63,562 nucleotides of DNA, filler included, from Circinaria calcarea (GCA_051942165.1; 16 parts of 16 records of this genome joined end to end with filler, not necessarily neighbours in it), one strand, 5' to 3'. Counted from the first letter of the whole stretch, positions 1 through 63,562 are shown. Numbers and translations: made by a program. Notes: a model not told the origin generated them from the letters alone.

Positions 1-560
1 GGGCGGGGAAGTTATTTCGAAGTTTTTAATTTTTCCGGAGCGAAGTTTAGGGCTTCTATTCTAGAATTAGGCTTTCATGTAAGGGCTCTACCCGAGAACC
101 CCTACGAACCCTACGGGTGAACTATATACCGAGGTCACGAGGTATTGGCTTAGCGAGAAAGGTTTTCCTCGCGAAATGTTACACCAGAATTCTTTAGCAA
201 TAATTCATACGCTTACGCGAACCCATTGAGCTCATTATCACACAATTTACCGACCCTTATCATAAGATTATTATACTATTCGTAGAGGATCCTTACAGTT
301 CGTTTCGATTTAATAATAACTTTTGGCCTCCCAAAGCTTTATTTTAATTTATTATTTATATATATATATATTCGCGCGCTCGATAATCGTTTTATTTATA
401 TTTTCTAAAAGATTTAAGGTCCTCGCGATTTTCGCCGGTATCACGCCTGTAATTTACTATCTAATAATAATTCTTCTGGTATACGGAGTTAACTTCTTAC
501 GATGAATAATATTTTGGCGTAATTGGCCCTATAGGAGTACGTGGCATGGTGTAGTAATGA
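1..560. repeat. AT/TpA-rich degenerate repeat or transposon relic at the contig edge
   Basis: TpA-rich, no credible ORF, lies at a contig end; family not recognisable. Confidence 0.35.
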
Positions 561-1186
561 ATAGAAGAAGGTGGGTTGAAATTGAAGTTCATTTAATTCT
601 GTTCAAACTTTTGTCCAGGAACTATATCTACAAAGTTGGGGAAGTTCTGTGGGCTCTCGACTCGATTGTTTGGCGAAGATATCTAATCCGTCCATGTGGG
701 GAAGAGGATAGAATCTATAACAGCTGGTACTCGGCGTCGGCGACCCCGGTCGATTAATCTTCGGCCCACGTATGGTAGAGCTCAAGGCTTACCCCTTTTC
801 CCCTGGTCAGATATGGAAGGCTTCGGGTTTAAGGGGCCCCGGGAGAGTTTTATGGCTGCTGGGACAGAGGTACCGAAGGGGTACCCGAACGTTAGCCCGA
901 AAGCACTATTCCTTGTCTAAAGAACTTATTACTAGCCGTACTATATATATCTTTCCAATCCAATAAGCCACACGCATCTGAACATCTTTCCACCTTTTGC
1001 TATATAAACACCCTTAGCTACTCTGTGTACCCTTTTTACACTGCCGCTTAACGGACCCTAACCTCGCCATGGCGATTTATGGGGAAACTCTTAGGACCAA
1101 CTTACCCCTCTTGAGGAAAGTATCGATGCACACCCTATTACCGACAAAGACTGTTGTCGTCTGGAGTGACCCTCTCGTACCTCGCT

Positions 1187-3205
1187 TCAGGGCACGGCTG
1201 GTTCTGCCCTCAGAGCCCATCTGCCCTGCTTATAGTCGTCTTCTCCCGGCTCCTCGTATTCACTCCACCTTTCCTTCCTCAAACTAACCTTCATTCCATC
1301 ACCAGACTCCTTCATCTTCTCCACCTCATCAAAACGCTCATACCGTGCCCTTGTCTCATCCCGCAACCCAGACCACAAAAGCGGCAGCAATGATGATTTC
1401 CACGGCTTTCTCCCACCCTCCGCAGCTCCCGTTCTGGTATACCTGCGCGACTTAACCACGGTCGTCATGAGGAAGACTAGCGTCAAAAAAAGCAGCACTA
1501 CTGGTAAGGCAAGCCATGCCCATTCGACCCCGAGGCATGTCTGACTGCCGAGTACTGTCCCTCAAAAGGGTGCGCTGTTCGAAGGGTCCCCGCCTTCGCG
1601 TATAGCCGCAGTCATAGAGTTGGCGAGACCCTCCATGTATACGGCTGCATTTGTGAGATTGGCCTGCCCATCTGCGTAAAGGCTCAGCATCCAAGAATCT
1701 CCGATGATGTCGCCAGGGAGTCCCCGCGGTATGGTCACATTTTTCGGCTCTTTCAAAGTGCCAAAGAAAACCTTTGTAAAAGAGTCATCAAGTCCAGTGG
1801 TCGGGCCGTAGCCAAAGTCATAGGTACAGGATGGATGATACCACAATATATCAGAGCTATTCAGGGCCATACCGGAGAGATTGGCATAGCGTAGCCCGCT
1901 GGCAAGAAGGCTGGTGGGTTGAGTCTTGTTTTCTTGAAGGCTTTCAGATGGGGAACAGTTTATATCCTGAAGAGAAGGGTAGTCACCGGCCAGGGAATAG
2001 TATTGGATTCTAGGAACATAAGGAAGCATCATTGTTGATAGTATGTGTTCTTCGAAAATCGAGTTGGAGATGCGAACATTACCATACGTGTGGATGCATG
2101 GAGATAGAGAAGCGCGAATAGCCCAGGGCTTGAAGATACATTCATCTTTAGACTCAGGCCTTACCGCACTGCAATTCATAGTGATCATCAACGCTTGAAG
2201 CGTAAGTAATGACTTATCTTGATCTTCCCCCCGCGAACCGATTGCTGCAGTGGTCAACGCACTATTCCCTAGGAGCTGAAGACCTGAAGGTAGCGTGTAG
2301 TTCCATGTTTCGTAACTGGAGTCTCCAATATTGCCATGCCCAGAGATCAGATGAGAAATGTCCTAGATCGAGGAACATATTGCCAGTGAGGTATATGCGG
2401 TATTATTCGAATGCGGAAAGGTGCAATTTCCTGATTGGCAGTAAGTCGATATAAGAGTAGTCGCATTTAATGGCGGGGCTAGAAGACCTTGGTAGAGCGC
2501 GGTGGTCATTTTCCTATTTATACGAGGTTGGCCGGCTGCTAACGTGGGAGTGCCCGCTGTGTAGTTGTTGGTTCTTGCTACTATAGCTGAGCTGCCATCG
2601 ATTGGTTTCAAACAGCTGCTGAACTGTAAAACCTGCTGAGCAAATGGACCAATAGCAAGAGTCAGGATCGTAATAGACGCTCCAAAAGATGTTAAAATAT
2701 TAAGGGGACGTTTGAAAAGGAGCTTTAAAGCTTCCCAAGGACCTCTACTTGCCGAGTCGAAACGGTCAAAATCGCTTACGGGATGGGGATTCGCGAACCA
2801 TATCCATTTCAACTCACTCATACATTCTGCGATAGGAAACAGTAATGCGACCCTCATAACGGAGCTGAAAATAGCAACGAGCGAATTGATACCAATTAAA
2901 GACGGCCAGTTTGGTAGCGGCTTGTCCTTTCGAACAGCGAGAAGTATGACAATAGCTAGGAAAGCGATAACGGCGAGAAAAAAACTCGTGATTTCAGGTA
3001 GCCAGATTATGTTGATTATCGATTATGTGCAGCGACGCGTTGTTTTTCGAGAATTTCCTGAATTATCATTTTCTGAGAAGGCAGCAGCATCTCCCTGGCC
3101 GCCTAATAGAAGCTTGTGATTTGAGAGGTTCGGCGTTGGAAATGGTTTCCGGGGTATCAAAATAGTTGATGGTCGTGGACTGACTAAAGATTGCATCTCC
3201 TCCAT
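1187..3205 (-). pseudogene. DUF3176-family membrane protein pseudogene (one reading frame, three internal stops)
   Basis: ORFs 3023-3205, 2363-2857, 1562-2257 and 1187-1498 share one frame. Family motifs: WLPEI..., NSLVAIFSSVMRVALLFPIAECMSELKWIWF, DFDRFDSASRGPW, GPFAQQ, CQSGNCTF, V.WAWL.LP, WKSSLLPLL. Internal stops: TAA 3023-3025, TAG 2363-2365, TGA 1562-1564. Confidence 0.85.
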
Positions 3206-3897
3206 AATGAAATAGATAGCCCTGATAGCAAGTCAAATTTTATTCATTCAGCTCAAGTAATACTTGAGATGCTTTCATGGTGGGCCAGGCTGAGGTTAAG
3301 TAGAGTTACTCGGACTACTGTGACTCTTCACCCTTGCTCAGAACCCGTAGATCGCCGACGTGAGTTCCTGAAGTATCGATGATGCTGTGAGTTGCACTTT
3401 GCACATTCTGGCTGTGCCATCTTGAAATACCAATCAGATATATTTTGGATGCAGCCACAGCAGCGGTGGCGGCGGTGAGTGCGCCATGTTATGATTGCAA
3501 CATGCAGGAAAAGAAAGCGAGGAAGCAGCGCTAATTAAGCGCGCTTCTCAGCTCCCATATCGCAGCGATGCCTCGAGTCTTTCTCCATTATAGCAATCAC
3601 ACATTACACACACTACACAGCAGCAGCATACCCATAGTAATTCATAGCAGTATTTCATAGCACTTACCAGTATATATTTCACGGCTCAAACGTACATAGC
3701 ACTGAAGCCCTAGTGCCCTCCCACACGCGGGTGGAAAAATAAATCCGAGAAAGATTAGGAAAAACGAGAAACGAGAAAAAGTATTGAACCCCCCCCCCGC
3801 CCCCCCCCGGCCTCATTCGATTAGAAATATCAATAGATAGAGCCTAAGTGTACGGAGGAGCTCAGAGTAGCTTATTTAGATAGATAGGGTAATAAAT

Positions 3898-3997
3898 NNN
3901 NNNNNNNNNNNNNNNNNNNNNNNNNNNNNNNNNNNNNNNNNTTAATTAATTAANNNNNNNNNNNNNNNNNNNNNNNNNNNNNNNNNNNNNNNNNNNN
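3898..3997. other. Artificial contig-joining spacer, first of 15. The others start at 7892, 11885, 15877, 19864, 23843, 27821, 31797, 35773, 39746, 43718, 47690, 51659, 55628 and 59596.
   Basis: 44 N + TTAATTAATTAA (stops in all six frames) + 44 N. Flanking contig lengths never increase (3897 down to 3867) and genes are cut at the spacers. Confidence 0.99.
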
Positions 3998-6900
3998 CTT
4001 AATTCTGCAATAGCAATGTTAATGGCTTCTCCAACATGATGTTGGCCCAATCGTACATGTATGCAGGTCGAACCTTTATGTAAGATTAACAAGGTCTGTA
4101 CATTGTGTGGGCGACGGTCCCTGCAACGAGTATCCGACTCATGGCCGGCCCAATGATGGATATGATAGCCTCAATCATCCGTAGCAATGTCTGGTGTATA
4201 TCTGCAAGTCGGCTATATGCATAGAGAGAGGTCGCTAGACCAGAATATCGGCATTACCCTGGATCTAGGTCTTGGCCAGGCACATAACACGTACCTTGTG
4301 GGTACATTTCAAGGGCTGCTCTCCACAGAACAGGCGCTTGTGAGGTGTACAGTATCAGAACTTGAAGGGCTGTAGGTAAAGGAAATGATGATCGGTACCG
4401 TTACCCACTACTCAGCGCAGGCAAAATTAATCCATCCCCAATTTCCCAAGTCATGCCGATTGATAGGTACTGGGCCTGCAGCACTTTAATGTGCTTGCTC
4501 TCAGTGACAGCTGAACTTTCCGCACTTCGTTCTACTCCGCCAACGGTGGCAGTTATGGCGCGGAACGAGCTCCTCCATCGTAAGAGTCACGAGCCGTCAT
4601 GGTATGCGTACATGGTGCCAATCACCTCAGTCTTGAAAGCCAGGCATAATCGATCTGGTAAGCAGGCTTTTTCGGGCAGCCGTTGTGTACTCTATATCCG
4701 GAATCACTAAGCTTTGTAAACGGATGGTTTCCCATGTTACTGTCCATGCGCATGAAGGCTCGCCAATTAGGTCCTAGTCCACGCTCTGTCCTCTTCTCCA
4801 AAGGCCTCTTCCCGCAAAGCTCTTTGGGATATCCTCTCCCTCAAACTGTAGCAATGAGGTTTAGAAAAGTGTTTGGAGTTGGTGTAATTGAATGATTTGC
4901 TGAACGGAAACCTGCTCCTCTTGTGGCAATTAGATATCCTCTCTGGTGTTCTTTTCTAGATTAAGTATGTCTTCCAAATGGAAACTAACCACGTGATAGA
5001 TCTTTTAATTTGTCGGGGTATCCCATGGATTGCTGCTGGGCATTTATATCTGCATCTCTGTGCTCAACCTCGGAGCTCTAGGATGCCCGTACCTGACCTT
5101 TGGAGTAGCTGAAAGGCAAATTAGACACAGCTAAAGTCTTTTCCAGTACTGATAGGAAGGTTAGAACAGTTCCGACGTTAGAATGTACCAGTGAACACCG
5201 TGTGCGTTCAGCCAGTTGCCAAAACCTGAGAAATTCGCTCTCGGTCTACCTGTACTGCAGTGGGTTGAATAGACCATGGAAAGGACAACAGGCACCAGAA
5301 ACGCTGGGCCGAGCAGTATGTCATGCGCTATCATGTTAGGTTTGCGTGAAGGTAGTCCTAGACCGGAGGTAGCTGTAAGAAAGGTGTAGAAATTGCAGGC
5401 CTATTCGGCCTTCCACAAGTCGTCGGAAGATATAAGACTTAATAGTCGCTAATTAAACGTGATTAGGAAGTGAAAGGAGCCGACTACCGTTTCTCACATG
5501 AGATGTAGATACATTATTGTCCGAACATGAGGTACTATTCCCTCGAATCCGACCTCAGACAGATCGTGAATTCTCAACCTGAGTCGAGCTGTGCGAGCTC
5601 ATAGAGACATTTCATCCGCGATGTTTGCACTCGAGGAGATACTCACTTGAAGAGCCACGCCTGTTACCAAGTCTAGAGACTTTCTCCGAATTCCGGGAAG
5701 CCTCTGTTATGAAGGAAGAGCTGTAAATTGTCGTGCCCGATGTTGAGCTGCGTTGAAGAGGTCTGGGAGGTAGTTGTAGAGAATAAAGAGAATCTCTTGA
5801 GGGCGTATGTAGATACAAACCGGGGGATAATTCCTGCCAGACGATTATCCGTGATGTATTGTCTTAAGATAATTAACGACGGCCCTTCTCAACGGTGATG
5901 ATGGCTGAAGGATTCCTTTAATCGTATGTTCCGCTGTGCTGTTAGGCATAACCAGCCTCAGTAAGGGCAACTGGTCTCGGTGGTAGGCATAAACAATCCG
6001 GGCTGGCCACGCGGATGTCGACTGTATTTTCTGTAGCAAAGTACGCTATTGGATTGTATCGTAGTCTGGCTGGTACTTCTATGATTCTTTGCTTTTAGCT
6101 AGTGGTCTAGTGGAGTGATGAGAGTAGTCCAAAAGCCTGTCTCTTCAACGTTGTAAAGGTGGTACTCGCTCCCTCGTACGACCGACTGAGTAGCGCTGCT
6201 GGTTTAGAAGTAGAACCAACGTCTATTATATCTAATTCATCTGACCTACAAATCACTCTGACCTCGTAGCATTACTTGCTGCTTGTTCATACTTAAGTGT
6301 TGGACATCTTTAGCTTTCTAGCTCGAAAGAACTGTTCGGCCTGAAATTCCTCTCGTGGTTGCTCTCGCAGCAGCAGAGATACAGCAAATGCGAAATAGGT
6401 GTTACGTGCTCGAGAATCATGAGCAGGTGACCCTTTGGATTGAGTATGTAGCTGTAGACAGATTATCAATCGAGACTATGATGAGATAGGTTGAATAGTT
6501 TCCTCTCATGATACGATCTCGTAAGCGGCCGGAAGCCAGTACAGTCAAGCGATAAGGTAAAATAAGTTGCAGGAGGTCATGTTATAACCATCGAGATAAA
6601 GGCTTGAGAAAGCTGATTGCGGCTGAACCTTACGAGTCGTGATTATGCGGCAAAGGTAGGCCGAGTCCCATCGGCTATAGATCTATCAGCTCACGGAGCA
6701 AGGCCCCTCTCCCACACGACCGCAACGTATGCAGCGCACCTAATCAACCTATAACAATTTGAGGACCCAGCTATTCCACGCTAGTCTATGATCTTCTTTC
6801 TGAACGGCCTCCCATTCGTGTAGCTCCATTTTGCTCGTGGAGGTCAGCATTACTCGCTAAATTGAACATGTTCTCTATTGCTTTTTCCTGCACCTCCCTA

Positions 6901-8595
6901 TGCAGTTCTTGTTGTCCATCATATATGGCTCAAGGAGGGGGAATAACACTCTGAGAGGTGGCACCATATTTATCAGGTTATTGGGGGGGGGATATCATTG
7001 CCAGGTTCTCGCTGCCCGTTCAGCGATGATGAACCGTCCTTCCCTACCGTAAGACTGCCTTCTCCGGTAACAATGTCCATCGTCATATAAACGTTGATTA
7101 TAGTTGATAATTCCCTCTATTAACTGAGGCTATCATCAGCAGTAGTATATAGTATTACCAACATTAGTGTCTGATTAGGAGAGCAAGGGAAAGAAAAGCA
7201 GATAAAGTCTGAAAGGGGCTAGTCCAGCCAGGAGAATCGAGGGATGATGATTGATCAAGGCAGCATGGCGGCAGGTAATGAAAGGAAATCGTTTTCTATC
7301 TTATTTACTCAGAAGTGCTTCCGAACCTTTAAATCCCGGAAGGTGCAAGCAGCATGCTTCGATAGGGAAGATGAGTTGAGGTTGTGTCAGTCTCACCGAA
7401 AGACAGTCGTTTGCTGCTCGTTCCATGTCGGTTTTCCATAACATGTGCTATGTACATTGAGCAACTGATCGGGCGCTGGTCCTTTGGCGGCAGAAGTGTG
7501 GAAAGTCGATACAGTCTGGTGATAGCAATTCGTAATGTAGGCTTCGTTGACTCTGTGCTCTGGTTTGCTGTCGCATATGTAACGGATATGGATATTCAGA
7601 GGCTACCTACCTAGCGCAAGTCTGAAGCGTCTATCTTGTGGATTAAACGTCATCGTGTTGGCCGGGGTAGTAGCATGCATCGTATCCTCTTCGGTAGCCC
7701 CGGGAAGCTTCCGCGGGTACTGGATTACTAATCGACAGTGCTAGAGCTTGCGTTGGGCCTCCATCTCGCTGAGGGTATCATGTCGGCCAAGGTTCGGATG
7801 CTTCCGGTCTCATGGCACGAGTTGTGATCGACGACGCTATTCTATGAATACCCGTCATGAGCACATGCCTTACCCGGCAGTGCGTTCCACANNNNNNNNN
7901 NNNNNNNNNNNNNNNNNNNNNNNNNNNNNNNNNNNTTAATTAATTAANNNNNNNNNNNNNNNNNNNNNNNNNNNNNNNNNNNNNNNNNNNNGGTGATGGT
8001 TGTCATTGTTCCTTTTTGAGAGGGGTTGCGAGGTTAGATGGGAGAAATAGGAGGAGGAGAGTGATGCGGGGCTAGGATTGGGTATGGGTGAGATAATTTT
8101 CCAAAGGTCGTGATGGGTCGGTTGCTGAAAAAAAGGCCTGGGACGAATATAGGGCTGTAGGGCTAGAATAAAGGCTTGCTCTGGTTAGAGCTTTGATGAG
8201 ATTGCTAACCCTAATCCTCCCTCGACACCTCGATGATGGTGTATAACGGCAGACTTTTACCGAAACACCTGCGTTGTTGATATTCTAGACACAATCGGTT
8301 ACTTTGACATTGTCTCTCTCCCTCCCCCAGGCTTGCGTCAACGTTGTTTGTAGTAAAATCCAGAGAGGACTCTGATCCAACAATCTGCACTGCCGCATAT
8401 CACGTTTTGGCAAGGACCTGGACCTTGCACCTCTTTTCTGAGATTCATCATCTCAAGCGAGATCCTGGACGTTTTATATCTTTCTTTTGAATCCTCGACA
8501 TTCTCTCATCTGCTGCTGGTTTGGTCGTGGAAAGAACAAAACATTGCAGTGCCATTCAACAAACCATTGTATTCGTTGTATCTACATACACTACC

Positions 8596-9309
8596 ATGAC
8601 TACGTCAAGTCCTCCACTCGCGAGTCAAATTTGTGCTCAGCTCAAATCTACAAAGTCCCTAGTCCCGTCCCGACACTGGCTTAATACCTTCATCGCTAAC
8701 CAACGGCCCACAACCCCTCTAAATGCTCTCGTCCAGACCGCATCGTTCCGTCTTCTGAATTCTGATATCACGACATGCCTTGACCCGACTCCTGTGGCAT
8801 GCTTTCCCCTAGATATTCAGAATGCGGATATCCAAGAGAGACGTGTTCCCGGACCAATGGTCGCCCAGGTTCTGAATGTGGAAGACATGAGCAAAAGTCG
8901 CTGGCAACAGATTGAAGCGATCGAGGCCCTAGAACGAGGGGAAGGTACCAAGGGAAGAGAGATCGTTCGTGTTGTCCCTACCGAAGACGGAGACGATCCA
9001 AGTCAGGTATCTAACATGAGTGGAGGACCTCACAAGCTGCTATTGCAAGATAGCAGAGGCGCCAGAGCATATGGCATCGAACTAAGGAACGTTGCAGGGA
9101 TATCGCTTAGTATGAGCATTGGCAGTAAGATTAGTTTGAAGAATGTGGTGGTAGCCAGAGGCGTTGTTCTGCTGGAACCAGCAACGACGTCTTTGCTCGG
9201 TGGCAAGATCGACGCTCTACACAAAAATTGGAAAGAGAATCGAAAGGCTGATCTGAGAGCCGCCATCGAGACTGGAGAACAAGATTCCCGTCAAGCCGCG
9301 AGAAGCTAA
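8596..9309 (+). CDS. RMI1: RecQ-mediated genome instability protein 1 (RMI1 N-terminal helical + OB fold)
   Basis: ATG at 8596 within ORF 8521-9309. Motifs: FRLLNSDI, GPMVAQVLNVEDMSKSRWQQIEAIE, GPHKLLLQD, SIGSKISL..VVVARGVVLLEP. Confidence 0.88.
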   Translation: MTTSSPPLASQICAQLKSTKSLVPSRHWLNTFIANQRPTTPLNALVQTASFRLLNSDITTCLDPTPVACFPLDIQNADIQERRVPGPMVAQVLNVEDMSKSRWQQIEAIEALERGEGTKGREIVRVVPTEDGDDPSQVSNMSGGPHKLLLQDSRGARAYGIELRNVAGISLSMSIGSKISLKNVVVARGVVLLEPATTSLLGGKIDALHKNWKENRKADLRAAIETGEQDSRQAARS

Positions 9310-9317
9310 GCATCCAC

Positions 9318-10734
9318 CTATGAGCTGCGGGAGCCTGGGAAGGTCCAGACGCACAGTCTCTTGTCATAGAAACTGGTGGATACAACAGTGGTGGTTTGGC
9401 CGTGATTATGAGAAATGTCAGTTAGCCTGATGGCATCACTTGCATAATTCATACTCTCGTGTTCCTCGAACCTCGCCAGAACTCCAATAGTCCATTGCCT
9501 GTCTGAGTGCCAACAGACTTCCAGGATCCTCGAACCTGCATGCATGCAGCTGGCTAGGACTTTGAACCGCGTCTGCACATTCGCATAAGAATCATCGGAT
9601 TCTCTACCTAGTAACTTCAGTCTCCATACTCCCCCACCAAGGCGTTGCTCTGCCGCAACTTTCCATTTCTGGTTCGGTCTGGGCACTAGGACTCTTATGT
9701 ACTCGTCATAGCTACCAGTCAAAACGATCTCAGAATATGCTTCACTAAGATGTTGAACTGGCAAAATCGCAGTAACACCGGCCCCATGGATCTTGGAATC
9801 ATAGCTCAAGGCTTCCATGGATGTGTCTGATGATAACTTGATATTATCCTCGTTTTCTGTTTCCGCCCTTTCTGCAACAACGCTTGGGCTTGCATACAAA
9901 ACACCAGCTCGAGAATTGTGCCGCATAGCTTCAGGCACAAGAGCAGGCATATCAGTCGGCACCGTGCACAGCCTTGAATCATCTCCGCCAGAATATAATG
10001 TTGAACCATGTAACTTAATATCAGATGACCACGCAACGGTCCAGGCTTCTAATGAGTGCGCTCTGAAGTAATGAACAGGACTGAGAAGGGAAGCATAATT
10101 GAGAATTGCAACCCTACCGTCAGCCAACGATACAGCCAAGATTGAGGTCAATAACGGAGAAGGATGCCATGCTAGCGATAGTATTAATATCGACGTGGGG
10201 AAGGCCTGCGCTGTTTGCAACAGTTCAATCCGAGGATTTTCTGTAAGACTCAAGGCATAGACTTCGATAGCACCTGTACTGGTGGCAACTGCAAATATGT
10301 CTGGTTTATGAGGAGAAAAGTGTAGATCTAGGACTGCGGAGCAAGTGTGGCACGTTTGCAATGAATGTCTGTAAGCAGCACAGAGATTAGAGACTTGAAT
10401 GCCCTGCTCCAACTTTTCGAGCTCTTTAAAAATTAATCCCCCGGTTGTGAAGGATTAGATTAGCATACGATTTGTCTTTTTCCAGGCGGAAAAGGATTAC
10501 GCTTCCGGTCCTTGACTGCACAGCCGGAATAAAGCCCTCTCCCTCGGCAGCGGATATGGTAGTTCCATCACTTGATGCGTCTATATCAAGGCTATAGGTG
10601 CCCACCACGAACAAATCGGGTGCGAGCGGAGAAAACTCTATACAGCTTGGCGGTGATTCCAGAATGGTGTGGGTAATGGAACTGATAACGCGGGCGGATT
10701 GAAGGTCTCGTGCAACATCCAATGAACCAGACAT
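9318..10734 (-). CDS. DPH7: Diphthine methylesterase, WD40 (DPH7/RRT2); intron 10369-10468
   Basis: Motifs: PPSCIEFSP..PDLFVVGTY, HSLEAW, LYSGGDDS, HGAGVTAILP, LTGSYDEYIR, LGGGVWRLK, LASCMHAG, HESMNY, STSFYDKRLCVW. A GTATGC...TACAG intron joins the two ORFs in frame. Confidence 0.92.
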
Positions 10735-10859
10735 GATGATTTACAAATTTCCACATCGATTCGAGCTTTGTGAATTCCGTAATGGAGTCCTTCTCTAGAA
10801 CCACCTCATAGCTCGGTTTAATATACAGCTCCACAGTAGCTATTCTACATAGTAGCACT

Positions 10860-11490
10860 AAGAGATACCTAAGCGATATCGCATCCGGTTAGATACCGCA
10901 ACATGTTTACCTCCCCCCCTATTTTCAATAATTTTTTAATTACAGAATCACAGGAGCCAATTGGCGCTGTCAAAAAATGGAATATATTATAAATTAAAAT
11001 TGGAAATATAGGGAATTTCATACCCCCGGAAATTTGGAAATATGCAATTTTTGACCCCAACTCCCAAATTTCAAAGGGGTACCCCGAAGACTACCACTAT
11101 TATCAGGGGGGGGTATTAGCCTAAGAACCCAGCGCCGAGGTTAATAGATTAAATTTATTATTACGGTTTTCAGTGGGTCGCTGTTCGCTGTCACACCGTA
11201 TCGGCTGTCGTATACATCGTATTGCCATTATCTTGTATATCGCAATACCACTGGCGGTAGTAACCTCTGCGATCTCTCTACGATAATGGGTCTTTGCGGC
11301 AGTGACCTTAATAATAGCCACATTCACTAACAGAAGATCGATCACTAAAAACATAGGGGTGAGGTCAAAATTGCAATTTTCCGTTTTTTTCTTTGGTTAA
11401 TTTATAAACCTCCTCGACCGGTTTAATTTATCGGCCAAACGAAAGCCCCTCTGGCCTGAATACTTTCAATTCGCAAATTTCAGGCCAAGG
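10860..11490. repeat. AT-rich non-coding segment, probable degenerate transposon relic
   Basis: Abrupt composition change upstream of DPH7, with poly-A/T and poly-C/G tracts and no credible ORF. No TIR or TSD found. Confidence 0.35.
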
Positions 11491-11726
11491 CAACTGTCAC
11501 AGGTTTGATTTATGACTATGGAGGTTGGTTGGCTTCTATATACCGGGCGTACCAGCCACCAGAATTATGACCCCAGCCACCATATGGTACAGATTTCAGT
11601 ACAAGACATGTCGTATTCCTGACAGCAACATCTATCCGAACCCCGAATCGAATATCGCGGGCATAGATTAACCCGCAGCAAACGCTTCATGCCCAAGGAT
11701 TCGGTTGGAAAAACCTATCCGTCCGT

Positions 11727-11884
11727 CTAGAAAAGCGGATGGGAATTGGAAGAGTTCACCGGCAGAGCCTGAATGACATCCCAATGCTCCACAATACACG
11801 TGCCATCCATGCGATAGTAATCCGACACCGCCAGCTCCGTCGTCGTCGGGCTGGTCACGCGGGTATGCACGTTCCCGACACCGG
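11727..11884 (-). CDS. SnoaL/NTF2-like protein, C-terminal fragment (5' truncated)
   Basis: Manual translation GVGNVHTRVTSPTTTELAVSDYYRMDGTCIVEHWDVIQALPVNSSNSHPLF*. The D.YR.DG..IVEHWDV.Q..P ending is typical of this family. Absent from the ORF track. Confidence 0.8.
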
Positions 11885-12754
11885 NNNNNNNNNNNNNNNN
11901 NNNNNNNNNNNNNNNNNNNNNNNNNNNNTTAATTAATTAANNNNNNNNNNNNNNNNNNNNNNNNNNNNNNNNNNNNNNNNNNNNCACGTCCGGTTTCCAG
12001 CAACTCCAGAACGAAAGATTGAACCATCTCTGCCATCTCCTCCCTTTGCCCCTTTCGACCAACCCTTGGCTCTAAATCGCTGGGGAAGGCTCAACTGTTC
12101 TCCTTACTCACGAATTTAGAAGGCTGGTTTCGACGGATCTAATCCTTTGACCTTTCGGCCAAGGGGCGGAGCGTAGGACTAGGTATTGGCCCCAAAGAAA
12201 CCTCGTCTGCAGCTTTAGCCACCCCATCGCTGTTTCATTTCGATGCTGTGATATTGGGCAACCTTGGGTTTTTGGGGTTTTTGGGGTCTTTACTGCTCGG
12301 ACGTGATCGAATCGATAGGCTCTAACCGACTTGGAGGACTGCCTTTTGGAAATGGTAACAAAGCGGATTTTCACTACTCATTTTTCTTCTCGGGAATCCA
12401 TCTTTGTGCGATTCACTTGTCTGGAGACAATGGCTTTGTATAAACCTCGCTTTCTTGTTCTTTCTTTCCCTTGATATGTCTACATGGTCTTTATGTCCTT
12501 ACAATGTCATTCACCCCTTTATCCCCCCCCCCAATCCCATTCCTTTCCCTCGCCATAAAACCCCCAATCCAATCCTCTCTCTTACATTTAATTCCCATCA
12601 AGCAATTCAATCACCATCACCATCCCCAAACAGCCAGCCCCAAAAAAGTCCCCTCGAAACCAAATCTTCTTCCTACCCAAGAAAAACAGAAAACCCCTCA
12701 TACACACATACCCCCATCACACTCTACAAAGCCCCCAATCCCCAATCACAAAAA

Positions 12755-13006
12755 ATGTGCCACCAAATCTCTTCCTACTGGGCTTGCGGCTGCCTCATCC
12801 ACAAGTCCGGCGTGCAATTTTGCGGCGACAACCGACCGCACGGCATCGCCGGCATCAACGAATCCGAGCGGGAGATGTGCCCCCGGCACCGCGCTCCCTC
12901 GGGTTCCAGCCGCAGTGGCGGGTATGCACCCTTGTATGCCAGTCACTACACCAGCGCCGAGGAGAGGGGAAGACGGAGCGGTGGGGGGAGCTCGAGGAGG
13001 AGATAA
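12755..13006 (+). CDS. Small Cys/His-rich protein (83 aa), putative zinc-binding
   Basis: ATG in a CAAAAAATG context after a C/A-rich leader. Sequence MCHQISSYWACGC...FC...MCPRH. GC-rich coding-like island in low-complexity flanks. Confidence 0.65.
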   Translation: MCHQISSYWACGCLIHKSGVQFCGDNRPHGIAGINESEREMCPRHRAPSGSSRSGGYAPLYASHYTSAEERGRRSGGGSSRRR

Positions 13007-14575
13007 AAAGGGGGGGAAGGAAGTGGGGAAGAAGACACGGGACGGAGGAAGCAGGTGAGTTTCTATTTCTTGTTTTTTGCTTTGTTTTCGCGTTTTTTTT
13101 GGGAAGGGGAGGTATAAGGGTATATATATATGTACAAGAGGCAAATATCTGGAATACTAATGGAAATGAACATCGCTTCTTTTCTGAGCTGTTACCGAAC
13201 TCGCAGTGGGTTGCATGTTGATCATAGGGGATAAACATGATGAGAGGTTAGAATAACAACAGAAGTAGACAACAACCAATCCAATGAGACAATGGAGATG
13301 TAAGCTCGCGATAGCCATCTGCTTACACCTTCAGAGATCTACAGGTAATCTAATATACAGATGAACGGCTCCCGTGCCTTTGTCTAACACCCGACATACA
13401 TCAGGATCTTCGTAGTAGATCTGAATACCCTCAGTGATGGTAAACATGTGACATGTCATACTCGAAAACCAAGGTACATCCTCTGATTGACTAAATTGAA
13501 GGGGACCAAAACCATCGAAACGCCCACAAACGAAAAGCAGATCGCTTGTACGGCGTAGTACTAGTTGGCCTAAGGCCCCATGGCCATTCCGACATAGGAA
13601 GTAAAGTTACGACTGGATCCCCCCATGACGGCCATTGCAATCTGCCGAGGGTATATATGAGAGGACTGATTCAGCTGGCACAGTGGTAGAGAAAGAGGGG
13701 GCAGCAGAAGAAAGAGTACAGAACATATCTCCGTGGCATAGCGTGTGACTGTGGACGGCAGATTGAAAGAGCAGCGAATGATGAAAGGGTTAGGAAGTGC
13801 TGGAAATTAGGAAGCTCGTTGTTCTCGATCCTCAACTGTGCGAGATAAGGCTATGCTCGGATTAAAAGGGGGAAACATCGCAAGAGCCAAGCCTGGGATC
13901 CGGAAGCTCTCTGAATCCCAACTGCAATCTGGATCTTATTCGAGCTGGTTTGATAGCCGTTTGAGAATCTGGTCGGCTTAGACACGGAATTGAAGGTCAG
14001 TCCGAGATCGGAACATATTCAGTCGTAGTATAGAGCTCGAAGTTAAATGGGTGAGACGTGCAAAGATGCTACCCGACGATACAAAGAGGTCCCTGACATA
14101 ATAAACCACAACTCATTCCATAAAGAATGCACGTGGCGGGTAGCTCCAATATGGGCTTCTCCGTATCAACGGTAGCTCATATCCCTTACTTCACATCAAT
14201 CTTTATAGAACCAAAGAATGAGATTACATCCATATATAACCGCCCAGTAAGCTAACACGTAGTTTGTAAGGGGGAAAAGACATCGAGATATCTGCCACGC
14301 GTGTCACGAGCGTCATAGTCAAAACTCCATAGACACTGTACATTACCTGTTCGCCGGAGGAAGGCATGAAGGCTGGGATCCAGTTGATTCTCTTAGTTAC
14401 TAAGTAGTAAGCTGTGCTTAGGAAAGGTAGGTACCGGAGGCCATCTGCATGCTTAAGCAATATTTTCCCATCGCCACCCATCCGTGGCCTTTTCCCGGTC
14501 CAAGTTCAAGCTCCCAACCCACCGACATCCGCCTACTTCACCCGTACTCTGTACTCTGTTTGGTTACGGTATCCA

Positions 14576-15041
14576 TCAAGGCCCATGACCGGCATCTGAA
14601 GTGCCTTGACCCACAACCCCAGGGCCACTACCCAATTTGTTCGGATGGAGAGGACTCCCCGGACTCACATCATGGTTGAAATCGCGAGGGCATCTAGGAC
14701 TAGAACACACTCTCACGTAATAGCCACCGAAATCCTTGTCACCATGGTACGAACATCCATAAGCGGCCTTGATACAAATTTGAGTAGTGCCAAAGTCGCC
14801 ACAGTCGAGATAGCATAGGAGATGTTTGTCGTCGGTGGTCTCCGGGGTATCGGCCGTGTCAGAGGCTTCCTAGACCGGCATGGCGGAGGCTGGTTGGGTC
14901 AAGAGTGTCATGTTGGCGAACAGTAGCGTGGCTATAGGCAAGAAGCAGAGTAAGTCAGTTAGGTAGCGCCAAAAGGGTAACAACCGCGCAGGAGGGAGAC
15001 GACTAGGTAAGATATACACATATGAACAGAAACCAATGCAT
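14576..15041 (-). pseudogene. Small secreted six-cysteine protein with an in-frame TAG; intron 14932-15019
   Basis: Spliced translation MHWFLFISTLLFANMTLLTQPASAMPV*EASDTADTPETTDDKHLLCYLDCGDFGTTQICIKAAYGCSYHGDKDFGGYYVRVCSSPRCPRDF...GHGP*. Has a signal-like N-terminus, a CTAAC/CTGAC branch point and a TATA-like sequence upstream. The donor GTGTAT is non-optimal. Confidence 0.6.
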
Positions 15042-15635
15042 CTTCAGTGACGTTCTGCGGGTTGACGAAGCAGTGGTGAGTTTGTGAATGCCCTTATATC
15101 AGCGTGAGATGAGAGATTGGTTGGATAAGCACTTTTGGATGACGAACGAGGTCGAGGACTCGAGTGGGAGGGTGAGGAAGGATGAAGGAAAAACGTGGGC
15201 ACTGGGTGCTTCTTCTAAAATTGAGAGGCCACCATCCTTGTGGCCAGGGTTGCTCGATGCGGGTCAGCCATCAGCCAGTCCCTGAAATCGGATCCATATA
15301 GAAAATGACTTGAAAAGGTTTACACAATTCTCGGGTAGAAAATAAAGGAAGCTATAAACCATGAGGATCATTAGACGAAGTATTGAAGGTATGGCGGTAA
15401 CTTGATGGATGCCTTTGTTTGTACCCTTATTTGTGTATGCACAAGAAACACGACCTCCCGGCCAATTGACCCCCACCAGAGAGACATCTACTACTCGTAT
15501 CGATTGACCATTGTCGGAAAACCTGATTCCATGTCAGAGAATGAGAACACTCCGTACCTTATCATGCAATCATCACGTACAAGGAAAGGCTAAGGTGGGT
15601 AGATGTGTAAAAAGAAAAGAAATCGCTTCAGAACC

Positions 15636-15876
15636 CTACGCCTCTTTCGCCGCCTTGTCCATTGCCTTTGCCGTGTACTCAACGTTCCCCGTGTTCAAGC
15701 CTGCCATACTAATTCTCCCATTCTTCGTCATGTATACATGTGCGTCTTCCCTCAGCTTCAATACTTGCTTCTCTGTCAGACCCGTGAAGGTGAACATGCC
15801 AATCTGCTCTGTGATGTGCTTCCAGCTCCCCGGCTGGCCGTTCAGTTTCTCCAGATTATACCTCAGGGCCATCCTC
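15636..15876 (-). CDS. AAT2: Aspartate aminotransferase (cytosolic type), C-terminal fragment
   Basis: PGSWKHITEQIGMFTFTGL...HVYMTKNGRISMAGLNTGNVEY. Confidence 0.9.
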
Positions 15877-16897
15877 NNNNNNNNNNNNNNNNNNNNNNNN
15901 NNNNNNNNNNNNNNNNNNNNTTAATTAATTAANNNNNNNNNNNNNNNNNNNNNNNNNNNNNNNNNNNNNNNNNNNNGAAAGATGGAGATTAACAAGAGAA
16001 GGAGAAACGGAAACGAGGACGACAAGAAAAACGGAAAAAGCGAGGGGCGAGGAGAACAAACATAAGGGAGGAGACTTCTGGAGGGATTTGGGGCGCATCG
16101 AGCCCCGGCCAAAAAGATGGGTGAAATGAGGGTTGTGAGCATGTCCAGAATCAGGGGCTGACCGCGCTAATCAGGCTTTGCAACACGTTTCGGATCTTAG
16201 CCGAAGTCCTTTCAACTCGTCTAATAAGACCTTTGTTTGGGCTCCTGTACTCCGTAAGCACTGACTACTAGATACGGAGTAGGATGTAAATGATCAGACT
16301 GTTTCGTGCAGGTGCTTCATCTTACCAGCATTAGCTGTGCATCATTCTACCCATATATCATGAGGATAGGAATCAACCCGGAGATTAAGGAGAAAAAATC
16401 CGCCACAAAATCTTCTGATACCTAAGATAGGGTCAGTAGTCTGCCGGTTAGCCACGAGACCTTGACCGAGCTGCCCGCCAATAAGATGCCCCTCACCCCG
16501 GCCCAGATGCAAGCCCCCACGTGTTCCGTGCCGCGTGCCTGGCAGCCTTCCCAAGTAGTTCCCAGGTAGTCCCCGTGAGTCGTGACCTCTGTTTGCACCG
16601 CTAAGCATTTTCGGGTTCAAACAAGGATTTGCGCCCTTGCGCCTTGGCGAATCAAGTCCTCCCCGCGAATGTCATTTTGCTTCTTGCATCAAAGAGGCTG
16701 TTATCTTCTGCAGGTTGGCGTCAGACGATGCGCCTTGACGCCGCCTTTCGGCCCTCTACGCTGAATGTGGAATCGGGGTTCAAAGGCCCAGCTGATGGGT
16801 ATTCTAGGTGCAATTGATCCGACACCGAGAACACCACTGGCAACTGCTTGCATTTGCATGTATATTGCGTTTAGTAAACCATTGACAGTTTAGAAGA

Positions 16898-18663
16898 CTA
16901 GGATGGCTGCGGTACTTGAATAAAAGGCCGGAGACCCCTTAACTGGTCTTTGGCGTACTCGATCTCTTTGTCTGTCTTGCAGGCAACGAGCCGGAGGTAG
17001 TTTCTGGCTAATTCAGCGTGTTCATCGCAATAAAAGGCTGGATAAACTTAGGCAAATTAGTTGGTGGTCCACAGCGTATAGCCTCCGCGCGCATAGAATG
17101 AAACCAATAAGCAGAGTCAAAGAACGTACCACTATCAGGGATTGTATTAGCCCCAATTTCTTGAATCAGGAAGCAGCATAGTTTCCAATCCCAGGGTTTG
17201 TCGGCAACGCCCGGTGGAAACAGAAAGCTTGCTGGAACACGGATTTTTCGGGTGTTGACGAAAATGAAGTAGGCGCCTGAAGGCTTCACGTACTGCAGTA
17301 TCATTAAGCGGATGTGGGATCGCTTCGAGACTATCGCCTTACTGGTAAGCCAAGCTCCTCGAGAAGCTCGCATATACTATCGAGTTTCCCTTTCATCTCG
17401 CGCCTATTCATGTCCCAAAAGCCTCTTCTCTCTACCTCCATCAAACCAATAGCGGCAGCTTCTTGGGGTGGCTCAGGTGTGGTACAAGAATGGATGATGT
17501 GTGCGTTCTGAACATGTTTGACAAGACATTTGTCGCCAATTAGATAGCCGACTCTCCAGCCAGTTGCACTGAAGGCTTTACCAACTGAGCCTACTATCGA
17601 TGTTAGTTGCCTAATAGCTGGTTCCGAGATTGCAATACGTGCGGAAGCGGGCTCGTAGTGAAGATGCTTATACACTTCGTCCGAAAGGATCGGAATACCG
17701 TGTTTAACGCAAACTTTGCCGATTGAAAGTAATTCTTCAGCCGAAAAGACCTTTCCGAGAGGATTGTATCTGAGTTCTATTAGTAGTGAAACACATTACA
17801 AAAAGCCACCAGGCGGGCCGAATACGGATTATTCAGATTCTAAATACGGAATCAGAATTTAGCGTTCACTTCATAAGGTTGGAATAGAAGTGGATAGGGA
17901 ACTGACCAGCATGTTCGTTTTAGACGTGATGTTGCTTTCTAGCTCCAGGAGATCTAAAGTCTGATCGTTTGCTAGTATTGTACTCACGCGCTCGGTAGAT
18001 AGTGGGTGCAACGGCACATATCTTACCACGCCGCCAACGAACTTGATGTATAGTTCATACCTAGAAAGGTTAGCGACTCATCCCATATCTCAGCAAGAGT
18101 TTACAGGGAATACATATTAAAAGCCGGTTCGATTACAGTAACCTAGTCACCAGCCTCTATGAATGCCACTACAGCACTCAAGATAGCTTCACTTCCTTCC
18201 TTATGGATAGAATTCTCTTGACTGGGATCAATCGATCTGCCATAGATTAGAGAATAAGTTTCGGATAAGGCTTGCGTAAACCTTGGCACACCCTGGATAT
18301 TCATCAGTGGGGCATTATTCGTTCGGGAAGGAGATGCTGACACCGGGTGGACCATACTGGTTACATTCGGGTGGATCAGAGCGATTTTTATGGGTATCTA
18401 TCAGAGGTTGAGGAGGATTGAACTCTCTGTTTACGTGGGATAAATTCTTAATCTATTCAGCGATGGGAACCTATTCTTACATAAGCCCTAGACCGAGGTT
18501 CGTTCTGAGCTGAATAGATAACACTCAAAGACGAAGAAGCAACCCACTCCCTATTTCCAACCAGCTAGGTTTCTACCCTCCATGGTATGTTAGCTGAGCA
18601 GAGCGGCGTATACCTGACATTACCGACGAGTGCATCCAGCCTCTTCGCAGGATATGGATGCAT
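16898..18663 (-). pseudogene. Class I PLP-dependent aminotransferase (kynurenine aminotransferase/BNA3-like), multi-exon, probably pseudogenised
   Basis: Motifs: NQYGPP, GD*VTVIEPAFN, NNP.NPLGKVFS, ILSDEVY, SVGKAFSATGWRVGY, PSGAYFIFVN, YLRL..CK. In-frame TAG at 18143-18145, and the ITTGANEG motif is degenerate. Confidence 0.8.
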
Positions 18664-18899
18664 GGAAACCGGCGTGGCAAAACCCTTGGTAGAATGTATA
18701 AAGAATAAAAGGATTACTTACGGTAGGACTGGAGAAGGTAAAGTGTAGGAGCTATAGATATAAAATCTTATATCTCCGAATGTTCGACTTCTTTAACCTT
18801 TTCGAGGCCGAGGAAGTAGCTGTAGCGTATGCAAGCACTAGAACAGATATTGTGCATAAAATTCCTAAAGAAATCCGTTCTTTTATGCCAGTCTTAACC

Positions 18900-19088
18900 C
18901 TAAAAACGGTAGAGCTTCCTCCGAGTTTTTCTCGCAGCTGTTGTCGGTTCATGAGAGTTGAGGCTGGGGAGACTTGCTGTCAGAGTAGGATAGCCAACTG
19001 CCGGGAGATGTGTTTTGAGATCGTCGTAACAGGATGAGGGATGCCAAGCACCGGGCACAACAACGAACCTTGGTTCGGAGGTGGTCAT
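18900..19088 (-). pseudogene. Alpha/beta-hydrolase (Abhydrolase_6-like) N-terminal fragment
   Basis: MTTSEPRFVVVPGAWHPSSCYDDLKTHLPAVGY....SLPS; homology is lost before the nucleophile GxSxG/HSYGG motif. Confidence 0.7.
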
Positions 19089-19474
19089 TTGCTTTTTGGA
19101 TAGCAGTAATGTTTCGAAAAAGGGACCATTTCTGCGTTGGCACGCGCTTGACAAAGAGTTAGGAACTCTGAATTACCCCCAACCGTAGTTACTGACCCTT
19201 TCAGCCTAGAGGCCACCAGCACTGGAAGGTTCCCACAAATTTAGAGGTCAACGTTTAGCGAGTAATTTAACGGTTGGGGCTGCTAACTTCATTTGTCAGC
19301 CGCATGAGCGGGTAGGATAGAAGCCGCTCCGATGAAGCGAATAATTAGAGGCTTCAGTTCCCGAGGGACTTCTTAATATGCCAAAGCAAATGCTTGAGGG
19401 CTAGCCTAGATCTTTTTAATATTTTCTCGGTTCAGCTGAATGATTTCTCATCTCAAGTAACGCACAGTCCGCAG

Positions 19475-19863
19475 ATGTTACGATCCATCCAATTTCCGGT
19501 GCGCACTGGGCGCTATTCTCTCCTTCCCGATACCAACCATGACGAGAAGAACGAGGACTTGAGTCCCACCATTCTCGCAGTCCCCGAGCGGTCGCGATAT
19601 CGATTCATTGTTTCAACAGGCGTGATCCTTCTTTGTCTTGCTTGTGGCTTCATAGGCGGCACACTTTTTCAAAAACATAGGCATCCTTCGACATCGCAAC
19701 AATTTTCAACGCAGCCTTCGTCACCTTGCAAAGCGCCGGCCATTCGTCGAGAATGGCGCACTTTGAGCAAGTCCGAAAAAAGTAAGTACATCGCGGCTGT
19801 CCAGTGTCTTCGGTCTACGCCCTCCACACTGGATCCTAACCAGACACTATACGATGATTTCCC
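19475..19863 (+). CDS. Tyrosinase / di-copper-centre protein with N-terminal membrane anchor (UstQ/PhomQ-like), 3' truncated
   Basis: TM segment FIVSTGVILLCLACGFIGGTLF, followed by C..PAIRREWRTLS..EK..YI.AVQCL..TPS.L.....LYDDF. Confidence 0.8.
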
Positions 19864-19963
19864 NNNNNNNNNNNNNNNNNNNNNNNNNNNNNNNNNNNNN
19901 NNNNNNNTTAATTAATTAANNNNNNNNNNNNNNNNNNNNNNNNNNNNNNNNNNNNNNNNNNNN

Positions 19964-20999
19964 GCTAAAGGAATACGCGAATGCGGCCAAAAGGCCTACG
20001 GAAGCAGATCCTCTTGATGATGATGAGCACGTCGCCCAACGTTGCAATACATTACTTCGGGCAGGTGTCGTGCCTTTCCTAATAAGTCTTCACAGAAGTT
20101 TTAGCTCAAACCAAGCATCCCAGGCATCATTGGGTCTTATTGCGGGTATCCTACTTTCCTTGTCAAAGCCTACCGCATCTCGTGGGATCATTGCCCAGCA
20201 AGGTGGCATTCCTTTGTTACTACAAATTTTCAGACAGATCAGTTCCGGTCCCGAATCTCATAGTGTTCGACGAACCACAGGGCATGCCTTGGCACGTATT
20301 CTGATATCAGTTGACCCGAAGCTTGCGTTCGGTTCCCGTTCTCCCGCTTCAGCAACTCCAATTCTCTTGTCACTTCTTACTGATGACGATTCCGACGTAT
20401 CGCAGGGCCCTCGTGATCTACTGCCGGTTTTTGAAGGCCTGCTTGCATTGACCAATATCGTGTCAGACCCTTCTCTCGGCACAGGGGCTGAAGTCGTCCG
20501 ATCATCCTTTGAAAAGATTGAAGGTCTACTTCTAAGCAATAATACGCTAATCCAGCGTGCTACCACTGAGCTCGTCTGCAATCTAATGACGTGTCCTGAA
20601 GGTGCCGAGAAGTTCGCTGACGGCTCCAAAGCCGCGGCCAGGAGACTCCACATACTCGTTGCTCTGACAGATGTGGAGGACGTAGACACTCGACGAGCTG
20701 CAGGCGGTGCACTTGCCATGGTCACAGAGTTCGAAACAGCTGCGAGGGCCATCGAGGATAGGGAAAGGGGCCTGGAGCTCCTACTACGCTTATGTCAGGA
20801 TGAGGACAGTGGATGCATTCATCGTGGTCTAATATGCATCCAAAATATTGTCATGGCGAATGGGGATACTGGGAAGAGAGGCCGAGAGGCGATAAACGTT
20901 CTAGATGGAGTAGGCATTCTGAAGGAAGTGCTCCACTCGTCGAATGACCAGACCATCCTAGAATGTGGTGTTGCGGTATTGAAGGCACTGATGGCATGA
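19964..20999 (+). CDS. UCS-domain myosin chaperone (She4/CRO1/Rng3/UNC-45), C-terminal part
   Basis: Motifs: DPLDDDEHV..RC, RGIIAQQGG, HALARILISVDP, FEGLLALTN, LLSNNTLIQRATTELVCNL, TRRAAGGALAM, HRGLIC. Confidence 0.9.
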
Positions 21000-21572
21000 T
21001 TATTCGGTACGTAACGAACTAGAAAGATAACGAATTAAACGAAATGCTTCTGAATGAACCGGTTTACCTATGATGTGTCCATCTAACCTACACTGTATCG
21101 ATTCCTCTAATGCTGTTGGATGCCAGCATATTACCTCAATAACTTTACATGGATGTCAATACGGCCGATGATTGGAACACGCACGATTGAGGCTGCTGAA
21201 ACTCTATTGACAGCAAAAGAGGCTCGGAAACCTCTTTTAGGGGTTTAACATCGCTGCCTTCCTGATACCTTCAAACTTTGCTTTTCAAGTGTGGCAAGTA
21301 CTGACCAGAAGGATTGGAAAGGTACCAGAAGTTATCCATGATCTAACATCTTCTCAGCCTCCAAAGGAAACGATGTCGCATGAGCTCTACGCTAGAGAAG
21401 AAGACACCCAAACAATTAACAACCCCAAAAAGCCACTGGCAAACAAAAGCAATTCTAATCAATTAACAAGTCCCAAATACGACCAATCTCAAGCGGAACA
21501 CTATTCTCAGTCTCCGCTCAGAATTCCCCATCCTTCCCATCATAGCTTCTTGCCCTATCCCCATACTCCTCC

Positions 21573-22949
21573 CTAATTCTCCAATAATCTTCCGTTCCAG
21601 TTCGCCCATGTCCATGTCACCATCTCGGCCTTCTTCCTCTCCACTTCCGCCTTCTTCACTTCTACTTCCACCTGCTTCATCTCAACTTCCTTCTTCACCT
21701 CCACTTTCCCCACCTCTCCCACTTGCTTTCCCGTCGATACATCCCTCGAGACATGTCTTAATTCGACATTCTCCAACAATCTTCCACCCCAGTTGGCCCA
21801 TGTAATGGGCGCAGGAGGGGCCTTTGGCTTAGGAACAGCTTCCATCACCTCGATCTTAGCTTGCTCTTGCTCGGCCTTGATTTCCTCTTGTTGGGGTTTG
21901 ACTTCACCCTTGGGGCTTTCTACCTCCCGGGTTTTAGCACCGGACATCGCTCCGTCGGTACTCTCGTCGCCGGTGGGGTTGCTGTCGAAGATGGCTTCGT
22001 CTCCGATGGTGGTTTTCCCTTCCTCCTCGGTCAACTCCTCTTCATTCCACTCCTCTTCGTCATACTCCTCCTCGTTATATTCTTCTTCTCCCCACTCTTC
22101 GTCGTCATACAGGTCGTCATCGTGAGTCTCATCGGCACAAGACTCTCCTCTTTCCCCACAGCACCCCACGTTCTCTTCTGTTGTCCCTATCCCCATAATC
22201 CCCAAGACCTCTCCGCTCCTTCCATTCACCGCCTTTAGGCATCTCTGGAAGTGACTCCCGTGATACTTGTCGGGTCCTTCCGACCACATCCAAACTCTCA
22301 AGTTCGCACTCGTCACCAGCCGCAAATACGCATGACACATTTCATGCAGTAGCGTCCCCCACATCTCCTCCCACCGGGAGTGTTCGCGCATCTCCCCCTT
22401 GTGATCGGCGTGTGTTGCTAACGGGTTCAGGAAATGTAACGTTGCGTTGAGATAGATATGCGTCTGGATCACCTGCCGTGTCTTCAGATCGTCGATGAAC
22501 CACCCGGAATAATCTGTCGTGCCCCACTTGTCTCCAACGCCCGGGAAGAGGGCCTGGAGCTCCTCCTCCTTCTTCCAACGAACGCTGCATCGACCCCGGA
22601 GGCGTCCGTCAAACAGCGCGTCATCCAGGTCTTCGAACACCTTGTAGACGATGTCCGGGCCCCAGTCGTCCCCGAGGGTTTGGAGGCAGGAGAGGCGAGT
22701 CAACGCCTCGAGAGCCTCGGGGCCGTAGCATGGCCAGACGGGGTAGCTGAAGGCTTCGAGATGGGCGGTGGCGGCCTCGAGGACGGGGTCCCATCGGGGG
22801 GCGTGCTGGGCGAGGCTGGTGAGGGAGGGACCGTCATAGATGGCGGAAAGGGAGGCATGGGTGGTGTTCGGCCCTTTGGGGTACCTGGTGCCGGTTTCAA
22901 GGGAGGGCGGAAGGAGAGCGGCGTTGTATAACGCGGTTGCGGGAGACAT
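21573..22949 (-). CDS. SprT-like zinc metalloprotease-domain protein with an acidic/charged tail
   Basis: F..LDDALFDGRLRG...V.W, WGTT, GTLLHEMCHAYL (HExxH), YHGSHFQ; intronless ORF, first ATG at 22949. Confidence 0.8.
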   Translation of the reverse strand: MSPATALYNAALLPPSLETGTRYPKGPNTTHASLSAIYDGPSLTSLAQHAPRWDPVLEAATAHLEAFSYPVWPCYGPEALEALTRLSCLQTLGDDWGPDIVYKVFEDLDDALFDGRLRGRCSVRWKKEEELQALFPGVGDKWGTTDYSGWFIDDLKTRQVIQTHIYLNATLHFLNPLATHADHKGEMREHSRWEEMWGTLLHEMCHAYLRLVTSANLRVWMWSEGPDKYHGSHFQRCLKAVNGRSGEVLGIMGIGTTEENVGCCGERGESCADETHDDDLYDDEEWGEEEYNEEEYDEEEWNEEELTEEEGKTTIGDEAIFDSNPTGDESTDGAMSGAKTREVESPKGEVKPQQEEIKAEQEQAKIEVMEAVPKPKAPPAPITWANWGGRLLENVELRHVSRDVSTGKQVGEVGKVEVKKEVEMKQVEVEVKKAEVERKKAEMVTWTWANWNGRLLEN

Positions 22950-24731
22950 GGTTGTGATGGCGAGACGAGCGAGTAAGGTAACAAATAGCAAAAGGTAAAG
23001 AGGGAAAGGGTGTCGGTATGCTATTTGTGTTGGGTACGGAAGCGAAAAAGGTGTTGAGCAGCGAGAATGCAGGGGAGGTAGCCAATGGCTCGAAAAGGGG
23101 GGGGTTTAGAAAGCGAGTTTAGGAGAAAGAATTCGGTTCAGAAAGGCTTCAGGCGATAAGGGGGCAGATGCCGCGGTATTGAGATGTGTGAAGAACTGAA
23201 CGAAACCTTTGGCTTGGGGGAAGGAAAATGAGGATGGAGAGGGCTTCGGGGGGGGGGATTGAGATTGAGACTGGGAGACTGGGAGACTGGAGTCTAGAAG
23301 CGCTGTGCGTATGGGGGAGTCTTCCTACTGCTTTCGCCAAAGGCGGAGAATCGTGCTCTCCCCTTTCCCTACTCAACACCAAAATGATAAAAAGTATTTT
23401 AGATTTAGGTTTAGGTTTCCACGCAATTGAAACTCGTTAAGGCTCCCTAACGCGCGCGCTCTGGCATATGCCCTTCTCTAAATCTGGGGGTGAGAGAGAG
23501 AGGAGGGATCTGGGATTTGAGGTTTGGGAGAGGAGGAGGTATCTATCATATATACCGTCCTATCTTTCTAGGCAGCGGCATAGGTATGATTGTAGAACGT
23601 AGACGTTGGCAGAGGGAGAAGATACAAGTTACGAAACTAGCTCTTCTATTCTCGGGTTGAATGCGAAGAAGGTATTCGAGAATGTTTATTCCATTTCGAA
23701 AAAAAAATTTCAAGCAAGGAGCGCTGCTCTTCATCACTACTCGAGATGACTGGCCGATTCCCCACTCCTTTCACCATTCCTTCACCATTCATTAACCCAT
23801 TCACCCCATTCCTCTCCCTTTCCCTTCCCCACCCCCCGGCTCNNNNNNNNNNNNNNNNNNNNNNNNNNNNNNNNNNNNNNNNNNNNTTAATTAATTAANN
23901 NNNNNNNNNNNNNNNNNNNNNNNNNNNNNNNNNNNNNNNNNNGCCCCTTTGGCCCTAGTGGGATCCCGCCATCATCAAGGTAGAGTACCTTGTATCTCCA
24001 CCGCCTTGCCTTAACGCCCACCCCACTTCCAACACCACCAGTCACCTATAAACCAGCAACCTACGAATTCACTCGGGATCATTCTGGAGGCAACAGCTCG
24101 ATCGAGTGTTCTTAAGGTTACCTTACCCCGAGAAATCGCTCCATTTTACTTCCAGCTAGTTCCGTGGTACGTATTACCTAGTGAGCGGCATACCAGGCAC
24201 CAGGTATACACCTTGCAAGAGCTGTATGGTGGAAAATTACGTCCTTCTTCGAGCACCTACGGCTTCTAGGTAGATTCTTCGGTACCGAATCGAATCGACA
24301 TCGGCGGACTTTCCGCTGCCTTCGTCCTGGCAGACGAAGCCCCCCGAGATACATATACCCCAATCATTCCCGACCACCCAGCCACTTCGACCATCCCCAA
24401 CCCTTCTATTACCCCAGCCAGCTCTACCTCACTAGACATTCATATACAAGCAGTTCAACGTTTAGCCTTTTCAGACGAAATCTCCGAGCGGATTCCTACA
24501 CCGAGTAACCTGCAAAGGCCTCCTACTCCTACTATACCACTCAACCCTCACACACGGCCGCGTCGACGACGTCGCAGCCCCTCGCCGAGATCCCCAGGAG
24601 CAGACGGTGGTGCGGGAACTGAAAGGCCCTGTGTCACAGCCGAGGAGGAGACGCATCTACAAGGAGATACTGCGGGAGATAATTTGGGTTCCCGAAGAGA
24701 AGGGCCATCTTCGCCTAAGCGGCAACGCCTT

Positions 24732-26910
24732 ATGAGCAAAGACATGCGTCACGACCCTGAAAATCATATCTCAACTTCCAACGGTGCGAGGTTCAACGGG
24801 AATGGCTCGTCAATCCCGCCCCTTCAGAAGACCAAGTTAGCGGCTTCTACCAACGGACACTCCTACGGGCTAAACGGCCATTCGACCAACTACACAAATG
24901 GATCCACGCCTGTGACTGCAAAATTAAGGCGGTCGAGCTACTATGGGCATGATCGGGAGGAAGTTACGCGGCTCATGATACAGGGACTGAATGATTTGGG
25001 TTATCGAGATGCCGCGGCTAGACTCGTTCATGAAAGCGGGTACGAACTCGAATCTCCATCGGTTGCGGCCTTTCGCCATGCTGTTCTTGAGGGGGAATGG
25101 ACAGAAGCAGAAGGTCTGTTGTTTGGCACCTTGCCATCCGATTCCGGTGGAGGTGTCAGCTTAAGTAATGGGAATTTGGTACACCATCAGGGTCTCCTTT
25201 TAGCACAGGGAGCAGACAAAGACGAGCTGAAATTTCAACTGCGGAAGCAGAAATATCTTGAGCTGCTTGAAGATCGAGACCTTGGGGGTGCCTTGATGGT
25301 CCTGCGGCAAGAGCTGACCCCTTTAAATCAAGATATTGCGCAGCTGCATGTTTTATCAAGGTACGTACGCAGCCTAATATCCCATTTGGTGCGATTTATG
25401 TGTTATCTTGACGGGTAGTGTTTGAGTTTATACTGATACACCACAGCTTGATCGTTTGCCAGTCAGCCGATGATCTCAAGGTGCAAGCTTCTTGGGATGG
25501 TGCCGGCGGCTCCTCTCGAAGCACTCTGCTGTCTGAGTTGTCAAGTAAGATTATCTCCTAACAGAGAGACAAAAGCTCAATCTCATGGCTTTATGCAGAA
25601 TCGATATCGCCATCGGTTATGATACCAGATCACCGACTAGCGGTGTTGCTCGATCAGGTCAAACGGAATCAAATATCTCAATGCCTCTATCATAATCCCA
25701 CCACGTCACCCTCACTCTTCTCAGATCACATTTGTGACCGGAGTCAATTTCCACTCCAAACAGTCCTCGAACTTTCAAACAATGAGGATCAAGTATGGTT
25801 TCTTGAATTTTCCCATGATGGCAGGAGGCTAGCAACCTGTGGAAAAGATACGGTTGTCGTGATTTACAACATGACCACCTTTAGGGTGCACCATTTGCTG
25901 ACCGAGCACACTGATTCCGTTGCCTATGTTGCTTGGAGTCCGGATGACACGAAGCTGATTACTTGTTCTCATGACCACAAAGCCAAGGTTTGGGATACTA
26001 CCGTATGTATTCCATTTTCATGGTAGAAGTATTTGCTGAACATGATCTCTACAGACTGGCCAATGCATCTTGACAATAGATCACCATATTGAACCGGTTA
26101 CAACGGCTGCATGGGCACCTACTGGCGACACATTCATCACCGGATCCCTTGATAAGCAATCGCAACTCTGCCTTTGGAACCTAAATGGACGAAATCTGTA
26201 TACCTGGTCAAGCGATTATCGGGTACAAGATTGTGCCGTCTCGCCCGACGGTCAGCGGTTGGTCACGTTTTCACCGGATAAGCAAGTTTTTGTTTACAAC
26301 TTCATCACGAGAGAGGAGGAGTATAGCTTACGCCTTAAGACAAACTTGACATGCATCAACATCAGTCGAGATTCCAAATACATGCTTGTCAATATGGAAG
26401 ATGGCGAACTACAGCTTTTCGATATCAATTCCGCAGAAGTTGTGCGAAGGTTTATGGGGCAGAAGCAAGGCAAGTTTATGATTCGAAGCACGTTTGGTGG
26501 AGCGGATGAGAATCTCATCATTAGTGGTAGCGAAGGTAAGGTTTAGCCCTCTCTATCCGGGCTTCACTACTAAAAAGCTTCAAACCAGATGGACGGGTTT
26601 ATATATGGCACAAGGAGAATGGTTCCCTTATCGAAACCCTTGAAGGTCATTCCGGAGGATGTGTCAACGATGTAGCATGGAATCCGGCTGATTCGTGCAT
26701 GTTTGCTTCGGCAGGAGATGACAAGAAAGTCCGGATGTATGTGGACTTGGAGTTTTCCTTTATTACAATTTGATAACTTTTCCCACGTTGTTTTACGAAC
26801 TAAGGAGGGCTAACAATTTGACTAGATGGTCCAAGGAAACATCAACCCATCTCCAGCAACCCGGGAATGGCTATAACCGATCGTACAGTCCATCGGGGAC
26901 TTTAGTATAA
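24732..26910 (+). CDS. GID7: LisH-CTLH-WD40 protein, GID/CTLH E3 ligase subunit (GID7/WDR26); multi-exon, true start possibly upstream
   Basis: Motifs: DREEVTRLMIQGLNDLGY...ESGYELES...FRHAVLEGEW, KQKYLELLE..D...ALMVLRQELTPL, MIPDHRLAVLL, QCLYHN, FMGQKQGKFMIRSTFGG; canonical introns. Confidence 0.9.
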
Positions 26911-27920
26911 GAATTTTTCCAAGGCATTGTCTTCGGCTCAGTCGAAACAACAGTCTTCAACATTACTCGGCGAACCGGATCACCACATTGGGTTTAGAAC
27001 GAATCTTTGACGCTATACGATGCTTTTGTCTGATTAGGAGGATGGAGTTGGGGGATTTTTTTCTGTTGGTGCCAAACGGTCTTTGATTTTAACATTCTAG
27101 TTGCTTTTCCACTACCCGTTACCCCCCCCATTTCAAGTATACTGCATTGAACGGGCGGTTCATTTAGATGGGGGGCGTCGTACTTTGAGGCAAAGCGTAG
27201 GCGAGCGTGGAAAGAAAGGAGCTGGAGGAGGCTTTGCTTTGTCCTCTACTTACTTTTTTTGGGAATGGAATGATGGCAGATGGCATCTTATCATGATTAC
27301 ACCCTAGCCTAACCTAGCCTTTTGCCCGTAGAGTCGGATCCAATCCAATCCTATTCAGAAAAAATTGATACTCATATTAATCCATATCCCGACCTTCTTA
27401 TCTTACCTAGTTCCCTTCCTCCCTCTTTGAATCCGGCCATTCTGGAAACCGGAAATAATCCGTCATCACTTTCCCTCGCGTGGGTTTTCTTCGTTCCATT
27501 ATACCACCCCCTCCCCTTCCTTTCCATACTGCCCCCTTGGAAAATACATGCTGGACAGGGAGGGGTATATATCCAAGATACCTATTCCGTTCGCTACGAA
27601 AAATGTAAAAAATGTAGAATTAAAATCTTACAAAAAGTAAAAGTAAGTGTAGGTGGGTAACTAGCTAGTCGGGGATATAAAGTACATAGTCTAGCATTTG
27701 TAAAGCCATTTGTTATACTATTTGGTATAAAGGACATGGCAAAAGTATTCGCTTCCTTTCCTTCTCTTATGCAATCTTATCCTCCAATCTTATTACTTTG
27801 TACGGACTACAGAGTAAAAGNNNNNNNNNNNNNNNNNNNNNNNNNNNNNNNNNNNNNNNNNNNNTTAATTAATTAANNNNNNNNNNNNNNNNNNNNNNNN
27901 NNNNNNNNNNNNNNNNNNNN

Positions 27921-28721
27921 TATTGTGTGTTGAAATGGGTACGGCGTAATAGTCTGGATTCTGGTCCGTGTCGGTCTGGCCGAGTTGAACCCAATAGTCT
28001 TCACCGTTATCTCGGATGAGCATTACATAGGCTGATGCCACCGCTAGTCTTTCAGAGAACATTAGGCTATCGTCGGCTGAAAGTAGAAAAGAGATCCAGG
28101 AGTCACCCGGGTGGACCTTCATGATTGTCTTGCCAAAGAAAGTTTTCAGTTCTATGGACGTCTTGGTGAATGGCCATAAGTCTTTGAGTCCTCCTCGATG
28201 TAGATCAACACCTAACCCCAAGCAGAAGAATACAAACGTTACCCAGTTGCATCTTAAGCCGCCTGACTCAAAATCAAAGGTCGAGTTGATCAGTAGCCTT
28301 TGCACACTGCGGTCCCACCTCGTAACCACTGGAAGATTTGGTGGTAACAACCCCATCCAGGCAGCTCCAATTAGGCGGCTATCGACTTTGGGAATCCTTC
28401 TAGGTGCGAAAGACTCCAAGGACTTGCTAAAAAGCAGCACGGTTTCCCACTCCATCTCCGCCTCGTACAAGACCACCGAAACAACTCCAGCCGCTGGATC
28501 CACCATCAAGGAACAGAAGTGTCGCGCCTCATGAGGTATCATGTTAATCAGGGTCCGTCTGATCCAGAAGCTTTTCCCAGCATTCCACAAGAGTGGGAGT
28601 ACTCCAAGGACAGCAAGGGGAATACCGACATATGTAATCTATGGATGTAAGATTCCTATGCCGTAAATTGAGTTTCTGGGATTGAGCAAAAACTTACAAT
28701 ATCGCTTGCAGACTGGCCCAT
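27921..28721 (-). CDS. Conserved fungal hypothetical membrane protein, 3' truncated
   Basis: Spliced start MGQSASDI|ITYVGIPLAVLGVLPLLWN (GTAAGT...CATAG intron); frame open to the contig end. Confidence 0.7.
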
Positions 28722-29298
28722 GACCCCGAGAGCCTAATTGAGACTTCGGACTCTGCGATTATCAGCCTTATGGTTCCGAAACACGTCGAGAGCCCTGATT
28801 CATCCGAAGATGCACGTATGACAACAAGATCGTTGTATCCTAACCGAGGAACTTTGCAAAGACATATTTCTAGACAATCTGCCTCCCAGTAGGCTGTGCC
28901 TGGTGGCAAGTATGCCTTAATTGAGACAAGGCTAACTAGGCATTTACAGCCTCGTACACGTTCGAGTCCATCAAGAGCGCGCCCCGTTGCCCGCATTTCG
29001 TGTCACCCTACCAAGAGTCGTTAGTAAATTTAGAAGTTCAAGAGAACGGAATCCTTTAAGGCTGTAGTGCAAGAGTAATTCCCAATCATTGAAAGTGCAT
29101 GGGCTGGCGACCAATACACACTTAAGGAATTGCTTTTATATGCATGTTGATCCTATAGGATACGAGGTGTCGAGAGTGGTACAAACATGCTGAAAACCGC
29201 AGTGATTCTGCACACCTTAGTCTCGGTTATCTAATCTTTGGATACTTTGTTCGGATATGACCAGAAAAAGCTGAGTGAGCTTGATGACTTTCTTGACT

Positions 29299-30641
29299 TT
29301 ACATGTCCTTCACCCAACTGCCATCCTCCATCTTGCCTTCGCGCTGCCCTCCTTCCTCTCTCCATGTCTCAACAAGACCTTCTTTGGGATCCTCCTCCGG
29401 TAAGCCCCTTAGCCGCCTGACTTTCAGGACCTCGCCTCTTATAGCTTTTGCGCATTCCATCCTTAGCTTTACGGCTTCTTCGCCATACTTGAGGTTCTCA
29501 CTCAAGATGCCCATCTCGTCTCTTTCCATTCCATTCCTTCTGCTCTTATCTTCTTCAACTAATTTCTGCCATCTCCGCCTCAAGTCCGCAAAGGCTCCAT
29601 CGTCGCCTCCTATGTTATCACCAAACCAGATACCGACCTTCTTTCCGACTCGAGGTATCCATCTCGGCCATTCACGCGATTCGTGCATGATCTGTTCATT
29701 GCCTTCAAGCCATATTGGGACTATATCTGGGCATTCATTGGGCTCAAGAATCAAGCGCGCAACGCCCCATTTAAAGTATCGCATAGTCCGCTGGGGGTGC
29801 TGGTGGACACGGCCTTCCGGGAAGATGTGGACCCATGAATATCGACGCGATGGGTAGGACGAAGGCGCGGGGAACGTATCGACTCCATTGGTTGAATACG
29901 TCAGATGCGGCTCCGAAAAAGGGTCATTTATGTCTGGAGATGAGACAGACGAATCAACGTGGCGGGACACGGTAGAGTCTGCTAACGGTGCTCTAGGAAG
30001 GGTAAATGGAGGACGAGAGAGTAAACGAATAGTCTGCGTGAAGGTAGGTTGGAAAAGGCCACCGTGGGGAGAATGAGCGTATCGATGAGTCGGTAGTACC
30101 TGACCGAAAGTGAAAACGGTTGATAGAAATCTGATAATCTCCGTTAGACCGGAAAGGTAGCAAATCATTCAAAAGAATCGTACTTATTGGTAAAGCATAT
30201 ATCATAGCTACCAAGTGACCAGCGATGGTTGCCCGGATTAAAAGCATATTTAAAGGGAAGGGCACCCCACATGAAAGGGTCATCAATGCTAGGGAGTAGA
30301 CATCGAGTCAGCTTCGATGGCTGTTGCAGGTGCCATTGCCGAAAGAGAATTCGTGATACGTACGTACACACTAATATGATTAGATACTATATATACGGAT
30401 TAGCTGGGGAATCGTCGACCTCCAGCGCGCAGAAGGGCAAACCTGTAATAAGCCCTCTCTCCCTTTTTGTAACGTCTCGTCTCCGGTCTAGTAGGTCTAA
30501 GAAATGGTCTAACCCATGGACCTCCGTACTGTTTGCGCCGAACATGATGACCCTAGAAAGTGCTCCCCCAAGGCCCATGATGAGGGAGGAGCCGACCCTC
30601 CATGGTAGGCTGGGTTGGTCTGGAGAGTCGGCGGTCCCCAT
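29299..30641 (-). CDS. TAZ1: Tafazzin (monolysocardiolipin transacylase), multi-exon
   Basis: Motifs: RGLIT|VSNHISV|IDDPFMWG, RWSLGSYDICFTN, GQVLPTHR, WVHIFPEGRVHQ, YFKWGVARLI. Confidence 0.95.
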
Positions 30642-30976
30642 GATAATTCCACAGCAGCTCAGAGGTAGGAGACTAGATGCAGCAACATCAAGACCGCGAT
30701 AAATTTCTTTCGGTAGGGACTGAATAATTGGCCATCATGGGGGGAATAAAAAAATATGAGCTGTCAACAAACCTCGGAGCGTAAGGTTTGCGACAATGAC
30801 GTTTTGGCACTGGTATAGGCGTCTCGCTTCACCTTCCCATGGAACCCCAGCATGCCGCGTTATGGCTACGGGGTTGCGACTACTGTTGGAGGTCTTTGTA
30901 TCACCACGTACAGAGTAGATAGGACTATGTTACCGTTCTGAAAAAGAGCTTAAAGGTAGCAAGACATTATTTATAT

Positions 30977-31439
30977 CGGCGAATATCTGCCACGCACCCC
31001 AAAGATCGTATCAGCCACGCACCCATCAATAGTAAGTTATATGCGTGAACCTCTGAATTTAACTCCCACGCACCCTCGGCAATATATATAGAATTTGGGG
31101 GGGGTGGCACATTCCGGGCTCGTGGAGTAAGGTGAACGATTGTGCGAAGACTTAGGAAAAGGCGAAAAAGACATCCCACTAGCAAATATGGTAGGTAAAG
31201 TGTCAATACTTTCTCATTTATAAGCTATTTACTAACTATTCTAAGGTAATTACGGGTTAGGCTGCGGAGCGACTCCGGAGACTTCAGGATTCCGGCGGCA
31301 GGAATAATCGAAGGGGTGCGTCGGTGATAGAAGGGGGGGTGCGTGAAAGTAATAAGGGGTTAGGGGGTGCGTGGCTGATACGATAGGGTGCGTGGGAGCT
31401 CGGAATGGCATCTTTGGGGTGCGTGGCAGATATTCGCCG
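30977..31439. mobile_element. Non-autonomous Mutator-like DNA transposon (MITE), 463 bp
   Basis: Perfect 30-bp TIRs (CGGCGAATATCTGCCACGCACCCCAAAGAT at 30977-31006; reverse complement at 31410-31439). Exact 9-bp TSD TATTTATAT at 30968-30976 and 31440-31448. Subterminal CCACGCACCC motifs. Confidence 0.92.
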
Positions 31440-32021
31440 TATTTATATCTACACTGCGGTCTAAAACTGCTACACTGAGCCAATAAGTATGACATGTAGT
31501 ACAGCCGCCAAAGCATAGACTCTGGCACCCTGCAATACCTTAGTAAATTATCTAAATATGGTTACAGTCAGTTGATTTGCATCTTTTTCTATCGTCATCT
31601 AATCCCGCTGTAAGTGGGTCGAATCAAAGTGAAGGAACATGCAGAGGAGCTGCCAGGGAAACTAAGCTGCCTGCCCGCACTTCTTTTATTTGATACGTTT
31701 AAGCTCCGATAGCCTGCGGATTCCAAAACAGCCTTTCAGGGTCCCAGATATCTTTGAGCGCAAGCAGTTTGGAGTAAACAGCATCACCGTAGTAAANNNN
31801 NNNNNNNNNNNNNNNNNNNNNNNNNNNNNNNNNNNNNNNNTTAATTAATTAANNNNNNNNNNNNNNNNNNNNNNNNNNNNNNNNNNNNNNNNNNNNGGCA
31901 AGCGGAAGGGAAAGGGAAAGGGGTGGGGAGAAAATTGGGAGCAAGGCGACATGGGCATAGGGATAAGGGGGGTATTTTCATACGACGGGGGCAAACGAGG
32001 CTAACAGCGCCGTCTACAAAG

Positions 32022-32380
32022 GACCCTCATAAAAACCACAGACTATCTCGACGTCTTTGCGCGCTTCAAGCAAAAGGAAAACATCGAGGCCGTGGAGCGC
32101 ATACTGGCATCCCATAGCGAATTGGAGCTATTCGAGAGATCGCAACTCGGTTCGCCTTTCTACCCCTTTTCCCATTCATTTTTCCCAGATATATAAACCC
32201 CTCTTGCTAGGGAGGAAGGCCCAATGGCTAACGGCGCGAGTGTTGCACATAGGAAGTTTATGCTGCGAGAGCGCAGAAGAGGCCAAGACGCTGATACCGA
32301 GTCTGGCGAACAAGATATCGGATCTCGATTTGCAGGAGCTGCTGGATGATATTTCCAAGTTGAGGAATTTTGTGGAATGA
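32022..32380 (+). CDS. RPB4: RNA polymerase II subunit RPB4, C-terminal exons
   Basis: KTTDYLDVFARFK..ENIEAVERIL...LELFERSQL|GSLCCESAEEAKTLIPSLANKISD..LQELLDDI. Confidence 0.93.
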
Positions 32381-32816
32381 GCGTACAGGACAGGCGGATA
32401 GCAGGATTGAAAAATTTGGAAAAAAGGAAATGGCTACTATTATGGATAAAAGAGGGTCGTGGAAGGGTGGAAGGAAAAAGGGGAGGGGGGGAAATCTACA
32501 GGAGGCCGTGGCAGTGAATCTGTCTTGTCGTCAAAGTCTTCATCTTTTGTAATACCATTATATGGTTGAAAGAAAGACTGGCGTATCTACCGTGATGTAC
32601 GGACTGGTCCTTGTTTTGGGAGACTACTGCAGAGGTTCCAAAGGAGCTTACGAGGTAAACTTCATTACTTGATTGTTACGTCCATAAGAGAAAGGGAGGA
32701 AGCAGGACAAATGCATTGATACTCGGCAGAATTTTTTGAGTACAGTTATTAGCAATTGACTAGATGGCGGTTGCCAACAACGTTTACCAACGCCACGCTA
32801 ATGCTATGCTCTAATC

Positions 32817-33894
32817 TCATGCCGTGTCCATCTTGTCCCCATCCTCATCCATGTCCTTTTTCTCTTCCGGTGCAGGGGCACTACCGCTGCCGCTGGCCTC
32901 TCCATTCTGATCCAGCAGAGGCTGTGACTCTGCAGATTCCTCAGGTATACCTTCTAGGTTGGACTCTTTTGCCGCATCCTCCTTTGCTTTTGTCGCCTTA
33001 TCTTGCCTTGCCTTTTCCTCCTCCATACTCATTCGCAGTGCTAGTGCAAGCTCCGGATCGGTGCTTGGATCTACGCCAAACTCGAACCCGCCGCCGCTCG
33101 ACTCCCCGCCGCCATCAGTGCCATTTTCTCCTCCTCCCCTTGGTATCGCACCATCGCCGCTCAATATAGGGGTTGATACTAGATGGTCGCTGAGCAGATT
33201 TGGTCCCGGTGGAATGACGGCTAAATGCGATCCATCCCCTGACTTGACATTATCATTGAAAATCTCAAGCTTGTGGGTATTCGCTGGATCCAAATCACCG
33301 AACGCGATGAAGTCTATCGAGATGTTGTTCTTCTTCATACGCTTAGCAAGCTTTATCAAGCTTTTCTCGTCTTCTTCTATTGGGGAGCAGGTAAAGACGA
33401 TAATGCGCTGTCTTTGCGATTTGTTTTGTCGATGTTTGAGGGCAAGCTAAATCCGTACCTCATAAGCTTAAATGTAGCCTTCCGAGGCTTGTAGTGTTAT
33501 TCCAACATACGCCTGCAATCTGGATACCTGTAGCCAGATGTGTGCCGCCACGTATCTTTGTCCTATGCATTCCATCTAGAATCTTGCCAAAATCGGTCGT
33601 TAAAGTTACCAGGACTTCCGGTCCTTTCCCACCCATACTCATAAGTCCGACCGATGATTCTGGGTTCGCTTGCGTTTTGACAGAAAAGATCATGTTGACA
33701 GCGTCTGATTGAGCTTCCCATCTCGAGGGCCTGTAGCAACGGTCAGGAATGTCCGTTATTTCCCGAAAGAGGCGCTTACACATAGTCACCGTTTCTGCTG
33801 CTCTCGCTATTGTCAACACTATTATTCGATCAGTAAGAGTCTCTGAAGATTGTCTATCTAGTACTAACACGATCATCGTAGCTTCGAGAACCAT
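32817..33894 (-). CDS. RPN10: 26S proteasome ubiquitin receptor RPN10, multi-exon
   Basis: MVLEATMIV|VDNSESSRNGDY, NPESSVGLMSMGGKGPEVLVTLT, LALKHRQNKSQRQRIIVF, and the UIM DPELALALRMSMEEE. Confidence 0.97.
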
Positions 33895-34231
33895 TTTAGC
33901 GTATGTAATCAACGTTGTGAGTATTATGAGTATCTAGTCTTGAATTCAAAAGTGGTAGAGGCTAGTGAGGAAGAATTTATTGAGCTGTGGAGTGATATAT
34001 GTTCCGATGATTGGTTGATGATCTCAAACGGTACTTGGGAATGAAGCTCATAGCTCATACGCGCGTAATTATGTAAACGCGGCTATATTCATAACTTTAA
34101 ATTATGTAAGACAGAACTTATGAATTGCTTGTTTACTTCGAGTTCCCACTACTTACTTAAAGATACCAATACCAATACCGAATCCCACCACTTCGCTTTG
34201 AACCAAAGCCATTCAACGCTATATTCTGATT

Positions 34232-35424
34232 ATGGCTCCAGTAAGGACGAAGAAAGGCGAATGCGAAACCAACAACAACAGCAACGTATTATCGAGTCCG
34301 TCAGTAAGGACACCGGAGAGGAGCCCAATCAAGAAACCAATTATGATATCACAAGGGCAGAAGCAAGCATTGATTGACAATCTACAACTCGAAGGTACGC
34401 GGTACTTTCTAAATTTACTCTTCTCCTAACTAACTGCGATAGTAACGGAGCGCGCGAGGAAACTTCGTGCTCAGTATGCCTTACAAGCCCAAAGCCTCCG
34501 AACTCGCGTCGAATTACGTGTCAACCGCATCCCCACAGCATTGAGACGAGCAAACATGGGCGAACTTCTCGAGAAGCACATGGGGACGCAGAAGAAAGAC
34601 CGGGAGCCAAAACCTGCTATGAAACAAGGTGTCAAATCAACATCGAACAAGGCCCTACCGAAACCACCAACCATATTAGAAGAAAAGCCAGCCGCGCCTA
34701 TTTATCCTACACGGACCCGAGGAACGAAGCGAAAGAGGTCCGCTTCCCTTTCCAAATTTTTACCGTCGTACTAACTTCCCCCACCAGCGACGTCCTTATC
34801 CCTATCGACAAAGAAAACACCGACCCCATTCCAAACCCCAAAAAGCGCACCAAAACCACCACCACAACGACCAAAATACCGTCTCGTCAAGTAACAAACC
34901 CTTCCAGTGTCCTCTCACCCAAATCCTCAAACTCGCGCACCCTGCCCCACTCCCCCTTTCGCTCCCCACAAAAACCTATGTCCACCCGTCCCATCTCGCC
35001 TCTAAAACCCGCAATACCTCTCCAATCCACCTCACCCGCGAAGGCCGCCGCCGTAGCAGCAACATCCAACCTCGCCACCCTCGTCACTGAAAAACTCAAA
35101 CCTACACGTGCAGCCGCCGCAGGCGCAAGGAAAGTCTCCAAACCCGTCGCCGAGCCCAAACCCGCCGTCACGCGCTCGAAGAAAGGAGCCGCGACCGCAA
35201 CTCTGGCTGTAGCTGTGGCTGTCCCAGCCAGTAGAACCGTCAGCGGCGCCAGCAACATCTCCGGGACCTCGACGGGAACGACGGTGGTGAAGAAAGCGGG
35301 CAGACCGACCGCCGCGGCGAAGAAGGGTGTGGGGATCAGTGCTGCGGGGAAGAAAGTGACGGCAACAAAGGTGGACGTACCGGCTCCGGCTGCGGGGAGG
35401 AGGGTTTTGCGGAAGAGGGCGTGA
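34232..35424 (+). CDS. Borealin/Nbl1 N-terminal-domain protein (chromosomal passenger complex), two introns
   Basis: QKQALIDNLQLE|VTERARKLRAQY..QAQSLRTRVELRVNRIP..LRRANMGELL; basic S/P-rich tail ending GRRVLRKRA. Confidence 0.85.
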
Positions 35425-36839
35425 GGGAAGGGGCAGGGGGGAAAGAGTGGTGGTAGAATTGCTGTGAGGGTTTTCTTGTGCGGGTGTTCTTGAGTATTCT
35501 CACAAACGTTAGTCTTGGATACGGCGTTGGATGAGGGAGGGGGTTTTTAGAAGTTATTGGGAAATGGAGTCTTCAGGTCTGTGGTAATTTCCTTTACGAG
35601 CACTGGTCAACGATGAAACCACTCTTCATGGAAAGTAAGGTTATGAGAATGAATGAATGCATTGTTACTTTACTTCTCCCACGGACGGTACTATGCACCC
35701 CATCATCTCAAGCATTCACACCAGTAATCCAGTGATCCAGTCTCGAGATGTGTCTGCATGTCAATGTCAAACNNNNNNNNNNNNNNNNNNNNNNNNNNNN
35801 NNNNNNNNNNNNNNNNTTAATTAATTAANNNNNNNNNNNNNNNNNNNNNNNNNNNNNNNNNNNNNNNNNNNNGACCAGAGGCACGTGTGTTGTGGACCGA
35901 AGAGACCGGAAAAAGGGGACGACCGATGACGGGGAGAGTGGCGAGGTGCCCGGGGATCTGGGAGGCTGGTTGAACCCGAACAAGGGGAACAGGATAGGCA
36001 GGTGCGTCGGGACGCCGGGAGAACGTGTGTTGGGGCCGCTGCTGCTGGAGACAATCTTCGGATGAGAAACCCATCCCATCATGCCGTAGTAGAAGGTATT
36101 AAATAGAAGAACTACCTGGTGGTTCTTGCCTATCAGGAAGGTCAAATGGTCCATTACAGCCGATTCAAAATGTCACCGCTGGCAACAAGCAAACTTGTTT
36201 CTGTATGGCGTGTTCTCGGTTCATTGGTACACGATCGTCTTCGATGACGGAGATTACAGGCCTATTCAGTGTGTTTGTTGCTGAGTTTGCCCATGACGCT
36301 ACATGTACTACTGGCGCCCCCCCCCCCGGTAAGTAAGAACCTTCTCTATATATCTCAGGCTTACGCTGTCTCTACCAGGCACCGTACTCTACATTACTAT
36401 TTCCTTTGGTATATATGATGAACTGTGTCTGAAGAATCTTTGAATAAATTTAACATTCTCGATTCGATCATCTCACTTGCATGCATTCTTGAGAGCGTTT
36501 GAAGGCTTCCTCGAGCACTAAAGATCCCGAATCTCGCATGCCTAGATCGGAACCGCAGGTAACGCCACAACAGCAGACCTTGCACCCTTAAAACGTGAAC
36601 CGGCCAGGTCGTACATCTGCGCCCGCCTAGCAAGCGAAAGGTGAGGCTATGCTCCAGATCTCAATCGTCAGCGGAACAGTGAGGGTAGGAGTTTATCAAA
36701 TGAATAAGGGGGGCGAATAATGACACTAGTATCTTAGCACTTTAGTCCGGGGCATTCTCGCATGGATTATTTTGCACGCCATCTAAATAAAGTTGCAGAT
36801 ACACTTCCACGTTGCGTTAACCCCCAAAGCTTCTGAGGC

Positions 36840-38006
36840 CTAGATCTCCAACGGGATTTCTGGATCCTTCACAAACTGTGCCAGTTCGTTTACACTCCGC
36901 TCAAAGTATTTGGCGAGGTTGTTGGCGCTGGTTTCGAAGCCATCCTCCTTTGCTTCAATAGCCAGATCTCTATAGTCGTCCTCGTCCTGAAGGAGCCTAT
37001 CGCGCTGCGCTACCCATTCCATCTGCACAACGTTCCTCCTCGGCGGCTCGAGTATCTCCGGGTTCGGGAAAACCTCCTTCTTCAGCTCGAGCTTCATACA
37101 GTCCAAGGCTTTCTGGAGGTCGACGGATAGCTCTTCGGGGACTTCCAATTCTTGTTCATGTTTGCGGATCCATTTCCCGGCCTGGTAGCTTACTGCTAAG
37201 CTAAAACCAGTGCGATGCTCGGGAGCTTCCGAAGCAAATTCCAATACCAGGGTTTTTGCGAAGTCGTGTGGACTGGTAGAGTGGTAGATGTCATCGCGCG
37301 GCGGCTTCTCATACCATGCCTCGTCAAGCGGATGCTCGCCATCCTTACTTTCGAAGGATTTGATAACGATCACATTCTGGATAAAGTCGTACGCGACAAC
37401 CCAACCGCCATTGTGGTCCATATTACCGAACATCTTGATGAGTATCATGACCGGCCTTGGCTTTCGATGCAGCTTCTGCCCACTCAGTATCCTCAACGTC
37501 TCCGTCTTCGCTTTCGTGTCCTTCAGCTTGATGATGTACTCCACGAGTATGTCAGACACGCCCATCTTTTGTATGTACCCTATGATTTCGGCCATCAGAT
37601 CACTGTCCGTCCACTCCTCCACGCCGACAGATAGGTGGAAGAGGCTGTCTCTCGCAAACGTCATGAGGCCCTCCCTCGCCCCCTCTGTCTCCTTCTCTCC
37701 CTCCTCCAGCCAGGGCTTCTGGGCCTCGAGATCATATACCGCCGCCTTGTGCTCGGGCTTCGCTCGATTCACATCTGTATAGATGAGGGCACCCCTGCCG
37801 TAAGTAGCTTGAAGGAACCACCGTGGGGCGTATCTCATGTATTCATAGAAAGTTTTGTACTCCATTGGATACCCTTTCGGCATGCCGTATCGATGACCCA
37901 AGGCCTGGATTGCGTTGGCGCTTTTGTGGACGAAGACGTAGTCTCCTGTGAGGTAGTAGTATTCTTCGTCGGGGACGAACCAGCGATTTGCTGTTGGGCA
38001 GGACAT
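36840..38006 (-). CDS. Hypothetical protein (388 aa, intronless), no family recognised
   Basis: Long ATG-started ORF with globular-protein composition and G/C-ending codon bias; TATA-like sequence upstream near 38220. Confidence 0.75.
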   Translation of the reverse strand: MSCPTANRWFVPDEEYYYLTGDYVFVHKSANAIQALGHRYGMPKGYPMEYKTFYEYMRYAPRWFLQATYGRGALIYTDVNRAKPEHKAAVYDLEAQKPWLEEGEKETEGAREGLMTFARDSLFHLSVGVEEWTDSDLMAEIIGYIQKMGVSDILVEYIIKLKDTKAKTETLRILSGQKLHRKPRPVMILIKMFGNMDHNGGWVVAYDFIQNVIVIKSFESKDGEHPLDEAWYEKPPRDDIYHSTSPHDFAKTLVLEFASEAPEHRTGFSLAVSYQAGKWIRKHEQELEVPEELSVDLQKALDCMKLELKKEVFPNPEILEPPRRNVVQMEWVAQRDRLLQDEDDYRDLAIEAKEDGFETSANNLAKYFERSVNELAQFVKDPEIPLEI

Positions 38007-39574
38007 CTCTGATGTGGTTTAAGATGCAGGGGAAGTTTTGAACGTTGAATTGATATTGAGGTTAAGGACTTCTGAATTTTGGGGTTGTTACTCATATGCG
38101 CCTGATGCAAAATCGATGAGCTTGATGGAAGTTTGGATAATCCCGATGGTGGTGGTAGAGTCTAGGTGTAGGAAGGTGGTTGAAGGAACAAGAGGTTGCC
38201 TCTGGGGTAGACTGCTCTCTTATACCCCTTGGGAGTCATACACGCAGCGGTGATGCCTCGAGAGTCTGACTCCACTGGTTTAAAGGTCATGACTCTGGGC
38301 AGTGAAGTGGGTCGAGACGACTCATCGGAGAGTGTGAAGTTGAAAGGAAGGGGGATGTTTGGATGGGACTAGGTACGGTTAGCATATTAATCATGTCTCT
38401 CATGTTAGGGATCTATGGTGCTTGTAAAGACTTTTCATGAACTTATAACGTAAAGGTGACTGGCAAACCTGGTACGTCAAGTATTTCATCACAAGGCACT
38501 GAAATGACTGGCACATACGCACTCGACATCATTGCACGAAGCCATTCCTTAGCCATGTAAATTCAATGTCGCTGCTTCCACTACATCTCTTGCTCTGACT
38601 CCCAGGTCCTTCGAGTGTAGTATCCAAGCTTCGGGGAATACTTCAAGGTTCATAGTCTGCGCTTCCGTCCTGGATATCTAGACCGACGGGAGATTCTCGA
38701 CTTCTAGACTTTCCTCGCCTTCTTAAAGACGTACTAGCTGCATCGCAGGTAGTGTTCTCAGCGAGAGACAGGCTCTTGGAGAGACAGGTTTCGATGTGCA
38801 TGATTGAGATAACGGCCAATCAGTGGATCTTCTAGCGGCAAATGGCGTCTAAGCTCCACGAGGACAAAGGTTAAGAGTATAGTGTAACAATCGCTGGACA
38901 CTTTCCCGCCTAACTATAACCCTTGGACATGTCCGATGACTTTTCACTCCATACTCTTACATAGTCTTAAAGCTTACCACCAAAGGTTTAGTGATCGCCA
39001 TTCACGTTGAGGTTGTGCGGGGCTTTATAAGTCTTCCCGTGCTCGACTGAATAGTGCAAGGGGTTCTTGAGCACGTGAGGATATACAAAACCCAACGCGT
39101 AATTTGCTTATGGAGGGATATGATTGGAGGAAGATGGTAGTGGACAGATATGATTAGACTGTAGAAAGAGAATAGGAAGCCAGCATCCAGGAATTAATGC
39201 TGAAAAATGGTCCTGGTATCTAGAGATTGAGGAGCGTGCTAAGCTTGCATGTTGACATATCAGGAGTCTACTGAGAAAGCACATTGAGTGATTTAAAAAC
39301 TTCAATGAATAATTGCAATGCTCGTAGGTAGCTCATATAGTCCAAAACCCAAACACGCTGGTCTTCTTCGCTGGTTTCTTCAGCGGTGGTTAGAAATGAG
39401 TTTGAGCCGCATTTTTTTCAGTTCGCTTAGCCTCGAATATCTGCCAGCCAGCCATATCATTCTCTGGCGGCGGAGCCATCCGTTTGCCAAGTTAGGCCGG
39501 CTTACCATGGTTTGATCTTCCTCGAAATGTACCGTTGATTCCAGGCTGACCCCTAACGGCAAAGCTACGCAAAA

Positions 39575-39745
39575 ATGGCACCCAAATCATGGCTAGCAAT
39601 CCCAAGCGCGTCTCATTTCTCTCTGGCCAACATCCCATTCGGAATCATATCCACCGCTACTTCGGAGACTCGGCGACCTGCCGTTGCAATTGGCGAATAC
39701 GCCCTCGACCTGACCGCTTTCACCTCCGGCAATGGCTTCTCTGAG
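39575..39745 (+). CDS. fahA: Fumarylacetoacetase, N-terminal fragment
   Basis: SWL.IP..SHFSLANIPFGIIST......RPAVAIGEYALDL. Confidence 0.88.
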
Positions 39746-39845
39746 NNNNNNNNNNNNNNNNNNNNNNNNNNNNNNNNNNNNNNNNNNNNTTAATTAATTA
39801 ANNNNNNNNNNNNNNNNNNNNNNNNNNNNNNNNNNNNNNNNNNNN

Positions 39846-40210
39846 AGCGGTTGAACTATCCACCGAACGCACATATGGCAGAGCCTTCTGCCATGTAATT
39901 CCATAGTGAAGTCCATACACATAGAGTGGTAGTTACCATAGCCAATACAGCCTATTCCACCCTGTATCACATCCATTGATTAACAAATTCGATTAAATAA
40001 AAAATTAAGTTTAAAGGAATGAAAAATTAGGCCCGATCGAGCGAATAAAAAATTAGGCCCGATCGAACGATAAATTAAATTTAATAAAATAATTTTTGAG
40101 GCCAGAGTGAGAATACCGTAAAATTTTGGTTCGGTTCGGAAAATCTTGCGCCGAAGTTAAACCCTTCCACTTCGTTTCACTTTGTTTCAGGGCACTTCGT
40201 TTTAGGGCAT
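39846..40210. repeat. Dispersed repeat relic, homologous to ~59860-60110
   Basis: Shared core TTCGGTTCGGAAAATCT..CGCCGAA.TTA.ACCCTTCCACTT; internal direct repeat AAAAATTAGGCCCGATCGA x2. Confidence 0.8.
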
Positions 40211-40694
40211 TGAAATGTTAACCAGGGAGGCTAATCCCACACCAGCTTTATGTATTTAGAGATCGGTGAAAAGTTTCCTTCTTCTGTTTTTATTAAGTCG
40301 CAGCCTCTAGACGAACAAAAGTTATCCGCAACGCTATTATATGCATCCAAAAAGAGAATCCACACTCCAATTATTAATATCCAATCCGGGTCGGTTTGCA
40401 AGCTGCGCGGGTGAAACCCCCGGACGCTAGGTGCTATATCGAGCAATTTCGGAAAGGATTGTGCATAAGGGTACCTTTGGTGCATGTTCCCTCAAGGAAT
40501 TTGATAGGCGGCGTTCCCTACCTTTTCCGCCGTAATGCACTCCCAGGTAATCCGGAGCTTCCGTCGATACGCGGCTTAATTAAAATCCCGGGATCCATGC
40601 CTGTCCTGCAATGTCAGTCGAAATATGAGAGTAGTACAACATCGCTCCCCCTGTCGAACCCTGTAACTACCCAGGTTCTACCAAAGCAAGTTTT

Positions 40695-41431
40695 TTATAT
40701 ATTCTTGCGGCATTTTTTACCGGGGCTGTCCACGCAGGTAGGATCAACTCCATATCCCACCAGCCCATCATGTCCATAAAAGTACATGCCGCCTCTTGTA
40801 TCACCATGGCTCCCCGAACAGTCATACAGCAATGTCGTTATCGCCACCATGCAGGCACTCTCCGACATCCAAGCTTTCCCCCTGTCGCCGTTCTCATCCA
40901 GCAGGACAAACGTCAAGTTCTGCCGGTATCCCTCTACGTTGGTCAAGAACGTGCCATTGGGAAGTTCCGACACCACGACATTGGGATTCGCCTTGGACTT
41001 GTCGTGGAACGTCTTCCAACCCAATGCCTTGGATGCGAGGATACGGCAAACGCCATCAGCGACACCCGTGATCTCTCCTTGGTACGTCCAACTCCCAGAC
41101 AGGAAACAGCTGGAGCCGGGCGCGTCATTGAACTTCCCCGTGCCCGCCCGACCGCTTTTGATGATTTTAGCAAAACGTCCAACACTGATTCCAACGCCGA
41201 AGGCACCGGTTAAAATCACAGGGAGAAAGATTTGGCGCCCTTCAAGCTCGGAGGAATATTTGACATTGGCTCGAGATCCAGCCGTGTCGCTGGCACTTGT
41301 GAATCTGTACATGGGGAACGTGATTGCGATTCCACAGAAGAGCAAAAGGAGCAGTGATGCTGGGAGAGTTAATATCAATAACGCCGCATCAACCCAGTGC
41401 GTGGTCAATGGAAAGCATTCTCACATTTCAT
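40695..41431 (-). CDS. Secreted Cys-containing preproprotein (intron 41360-41424); 3' end possibly eroded
   Basis: Spliced start MKSSLLLLLFCGIAITFP, a propeptide ending LEGR, and a domain with C.LSG.W...C...C...LLYDC.G...DTRGG...Y.VDP.C. Confidence 0.7.
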
Positions 41432-42757
41432 GGCGACTTGCCAGGACTAATCAAAAGATGGAAAGTGTTCCACTTCTGGAAAATTTCACTGTAAGTCCTC
41501 TGAGATAATCTATTGGCTTTTGAAATAGGAACACTGGCAGTGAATAATGGAAGGGTCCATCAGATATAAGCCCCAGACATCGGAGCTGCATATACAAGCA
41601 TCCATTGCCGAATCGCAGACGATTGTATACGTCAAGAGATCTCTTTCCTTGAAACAAACTCGAAAACTTATAAGATACATTGATCGTATTGAGTTCACGC
41701 AGTACGTGTTTCAGATCGAACAACGTTCCATCACTTGCGTTGATGGCATTTGCTTGGCACGCCTTTGCTTCCTCTGCGGCTGACAGATTGAATGTTTTGA
41801 AAATCTCGATTACAGCATCTCAGGTATCGAGTGTATAAAAGATGAGGAGATTTGTTCTGCATCGAAACCGGCTAGAACTACGTTCTCTTACTGAACAATT
41901 GGACATGAGACAGGACTGGAGGAGCAGCCCTGAGTATTACTCGCGAACTTTTGTGATGGAGAGGCCAGCCAAAGAGATGATGCGCTTCCGGACACAAAGG
42001 GAAAGTCAGCAAGAAGACGTTCCAATCGAGAGAATGCGGATGGCGGAAAGAGAATTCGAGGCACATATCCGAAGTAGCAGTGCCGAGAAGTAGGAAGATC
42101 TGTATACATAATGGAGACGTTGATGTCATTGTACCAGTAACTTAGTTCAGGGAACTTACTCGGTGTTACTTCGGTCCGAGGTCCAGCCGAAGGGGTACGC
42201 TAAGCCCTTCAGCCTCCCATCGAAATGTATATGCGGTTCACAGTTGCTACACTCCAGACTTGCGTGGCTGATGCTAAATGATCGACGGAGAGCAATCTAA
42301 TCTCCAGGCAGAAGGGCAGACTGGCCGGTCCTGCTCTCAGCTGAGCAGTAGCGTCACCGTCGTCATTGGGTTCGAGCGCTGAAAGAGACCATAATCAAGC
42401 TCTCGGTGGATACGGCTGAAAGGTTGCGCTGCCGCCGGATTGTTGGTCGGAGAGATAGCCAGGCAGCAACACAGGCTCGGCAACGCGGCACTGGCTCCTG
42501 TCACTCGAGGGAATCTCTCAATCACCCAATGGACAGCCCCCAAATCGCAGCGTTACTAGAATCATAGCACTCCTTCCCCCTCACACATATATCACGGTGT
42601 GAGCTTTATATCTTGGCAATCGCATTCATTACACGTCCAAAATGCACAGCTGTCAAGCTGGTCTTTCCTTAACTGACAAAGATTCTCTCATGCTGCAGAC
42701 AGGACCTCTCCCCCCTTCTACCGATCCAACCCTGGGCCTTATCCGTGGACTAAGCGG

Positions 42758-43060
42758 TTGTCCCTTATCCTCATCGATTACTCCAGGCTTCTGAAATTCA
42801 AGTCTCTTTTCAAAGAACATTTGGAAGCCAGTGGCTACCGATACCGAGGCGGCGTGGTCTACAGGCCTTGTGTCGATCCCTTAGGAAGCTTCGTTAGCTC
42901 TGTTACTTTTGAGGATTATGACAATAATCGCTACATCGTTAGGTCCCCTGAGGGAACGATGTACCAGAACACCAAATAGCTAAACGGAGCCGCTTCCAAA
43001 GCGGCCTACGAAATCCTCAAGGCTAGGCAGAGACCTCCACTCGCCAAATCCGAGGTGTAG
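42758..43060 (+). pseudogene. Possible single dsRNA-binding-domain (DSRM-like) gene with an in-frame TAG at 42977-42979
   Basis: FKSLFKEHLE...VVY.......FVSSVTF.......G.MYQNTK*LNGAASKAAYEILK resembles the DSRM alpha-beta-beta-beta-alpha consensus. Confidence 0.45.
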
Positions 43061-43817
43061 ACTGAATCCTCCCTCCCTTCTTTCTCACCTCCCCCCCAAC
43101 CCCGCGGATTGGCCCTAATGTACATTACGGGAAAGGATAGAATGTTACATATAACCCAAACCTGGCCCTCCCCATACCATTCCCAGTATTTCTTCCACCC
43201 AACCCTGAAAAAATAAACTCCTCATTCCCCACTTCCCGTAGATACCAAAACCTAGAGCCCCCCGCCCCCCGAGACTTGCTCATCCCTCTCTATCCCTCCC
43301 ATGATGAAAAATTTGCAAAAGTCAAACAACCACAAAACTTCCCAAAAGCCCGGCGAAAGGTGGGGGATCGGGAGGTACGGATAGGATGGCGTGGATGCGG
43401 GTGGATGCGGATGTGATGTGGCAATGAACATAGTGGAGGCTATGTCGCTGTGGTTTATGTTTTGTGATTTGTGGTCAGGGAGAACTGGGGGAAGGATGGG
43501 AAGAGAAGAGAAGAAACTAAGATTAGGGTTAGGATTTAGATAATCTCCCCCCCAAACATCTTGTTGCTATAGGGGAGGCGGGGGGAGGTTTCATGGAACA
43601 GGCCGGATTAAAAAACCTTCCCAGTTTATAAAGTCGATTCCTCGATCAGAACTCCCCTACCGCATATCTCCCACCCCCCCATATCCCCTCTCTGCGCGAC
43701 CTACCCACCTAACCAACNNNNNNNNNNNNNNNNNNNNNNNNNNNNNNNNNNNNNNNNNNNNTTAATTAATTAANNNNNNNNNNNNNNNNNNNNNNNNNNN
43801 NNNNNNNNNNNNNNNNN

Positions 43818-45885
43818 CTTTGTAGAATGTCGCGCCAAAGATGGAGGCTGTGCTGAAGGCAAGCAAAGCTCGCTGCATGGTCAACAAAACCATCATCATC
43901 TAAGATCGAGGTGAATTTGCTAAATAGTTTGAGCAAGTTTGCGGTATATTCCATGTGATTGTTGTAAGGAGAGGATGTGTAGGATTTCCTTGTAAGCACT
44001 TCTAACAGAGCGCGTCTTGGTCCCTTTAAAGCTTCCTCGATAGCAGGCTTCTTGGCATCCTTGGCTTCGACGTAAGGAGCTTCTGCTTTAAGCCTGAAAT
44101 GGCTGTTGAGAACAACGCTTTCGATGCCTAGGGCCAGAAGATCTCCATTCTCCCGTAATTTGCGTTCGGTACTTTGAAACAACCTCAGTTCTTTCGCTGT
44201 CGGGGTTTCCTGTAGCAGATCCTGTATAATTGACTCCAAGTGCGGTGAATGCTCTGGATTCAAGATTGCGAATAGCAGAAGTTTCTTGGCACGCATGATC
44301 GGAGACACAGCCTCTGTCATTTCCAGCAGGAGGCGTTCCATATTGCTGACATTTACACTGACGTTCCCGCCAAAGTCGCGCATGTTTTGTGCGAAGGCCC
44401 AGTCATTCAGTATGTCATCGTCCTCTTGTATTTCCGTCGTCAGACCTTGAGCGAGAAACCAAAGCGCAGTGCTGACAACGTCAGACTTCAAAGGTAGATC
44501 CTTCTCCCACTCTTCAGGCAGGAAGCTTTGCCCAAGATGCCTGAGGGCTATCTTAAACAGGTTGTTGTCTCTGTAATCTCTATCGCGAAGGGATATCTTT
44601 CCATCGGACAACAGCTTCTGTATGGTAGTTGTATCACCTTGATGCAGAGCATAGTAAGCCTCCTCTGGTATGATAACAAACCGTATAGGTTCGATTGCGC
44701 TTTCAATCCTAGCAGATGCATACAATGCTTGCGTTGTACTAACTCTAAAATCGACACCCAGTCGTGATAACCAGGAAGCGGGTTTCAAATGTATATATGT
44801 TTGCCACATCGAATGCTGAGTCTCGAAAACCTTATCTCTTGTGTTCCATACTTTTTTTACGGTTGACTTACGTATAACCCTAACTGTACCAATCCAAGGA
44901 CTATGATACACTGTTGGAGCCAATTTGTCAGTAATTTTTGTAAAGTGTACGACTTCGCCGAAACCATTAGGAATAGTATGTAGCCGTGGTTGTAATTCGG
45001 TTTTGCTTGAAGTGATTTCCGGAACCTCAGAGTCCCTATGGGAATCCTCAATTTTGGAAAAGATTTGTTGGTTCTCCTTGAGTACTTGCACCATCAGTTT
45101 TCGCATTGCAGATTCTGTAAGCCACGGCAGTTGAGTATTTCCCGGCGTATCAAGGTTGGACAGTATTGTATGGGTAGCATTGAGTGCAACTTGTTCTCTT
45201 GAATCCCCTCCGTTACCATGCATCGATCCATTGCCTTCTGTAATGACCGCGGAGGCTGCATTTTTAACTTTAGCTTCATTCATCCCTTCCTGACCAGTGA
45301 TAGATGACTGAACAGCAATTGTAGCGGCAGTCTGGTGCGAATCGCGAAGGAAGGAAACATCTCGATGTATAGTATGTAGCAATTCAGTTTGTTGAGTACG
45401 CGTACGACTGCAAACAGCTCATCAGTCGATTGCTTTGTACTGTAACAAAAAAGGCTTTGTCCATACGATTCAACTGAGGACTGAGCCATCGCAAGCAGCT
45501 TCCTTGCCCGATCCAAGTTCAAAACATACTTCGCAAACTTCTTCTTCCGAAAGGCTACATTGATATTACTCCAGACCAGCTTTCGCCGACCGACACCTTT
45601 AATGTTGTATTTCTCAACTAACTCTTTCAATTTTTTAACCTGACCTTCTACCATTTCCATAGCCAACCCGACATTGTCAAACGCTTCCTTGGATCCACAG
45701 ATACCCTGCGGATAAGTGATCATGTCCTCAAGAACCATCTTCAAAAGGTTCAGCTCGGCATTTAATTGCTGGATTTCTTCGGGCGCATCCTGAACATCAC
45801 TTAGAAAAGTATAAACAATGGAAACGCCCTGTAAAAGTTGCCCAGCAATGCCGACGAAAGCGACCACAGATGCAGCGATATCCAT
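43818..45885 (-). CDS. Fungal N-terminal HeLo-like/SesA-type helical domain protein with an ankyrin-like region; one intron near 45412-45467; 3' truncated
   Basis: MDIAASVVAFVGIAGQLLQG...FLSDVQDAPEEIQQL..EL..L...L; later ALHQGD...IQKLLSDGK.SL.DRD...NNLF..A. Confidence 0.7.
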
Positions 45886-46182
45886 ACTGATACTGGGCAA
45901 TAGCTCAGATTCACGTGGGTTGCAACATTCTGGATACAGGAGAGCGAGAGCGAGAGCGAGAGCGAGAATAGCATTTAAGAACGGAAAAACCAGATGACAA
46001 GTTCTACTCTGTGCCACAAGCTCCAAGGATGAGAATCCATGTCTGGATCGAAGAGGTGGATAGTTATCATTGGACGAACAAGTGCACACGCTTTGTAGCT
46101 GCATCGTCCTGGTCGAATTGCGACATATTCTCCCAAGCGATATGTTGTGTAACCACACAAAGCGCACAACCACCAATCGGCA

Positions 46183-47199
46183 TCACCAATCAACCGCCCA
46201 TCCGTTCTCCTCGAGGAATTCGGTACAGGCTTGTTTGAGGGCAAGATTGGGTCTGAGCTCTTCAGCTTTGAGAGGCTCACGAGTCAGAGGATCCGTTTCT
46301 GATCGTCGGAGATGTTCGAGTATGGTAGATCTATCGTAAGACTGACCGTTTTTCGTCACAACCGGGTCGTGCATGATGGCAAAAGATATATTATCAATTA
46401 AATAGTCGGGTACTTCCTACACGAGATTGTTAGAGACCTCTGGAACTGTCAGCACGATTTAAATGTCGATAACCTTACCCGTCGTCGTAAATGCTCTGGA
46501 TCTGCTATAGCAAAGATACTCCGTATTTCTTCGACTTTTCGTCTAGTAGCTAACTCTATCTCCGCCTTCTCTTCCAGACCTTCCACTTGATCGATATCGT
46601 GTTTCTCAATCTGTTCCTCGAGCGCACGTACCTCCTTTCGACTATTGTTTAACAGGCTATCCTCTAGCTCCTGAAGCAACTCGCTTCTCCTTCTGATCCG
46701 TTCCCGCTCCCGCATCTCCCATTTCTCTTTCTTCGCCTGTAGGACAATGGTAGATATACTAGATGCGCTTGCGTTGTGGGTTTGTATCGCAAGATCGTAG
46801 GCGGTCAAGGCAGATGTCAGAGCTTCATTAGGATGATGTAAAGCGAGCTGGGCTTTGGCAAGATAGAAGTACGCTTTCATGTTATCGCGCTGAAGCTCGA
46901 TAGCTTTGATACAGTCATCGATGCAGCTGTCCCAGGACTGAAGCATGATACGGCTGAAAGCTCGATTGGTGAAAAGGATAGGATTGGTAGGGTCCTTTTG
47001 TATACTCCGTTCTGTCAGCCTCATGAACAGTGCATACTGGAGACGGACTCTTACGCTCTGGTATACAAAACCTCGGCTTCCTTAAAGTCGCCTGCCTGGA
47101 AGGCCCTTTGGGATCGTTAGAAGGACGTGGAGGGAGTTTCTTATGGGAAGCTCACTTGTTCCCTTGCTCCTTGAGTGTGATAGCTGCTGCACTTGCCAT
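46183..47199 (-). CDS. STUB1: CHIP/STUB1 TPR-U-box E3 ubiquitin ligase, multi-exon
   Basis: TPR region LKEQGN, FTNRA, KAYFYL; U-box EVPDYLID.ISF.IMHDPVVTKNGQSYDR..ILEHL...TDPLTREPL....LRPNLALK. Confidence 0.93.
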
Positions 47200-47790
47200 T
47201 GTGAATGGTGTATAGCGGCCTTGCCTTGTCAGATTCGGTCTCTTGGCAACATTACAGAGACAGTAGGTGTATCAATTGATTAGTGCATGCCCACATTTGT
47301 GAGGGAGCTTTTCTTTAATAAGATTTGTCCACCGCAAGTGGCCCGGAAGCTGAGGAATATGTAAGCAATGTTATGCAACTCATGTTACACCAACATTGAT
47401 GATAAGGTATGGTTAGATGTTAACATTATGCGACCAAAATCTTCTACGAAGATATTGCTGAATGAACTGAGGGGCTCGCTTTTGGTGGTTCGAAATTCAC
47501 CGGTTACCTTGCTAATGACTCGGCAAACCTTCCCAACTGTTCTAGCCAGAGCCTGATGCCTGGCCCGATTTGCTCGATTCTCCAGGCTACCAAAATGTAT
47601 GTAAAGGAAGGGCAGGTCAGCTTTGGGAGCCGCTTATCAAGTCAAAGTTACCATTCACCATTAATCCCCTCTAGTACCACCTCCAACTTNNNNNNNNNNN
47701 NNNNNNNNNNNNNNNNNNNNNNNNNNNNNNNNNTTAATTAATTAANNNNNNNNNNNNNNNNNNNNNNNNNNNNNNNNNNNNNNNNNNNNG

Positions 47791-50652
47791 TGGGTGGGGG
47801 AGAGGCCGTTGGGGTTTGGGGCCCAGTCAATGATTGGGCTATGGCGGAGAGATGATACGGACGGGCCCGATGTAGGTTCTTGAGAAGAAAGTCAACAGAA
47901 AAGGTGTTGAGGCGGGGCTGCCGCTGACGATCATGGAATAGTACTTGGCCATAAAGGAGACCTTTCAGCGCGTTTGGGAGCACAACCGCGAATGGCCCGA
48001 AGCCCGGATCTTACGCGAGCTGACCAATGTCGGGTGCAATAACATTATCCAGCTCAAAGCTTACCGACGATTTCCGAATCAAGACAAACATAGGTTGTAT
48101 CTTGAGTACGCGCCGCACGGTAGTCTGGCTGTGTTGATTAATAGATATCGACGCTGGAGGTAACTGTCCCACAATCAAGTTGATGGATTGAGACTGATAT
48201 GTTTGATAGACGTTACCTCCCCGAACCTTTCCTGTGGCACGTATTTCACCAACTGGCAATCGCGTTGGTAGTAATGCAAAAGGGGCAACTACCAGATAGG
48301 GCAAATCCGGTTAAAGCAAAACGGCCTGAAAACATCAATCGTGGGAAACCTCTACCTTCGCCTCCAAGTACGTCCGATGAAGAGGGAGAGGATGACGAGG
48401 GAGAAGGTGAGGAGGAAAGCGAAGATGAAGAGGAAAGGGATGACGGTGATGGAGAAGACGAGGATGAAAGCGAAGATGAAGAGGAAAGGGATGGCGGTGA
48501 TGGAGAAGATGAGGATAAAAGCGAAGATGAAGAGGAAAGCGATGACGATGATGGAGAAGATGAGGGTAAAAGCGAAGATGAAGAGGAAAGCGATGAGGAG
48601 GAAAGCGAAGATGAAGAGAAAAAGGCCACCGAAAAAGGGAAGGGAAAGGCAACCAAAAAAGGAAAGGGAAAGGCCATCGAGAAAGGAAAGGAAAAGGCCA
48701 CGGAAAAAGGGAAAAAAAGTGATGTCAAAACATATGATGGTAATAAATATGATGGTTGGATATATCGACGCATACAGAAGGAATGCTCAGATCGAGGGCT
48801 TCCCGCAAGGTTGACGCGGGATAAAATGGTCGGCTATCTGCTAGAGGATGATCGCCAGCAAAAAGTTGCGCAAGGACCTGGGCCTCCACGGCAAGAAACC
48901 GATGGTAATCCTAAAAATACGAAGAAAAGTAAAAGCAAAAACCTCAAGAAACACAAGGGTAAGGGCGTCGTCCATCCAGGAGGCAACGGCACCAATAAAG
49001 GTGCAGGCAGCGGCACCGGTAAAGCTCCAAGGGGAGGCAGTGGCACAGGCAAAGCCCCTGCTGGGGGCAATGGAACCGGTAAAGCTCCTGCTAAAGGCAA
49101 GCCCGAGAAAGCCCAACCGAAAGCAAAGAATGGTGTAACACTCGAGACCATCTCGAAGGAGCTGTTCAACACTATAGACGCGGCCGTGGAGCAACTAAAA
49201 AAGGTTGACGAGACGCAAGATACAGAAACCAGGCCGGGACGTGGGGCGAGATGGCGGGAAATCGGTAAGTCAATAACAAGTCCTTGGACCATGGGCCACC
49301 AGAACGGGCTGACAGACAGCCTGCAGTACACCGAGACCTTTGCCCTCATAACAGTTTGTTGACTCTATCCTCGATCGCAGTGGTAAGCCGTTGACTTTGA
49401 GACAGTTTTCCTCGGTGATCCCGTCAAAACGTCGAGCTGGCCGGAGTATCCAACCATGAAACTGGGCGATTTCGGTGACGCAATCCGGACCTATCCTGGA
49501 GATCCGTATAACAACGGATTACAGCACTGGGCAGCCGTCAGGGAACATTACGATGCACCGGTAAGAGATCTCTGAGAGGTTCGAGGCAGGCCCCACTAAC
49601 CAACATCATAGGAGCAAAGTGCAATTCCACCGATCGAAGCACTTGGGATGAATGCCCCGGCTGAAGCTAACCCAGACGAGTGCGAGTATATCCGCCCCGA
49701 AGAAACTCTTACGGACGACCGTTTCTTGCAAGCACCACTCTCCGCGTACAGCAATGTATTCTCGCTTGGTTCGACAATGCACCGGGCAACAACGTTGGCG
49801 AGTCTTTCTTCCTCGTTTCAAAGCGGATCCTTGAGGTCGCCATACCTGGCACGGGCACCCTATTCCCGACGCCTTCTGGAGCTCATCTCACGCTGCGTAA
49901 GAGAGGATCCACATGCCCGTCCGACACCTGAGCAGCTATACCGTATCACAGGGAGCTGTCTAGCCGCATGCAGGGATTACCAAGCAAAGCTAGGGGGGAA
50001 AAATCCGTTCCGTGTCTTCTACCGTGGTGTCGAGATCAACCAGATGGAGACGGGCTTCTGGCAGCCGGAGTATATCAATAACGGCATTCCCGTGTATGAA
50101 GATCTCCAGTTCCCAGTCAAGGTTGATGGGGTCGGTATAGACCCGCCGACGGTGGAAGAGTTCTATCCTTATCAAAGTAAAAATCGTGACTTCTTTACCC
50201 GAGCAGATAATACTTATAGAAACAGTGGTTCCTCAAAAGCTAAACTGAAACCCAAAAAGGATAAAATCGACTTGGTGCCTCATGCCTATAATCGCCAATT
50301 ATGGCCCATAGTATATGGTCCATCAGCAGTTTTCTCAAAGAGAGTATTCGAAGCGAATGTCGAAAAATACGGTCACGGAGAAAAGGAGGGAAACGACGAT
50401 GATGACGACGACGATGCTATCAATTCTGATGGCGATAAGAGCAACGATGACGATGAGCGCGATAGTGGCAATAAGAATAGTATGGATAATGGAAAGGGTG
50501 GCAGCGATGAGAAGAATAGCGGTAATGGCAAAAATGAGGACGGTCAAAATGGCGAGGACGGAGAGGAGGACAATGCGGAAGAGGGAAATGGTGGGAAGAA
50601 TGGTGGAGTGGGTATCTGGAACATATTTGGGTTTCTGGCGCCGTTTGACTGA
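47791..50652 (+). CDS. Divergent NEK/NIMA-like Ser/Thr kinase with a very large insert; multi-exon, 5' truncated
   Basis: PLGFGAQSMIGLW|YLAIKE, EARIL, RLYLEYAPHGSL, LPEPFLWHVFHQL, 27-nt exon 49327-49353 VHRDLCPHN, KLGDFG, YDAP|EQ, SNVFSLG, YSRRLLELISRC..EDP..RPT; all introns are GT-AG with branch points. Confidence 0.85.
48415..48618 (+). repeat. Coding tandem repeat, 51-bp (17-aa) unit, about 3 full copies plus partial copies
   Basis: GAAAGCGAAGATGAAGAGGAAAGGGATGACGGTGATGGAGAAGACGAGGAT and variants (ESEDEEERDDGDGEDED). Confidence 0.9.
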
Positions 50653-51758
50653 TCATCAGACACGATAGACAGCTATTTTCTCAGTTTTGTTAGCTTACTC
50701 TCGTAGCTACCCGTATACTAAATCGTCCCTTTTCCGTGACCATATAGCGACTTTCTGAGGCTCGCGTGAAGTGTTGATTCTGTTGTAAGGATCCACTGGG
50801 CTGGACCTTGGAAAGTGTTCTTTCCCGAGAACGTTCAACCGCGGTGTGCAGGAATTCTTGCCGATGGAACACAGTCAGGATATGAAATCCGTACTGAAGG
50901 GGTGCTTCGTGCTAAATATAAGCTACATAGATTAGGTGCCTGATCTGTAAGGATGAGTAGCTCCACACAAGAGGTCCTCGGGGATCATACTCGGCAGTTA
51001 CGCTTGAACAGCCACCTCGATTGTTGTAACTATGTCGGATCACATCCTCTAAGTTGCATGTGCAGGTAGTTAGGTGCCACAAAGCTTCAAATATATTGAT
51101 GCCCAGTTCGAAAGACTTGATACGTATGTAACGAGGATGACGGTAATCCTCGTCCTAACAATCTCGTCTCGGCCACGATGATTGGAGAGGATGGCTTTGA
51201 ATGAGTGTCGTGTTATTATGCTTAAATCATTTCAGCTCATTATCATGCAGTCTGTCCCGGAATATGAAGTCATATCATAGCGAGAATGTACGAGGAATGG
51301 AATGAAAAGAGAACTTGGTGGAATTATAATCATCCTACCGATTACTTAACTTTTCCTGACTACTTCCACAATAGAAAGAAAATCATGTGATCTAAAAGCC
51401 TCCGTTAGATATATACCGCTGCGTCTAATGTTATCACAGTTCCTTAAACTCCGTCACTTTTCTCTCAGGATCCATCAGTACATGGATCTCCCGTTTCTTT
51501 TTTGGAGAAGATATATCATCTTTGAAAAAGCCCTCCCTGAGACCGTCCAAGTACAACTCGTAAGCTGGCATATAGCCTTGCACTTAGATCCCAGAGGCCA
51601 GCAAACGGTTAGTCCAACTCACCGCATTGAGATGATCCTGAAATGCGCCGGTATCCTTNNNNNNNNNNNNNNNNNNNNNNNNNNNNNNNNNNNNNNNNNN
51701 NNTTAATTAATTAANNNNNNNNNNNNNNNNNNNNNNNNNNNNNNNNNNNNNNNNNNNN

Positions 51759-52726
51759 TATCCAACATGAGGCCTGAGGATGCGTGGGATTTTTTAAAAG
51801 CTAAGCTTCTCATTGTCTTCGAACGGGGCGAAGAGCTTCAGATCCTAGTGGAAGACCTCAACCGACTTGTATCCGTACATATTCATAGATGCATACAGAG
51901 GAATGCGCCTACCATCCTTACTGAGGATCTCCGTGATTTGCTCCACACGGGCTTCTTGTCCCTCGAACATACCTTGAGAGGCGTTCCCGGTGATCTTCTA
52001 GTCCCTCATCTAGTGGAGATGTGGCTCTTCGTCTTTGGGACAATTCTCCCAAAAATGCAGGCCGTCTTCCTTCCGTTGGACTTAGAGTTCAAAGGTCACG
52101 GAACAATCATGACCTCCACAGAAGCTGCCGAGTTTTGGGGTGTCCCACCCGAGGACCTGGATGATCCCTTCACCAACGAGCTCGACGTTCGGAGAATCGT
52201 CCTCATTTCCTACCGCGACAACGTCATTCTGTCCATGCATGACACTCTGAAAGCCATCTTTTCCCGTCCACCATTTGAAAATATCAATGCTGTTGTCGAT
52301 GTCAGCATAGTGAATTCCGGCTTTCCCCGTCGCCCAGGTACGGCGGGTAGTCTGGACCCTGGTCTTGCAAGCTTCAACTCCCAAGGCTCAACCCTTCTGG
52401 ACGGTTCCATTAGCGATGGTGCCCGCAGCCGTGCCGTCTCCAATACGTCAGCTCCTGAATTACCATCTTTTGTTCCTCCACCGGCGCGGGTCACACTACC
52501 ACCTGATAGCGCGCAGGTGACGGAGACGGTTGGAAGGATGTTGCAGTGTCTCAGCGTCTTGGTCAGCGTGCAGACTGGAGACGATGCCCAGGCGAAGATG
52601 GAGGGCTTGGCTAAGGAACTGAAGCTGAACTGGCTCGGAAGGGGGAGGACGGGGCGAAACCGGAAGGGCTTCGTGGGAACAAGGGTTATGCCGATAAGAC
52701 ACGCGAGCGAGGTGGAGGTGCGGTGA
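51759..52726 (+). CDS. HbrB-domain protein (Bit61/PRR5-like, TORC2-associated), 5' truncated
   Basis: Motifs: AW.FLKAKLL.VFE, VEDLNRLV..H, LVEMWLFVFGTILP.MQAVFLPLDLEF, RMLQCLSVL.SVQT.D, LKLNWLGRGRTGRNR.GFVG. Confidence 0.85.
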
Positions 52727-55188
52727 ATTGGGAGGTGGACTTGCGAAGGAATAACAAGTCTGTCATGCCAACCGTGGGAGTATGATAGATGATATGAGAA
52801 GTATCAGAATCTAGGTGATGTGATGGACATCTCCACATAGTTCTAGTCTATGATGATCCCCAATAAGAATCCTCCATTCGTCCCCACCAACAAACCATGC
52901 CGCCACCGAATCCCCGCATCCCCTTCTGTCTCCCATTTCTCGGTAAAGCGTTTTTAGACCCGAAAGGTTACATCCCAGCACCAGTGGAGAACCAGTGGAG
53001 GTGTAAGAAGATCAAGGTAAGGCGGCCGGACTATCGACCATGAAACGTCGTGCAAGCGACAAAGGGGGCAGTTGGGATTGACCAATAAACGGGTGTTCAT
53101 CAGGGCGAGACGGTCGAAGAACAAAGAGCTCGTGCAACTTGTAAAAGATGGTTGCAAAAAAAAGGGGGCCGAGTATCGAAGCCGGGGTTGTGGCTCACCG
53201 TCAAGGGACAAGGTCAGAATGAGGAAGGTACGGAGAATGATGGTGGTTTTTTTCTCGTAGGATCGGCAGTCATGAGGGAATTCAGGGCTGATATATAAAT
53301 ATATCCAGCTCGCCTAGCCTTAGATTATCGATATTGTTCATCTATTAACAATCTTTCAGGTGTAAAGGGGGGAGACATCAGGCCGGAAAACCCTGTCTGT
53401 TATTGAGTTTGTTATAGTTGTAGGTGTCAGCCACTTGCGTAAGTTAACCGATGATGCGGTGATAAATTGCAAACGGATTGTCATGATGAACGATTTTAAT
53501 ATCCTATGGATGTACGAGTATCTCGAAGTAAGTCCCGTTCTCAACAATTGTCGATCCGCATCCAATAACTGCTCTGCCGAGTCAACGGAGCGCTCTGTGG
53601 TTCTCAATTGCTGCTGTCTTAAGAGATATTGGCCTTTATATTTTTCAACCTTTCTTCTGTCTCTCGACAGCTTGTGACCTCGTCTCTGTTCTGGTCAGAT
53701 TCACGCTTTCTATCTTTACAGATTATTCTAATCTGAATTATCCAAGTTTCTGACTCGTAAAGCACTGGTTGTAAATCTGTTGTTGAAATTTCTGCGCGAG
53801 AGTTGGATTAGATTGAGAGAAATTGAAGAGATTAAAGATGGAAACCGATTTGTGGGTAGAAGCCTCTATTCGGTCAAAGACATATTGATTAAACTATTTT
53901 CGATTGTGAAATGTGCGTGCAATAAACTAGACGGTGATGAAAGCAGGGCCTTACTAAATTATAATGATATATGGAGCAATATATACATGCCGCCATACAT
54001 GCTGCTCAGTAGTATTATATGTGGCGAATTTCTTCTTCACTCTGTTCGCGAGATATCCAAAGTCCTTTCGCCCGCAAGCTCACTTTAAGGCTTTGACTTA
54101 CTATCGCCATATTCTGCACGTCACCGGAAAAATGCCATATAATACCTTCGACCTCGGTGACGGGCTTGCCATGTAGGGAAGGTAGGAAAAGAGAAGGTGA
54201 TTTGGGGTGACATGGTCGATGTGCGGCGGTAATGAAATAGGAATAAAGTAAGCTTTGTGGTAGAGGGGAGAATGATAAGGCGATACTAGTACATAGTAAA
54301 TAGCTATACAGTCGTTGTAGGTTGCGAGAAGGAGATCTGGGACCGAAGAATATACAAACTTAACAAAGTGGAGGTATCAAACCGTGATTCCGAGGTTCTG
54401 GCAAACGTAAGATGGAATCTGAGAAATAGTATCCCTGAAGAGCTGATTTATTAGTCTTCCTTTCACTCGAACAAGTCAACAGACTATCCTAGACGCGAAG
54501 CTCTCGTACGGAAGGCTCGAAGAGAAATCCCTCACTTGCTTCTATCTCCCGGAAAAACGTTGCGAAGTATATATAACTAGGAGAGCTCCAGAGGTCGTGA
54601 CCACCATTAACCTGTAGTACTGACTGGGCAAGCATAACCTGCCCAACCAAAAAGTAGTTCATGCAATGCATCTGTGCAATAGTCTTTTCCGATTCATGTC
54701 GACGACTCCCGCCCGTGATTGGAGTAGGAATCCCCAATGTGCTCTGGATCTAGACTCAAGTGTCTGGAAGATTGCCAGCTGGGAGCAAACCTCCGCTCTC
54801 TGCTCTCTGAACCTGATTTGAGGGATTGAAGCGGGGAAACATGAAATCGAAACATTCTATCCTAAACGGCAAAAGAGGCAAATATCCATCACAACTGCGA
54901 TCGGAGCGTGGCTGCCTATGACGGAATTGTCAGTTCTCAAGAGACAAATGTTAGTACCTGACAAAACTAGGCCCCACCATTGAACAGAAAGTCGTGCGTA
55001 TAGTCGGAAGAAGATACATTGAATAAGGTCAAGTTGAGAAATTTTAAGAGGAAGGCTGTAGTATAGATCTTAAAGCTGCTGCATAGGCTTGTATGACAAG
55101 TGGCCCTTCCCTCTTCGCAATAAGAATACAATAATGCATAGTGCTCTATCAAGGTATACGCATCCAAACGTCGCTCTATCCCATTAGC

Positions 55189-55627
55189 CTAAATCTTTCG
55201 TAGGCGGAAGCTGTGCATCGCCGCCACAAAAGAACACACCGCCCCGATCGCTAAACAAACCGCCGTCCCACTCAATCCTTGGGTAATGACTTTTTCCGGT
55301 GTACCACCGTCACCTGGTGATAGTTCTGGGCTCTTTCCAGGCTCCAAAATCGAAAAGGCAATCATGGAAATGAAAGTGGCAAGAAATTGAGGTATCGTGG
55401 CAAAGATGTTCCAGATTCCAAGATAGACTCCAGCGGTGCCACCCGCTGCTGCGAACGAATCTTCCGTATCATCAGTAGGAAAGTTGTCTGGCGGTACTAA
55501 GGCGGGATTGAAATCAGCCGAAAGTCGAGTTAGTTCGACGTTCCCACCTTGTGAAATCCTCGAATAGGCGGCTGCGCTATTCGTGGAGTTCTCCAGCTTG
55601 TTAATCTCTTCACCCATGATCGCAAGA
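55189..55627 (-). CDS. Sucrose/alpha-glucoside:H+ symporter-like MFS (GPH family, Sut1-like), C-terminal fragment
   Basis: AIMGEEINKL...AGVYLGIWNIFATIPQFLATFIS...FSILEPGKSPEL...AVCLAIGA. Confidence 0.8.
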
Positions 55628-55727
55628 NNNNNNNNNNNNNNNNNNNNNNNNNNNNNNNNNNNNNNNNNNNNTTAATTAATTAANNNNNNNNNNNNNNNNN
55701 NNNNNNNNNNNNNNNNNNNNNNNNNNN

Positions 55728-57477
55728 TCATTCTCATCAATCATCTCCTCGATGCCCGTGTCCTCGAACCGGAGCCGGAACCGCTCGGACAGGTAGTAGC
55801 GAATATCATCCAGCAACTCGATACTATCCGTCTCCTGGCGCTTCTCGATTCTTGCGGCGCTCTCACGGATGAGGTCGGCGAATTCGGGCTGGTCGATATA
55901 GGATTCGAGGCGGTTGGCAAAGTAGCGGGCTGCGAATGATTCGAGGCGGGGCACGCGGTGGTCCCAGCCAGCGCGGAGAACTTCGTAGATGTCGATCGGG
56001 TCTGGCTCTTGGTTTTGCGGTGGGGCAGTACCGTTGGTGGTGAGGGCGGAAGAGGGTGGTTTGATGGAGCCGTTGCCGAGGGTGCTGATGACTTGGCTAG
56101 CTTTGGTCTTGAGTTTCTCAAGCAAGAGGAGATCGGCCATGAAGAGGACGTCGATGGCGATTTCGAGGGGGATGTCGGATTTTTCGGTGTATAGATATGT
56201 GAGGATCACTTCTAGGACTTCGGGAGAGCAGTCCATGTTGACTACTTGGAGGTGTGGTGTGTCTTGAGCTTCGATGAATCCGGATGTAAACATGATTTGA
56301 AAGTAATCGGAGCGGATCAGCATTGCGCGATGGACGGGGAACAGTGTTGATGTACGGTGATGATCTGGATGTGGTTCGAAGTGACGAGCTGACGGACCAA
56401 CTGGGATACCATTGGTCTCTGCGCTGTCGGTTTTAGGTATTATCGTGCCGTTGAGATGACCATCTGCTTCGATGTCCTCGGATGGTTCGTCGGCTTGTAG
56501 GAGTACGTCGGCGAATATACTATTGTCTCGATCCCACTTGACTTCGCTTGCCTTGGCAGTGTCGATGATGACCTTATGCTTCAGTACATTGTCCCGGAAC
56601 CATGCTTCAAGCTGGTCTCTACCCTTCTCCACCTCATCAGTCCGATGCTGTCGAGCGAGCCGACGGTCTTCACTCTCCAAAATGCCTTTCAACAGACTTC
56701 TAATCTCAAGCTGATTGCTGAGCTTATCAATTCCCTCCACGATGTCCTCTTCCGAAAATCCTGTGCCTGGTCCACCGCCAACATCGTTTGGGATCTCACC
56801 GAGGTACAAATGCCTGATTGCGATCTCAAAGGCCTGCGGGGGGATTTTGGCAGTCAGTTTATAGGAGGTAGTCTCAGGTGCACTGCTGAGCTTCTTCTGG
56901 AAGTATGGCGATCGCGCTGAAAGCACAAACTTGTGTAGACTGAAGGATTGGTTCGCGGATATCACGACAATGTCTGAGGTTTGCGGGTGGTCTCGGACCA
57001 GGAGGGAGGTGATGTGAGAGGCTAGCGGCTGGAGAGGGTCCGCTGACTTGGAGTAATCGTAGGAGAGTAGGAGATCGCGGATGCGGTCATTCAGCGCATT
57101 ATATAGGCAACGTTCTCCTTGGAACGTGTCGCGCTCGCAGAGAGCGCCCGACTCGAGGAGTAGCTGCACCACCTCGAAATGACCGCACAAGCTTGCCTAC
57201 GGACCATCTGTAAGTAGGGCGTCTTGACTTTGAAAGGTATTCGTTTGGTACTCACCAGGATCAGGGGCGTGTAGTCGTACTGGTCCCGGGCATTGATGTT
57301 CGCCCCCTCGGTGATGGCCTCCTGGCACGTCTTCAAATCCCCCCTTCGGCACGCCTCACAGAGACGGTGAAAAGTCTCTGTGAGGTCGAGGGGATTTTCC
57401 TCCTTCAGCCGCCCATCTTGAATGAGCTTTGTCTCTTCGTGGAGACTGGCCTCCAGCTGGTCCTTTCGTAATATCAT
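55728..57477 (-). CDS. Ankyrin-repeat and tandem BTB/POZ protein (Btb3/ABTB1-like cullin-3 adaptor); one intron; 3' truncated
   Basis: LCEACRRGD, INARDQYDYTPLIL|ASLCGH, ERDTFQGERCLYNALND.IR, LHKFVLSARSPYF, PVHRAML.RSDYF, RQETDSIEL.DDIRY. Confidence 0.9.
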
Positions 57478-58442
57478 GATATATATCGTGCTGAGTACGA
57501 TTGTCGGCGCGAAATAGGAACTGAAGCTGGAGGTATCAAAGCCATTATTATTATCCAGAGCACGCGGATTTACACAAAGTCCGAGACGCCGCAGCTGTAG
57601 GTTGCCGAGACCGTGTGTCCAATTGGCATGTCGGAGAGCGGACTCCATCTTTGAAAGATGACGTGGTAGCAGGGGTCTTGACAGAGGTGGTAAAGCGTAA
57701 TGGCCGAAAGAGGTAAAGCGCTGTGCACTGACTGGGTGAGGCGTGATGTGGATAACCGAGGTGAGGCGTAGAGGACAAGGATGGGAGGCGCGAGGACAAA
57801 AAGAGCAAAGCGTGATGAGGCCAACAGTGGAGTAGGCGTAGAACACAGCGTTAGGCGTGAATTCGGGATTCGGAACTTGTTGTCTAGCAACCGCGGATTT
57901 ATTTATTTCGATAAACAAACGAGTCCGGAATTTTGGATAGAATAGTTCAGGTCACAGCACTTCGCCAGCTTTGGTTACAGCAGAGAGCAACAATACCCAC
58001 ACAGCTAATTGCTGTCGTGTGCGATAGTCAAAACCCTCTACTTACTTCCATACCGCTCCTGCTTTATTTCTAGCCGGATTCGCGTTGAGATTCCCCCTTC
58101 CCTACAGACCTTCTTTGGCTAGATAGCAGATTACGGCTCGCAAATTCACGTTCCCTACGACAAAACGGCTATTGAAACTGGAGATATTGGCGGCATTACT
58201 CTTTGGCTCCTGGCCAAACATCTGTATCCTGAAATTACGCCATCGCACCCTCGACTATCACAGCTTAGCGACCGCCAACGAAAAAACATTCGAGGACAGT
58301 TCAGCGGATTTCCCTTTCTAGGGTTACATTGAAAGATCGCTCCGCGCAATTAGCAACCACTGCCTGACGCCCACGTATTCGTCCAGAGTGTAACTCCTTA
58401 CATTTTATCGATTGGCTCTTCAGATCAGCAATCGCTACAGAT

Positions 58443-59595
58443 ATGGCAGCCTCTACAGAGTCAGAGAAGGAAAAGTATGATACGGTCGAGACGATTGGTA
58501 TATATTCATTGCCTTCAGAGAGTTATGATACGTGATAACTAATCATAACATAGGCAAAGGTTCTTTTGGAATCATCCATAAAGTCAAGAGGAAATCTGAT
58601 AATCAGGTATGGACTACCTTCCTGTCGTATAGGTTTCGAGATTGACCAATAGTAGATTTTCTGTCGAAAAGAGATCAACTACATAAAGATGTCGCAAAAG
58701 GAACGAGAACAGCTGCACGCTGAATTCTCTATCCTCAGCTCTTTACGCCATCCAAACATTGTGGCCTATCTACATCGGGAACATATAAAAACGTCACAAG
58801 AGCTTCACATTTACATGGAGTATTGCGGAGGTGGAGACTTGGGCAAGGTTATCAAGAATCTACAGGCCAAGAACCAATATGCAGAGGAGGAATATGTGTG
58901 GAGCATCTTCTCTCAACTCGTCACGGCCTTATACCGGTGTCACTATGGTGTTGACCCTCCAGAAGTTGGAAAGAACGTCATGGGCCCAACTAACAACACC
59001 AAACCCTCTGGATTACGAAGTAAGAGTCAGATCATGATTTTGCACCGAGACCTGAAACCCGAGAACGGTATGTACCAAGCTTCCCAATACAGTTCAGACA
59101 TCTACTGACAGTTGTAGTATTCCTTGGTGAGGACAACTCCGTCAAATTAGGAGATTTTGGGCTTTCAAAGTTGATGCAATCCCATGATTTTGCATCCACT
59201 TATGTCGGCACACCATTTTACATGTCTCCCGAGATATGTGCAGCCGAACGATATACTCTACACTCGGATATTTGGTCTCTAGGATGTATCATGTACGAGC
59301 TTTGTGCCAGACATCCTCCATTCAATGCCAAAACACACTTTCATCTGGTACAGAAGATTAAAGAAGGTAGAGTGGACCCGCTACCGAGGATGTACTCAGC
59401 CGAACTGCGAGACGTAATCATGAGCTGTCTCAAAACAAATCCATTGAATCGACCAGACACGGCGAGTCTCCTTCAACTACCAGTAGTAAGGTTAATGAGG
59501 AAGGAGAGAGAGGTTGTTGAGTTTGGGAAGGTATTGAAATTGAAGGAGGAGCAGGCTTCGGCCGCGGAACTCGAGATGAAAGCAAGGATAGCGAA
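58443..59595 (+). CDS. nimA: G2-specific protein kinase NimA, multi-exon, 3' truncated
   Basis: IG|KGSFGII.KV.RK.D, CRKEINY.KMSQKEREQLHAEF.ILSSLRHPNIV, LYRCHYGVDPP, ILHRDLKPEN, HDFASTYVGTPFYMSPEIC. Confidence 0.96.
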
Positions 59596-59695
59596 NNNNN
59601 NNNNNNNNNNNNNNNNNNNNNNNNNNNNNNNNNNNNNNNTTAATTAATTAANNNNNNNNNNNNNNNNNNNNNNNNNNNNNNNNNNNNNNNNNNNN

Positions 59696-59777
59696 ATTTA
59701 ATTTATTTAATTTATTTAATTTATTTAATTTATTTAATTTATTTAATTTATTTAATTTATTTAATTTATTTAATTTA
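59696..59777. repeat. Minisatellite (ATTTAATTT)n, about 9 copies
   Basis: Directly visible at the contig start; similar units recur at ~59935-59965. Confidence 0.9.
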
Positions 59778-60224
59778 GTTGAAAGGAGGCTAGATCATAG
59801 GTGTAGAACCCGCAGGGGGCGGAGCCGGAATAAAACTAGCGTAGTGGCAGCTGTATATAGTCTGCCAGTACACTTCCATAGCAATATAAATCGACCAGAA
59901 ATCTTTCCACTGCCCACATACCGTTGATAATTCAATTAATTTATTTAATTTATTTAATTTATTTAAGCTTATTTTATTTAAGCTTATTTTATTTAAATTA
60001 ATTTTAAAACCAGAATAAAAATACTATAAAATTTTAATTCGGTTCGGAAAATCTCCCGCCGAAATTATACCCTTCCACTTTATTTTATTTCGTTTTAAAA
60101 TATTTTATATTATTTTTTTATTTAAACCTAATTTTAATATAATTATAAGAAAAACTAGGCGTTTCCCTCCCTCGCTGGCGCTCATTCGGGAGGTAGGCTT
60201 CGCTACCGCGTGGTATTATATTAA

Positions 60225-60790
60225 ATCCCCAGCTTTAATTACTCTTTCAATTTTCAACGAAATCTCAATAATAGAAGCTCAGATTGCAGTGTTGAATAAG
60301 CGCTTTCGAATACCGTTTTATTTGCTCAATTCGGTAGAGGAAATAAAATCATATTTCACTGCGAACATGACGGTGGAAAACATGATATACGTGCTTCTAC
60401 TTTGCGAATACTACGCAAATACTACGTGAAATCCCCACCTTTGATTATTCCATCGATTTTTAATAGAATTGCGTGCATAGAAGCTCATATTAATTTGCAG
60501 AATGAGCACTTTCGAATGCCGTTTCATTTGCTGAAATCGGTTGGGGAAACAAAATCATATTTCACTGCGAAAATGAAGGTGGAGAACATGGTATGCGTGC
60601 TTCCACCATGGGAATACTACGCGAAAACGACGTGGAATCCCCAGCTTTAATTTCTCTATCAATTTTCAACGAAAACCCGTGCATAGAAGCTCATATTAAT
60701 ACGCTGAATAAGCGCTTTCCACCGCCGTTTCATTTTCTAAAATCAGTAGGGTAGAAAAAATCATATTCAACTGCGAAAATTATAGTGTGT
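60225..60790. repeat. Diverged tandem repeat, 206-bp period, about 2.7 copies
   Basis: ATCCCCA(G/C)CTTT anchors at 60225, 60431 and 60637; shared blocks ATAGAAGCTCA, AAAATCATATT and CTGCGAA. Confidence 0.88.
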
Positions 60791-61369
60791 GTGGTGGCAA
60801 TGCGCTCGCAGATTCGGAGGTTCAGAAGTTCGGAGGTTCGGGAGTTCGGAGGTTCGGGAGTTCTATTCCGGCGCAGTTCCCACGTATATACGTATATAAA
60901 ATGCGGTTTTTATTATTACGTATATTACCAATTCTGGCAAATAGGGGCTTATTTTTAAGGCCTGAGTCAGAGCTTTCATATGATCTTTCATTTTCAGAAA
61001 TGCGTTGAAAATTCGTGATCATATTAATACTGCATGTTATAGAGTATCAGAGACAGCCGAATTACGCCCGCGAGAATATCACGTGACTGAGACTTTCTCT
61101 TGGCACTTAAAATTTTAACGTACCCTTCCGCCCTGCTCCCACGCGTACCTATATATTCAATGCGACATAACTATTGCGCCTACCTATGGATTTTTAAAAA
61201 TAGGGGCTCATTTGGATCGTTGAATAATGCCCTTTAATTTAAGCCACTATTCTTGGAAAACTATTGATTTTTGGTGGGTGCATTGAAACTGCAAGTGCGA
61301 ATGCTTTCGGGATCGAGTTTTGAAGTTCGTCACGTTAGTGAAACTTTCTCTTGGCACTTATTTTTTTGT

Positions 61370-61698
61370 TATTTCTAATATAATATAAATTAAAATAAAA
61401 ATTAAATTTATAAATAATAAAATTAAATATATAATTAAATTAATTAATAAAAATTATATATTTAAATTTAAAATTAATTATTATTATATTTAATATTTTA
61501 TATTATAAGTTTTTAAATATATTAAATATAATTAAAAAGGAAGCAGCGAAAATTAATATAATATTATAATAATATATAAAATAATAATATAGCGAAATAT
61601 ATATAATTAATAATAAAGTAATAAAATATATAAATTAAAAAGAAATATATTAAATATAATATTTATATTATAAAAAATTATAAATTACGTATTTATAA
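61370..61698. repeat. Almost pure A/T tract, probably a RIP-saturated repeat relic
   Basis: Very few C or G over ~330 bp, TpA-dense, adjacent to other repeat relics. Confidence 0.7.
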
Positions 61699-62950
61699 TG
61701 TGGTGGAGTGTTATGGCGCTACGCCATACTGACTATAGCCTAGCAAGGTTACGGGACGGAACGGGGCAACGTGGGAGCGATGCTCTCGTTGCTCAGTTGT
61801 GTAACCATAGGGAGCAAGGGGAGCATCCCTATGCTCAGTGGTGCTCAGGTTGTGAGCAAAGGGAGCAACCAGAGCAACCATAGTATATAGGCAGACTATT
61901 CTGCGCTCTTTAGAATAGTATGCTTATAGACCGTGTTCAATAGACTCCATACTATTGAGCCTAGGGCAACAGTTCAACTACACCCTATGTAACCGTGCTA
62001 TCACCAATCGGGACTTAACATATTCCTCAATAGGCCCCAAGGATTGCAGCGCGCTAACAGAAGATAATGATCATGATTATCCCCGTTATAAGTGAGCTAT
62101 AGCTGTATCCAGGCCCTTGGCGAAGCCTGAACAATCTTATTTCCACAGCCTGATTGTGCCGTGGAAGACTCCTAAGGGCAGTATTGCAGAGCGGTTGTAG
62201 TGAGTGTAGCAAGAATCTGGCACTCAAAACAAATTTGCATAGCTATAGTGGCGACATAAAGTAAGATATAGCTTGATATTTTAACATTCAAACGCTAATT
62301 TATATCTAATAGTCCTGCACAAGTTTCTGCTCCTGTCGTGCTGTGGTCGTGAGCATAATAAATATAAGCGTGCTTTTTTTCAATAATTACAGCAGAGCTA
62401 ATTAGTTGTTTGATTTCATACAAAGAGCTGAAATATATATCGGATGATACCCTATTCTAAGAATTTATGAAGATTAACATCTGTTATACCCCAGTAAACG
62501 TGGCGTTGAAAGCGCTTTTCCCAGCCGCTAAGTCCCTGGCTAGCTAAAGATTTGAAAGTGTGGCGTCGGTCTAGAACTCAGGATGAGCGCCGAACTGGGG
62601 AAACTGTGGCGGTGGGAGGCCGATTAGCTCATAAGCTTATCCCTGTTCGGTATTCGCGAAAACTCAACAGAAAACACCAACGGTCAACAACGTCTAGCCA
62701 ACATCCATCCAAAGCAACGCTTCGCAGGTGTCCTTGAACCTGCCTTCAGACCGTTTCCAGCATTCTCATCCTCCCCGGAGCCTGGTTCTCTACGCGCAAT
62801 TGTTCCTTCTACTTACCGTTCGAGCAGCAAAGGAGATTGGTGTCACAGAGTTAAATCGCAGTTCTATAGCAATTACTAAGCCCCTCCTGCTGTGCAGAGA
62901 GGTGCAGCTTCGACCTATTCCAACTACCTTGGTCTGTCGATACAGTTGCA

Positions 62951-63503
62951 ATGGCCTCTCATGGCGGCGAGGCGGATTCATACTACAAGGGAGGGCAACC
63001 CCAGCAACAATATCCGATGCAGCCTTACGATGGTAACGGCAACAAGAATAGTAATCTAGACTACCAACAGAATGGCTCCTCCAATTACCAGCAGAGTCCC
63101 CCTGTCTACGGCTCAGGACCCCAATACGGCGACGGTGTATCTCCTCTCGCCGGTGGTAAACAGACGTTTGACCAGGCATTCAAGCTCGAGAAACCAAAGT
63201 ATAATGATATATGGGCAGGAATTTTGGTACAACTACACGATAAATGTGCATATTGTTACGGCAGGTTTACTGACACATTATCAGCTTATCCTTACTTTCC
63301 TCGGTTTCACCGCAGTTTCTGGTATCACCCTGAACGGGTACGCGACCAATAAAAGCTTCAATGGCGGTGGGATTTATAACGCCGGGAATGAATTTTCCTT
63401 GAACACCAACACCATTGTCCTCTTCGCCTTTGTTCTGGTCGTTGCCTTGGTCTTCTCGTGGCTTTACCTTGCCATGGCCAGGGCTTTTACCAAGCAATTT
63501 ATG
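62951..63503 (+). CDS. PNS1: Choline-transporter-like protein PNS1, 5' part (3' truncated)
   Basis: Q/P/Y-rich N-terminus, TFDQAFKLEKPKYNDIWAGIL|LILTFLGFTAVSGI, GGGIY...FSLNTNTIVLF. Confidence 0.9.
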
Positions 63504-63562
63504 TATGTACCCATTCCAATCGCATAGCTATAGAGGCTACATCTAACGTCAATAAGCTGGAT

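Follow-up and report, generated by a model that had tools for sequence, protein, structure and literature searches.

A gene at the contig edge of the Circinaria calcarea window (the whole stretch of DNA analysed, 63,562 nt, made up of 16 contigs of ~3.9 kb each with N linkers between them) encodes a kinase whose helix E and catalytic loop are separated by a long translated insert. The reading we favour, with a probability of about one half, is that this is a real gene for a fast-evolving kinase, distantly related to NimA/NEK, whose enlarged coding insert would carry a SAP/HeH-type tether. The kinase motifs, the conservation of the insert core among relatives and comparisons with the SAP and NEK families are set out below, together with the alternatives to this reading.

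Results

Gene model and kinase core

The gene sits on a single contig piece (Table 1), so position 47791 marks the edge of that contig rather than the start of the gene. Joining six exons across five introns of 50-70 nt, all bounded by GT..AG, gives a single open frame of 858 aa whose 5' part is missing where the contig stops; compared with the Lignoscripta relative P0040, the N-terminus is short by ~135 aa. Exon 1 was aligned with the glycine-rich loops of the relatives P0014, P0038 and P0040, and residues 138-162 of P0014 match 47791-47865 in tblastn. Exon 3, which holds the insert, reads through its full 1055 nt without a stop and joins both flanking exons in frame. The deposited model of the same gene (P0004, 100% identical) begins at 48274 with the M of VVMQKG, lacks the N-lobe and skips the HRD micro-exon; because that exon is present in all relatives, we regard P0004 as a mis-annotation. 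Searched with P0004, Pfam returns no family and the PDB returns low-complexity noise alone. Database gene models of the insert-bearing family are visibly unreliable, and automatic annotation hides its kinase identity because the deposited models miss both the 27-nt catalytic-loop exon and the N-lobe.

Table 1 Positions of the split-kinase gene, the parts of its insert and the NimA comparator, counted from the first letter of the window
Feature	Position	Strand	Remarks
Contig holding the whole split-kinase gene	47790-51658	.	N-delimited piece
Exon 1, partial: glycine-rich loop, WVGERPLGFGAQSMIGLW...	47791..47871	+	junction with exon 2 tentative
Exon 2: β3 Lys (YLAIKE), αC Glu (EARILREL), hinge and αD (LEYAPHGSLAVLINRYRRW)	47942..48159	+	
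Exon 3: helix E (48220-48285), then entire insert (48286-49263)	48210..49264	+	one open frame
Acidic block: 51-nt (17-aa) tandem repeat x4.9	48376..48622	+	Tandem Repeats Finder (TRF), 87% matches
Basic K/G block: 24-nt (8-aa) repeat KATEKGKG x3.8	48619..48717	+	TRF 48621-48710
SAP/HeH-like helix-loop-helix, NKYDGWIYRRIQKECSDRGLPARLTRDKMVGYLLEDD	48742..48852	+	conserved in 6/7 insert-bearing proteins
Basic tract (..KNTKKSKSKNLKKHKGKG)	48853..48966	+	K/R 12/38 aa; spliced translation
G-rich block: 30-nt (10-aa) repeat GGNGTGKAP x2.8-2.9	48967..49134	+	TRF 49005-49100
Conserved helix (ETISKELFNTIDAAVEQLKK) and lead-in ...RWREI to catalytic loop	49135..49263	+	aligned in 7/7 proteins
Micro-exon, 27 nt: catalytic loop VHRDLCPHN	49327..49353	+	Cys replaces catalytic-loop Lys
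Exon 5: IFLGDP...KLGDFGDA...YDAP(E)	49406..49560	+	phase-1 intron upstream
Exon 6: C-lobe remainder (subdomains IX-XI), C-terminal extension	49612..50652	+	ends with stop codon
Family-specific C-terminal motifs, FYRGVEINQMETGFWQPEY ... PPTVEEFYPYQSKNRDFF	50008-50196	+	in exon 6
Acidic/G/N tail	50380-50607	+	in exon 6
Hydrophobic end	50608-50649	+	in exon 6, before stop codon
Comparator NimA, partial: CHYG-29 aa-ILHRDLKPEN, phase-1 intron, VFLGEDN...GTPFYMSPE	58656..59595	+	other contig

The spliced translation reads the glycine-rich loop PLGFGAQSMIGLW (GFGAQS), YLAIKE, EARILREL and helix E (PEPFLW...VVMQKG, ending at 48285), followed in the C-lobe by VHRDLCPHN, KLGDFGDA, YDAPE, SNVFSLG and DPHARPTPEQL. 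The original prediction that all kinase subdomains are present therefore stands for the motifs but has to be amended for one catalytic residue: β3 Lys, αC Glu, HRD Asp, Asn, DFG and APE are all in place, but the catalytic-loop Lys is Cys (HRDLCPHN). The same position is Cys or Ser in five relatives and Lys in P0040 only (n = 7 proteins), and the β3 Lys is replaced by Arg in P0014 and P0038. The Circinaria protein further contains a second extra loop of ~30 aa between APE and subdomain IX. Searches with single exons against Pfam Pkinase (PF00069, cut-off 31.7 bits) gave 15.3 bits for exon 2 (E 0.013, profile positions 29-91) and 10.8 bits for another exon, and the relatives P0040, P0012 and P0014 score 45.3, 43.9 and 36.5 bits. 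Judged from its sequence, the Circinaria gene product is a protein kinase; its predicted catalysis is uncertain, and it could work as a kinase of weak or atypical activity or serve as a scaffold in the manner of a pseudokinase.

Composition and conservation of the insert

The Circinaria protein has 325 aa separating the G of MQKG from IVHRD, in agreement with the predicted distance between helix E and the catalytic loop. The acidic, KATEKGKG and GGNGTGKAP repeats that had been described were recovered with units of 51, 24 and 30 nt, each a multiple of three and hence in frame. Asp or Glu makes up 60 of the 81 residues of the acidic block, which has no counterpart in the six full-length relatives and no family match. 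Unrelated G-rich runs lie at the place corresponding to the G-rich block in P0012 and P0037 (GGSGA runs in P0037). The acidic, K/G and G-rich arrays enlarged the insert in Circinaria and are peculiar to it, being absent as a family feature. The basic tract that follows the helix-loop-helix may represent a nuclear localisation signal.

The homologue search proposed for related fungi found six full-length relatives, in Xylographa and Lignoscripta, with a single-gene layout and an insert of 92-226 aa at the identical site. Across the seven proteins, which come from three orders, the insert measures 325, 116, 92, 92, 110, 166 and 226 aa, and in all seven it ends in W-x-E-I-VHRD, which is contiguous in the relatives' proteins. 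The conserved core consists of a ~35-aa helix-loop-helix and a second helix leading into W-x-E-I-V-H-R-D (in the low-confidence P0014 model, residues 341-355), and the remainder varies. KYDGW...LLEDD, located where the original prediction had placed its SAP-like segment (48745-48852), constitutes the conserved centre of the insert, and the motif recurs in six of the seven proteins, the P0037 gene model being without its second half. Since core identity between lineages is just 39-49%, the motif has survived much divergence.

An HMMER scan of 1,835,955,588 representatives returned 29 matches, and every match with a named organism is a lichen-forming fungus, which bears out the lineage specificity proposed earlier; in that scan the family-specific C-terminal extension YYRGxEINxMxTGF...FYPY..DFF occurs in only 29 proteins among 1.84 billion representatives. 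As far as these sequences go, all members of the insert-bearing family seen so far belong to the Ostropomycetidae, a subclass of Lecanoromycetes, and form lichens (Circinaria, Lignoscripta and Xylographa). Five distinct and more distant loci from metagenomes (L001-L003, L007 and L008) are free of the insert: helix E reads YLPEPFLW, 9-16 aa precede HxD, and no intron lies between the two. These loci have in common with the insert-bearing family the N-lobe, helix E, the intron after HxDxKPxN and DFG, and in L007 and L008 also the C-terminal YYR.NEIN.M motif, but they lack the SAP-like motif, keep the catalytic-loop Lys and vary at the HRD Arg (HKD, HMD, HLD, HCD). By comparison with these five loci, the insert is read as the derived state. 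The insert-bearing family evolves fast, with paralogues in tandem, repeats that expand and catalytic residues that drift, which makes it a candidate lineage-specific regulator.

Probable kinship with NimA and NEK kinases

The gene had been described as NEK-like, and the comparisons support NEK kinases as its nearest kin only. Among solved structures, P0040 finds Nek7 first (E 7.3e-6), with Nek7 or a Nek7 fusion in nine of its ten best rows, and P0032 finds only NEK1 (2e-6) and NEK2 (6.5e-5) at E <= 1e-4, so that the nearest NEK matches fall at E 2e-6 to 7e-6. The family profile places TTK (3.4e-6) level with Nek7 (3.3e-6) and NEK2 (3.6e-6), P0014 alone finds ULK1/2 first, and the Circinaria N-lobe exon yields a weak JAK2 match (E 0.3).

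Gene structure and loop position add to the likeness. The NimA gene of the same window has 29 aa between CHYG and ILHRDLKPEN, the short insert that had been noted at the corresponding site, and it matches P0014 (BLASTP E 1e-7) across LQYGRIDPPE / CHYG-VDPPE. NimA and the Circinaria split kinase both have a phase-1 intron one base past the Asn codon of HRDxxPxN. Features held in common with NimA thus include the extra loop at the junction of helix E and the catalytic loop, its YG-x-DPPE start (in NimA and P0014) and the phase-1 intron; the αD-αE stretch is similar, and NIFL follows HRDxxPxN. The differences are nonetheless substantial. The loop is 325 aa in Circinaria against 29 in NimA, the catalytic-loop Lys is Cys, and all of the sequence similarity is weak (E ~1e-6, with TTK tied). 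In addition, the activation segment DFG...(S/T)xVGTPxYMSPE, which we take to be the NEK signature, is present in the NimA of the same window, whereas the split kinase reads DFGDAIRTYPGDPYNNGLQHWAAVREHYDAPE, without GTPxYMSPE.

The SAP-like helix-loop-helix

Over ~35 aa the motif follows the pattern Y-D-x-[MW]...C-[KS]-x-R-[GS]-[ILV]...[TR]-[KR]-D..[ML]..L-L. In a single-sequence AF2 model of a 74-aa piece, helices at residues 22-36 and 45-62 flank an eight-residue loop (37-44, SDRGLPAR) at pLDDT 69-81, so that the modelled Circinaria motif shows the two helices and extended loop within ~35 aa that mark a SAP domain; the two-helix pattern recurs in the low-confidence P0014 model. The order of helix, extended R-G-L loop and helix is that of the SAP/HeH proteins Tho1, SAF-A/Hcc-1, SF3B2, MKL1, PIAS and Ku70, and the Circinaria spacing of R-G-L ... 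[TR]-[KR]-D-x-[ML] equals what we take to be the SAP consensus spacing. The motif differs from these proteins by a Cys at the position of a SAP core Leu and by an inter-helix loop whose length varies by 2-3 residues or more between family members.

Of the 29 Foldseek matches listed for the motif model, those at ranks 1-4, 6 and 13 are SAP domains (in rank order Tho1, Hcc-1, SF3B2, E1B-AP5, Tho1 and MKL1); the best, 4uzw, has a probability of 0.85 and an rmsd of 1.4 Å over 34 columns, at E-values that are all at least 0.96 (0.96-2.7 for ranks 1-4; 0 of 39 at E <= 0.001). An independent VIA-align search of 48,161 chains is led by bHLH and other two-helix proteins (Z <= 4.7), with the first SAP domain at rank 33 (Z 3.6), and a second look at SAP structures gave Z 3.7 for Tho1 and 3.6 for Hcc-1. 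The nearest named Atlas clusters, found as language-model neighbours, are SAP (0.85), Rho_N/SAP (0.84) and SAP (0.83); SAP, Rho_N and HeH neighbours overall score 0.78-0.85, under the tool's trust level of 0.9.

At the level of sequence profiles, the Pfam SAP family (PF02037) has no match to the Circinaria motif at E <= 10. It is the sole small-motif family that matches the P0040 segment (19.9 bits, E 5.6e-4, profile positions 8-25 of 37), below the cut-off of 23.9 bits. Segments from Circinaria, P0014 and P0012 did not match SAP at all and showed only weak likeness to LETM1_RBD and to a phage baseplate domain; phmmer with the motif found nothing in the PDB, and the motif profiles A4 and A7 found 10 and 4 PDB matches at E <= 10 with no SAP protein among them. 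The SAP-like character assigned at the outset is suggested by the leading structural matches and, below the cut-off, by one relative's segment but lacks a Pfam match on the Circinaria motif itself, and we regard a SAP identity as plausible though unproven.

Predicted pairing of the two kinase halves

Whether the fold closes around the insert, a check suggested with the original prediction, was addressed on P0040. The halves flanking its insert (residues 130-270 and 376-600) were predicted as a pair with a score of 0.87, whereas the highest-scoring of three controls had 0.21. Of 78 solved complexes 51 attain this mark, as do 2 of 108 mismatched pairs. Separate runs share at least 63% of contacts, partner pLDDT is at least 65, and helix E packs in the model against the region of HRD, αF and αH. 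This outcome favours closure and probably reflects likeness to solved kinases; it comes from a relative and did not draw on our alignment. AF2 of full-length P0014 from a 38-sequence alignment is poor (mean pLDDT 48, pTM 0.28) and does not show the placement of the insert.

Alternative readings of the insert

The most serious alternative, to which we assign a distinctly lower but real chance, accepts the kinase and the translated insert and denies the nucleic-acid-binding module: the site would be a permissive surface loop prone to drift and to gaining repeats, the two helices would serve structural or protein-protein roles (C-lobe packing, dimerisation or autoregulation), and the SAP likeness would be generic. 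Generic two-helix proteins do outrank SAP in the VIA-align search, the Circinaria motif is without a Pfam SAP match, and neither motif profile retrieves a SAP chain. The insert also varies freely in length and composition (92-325 aa; GGSGA in P0037, acidic in Circinaria), and NimA already has a loop at the corresponding site. Set against this are the four leading Foldseek matches, all of them SAP domains, the SAP match on the P0040 segment to the exclusion of other small-motif families, the SAP, Rho_N and HeH identity of the Atlas neighbours and the R-G-L spacing, which point to a SAP-type motif.

Two further alternatives concern the gene itself. Removal of most or all of the 1-kb insert as a long or alternative intron would leave a compact kinase, or the copy could be in decay or owe its repeats to faulty assembly. 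Exon 3 contains 18 frame-compatible GT sites, some with good donors (CAA|GTACGT at 48368 and GTAAGG at 48959), by which an insert-skipping isoform may conceivably arise; GA-rich repeats can keep several frames open by chance, and the unreliable gene models of the family leave room for error. The conservation of the motif and terminal helix as protein across three orders, despite the low core identity, argues for translation, as do the open frame in phase with both flanks, the in-frame repeat units and the 50-70 nt length of the remaining introns, and we consider loss of the insert by splicing or decay improbable. That the halves belong to two genes, the first reduced to a fragment with the N-lobe and the other beginning inside the insert, is scarcely credible. 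The start of P0004 without the N-lobe would suit it, but that model is mis-annotated, no stop codon interrupts the passage from helix E into the insert, full-length single-gene models with the identical order of parts exist in Xylographa and Lignoscripta, and the P0040 halves are predicted as one fold. The view, present from the outset, of one gene with a coding insert inside the kinase is upheld by the six full-length relatives: on sequence grounds, the insert is coding and lies inside the kinase fold of a single gene.

Discussion

The favoured reading, a NimA/NEK-related kinase with a SAP/HeH-type tether, can be put as a sequence of steps. The stretch that joins helix E to the catalytic loop, which measures 29 aa in NimA, would have expanded in this family to a translated insert of 92-325 aa. 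The two kinase halves would nevertheless form a single fold, from which the insert would loop out at the back of the C-lobe. The helix-loop-helix, acting as a SAP/HeH-type motif, would tether the kinase to a nuclear scaffold or to nucleic acid; this contact might be tuned by the disordered acidic and basic blocks next to the motif, and the basic tract might act as a nuclear signal. The chromatin-binding or histone-chaperone-like role proposed at the outset would be speculative, the acidic block being a repeat confined to Circinaria. A more far-reaching version holds that the SAP/HeH motif and a new intron were inserted once into a NimA-derived kinase core in an ancestor of the Ostropomycetidae and kept since, giving a kinase or pseudokinase tethered to chromatin or RNA, in which the Circinaria acidic and basic repeats form a built-in DNA mimic or switch; we hold this version to be doubtful.

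If the two-helix element is truly a SAP-type DNA or RNA binder, the family would represent a new route for aiming a kinase at chromatin and a clean natural case of a domain inserted into a permissive loop, one already extended in NimA. SAP motifs usually stand at protein termini or between domains rather than within a catalytic fold. To our knowledge, a folded, conserved motif within the catalytic core is rare among protein kinases, and the cell biology of lichen-forming fungi is almost unstudied. In titles and the opening parts of abstracts, we found no kinase insert with a SAP domain in fungi, no NIMA-related kinase with a SAP domain, and nothing relevant on the kinome of Lecanoromycetes or the genome of Circinaria calcarea.

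Long inserts are familiar from other kinases, among them the SRPK spacer, the kinase-insert of PDGFR/VEGFR, the inserts of Cdc7 and the low-complexity inserts of Plasmodium kinases. The split kinase resembles these systems in carrying a long, mostly disordered and fast-evolving segment within an intact fold. It differs from them in the site of the insert, at the junction of helix E and the catalytic loop, and in a conserved folded core of a putative nucleic-acid-binding type.

The kinase with its insert is encoded by one gene

The target locus is one gene. The model, built from the sequence and its stop-to-stop frames, has six exons and five introns, each GT..AG and 50-70 nt long, and gives a single 858-aa open frame. 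This frame leaves the 5′ contig edge, and about 135 N-terminal residues are absent compared with the closest full-length relative. The last exon is identical to the deposited Circinaria protein P0004 (728 aa), which begins at the Met of VVMQKG and omits the 27-nt HRD micro-exon; the N-lobe and the HRD loop are therefore hidden in the deposited model, which accounts for the zero families matched in a Pfam scan of P0004. The micro-exon is confirmed, against the deposited model, by the unbroken W[RKNH]EIVHRD stretch in the proteins of related fungi (see below). In the deposited Circinaria models, which start inside the gene, WREI is joined straight to VFLGDP. A second Circinaria paralogue, P0007, opens with MDYLARLL, resembling the second helix of the helix-loop-helix motif described below.

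Sixteen separate contigs of 3867-3897 nt, sorted from longest to shortest, make up the window (1-63562), with N runs and a TTAATTAATTAA linker at each join. As the contigs are separate, neighbourhood across the joins is meaningless; an open frame on the preceding contig is unrelated to the kinase gene.

Coordinates of features in the window and in metagenome loci of insert-free relatives
Feature	Position	Strand	Details
Exon 1	47791-47871	+	
Exon 2	47942-48159	+	
Exon 3	48210-49264	+	
Exon 4	49327-49353	+	micro-exon, VHRDLCPHN
Exon 5	49406-49560	+	
Exon 6	49612-50652	+	stop at 50650-50652
Deposited model P0004	48274-50652		
Helix E	end at 48285		PEPFLWHVFHQLAIALVVMQKG
Acidic repeat array	48376-48622		51 nt x4.9, 87% matches
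K/G repeat array	48621-48710		24 nt x3.8
SAP-like segment	48745-48852		
Basic tract	48853-48966		
GNGTGKAP repeat array	49005-49100		30 nt x2.8-2.9
Intron bounding the insert	49265-49326		
Phase-1 intron	49354-49405		one base past catalytic-loop Asn codon
Second extra loop	49615-49740		~30 aa, SAIPPIEALGMNAPAEANPDECEYIRPEETLTDDRFLQAPL
C-terminal extension	50008-50196		F/YYRGxEINxMxTGF ... QFP ... PPxxxxFYPYxxxxxDFF
Tail	50380-50649		acidic/G/N-rich, hydrophobic tip GIWNIFGFLAPFD
Open frame, preceding contig	46449-47081	-	210 aa
NimA comparator ORFs	58656-59595		...ALYRCHYG-VDPPEVGKNVMGPTNNTKPSGLRSKSQIM-ILHRDLKPEN, intron, VFLGEDNSVKLGDFGLSKL...GTPFYMSPE
Insert-free locus L001	L001:4400-4620		9-aa link, VVHLD
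Insert-free locus L002	L002:580-740		16-aa link, IVHMD
Insert-free locus L003	L003:4450-4590		9-aa link, VVHKD
Insert-free locus L007			13-aa link, IVHRD
Insert-free locus L008	L008:4000-4160		16-aa link, IVHCD

A divergent kinase nearest to NimA and the NEKs

As the original prediction held, all kinase subdomains are present after splicing: the translation reads from the glycine-rich loop (PLGFGAQSMIGLW) through β3 (YLAIKE), αC (EARILREL), helix E and the catalytic loop to the C-lobe motifs KLGDFGDA, YDAPE, SNVFSLG and DPHARPTPEQL. The β3 Lys, αC Glu, HRD Asp, Asn, DFG and APE are retained, and one correction to that account is that the catalytic-loop Lys is Cys. Among the relatives, Xylographa has C or S at this position, with Arg in place of the β3 Lys in P0014 and P0038, and Lignoscripta keeps the canonical HRDIKPENIFL. 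Against the Pfam Pkinase cut-off of 31.7 bits, the relatives P0040, P0012 and P0014 score 45.3, 43.9 and 36.5 bits, and the exons of the window, scanned singly, only 15.3 and 10.8 bits.

The kinase had been called NEK-like, and NEKs are indeed among the best matches to solved structures: for P0040, Nek7 is the top match (E 7.3e-6) and Nek7 or a Nek7 fusion fills 9 of the 10 best rows, and the more canonical relative P0032 finds only NEK1 (2e-6) and NEK2 (6.5e-5) at E ≤ 1e-4. A five-sequence family profile finds Nek7 (3.3e-6), TTK (3.4e-6) and NEK2 (3.6e-6), P0014 alone prefers ULK1/2 (E 0.002-0.009), and the N-lobe exon of the window alone finds only JAK2 (E 0.3). In a language-model atlas, P0040 lies near unnamed Ascomycota kinase clusters (0.97). 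The NimA comparator on another contig, partial and truncated by the contig end, does carry a short insert at the same position, a 29-aa loop from CHYG to ILHRDLKPEN. It matches P0014 over the αD-αE stretch into the loop start (BLASTP E 1e-7), where its CHYG-VDPPE resembles LQYGRIDPPE of P0014, and it shares the phase-1 intron with the target gene; the target probably descends from a NimA-like gene. However, the defining NEK activation segment GTPxYMSPE, present in this NimA, is absent from the target. Because of this absence, and because NEK and TTK score alike, we do not assign the target to NEK proper; "NEK-like" is the best available label.

Outside these motifs, a second extra loop between APE and subdomain IX is longer than in Xylographa or Lignoscripta, and the hydrophobic tip of the tail recurs in the family proteins P0001 (SIWNIFGVWLE) and P0003 (GIWDMLGISLF).

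The insert is shared by relatives in lichen fungi

The stretch between the G of MQKG and IVHRD measures 325 residues, matching the predicted gap of about 325. All three repeat arrays of the original prediction are found by Tandem Repeats Finder, with periods divisible by three and D/E at 60 of 81 residues of the acidic block, and the SAP-like segment lies where it had been placed.

A homologue search, also proposed in the original prediction, recovered relatives with an insert at the same site. Using the non-repetitive part of exon 6 as HMMER query, we obtained only 29 proteins at E ≤ 0.001 among 1,835,955,588 representatives; a word-index search with the family alignment added three members and a cluster look-up one more. 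The query part that recovered the 29 is the C-terminal extension, which defines the family and has no Pfam match. Six relatives are complete or almost complete: P0012 and P0014 (Xylographa trunciseda, adjacent genes MMC11_001764/5), P0037 (X. opegraphella), P0038 (X. soralifera), P0039 (X. bjoerkii) and P0040 (Lignoscripta atroalba). These species of Baeomycetales and Trapeliales share a subclass with Circinaria calcarea (lichen-forming; Lecanoromycetes, Ostropomycetidae, Pertusariales). Family members in several species seem to be arranged as neighbouring paralogue pairs: by locus-tag numbers P0012/P0014 and P0010/P0037 (X. opegraphella MMC26_006182/4), and apparently P0001/P0013, both from a 6558-nt contig.

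All six carry the insert between helix E and W-x-E-I-VHRD, with sizes of 166, 92, 226, 92, 110 and 116 aa in the order listed. Identity between lineages outside the insert is only 39-49%, and two elements align inside it: a ~35-aa motif (Circinaria NKYDGWIYRRIQKECSDRGLPARLTRDKMVGYLLEDD; Lignoscripta VDYDAMAFSDLQKECKRRSLPAAG...; Xylographa RYDSMSQKQMFEACKTRGIRIQAKATKDNMKRLLQAY, and WDITEIRRRCKQLGV...KDNYLNKLRDEY) and a helix directly ahead of W-x-E-I. Six of the seven insert-bearing proteins have the motif; its second half is missing from the P0037 model, perhaps through a genuine deletion, perhaps because the annotation called an intron there. On the evidence of the relatives, the insert at the NimA loop site is translated, characteristic of the family and built around a conserved core, a helix-loop-helix plus a helix. 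Exon 3 contains 18 GT sites compatible with the frame, some with good donor sequence, and an insert-skipping isoform may also be made. None of the six has an equivalent of the acidic, K/G and GNGTGKAP blocks; P0012 and P0037 have G/S/T/A-rich runs instead, among them an extended GGSGA array in P0037, and the bulk of the Circinaria insert stems from in-frame repeat growth specific to this lineage.

The family alignment, used to scan metagenome contigs, picked up eight loci; three of them (L003, L004 and L005) are almost the same, and L006 is a fragment. In translation, L001, L002, L003, L007 and L008 have the same YLPEPFLW helix E, connected to the catalytic loop by a few residues, and all keep the catalytic-loop Lys. 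In four loci the HRD Arg varies (HLD, HMD, HKD and HCD) although this Lys is kept, and the insert-bearing group mostly shows the reverse pattern. Helix E and HxDxKPxN lie in a single uninterrupted frame in these loci, so they lack the intron that marks the 3′ boundary of the Circinaria insert. The 18 additional residues between WKEI and VHRD in P0039 probably come from this intron, which the annotation would have failed to remove; the intron following HxDxxPxN is common to all. Judged from these loci, the insert is derived.

Fold closure and the SAP-like motif

Whether the kinase fold closes around the insert is answered in part. The AF2 model of full-length P0014 (38 aligned sequences) is too poor to decide, with mean pLDDT 48 and pTM 0.28. 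When the P0040 halves flanking the insert (130-270 and 376-600) were given to a complex predictor with the family alignment left out, they scored 0.87 in three of three runs versus 0.21 for the best of three controls, with at least 63% contact agreement and partner pLDDT of at least 65; 51 of 78 solved complexes attain this mark, as do 2 of 108 mismatched pairs. Helix E (244-268) in the model touches the HRD, αF and αH regions, as in a normal kinase core. The high score is most likely owed to resemblance to solved kinases; it shows the two halves to be compatible with one fold and nothing beyond, for P0040 as relative of the target.

The segment had been described as SAP-like, and structural comparison partly favours this. 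AF2 predicts for the 74-aa window piece alone a helix (22-36), a loop (37-44, SDRGLPAR) and a helix (45-62), with pLDDT 69-81 in the motif. Foldseek against 350,542 PDB chains places SAP domains of Tho1, Hcc-1, SF3B2 and E1B-AP5 at ranks 1-4 (Tho1 4uzw: probability 0.85, rmsd 1.4 Å, 34 columns), with Tho1 again and MKL1 at ranks 6 and 13 among the 29 matches listed; none of 39 matches has E ≤ 0.001. Among named clusters of the atlas, SAP (0.85), Rho_N/SAP (0.84) and SAP (0.83) come closest, with HeH further down (0.78), all short of the trust level of 0.9 set for the tool. Pfam SAP hits the homologous Lignoscripta segment below threshold (E 5.6e-4, 19.9 bits versus a cut-off of 23.9), spanning only the first helix and loop, and leaves the window's own motif unmatched; phmmer and two motif profiles against the PDB return no SAP protein. 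VIA-align, independent of Foldseek, ranks bHLH and other two-helix proteins top (Z ≤ 4.7), with the Hcc-1 SAP at rank 33 (Z 3.6) and, in a second look, Tho1 at Z 3.7. We give roughly even odds to its being a true SAP/HeH-type motif.

Proposed role and comparison with known kinases

We propose that the core folds as a kinase and that the insert projects from the back of the C-lobe, where the helix-loop-helix could anchor the protein on nucleic acid or on a scaffold in the nucleus. Import into the nucleus might be helped by the basic tract, and the acidic and basic disordered blocks might tune the contact with nucleic acid or scaffold. Interest is moderate and would grow if DNA binding were shown. 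A title-level literature search found no SAP-domain kinase insert in fungi or with a NIMA-related kinase, and no Lecanoromycetes kinome. Kinases split by long inserts are known; what appears new here is the insertion site and the conserved SAP-like core.
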